Of a stretch of 12,877 nt of DNA, positions 1 through 12,877 are shown piece by piece. The stretch is taken from the NCBI RefSeq assembly GCF_006345805.1, contig NW_021826458.1, positions 1-12,877 of the forward strand. The letters run 5' to 3'. Position 1 is the stretch's first letter; each line of letters starts with the position of its first letter. The notes below the pieces were generated by a model. That model had not been told where the DNA came from. It did no database searches and was given only the letters and a program-made list of their open reading frames with translations. A program made the position numbers and the translations under genes. The DNA comes from Octopus sinensis (taxonomy: Eukaryota).

Positions 1-9226: not shown

Positions 9227-9319
9227 AATGCATTTTGTATACTTCAAAATCTTAATTTGCCATTACTATCATTACACTCAAGAATGAGGAAATTACCAAT
9301 TTAAATGAAGTATATTATA

Positions 9320-9596
9320 TAATAGCCATTGCTGCATTGGTAAATAAAATAACACATACAACTCACTTCTTATAATGATATAATAAACAAACAGAATTTC
9401 ATGTATGAAATTGATCTTTTTATACTCCAATTATTACATGTTTTTCTCTTATAACAATATTACATAATTGCCATTACTGTATTAATAAATAAAATAACAC
9501 ACTTAGTATTACCATATAATAAACAAACAGAAGTTCTCGTGTGAAATTGATCTTTTTTTTACTTAAATTATCACATATTTTTCTCTTATAAAAATA
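9320..9596. repeat. Tandem duplication of ~135 bp in the Helitron 3' region
   Basis: 9320-9458 and 9465-9596 share GCCATT..TAAATAAAATAACAC..ATATAATAAACAAACAGAA..TGAAATTGATCTTTTT..TTTTTCTCTTATAA. Confidence 0.85.
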
Positions 9597-9805
9597 CACT
9601 CATACAGGAGGCGTAAATTATATATATAATAATACTTTGAGTGTGGATCCTGGTAAAAAGTAAAAGAAATTACCCGATCGAACGACAGGTATTACTTCTA
9701 CTATATATATATATATATATATAGTAAAAGCAATTAAGATTCAAGTGAGTTCTGTTGAATTCACATGAATGCGGTACTTAACTTAGATGCACAACTTAGA
9801 TGTTT

Positions 9806-9895
9806 TTTCGTCTGATGAGTACGGGTCACTTGCATTTGCTGCAATATGTGCAGCCTTAATAAAGCTGGTCTTCGTATGAAACAATTGTACCGAAA
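9806..9895 (+). ncRNA. Type I hammerhead ribozyme candidate with long stem II
   Basis: Stem I TTTCG(9806-9810)/CGAAA(9891-9895) with a mismatch at the core-proximal pair; CTGATGA 9812-9818; stem II GTACG/CGTAT; GAAA 9878-9881; palindromic stem III ACAATTGT; GUA triplet 9887-9889. Confidence 0.7.
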
Positions 9896-9926
9896 TATTG
9901 ATCCATTTTTGTTGCTTTTTTCTTGC

Positions 9927-9957
<31 letters not shown>

Positions 9958-9975
9958 GTGTGTGGTGTGTGTGTA

Positions 9976-10130
9976 TAATATGTGACAATTAGCTGGTTGT
10001 CATAATAAAACTCAGAGTTTAGGATGCCGGGGCTGAAGTTTGCTCCGGCATCTCATTAATTATTAAGACAAAATCACTATGAAAAAAACTTTGGATAAAT
10101 GGAAAGTAAAACTTCGTTCATAGAATCCGC
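9976..10130 (-). mobile_element. Short repeat, copy 1, carrying a core-mutated hammerhead (9999-10069)
   Basis: Homologous to 11472-11651. Minus strand: GTCTTAATAA-TTAATGA-GATGCCGG..CCGGCATC-C-TAAA-CTCTGAG-TT-TTATTATGAC; stems intact, core mutated. Confidence 0.65.
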
Positions 10131-10663
10131 ATAATTACACATATATATACAGGCACATATACACGTACTCACACACAAACACGCGTGTACATATATCTAT
10201 ATACATACTCACACACGCGTGTACATATATACATATATATGTCTACGCATACACGCACATACATACGCATATATACGCATGCACGCATCAATACGCGTGT
10301 CACATGTTTATCAATAAATTCCTCTATTCTATATAATATCGAGGTCCCATTAATTCTTTGTTGTCATATTATTATTTTTAATATATGTATATATATATAT
10401 GTATGTATATACATACATATATATATTGTGCACAATATATATATTTAAAAAACGAGGGTGATGAATTGAATTTTAAAATAATTATGTTCTCTAATTGGCA
10501 ACATTGACTGCAGTAAATTATCTGCTGCAGAACTGTTTCCGGACTTTAGCGCGCCAGAACTTAGACATTTGAAAATAACCCCAATGGAATCGGTTGAACT
10601 GAGCACGTGTCTGGTTTTATATGGACAACTGTTTACTTTTACAAATTAAATTGAATTGGAACG

Positions 10664-10735
10664 ATCGTACTGACGAGTCTACGGACGAATAAATTACGTA
10701 AGCAATTATCGGTAATGACGAAACCGGTCTACGAT
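10664..10735 (+). ncRNA. Type I hammerhead ribozyme with canonical core (minimal stem III)
   Basis: Stem I ATCGTA(10664-10669)/TACGAT(10730-10735) perfect; CTGACGA 10670-10676; stem II GTC/GAC with imperfect extension; GAAA 10720-10723; palindromic ACCGGT stem III; GUC triplet 10727-10729. Confidence 0.85.
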
Positions 10736-11005
10736 TAATTCTGGATTTTTATATATTTTCATCTGTCTTACCCGCTTATGTTCTGGGGTTTGCTGAATTT
10801 CTCTAGAGAACATTCTTTTCTTTGTAGTTAGATCGTATGTGATCTTTTTCTAGCATATTGTTTATCCACCTAGTGGTTATCCCTAAAAATGCACATGTAT
10901 ATATATATACATGTGTATATTCGAAGGCTAAAAAACAATGCGAACGCATTGTGACAAGCGATGTGTACCTACATCTGATGGACTGGTCGGTCACGTGATC
11001 ACGTG

Positions 11006-11305
11006 ATATACATATAAATATATGTATATATATATGTAGATATATGTTTATATATAAATGTATACATATATATGTATGTGTGTATATGTTTTGTTATGTA
11101 TATGTATATATATATATATATATATGTATATATAGGTATATATATGTATATATATATATATATGTATGTATATTTATATATGTATATATGTATGTATTTA
11201 TTTATATATATGTATATGTATATATATATTTATATGTGCATATATATGTATATAAATATGTATATATATGTATATCTATATATGTATATATATGTATATA
11301 TATAT

Positions 11306-11357
<52 letters not shown>

Positions 11358-11465
11358 ATATATATGTATATATATATATATTTATATATATGTATATATA
11401 TATGTATATATATGTATATATATATGTATATATATATGTATATATATATGTGTGTATATATATTT
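11006..11465. repeat. Long complex (TA)n/(TATG)-type microsatellite
   Basis: Directly visible; it generates the Y/I/M-rich ORFs. Confidence 0.97.
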
Positions 11466-11471
11466 GTAATG

Positions 11472-11651
11472 TAATATGTGACAATTGTTCGGCTGTCATA
11501 ATATAAATCTGAGTTTCGGATGTCGAGACGCAAAACTGCTGCGGCATCTCGTCAGTTATTAAGACAAACAAAAATGCTATGAAAATGACCGTGTAATAGA
11601 GGGAAAATCCCGAAAGGGGAGAAAAGAAAAAAGATCGCCCATAGAATTCGC
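11472..11651 (-). mobile_element. Short repeat, copy 2, carrying a hammerhead motif (11495-11565)
   Basis: Minus strand: GTCTTAATAA-CTGACGA-GATGCCG..CGACATC-C-GAAA-CTCAGAT-TT-ATATTATGAC; core boxes intact, stem III and the first stem I pair mutated. Shares ends TAATATGTGACAATT and CATAGAAT.CGC with 9976-10130. Confidence 0.7.
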
Positions 11652-11824
11652 GTATACGCGCATATAGATGCATTCACATGCATTTGCTCCCTCACACGTA
11701 TATAAACCCATACGCGCACAATTATATTCATATACACGTCTAAATACGCATATGCTATATATGCATATGCTCACTCAAACTCGCGTGAACCACATAACTT
11801 CAAACACACACACACACCTATATG

Positions 11825-12334
11825 TTAGTTGGTTAGTTAATTTTTTGGCTCAAAAAGCAAAAAGCAAGGCCATGTAGGGGGCCATGGAGTTATGTACAGG
11901 GTGGTGTTCATGTAAAGAGTTCAGGCCACTTGTGGTAAAGGGAGACTTTGAACCGAGCGGTCGTCGACATCTTCACCATCTCGTCCGGCAGCTTATTCCA
12001 CGGATCCGCAACCCGGACGGAGAAAGCCCCTCTCCTTCGATTGAGATGAAATCGTCGTAGATAGAGCTTTTTGGAATGACCCTGCAGCCGATGCTCTGGA
12101 GCAGGAGTGAAGAACAGCTCTTTCGAGAGGTTATACTTTCCGCTTATGATGTTGTGAGCAAGAATGAGATCACCACGGCGTGGTCGTTTTTCTAGAGAAT
12201 AAAGGTCGAGCGTCTTCAGCCTTTCTTCATAAGACAAATGCTTGAGACCAAGAACGATGCGGGTAGCCAGCTTCTGGACTCTTTCGAGATGCTGTATGTC
12301 TTTGAGGAGATAAGGAGAAGAGGCTTGAATCCCG
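11825..12334 (-). mobile_element. 5'-truncated CR1-clade LINE (ORF2 C-terminus, 3'UTR, (AACT)n tail)
   Basis: GIQASSPYLLKDIQHLERVQKLATR..LSYEERLKTLDLYSLEKRPRRGDLI..RLQGHSKKL..FSVRVADPWNKLP is a typical CR1-group ORF2 end; stop at 11908-11910; tail TTAACTAACCAACTAA; possible TATATG target duplication at 11819-11824 and 12335-12340. Confidence 0.92.
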
Positions 12335-12805
12335 TATATGTATACGTATATGCAACAATACGCATGTACGCATATCCATACTCGCACACACGCACACACA
12401 CACGTATATATACCCATACGCGCAGAATTTTGTTCACTTACTCCCCTATATACGCGCATGCACAAAAATGCAGACTGGAAGGTAATATTGAGAAAAAACA
12501 TGCAAAAATATATAAAGCAATAAAGATGTATAAAAATATATATAAAATTATGTATAAATACATGTAATTATAAAATATATACAGATAAGACGCTTGTACG
12601 TGGACACAATATACAAAACACGTTCTATATGTGGTCTTGGGGGGACAAAAAGTGTAACAAATATTTAGACATGATCCAAAAGTTACTCCATTTACATAAT
12701 ATCGAGGTCTCATTCATTCTTTTGTTGTCATACTATTACTATTCATGTATCATGATAGATCGGTAGGCACTACACACATTTTTCTCTCTCCTTGTTTTTT
12801 TCTGT

Positions 12806-12847
12806 GTCCCTTTCTGTAGAAGCGCGTAGGCTCGAAACGTAAACGAC
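12806..12847 (+). ncRNA. Degenerate minimal hammerhead-like motif in a repeat running off the window end
   Basis: GTCCCTTT-CTGTAGA-A-GCGC-GTAG-GCTC-GAAACGTA-AACGAC: non-canonical CUGUAGA box, mismatch in stem II, palindromic ACGT stem III. Confidence 0.4.
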
Positions 12848-12877
12848 TTTTTCTATTCGTGAGCGTTATACTAATAC

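What the first reader, a model, noticed from the sequence alone, without database searches (positions are those of the whole stretch)
9700..12877. Dense cluster of five hammerhead-like motifs from four unrelated units, on both strands, among microsatellites
Seen: motifs at 9806(+), 9999(-), 10664(+), 11495(-) and 12806(+), with a sixth at 69(+). Apart from the 9999/11495 pair, they share only the catalytic topology and short, mostly palindromic stem III sequences (ACAATTGT, ACTCTGAGT, ACCGGT, ACGT). Most lie in short non-coding units bounded by (TA)n or (CA)n, and the window has no Penelope RT or GIY-YIG ORF. Inference: a diverse set of non-autonomous, microsatellite-targeting, ribozyme-carrying retroelements, probably poorly catalogued in this lineage.
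Basis: partly seen in the sequence, partly recalled or inferred. Interest (0 to 1): 0.72.

Follow-up and report, generated by a model that had tools for sequence, protein, structure and literature searches.

The report
Penelope retroelement ends with hammerhead ribozymes
This stretch is a pile-up, inside TA repeats, of the cut-off ends of three protein-coding Penelope-like jumping genes and two protein-free units likely moved by such genes, each carrying a small RNA motif predicted to cut itself, an arrangement already described in animals including an octopus.

Summary
The six motifs are at the stated places and belong to five unrelated, high-copy repeat families with a conserved minimal type I hammerhead fold. 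Only two window copies (9806, 10664) still pass a strict descriptor. Three families are not non-autonomous: A (9806) and B (9999, 11495) are 3' ends of Hydra-clade Penelope-like elements (PLEs), and D (12806) of a Neptune-like PLE; RT-endonuclease ORFs lie upstream elsewhere in the genome. C (10664; 538 nt) and E (69; 563 nt) are ORF-less, retrozyme-like units. About 80% of fixed 3' ends abut TA-type repeats (background 10%), and 51 of 53 back-to-back insertions pair one short and one long end, as in-vitro PLE priming at two sites would predict. Background is about one such motif per 16 kb, so the cluster is an upper-tail pile-up in a TA-rich spot (about 40 such windows expected by chance). 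Known kind: PLE minimal hammerheads and an octopus Hydra element with the same motif are in print. This scan has reported the same picture, including D's fixed A6U core, on other DNA of this genome. Cleavage and circles are untested.

The parts
9702..9723 (.). (TA)n tract abutting the long end of insertion A
9723..9792 (-). Family A inverted arm: last 70 nt of the optional 3' tail (long end)
   Evidence: 100% to a natural reference copy, L037
9793..9931 (+). Family A short arm: 3' end of a Hydra-clade PLE, ending at the short end before (TA)n
9806..9895 (+). Minimal type I hammerhead of A; canonical core, palindromic stem III ACAAUUGU, predicted GUA site after 9889; two private changes (stem I closing pair, G10.1-U11.1)
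9974..10310 (-). Family B copy 1, short arm (Hydra-clade PLE 3' UTR)
9999..10069 (-). B hammerhead, core broken in this copy (UUAAUGA and UAAA)
10298..10380 (+). Family B copy 1 inverted arm with the 3' tail (long end)
10454..10476 (-). Short inverted piece of family C's tail (long end); weak match, 20 of 23 nt
10473..10900 (+). Family C: ORF-less 538-nt unit, positions 1-434 (short end), then TA repeat
10664..10735 (+). C hammerhead; canonical core, stem III ACCGGU, predicted GUC site after 10729
11006..11463 (.). Long degenerate (TA)n array
11458..11824 (-). Family B copy 2, short arm, 3' part
11495..11565 (-). B hammerhead; CUGACGA and GAAA kept, stem III register broken in this copy
11835..12336 (-). 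Fragment of another dispersed repeat inserted into B copy 2; LINE-like RT tail (label recalled, no Pfam hit)
   Evidence: 91% copy in L049
12337..12672 (-). Family B copy 2, 5' part: last ~14 codons of the GIY-YIG endonuclease and start of the 3' UTR
12680..12743 (+). Family B copy 2 inverted arm with the 3' tail (long end)
12751..12877 (+). Family D: ~195-nt 3' end of a Neptune-like PLE, cut off by the end of the contig
12806..12847 (+). D hammerhead-like motif: family-wide U at core position 6, unpaired A after A9, stem III ACGU; one stem II pair broken in this copy
1..317 (+). Family E: positions 144-465 of an ORF-less 563-nt unit, cut off by the contig start
69..131 (+). E hammerhead; family has canonical core with a C10.1-A11.1 mismatch; decayed in this copy

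Best explanation
The cluster is five insertions (six with the one at 1-317) of Penelope-like retroelement 3' ends in TA microsatellites: three families are truncated copies of ORF-bearing PLEs and two are ORF-less units likely mobilised by such PLEs, and each carries a minimal type I hammerhead that is predicted to cleave only as a dimer. Shown: copy numbers, linkage of A, B and D to RT/GIY-YIG ORFs, clade motifs, TA adjacency, two fixed 3' ends in A, B, C and E, short+long pairing, head-to-tail continuity in C and E. Inferred mechanism: the PLE RT-endonuclease nicks a (TA)n target on both strands and primes reverse transcription at two internal sites 65-115 nt apart, giving a short arm and an inverted long arm; synthesis mostly stops early, so most copies are bare 3' ends. 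Insertions sit in and preserve TA tracts, so repeated targeting piles families up in TA-rich spots. The hammerheads likely process tandem transcripts through their palindromic stem III; most window copies have since decayed.
For: A: hammerhead 1.05-1.3 kb downstream of the endonuclease on the same strand in 19 of 20 loci; parent ORF has RWR, DKT, CxCX5C, CxxC, CxH. B: same linkage in 26 of 30 plus 10 of 10 loci; 717-aa ORFs with RWK, DKT, CxCX5C, CxxC, CxH, the Hydra features of PMC8557442 section 11. D: 6 of 30 5'-extended copies carry RT/EN coding sequence upstream, one with the window's CUGUAGAA core at 91% identity; CX4CxxC linker. C, E: head-to-tail long-end-to-start junctions in 16 and 8 copies; PLE-protein hits only at 2 distinct sites of 58 and 2 of 24 loci. 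219 of 275 fixed ends are followed by TA-type repeat against 9.9% at random; 51 of 53 inverted pairs are short+long, and the window's A, B1, B2 and C copies have this layout. Stems pair in about 85-100% of copies, with compensatory changes in B stem I and A stem III; N7 is the most variable core position in A-D. Two RT start sites, both-strand cleavage and AT-rich targets were shown in vitro for a Poseidon PLE (PMC11167929).
Against: No cleavage, transcript or circle was shown; only contig-level runs, none on record as RNA, were available. No parent was found for C or E, so their mobilisation by Hydra PLEs rests on shared end structure only. D shows one 3' end and no inverted pair in 59 loci, so the two-site model does not cover it, and 0 of the 30 best-scoring D copies reach an ORF. 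D never has the canonical core (0 of 62) and 30 of 114 B copies have U4C, so some families may spread without a working ribozyme. 75 of 133 B match ends fell outside the two sites (many at an internal duplication). Compensatory changes mark subfamilies, so they are few independent events. Clades were assigned by motifs and by eye, without a tree.
Confidence: 0.9

Rival explanations
1. One reading: all units are independent non-autonomous ribozyme retroelements (retrozymes), and the cluster marks a special locus.
For: C and E are ORF-less 538- and 563-nt units with head-to-tail junctions. Most D copies begin at one point, 32 of 40 within 10 nt, which could mean a short master copy. One D tandem array was seen (L104/L105). 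The window has 6 motifs against 0.8 expected.
Against: A, B and D run upstream into RT/GIY-YIG ORFs. About 40 windows with 6 or more (range 4-300), and about 2 with 5 in 3.2 kb (0.2-12), are expected by Poisson chance; the stretch has 94 (TA)4+ tracts per 10 kb against 18.5 in the sample.
Confidence: 0.07
2. The hammerheads are inert passengers: remnants carried in PLE 3' UTRs that play no part in mobilisation (compatible with the best explanation's anatomy).
For: Family-wide core changes in D (A6U) and young B (U4C). HHR cleavage was not needed for PAc insertion in vitro (PMC11167929). min-HHRs cleave weakly even as dimers (PMC4209133). 8 of 9 Xenopus retrozyme dimers did not cleave (bioRxiv 10.64898/2026.07.22.740005). 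Insertion ends do not map to the predicted cleavage sites.
Against: Fold and core are kept across many unrelated families and subfamilies while N7, H17 and loops vary; palindromy of A's stem III is kept by a double change.
Confidence: 0.3
3. Chance motifs or an assembly artefact of a small contig.
For: 4 of 6 window copies fail a strict descriptor; the window is a whole 12.9-kb unplaced contig; no public contig spans the stretch.
Against: Shuffles give 0.01 hits per window and 0-1 per 400 kb; each unit is a multi-copy family with a conserved fold and the same end layout on chromosome-scale contigs.
Confidence: 0.03

Closest known systems
Hydra-clade Penelope-like elements, incl. Hydra-1_Obim (PMC8557442; passages, section 11 and supplement search hits read)
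   Same: Families A and B: single RT + C-terminal GIY-YIG ORF, RWK/RWR, DKT, CxCX5C linker, CxxC and CxH, (TA)n insertion, hammerhead near the 3' end. By eye, B's parent shares long motifs with Hydra-1_Obim, and its hammerhead has the same layout (4-bp stem III with 1-nt loop, GUU site).
   Different: A's ORF carries long Asn-rich insertions and a 1.1-1.3 kb 3' UTR; tails are 65-115 nt against the 30-40 bp described; a young B subfamily has a U4C core. No identity to the published sequence was computed.
Neptune-clade PLEs (PMC8557442; passages and supplement alignment rows seen)
   Same: Family D: C-terminal GIY-YIG, CX4CxxC linker, RT stretches matching the Neptune rows by eye, microsatellite insertion bias.
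   Different: Family-wide A6U hammerhead core; most copies are ~195-nt ends with one preferred 5' point; no tail or inversion seen.
Minimal hammerheads of metazoan PLEs (PMC4209133; parts 1-2 of 4 read)
   Same: Type I, 4-6 bp helix I, palindromic minimal helix III, unpaired nucleotide after A9 (D), mostly single dispersed copies from truncated PLEs, opposite-strand pairs 100-700 bp apart, many families per genome.
   Different: Estimated 110,000-250,000 motif-bearing remnants here, against 2,000-9,000 descriptor hits reported for other animals (methods differ); A6U is not among the variants in the parts read.
Animal non-LTR retrozymes (PMC7229834, passages; bioRxiv 10.64898/2026.07.22.740005, parts 1-3 of 5)
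   Same: C and E: non-coding, AT-rich units of a few hundred bases with one type I hammerhead and head-to-tail continuity.
   Different: Mostly dispersed monomers or one-plus-partial copies with PLE-type two-armed ends, not long arrays; minimal rather than canonical hammerheads; circles not shown.

Membership tests
Type I hammerhead ribozyme | Core CUGANGA, GAAA, UH with three helices in type I order | tested here: met
   Canonical CUGANGA+GAAA in 53 of 59 A, 33 of 53 C, 20 of 27 E, 44 of 114 B copies; stems paired
Type I hammerhead ribozyme | Canonical core in family D (A at position 6) | tested here: not met
   0 of 62 canonical; position 6 is U at 0.98 conservation while N7 varies
Type I hammerhead ribozyme | Site-specific self-cleavage | not testable with these tools
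   No raw RNA reads listed; needs an in vitro assay
PLE minimal hammerhead | Short palindromic helix III favouring a dimer | tested here: met
   No hairpin as monomer; self-duplex -6.4 to -10.0 kcal/mol for A, B, C, E, only -1.7 for D
Hydra-clade PLE (A, B) | RWK and DKT motifs | tested here: met
   B: RWK, DKT; A: RWR, DKT
Hydra-clade PLE (A, B) | CxCX5C linker; CxxC and CxH in a C-terminal GIY-YIG | tested here: met
   GIY-YIG PF01541 E 1.4e-6 for A, 0.0027 (below cut-off) for B
Hydra-clade PLE (A, B) | (TA)n insertion and hammerhead near the 3' end | tested here: met
Hydra-clade PLE (A, B) | Placement in an RT phylogeny | not tested
   No tree with reference elements was built
Neptune-clade PLE (D) | CX2-5CxxC linker and C-terminal GIY-YIG downstream of RT | tested here: met
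   PF01541 E 0.007, below cut-off
Neptune-clade PLE (D) | Clade placement by phylogeny; full-length copy with both pLTRs | not tested
   Longest open stretch seen is 612 aa without the N-terminus
EN+ PLE insertion pattern | 5' truncation, inverted 5' copy, optional tail at one end | tested here: met
   A, B, C, E: 51 of 53 inverted pairs short+long; D: none seen
Non-LTR retrozyme (C, E) | No ORF; head-to-tail units with a type I hammerhead | tested here: met
Non-LTR retrozyme (C, E) | At least two consecutive complete hammerhead units | tested here: inconclusive
   No same-strand pair of hammerheads in 29 C and 24 E loci of ~3 kb; master arrays were not searched for
Non-LTR retrozyme (C, E) | Circular RNA monomers | not testable with these tools
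Non-autonomous element (A, B, D) | Family lacks a coding parent | tested here: not met

The most novel reading that the evidence does not exclude
C and E are true retrozymes copied from 538- and 563-nt RNA circles by Hydra-clade PLE proteins that prime both nicked strands at two fixed sites, and D's A6U core is a working natural hammerhead variant. This genome, with roughly 170,000 hammerhead remnants, would then be a natural mutational scan that shows whether PLEs need their ribozyme.
Probability: 0.3. Interest if true: 0.6.

Novelty: new member of a known kind. Interest (0 to 1): 0.25.

Why it matters
The cluster as such is ordinary for this genome. Its use is as a compact sample of how Penelope-like elements insert. 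The near-strict short+long pairing of inverted arms is a genomic readout of the two priming sites seen in vitro for another clade. Sister families with canonical, A6U and U4C cores give ready-made pairs for the open question of what PLE hammerheads do.

Tried and rejected
Rfam scan at E<=5: no hammerhead family; microsatellite noise only. PF01541 search of the genome: the 30 fetched loci were mostly other PLE families and gave no parent for the window families. I first called the parents of A and B Neptune; rejected after reading the Hydra definition. Pfam found no family for the 717-aa and 779-aa parent ORFs. D as a purely non-autonomous unit with a fixed 5' end: rejected once extended copies led to an ORF; 5 of the 11 hits covered only the read-through, probably non-coding end of the query and were dropped, leaving 6 of 30. 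Parents for C and E: none found in 58 and 24 loci; the genome was not scanned exhaustively. Expression: no RNA holder listed; laying four contig sets showed family sequence but no ends or circle joints. A possible seventh motif at 2832 had no match among 409 loci held. Lunse et al. 2017 on PLE hammerhead variants could not be opened, so whether A6U is in print is open; 'A6U' did not occur in PMC3088659, which reports A6C (slow) and U4C. Paper searches for hammerhead with octopus or cephalopod gave PMC8557442 as the only relevant listing. Supplements of the bioRxiv preprint were not seen. The background sample is 40 x 10 kb at round positions on chromosome-scale contigs; profiles were partly built from it, one of the 25 hits (L223) is doubtful, and unplaced contigs were not sampled.
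Full report
OBSERVATION. The six motifs are at the stated coordinates. A strict type I descriptor (CUGANGA, stem II, GAAA, short stem III, UH, stem I) finds 2 of them, at 9812 and 10670, against 0.01 per window in 100 block-wise dinucleotide shuffles. The other four have changes in the core or stems. Rfam lists no hammerhead among 107 matches at E<=5. The window is a whole 12.9-kb contig of a 2.72-Gb genome; I infer an octopus from the likeness of one family to a published octopus element.

FIVE FAMILIES. Each unit was searched in the own genome: B (9999, 11495) 1753 first-look candidates, A (9806) 1978, C (10664) 1659, D (12806) 932, E (69) 2320 (lower bounds, 40 scored each). The families share no nucleotide similarity. 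Among aligned copies the canonical CUGANGA+GAAA is present in 53 of 59 A, 44 of 114 B, 33 of 53 C, 0 of 62 D and 20 of 27 E. Stem pairs hold in about 85-100% of copies, apart from family-wide mismatches (one internal pair in B stem II, C10.1-A11.1 and an internal loop in E, the outer part of D stem I). B stem I has two compensatory pairs (A-U 54 to G-C 41; U-A 53 to A-U 33). A's stem III changes from ACAAUUGU to ACGAUCGU and stays palindromic (6 copies). N7 is the least conserved core position in A-D. These changes mark subfamilies, so they are few independent events, and the copies were selected for likeness to the window. Stem III cannot fold alone but pairs with a second copy, as described for PLE minimal hammerheads (PMC4209133, parts 1-2 read; review PMC6765202, passages).

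CODING PARENTS. Walking upstream from B reached a GIY-YIG endonuclease. A search with it gave 150 scored matches; the B hammerhead lay downstream on the same strand in 26 of 30 loci and 10 of 10 longer stretches, two with 717-aa RT-EN ORFs, one of them with a second hammerhead-bearing repeat in front of the ORF. For A the hammerhead lay 1.05-1.3 kb downstream of the endonuclease in 19 of 20 loci. Both parents carry the marks of the Hydra clade as defined in PMC8557442 section 11: RWK (RWR in A), DKT, a CxCX5C linker, CxxC and CxH. The supplement lists Hydra-1_Obim, (TA)n-inserting, with a hammerhead of B's layout (compared by eye). For D, none of the 30 best copies reached an ORF, but 6 of 30 copies chosen for a 5' extension carry RT/EN coding sequence upstream, one with the window's exact core at 91% identity. 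The parent has a CX4CxxC linker and matches Neptune rows of that supplement by eye. The window's second B copy still holds about 14 codons of the endonuclease at 12672-12631 and is split by a 500-base fragment of another repeat. So A, B and D are 5'-truncated PLE copies.

NON-CODING UNITS. C is a 538-nt and E a 563-nt unit. The long end runs straight into the unit start in 16 C and 8 E copies, so the template was longer than one unit: a tandem transcript or a circle. PLE-protein hits occur at only 2 distinct sites of 58 C loci and 2 of 24 E loci, at no fixed distance. No same-strand pair of hammerheads was seen in 29 C and 24 E loci. They resemble animal retrozymes (PMC7229834, passages; bioRxiv 10.64898/2026.07.22.740005, parts 1-3 of 5) but do not meet the tandem criterion in the loci seen.

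ENDS AND TARGET. A, B, C and E each have two fixed 3' ends 65-115 nt apart: 68 of 69 A match ends, 78 of 85 C, 38 of 42 E, but only 58 of 133 B, many of the rest lying at an internal duplication. D has one end (57 of 71). Leaving out head-to-tail joints, 219 of 275 fixed ends are followed by TA-type repeat, against 9.9% of random positions. Of 53 back-to-back pairs, 51 join a short and a long end (A 23 of 23, B 9 of 9, C 12 of 13, E 7 of 8); D gave none. The window's A, B1, B2 and C copies have the same layout, C with only a weak 23-nt inverted piece. A tail at one end of inverted insertions is described in PMC8557442. PMC11167929 showed in vitro that a Poseidon PLE cuts both strands of AT-rich DNA, starts reverse transcription at two internal sites that bound the tail, and does not need hammerhead cleavage (passages). 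Applying this to Hydra elements is my inference.

IS THE CLUSTER SPECIAL? In 40 sampled 10-kb stretches, the five family profiles hit 7 times, a family-blind descriptor 10 times (shuffles 0-1), and profiles of all families met so far 25 times, at most 3 per stretch. That is one motif per 16 kb, or 110,000-250,000 in the genome. The window's 6 compare with 0.8 expected; P(>=6) is 1.9e-4, so about 40 such windows (4-300) are expected, and about 2 (0.2-12) with 5 in 3.2 kb. The stretch has five times the sample's density of (TA)4+ tracts, and other-family hits are about twice as frequent beside family copies (15 in 448 kb). The cluster is a real local excess that shared TA targeting and the size of the scan explain.

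VARIANT CORES. D has U at position 6 throughout while N7 takes all four letters; sister subfamilies have canonical or U4C cores. A young B subfamily has U4C in 30 of 114 copies. PMC3088659 reports low activity for A6C and reduced activity for U4C, and does not mention A6U (passages). The paper on PLE hammerhead variants was not available, so novelty in print is open. Activity is untested.

EXPRESSION. No run on record as RNA holds the stretch; contigs of four runs carry family sequence but cannot show ends or circles.

EARLIER SCAN NOTES. Notes on other DNA of this genome describe the same pile-ups, the short+long rule and the A6U family. They gave me the Hydra lead and the in-vitro paper; I tested those claims on the families here. 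They are not independent support.

VERDICT. Observation confirmed; interpretation partly supported. New members of a known kind: minimal hammerheads in the 3' ends of Hydra- and Neptune-type PLEs, plus two retrozyme-like units. Interest 0.25.

Noticed in passing
window 11835-12336 (-): Fragment of another dispersed repeat, LINE-like RT C-terminus by recall, nested inside B copy 2; no Pfam hit, a 91% copy in L049.
   Followed up: partly
window 8670-8966 (+): Pif1 helicase 2B-domain relic (PF21530, E 4e-16), probably from a Helitron (label recalled).
   Followed up: partly
window 1647-1985 (-): Tc1/mariner transposase relic (PF01498, E 1e-8); similar-looking relics at about 5700-6450 and 6750-7760 were not tested.
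   Followed up: partly
window 4268-4458 and 5040-5230; 3792-4016 and 5406-5630: Two nested inverted repeat pairs, 98% and 86% complementary, forming a 1.8-kb fold-back of SINE-like repeats.
   Followed up: no
window 322-372 (+): 3' piece of a D-related family without its hammerhead, directly after the E copy.
   Followed up: partly
window 2826-2865 (+): Possible decayed seventh motif (CUGAUGA then a 3-bp G-C hairpin, no GAAA); no match in 409 loci held.
   Followed up: partly
window 10677-10692: Family C has a second GAC-GAA(A) inside loop II that can close an alternative short stem II, perhaps a switch or an internal duplication.
   Followed up: no
L276, L277, L278: Young B subfamily with many near-identical copies, intact 717-aa ORFs and a U4C hammerhead core.
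   Followed up: partly
L104/L105 (G000:C9521): Tandem array of at least 10 D units spaced by TA/CA repeats.
   Followed up: no
L336, L340: A-family parent ORFs carry long Asn-rich insertions between RT and endonuclease.
   Followed up: no
L206-L245 and other loci: At least 17 further hammerhead clusters beyond A-E among 135 descriptor hits in 1.05 Mb, many with palindromic stem III.
   Followed up: partly
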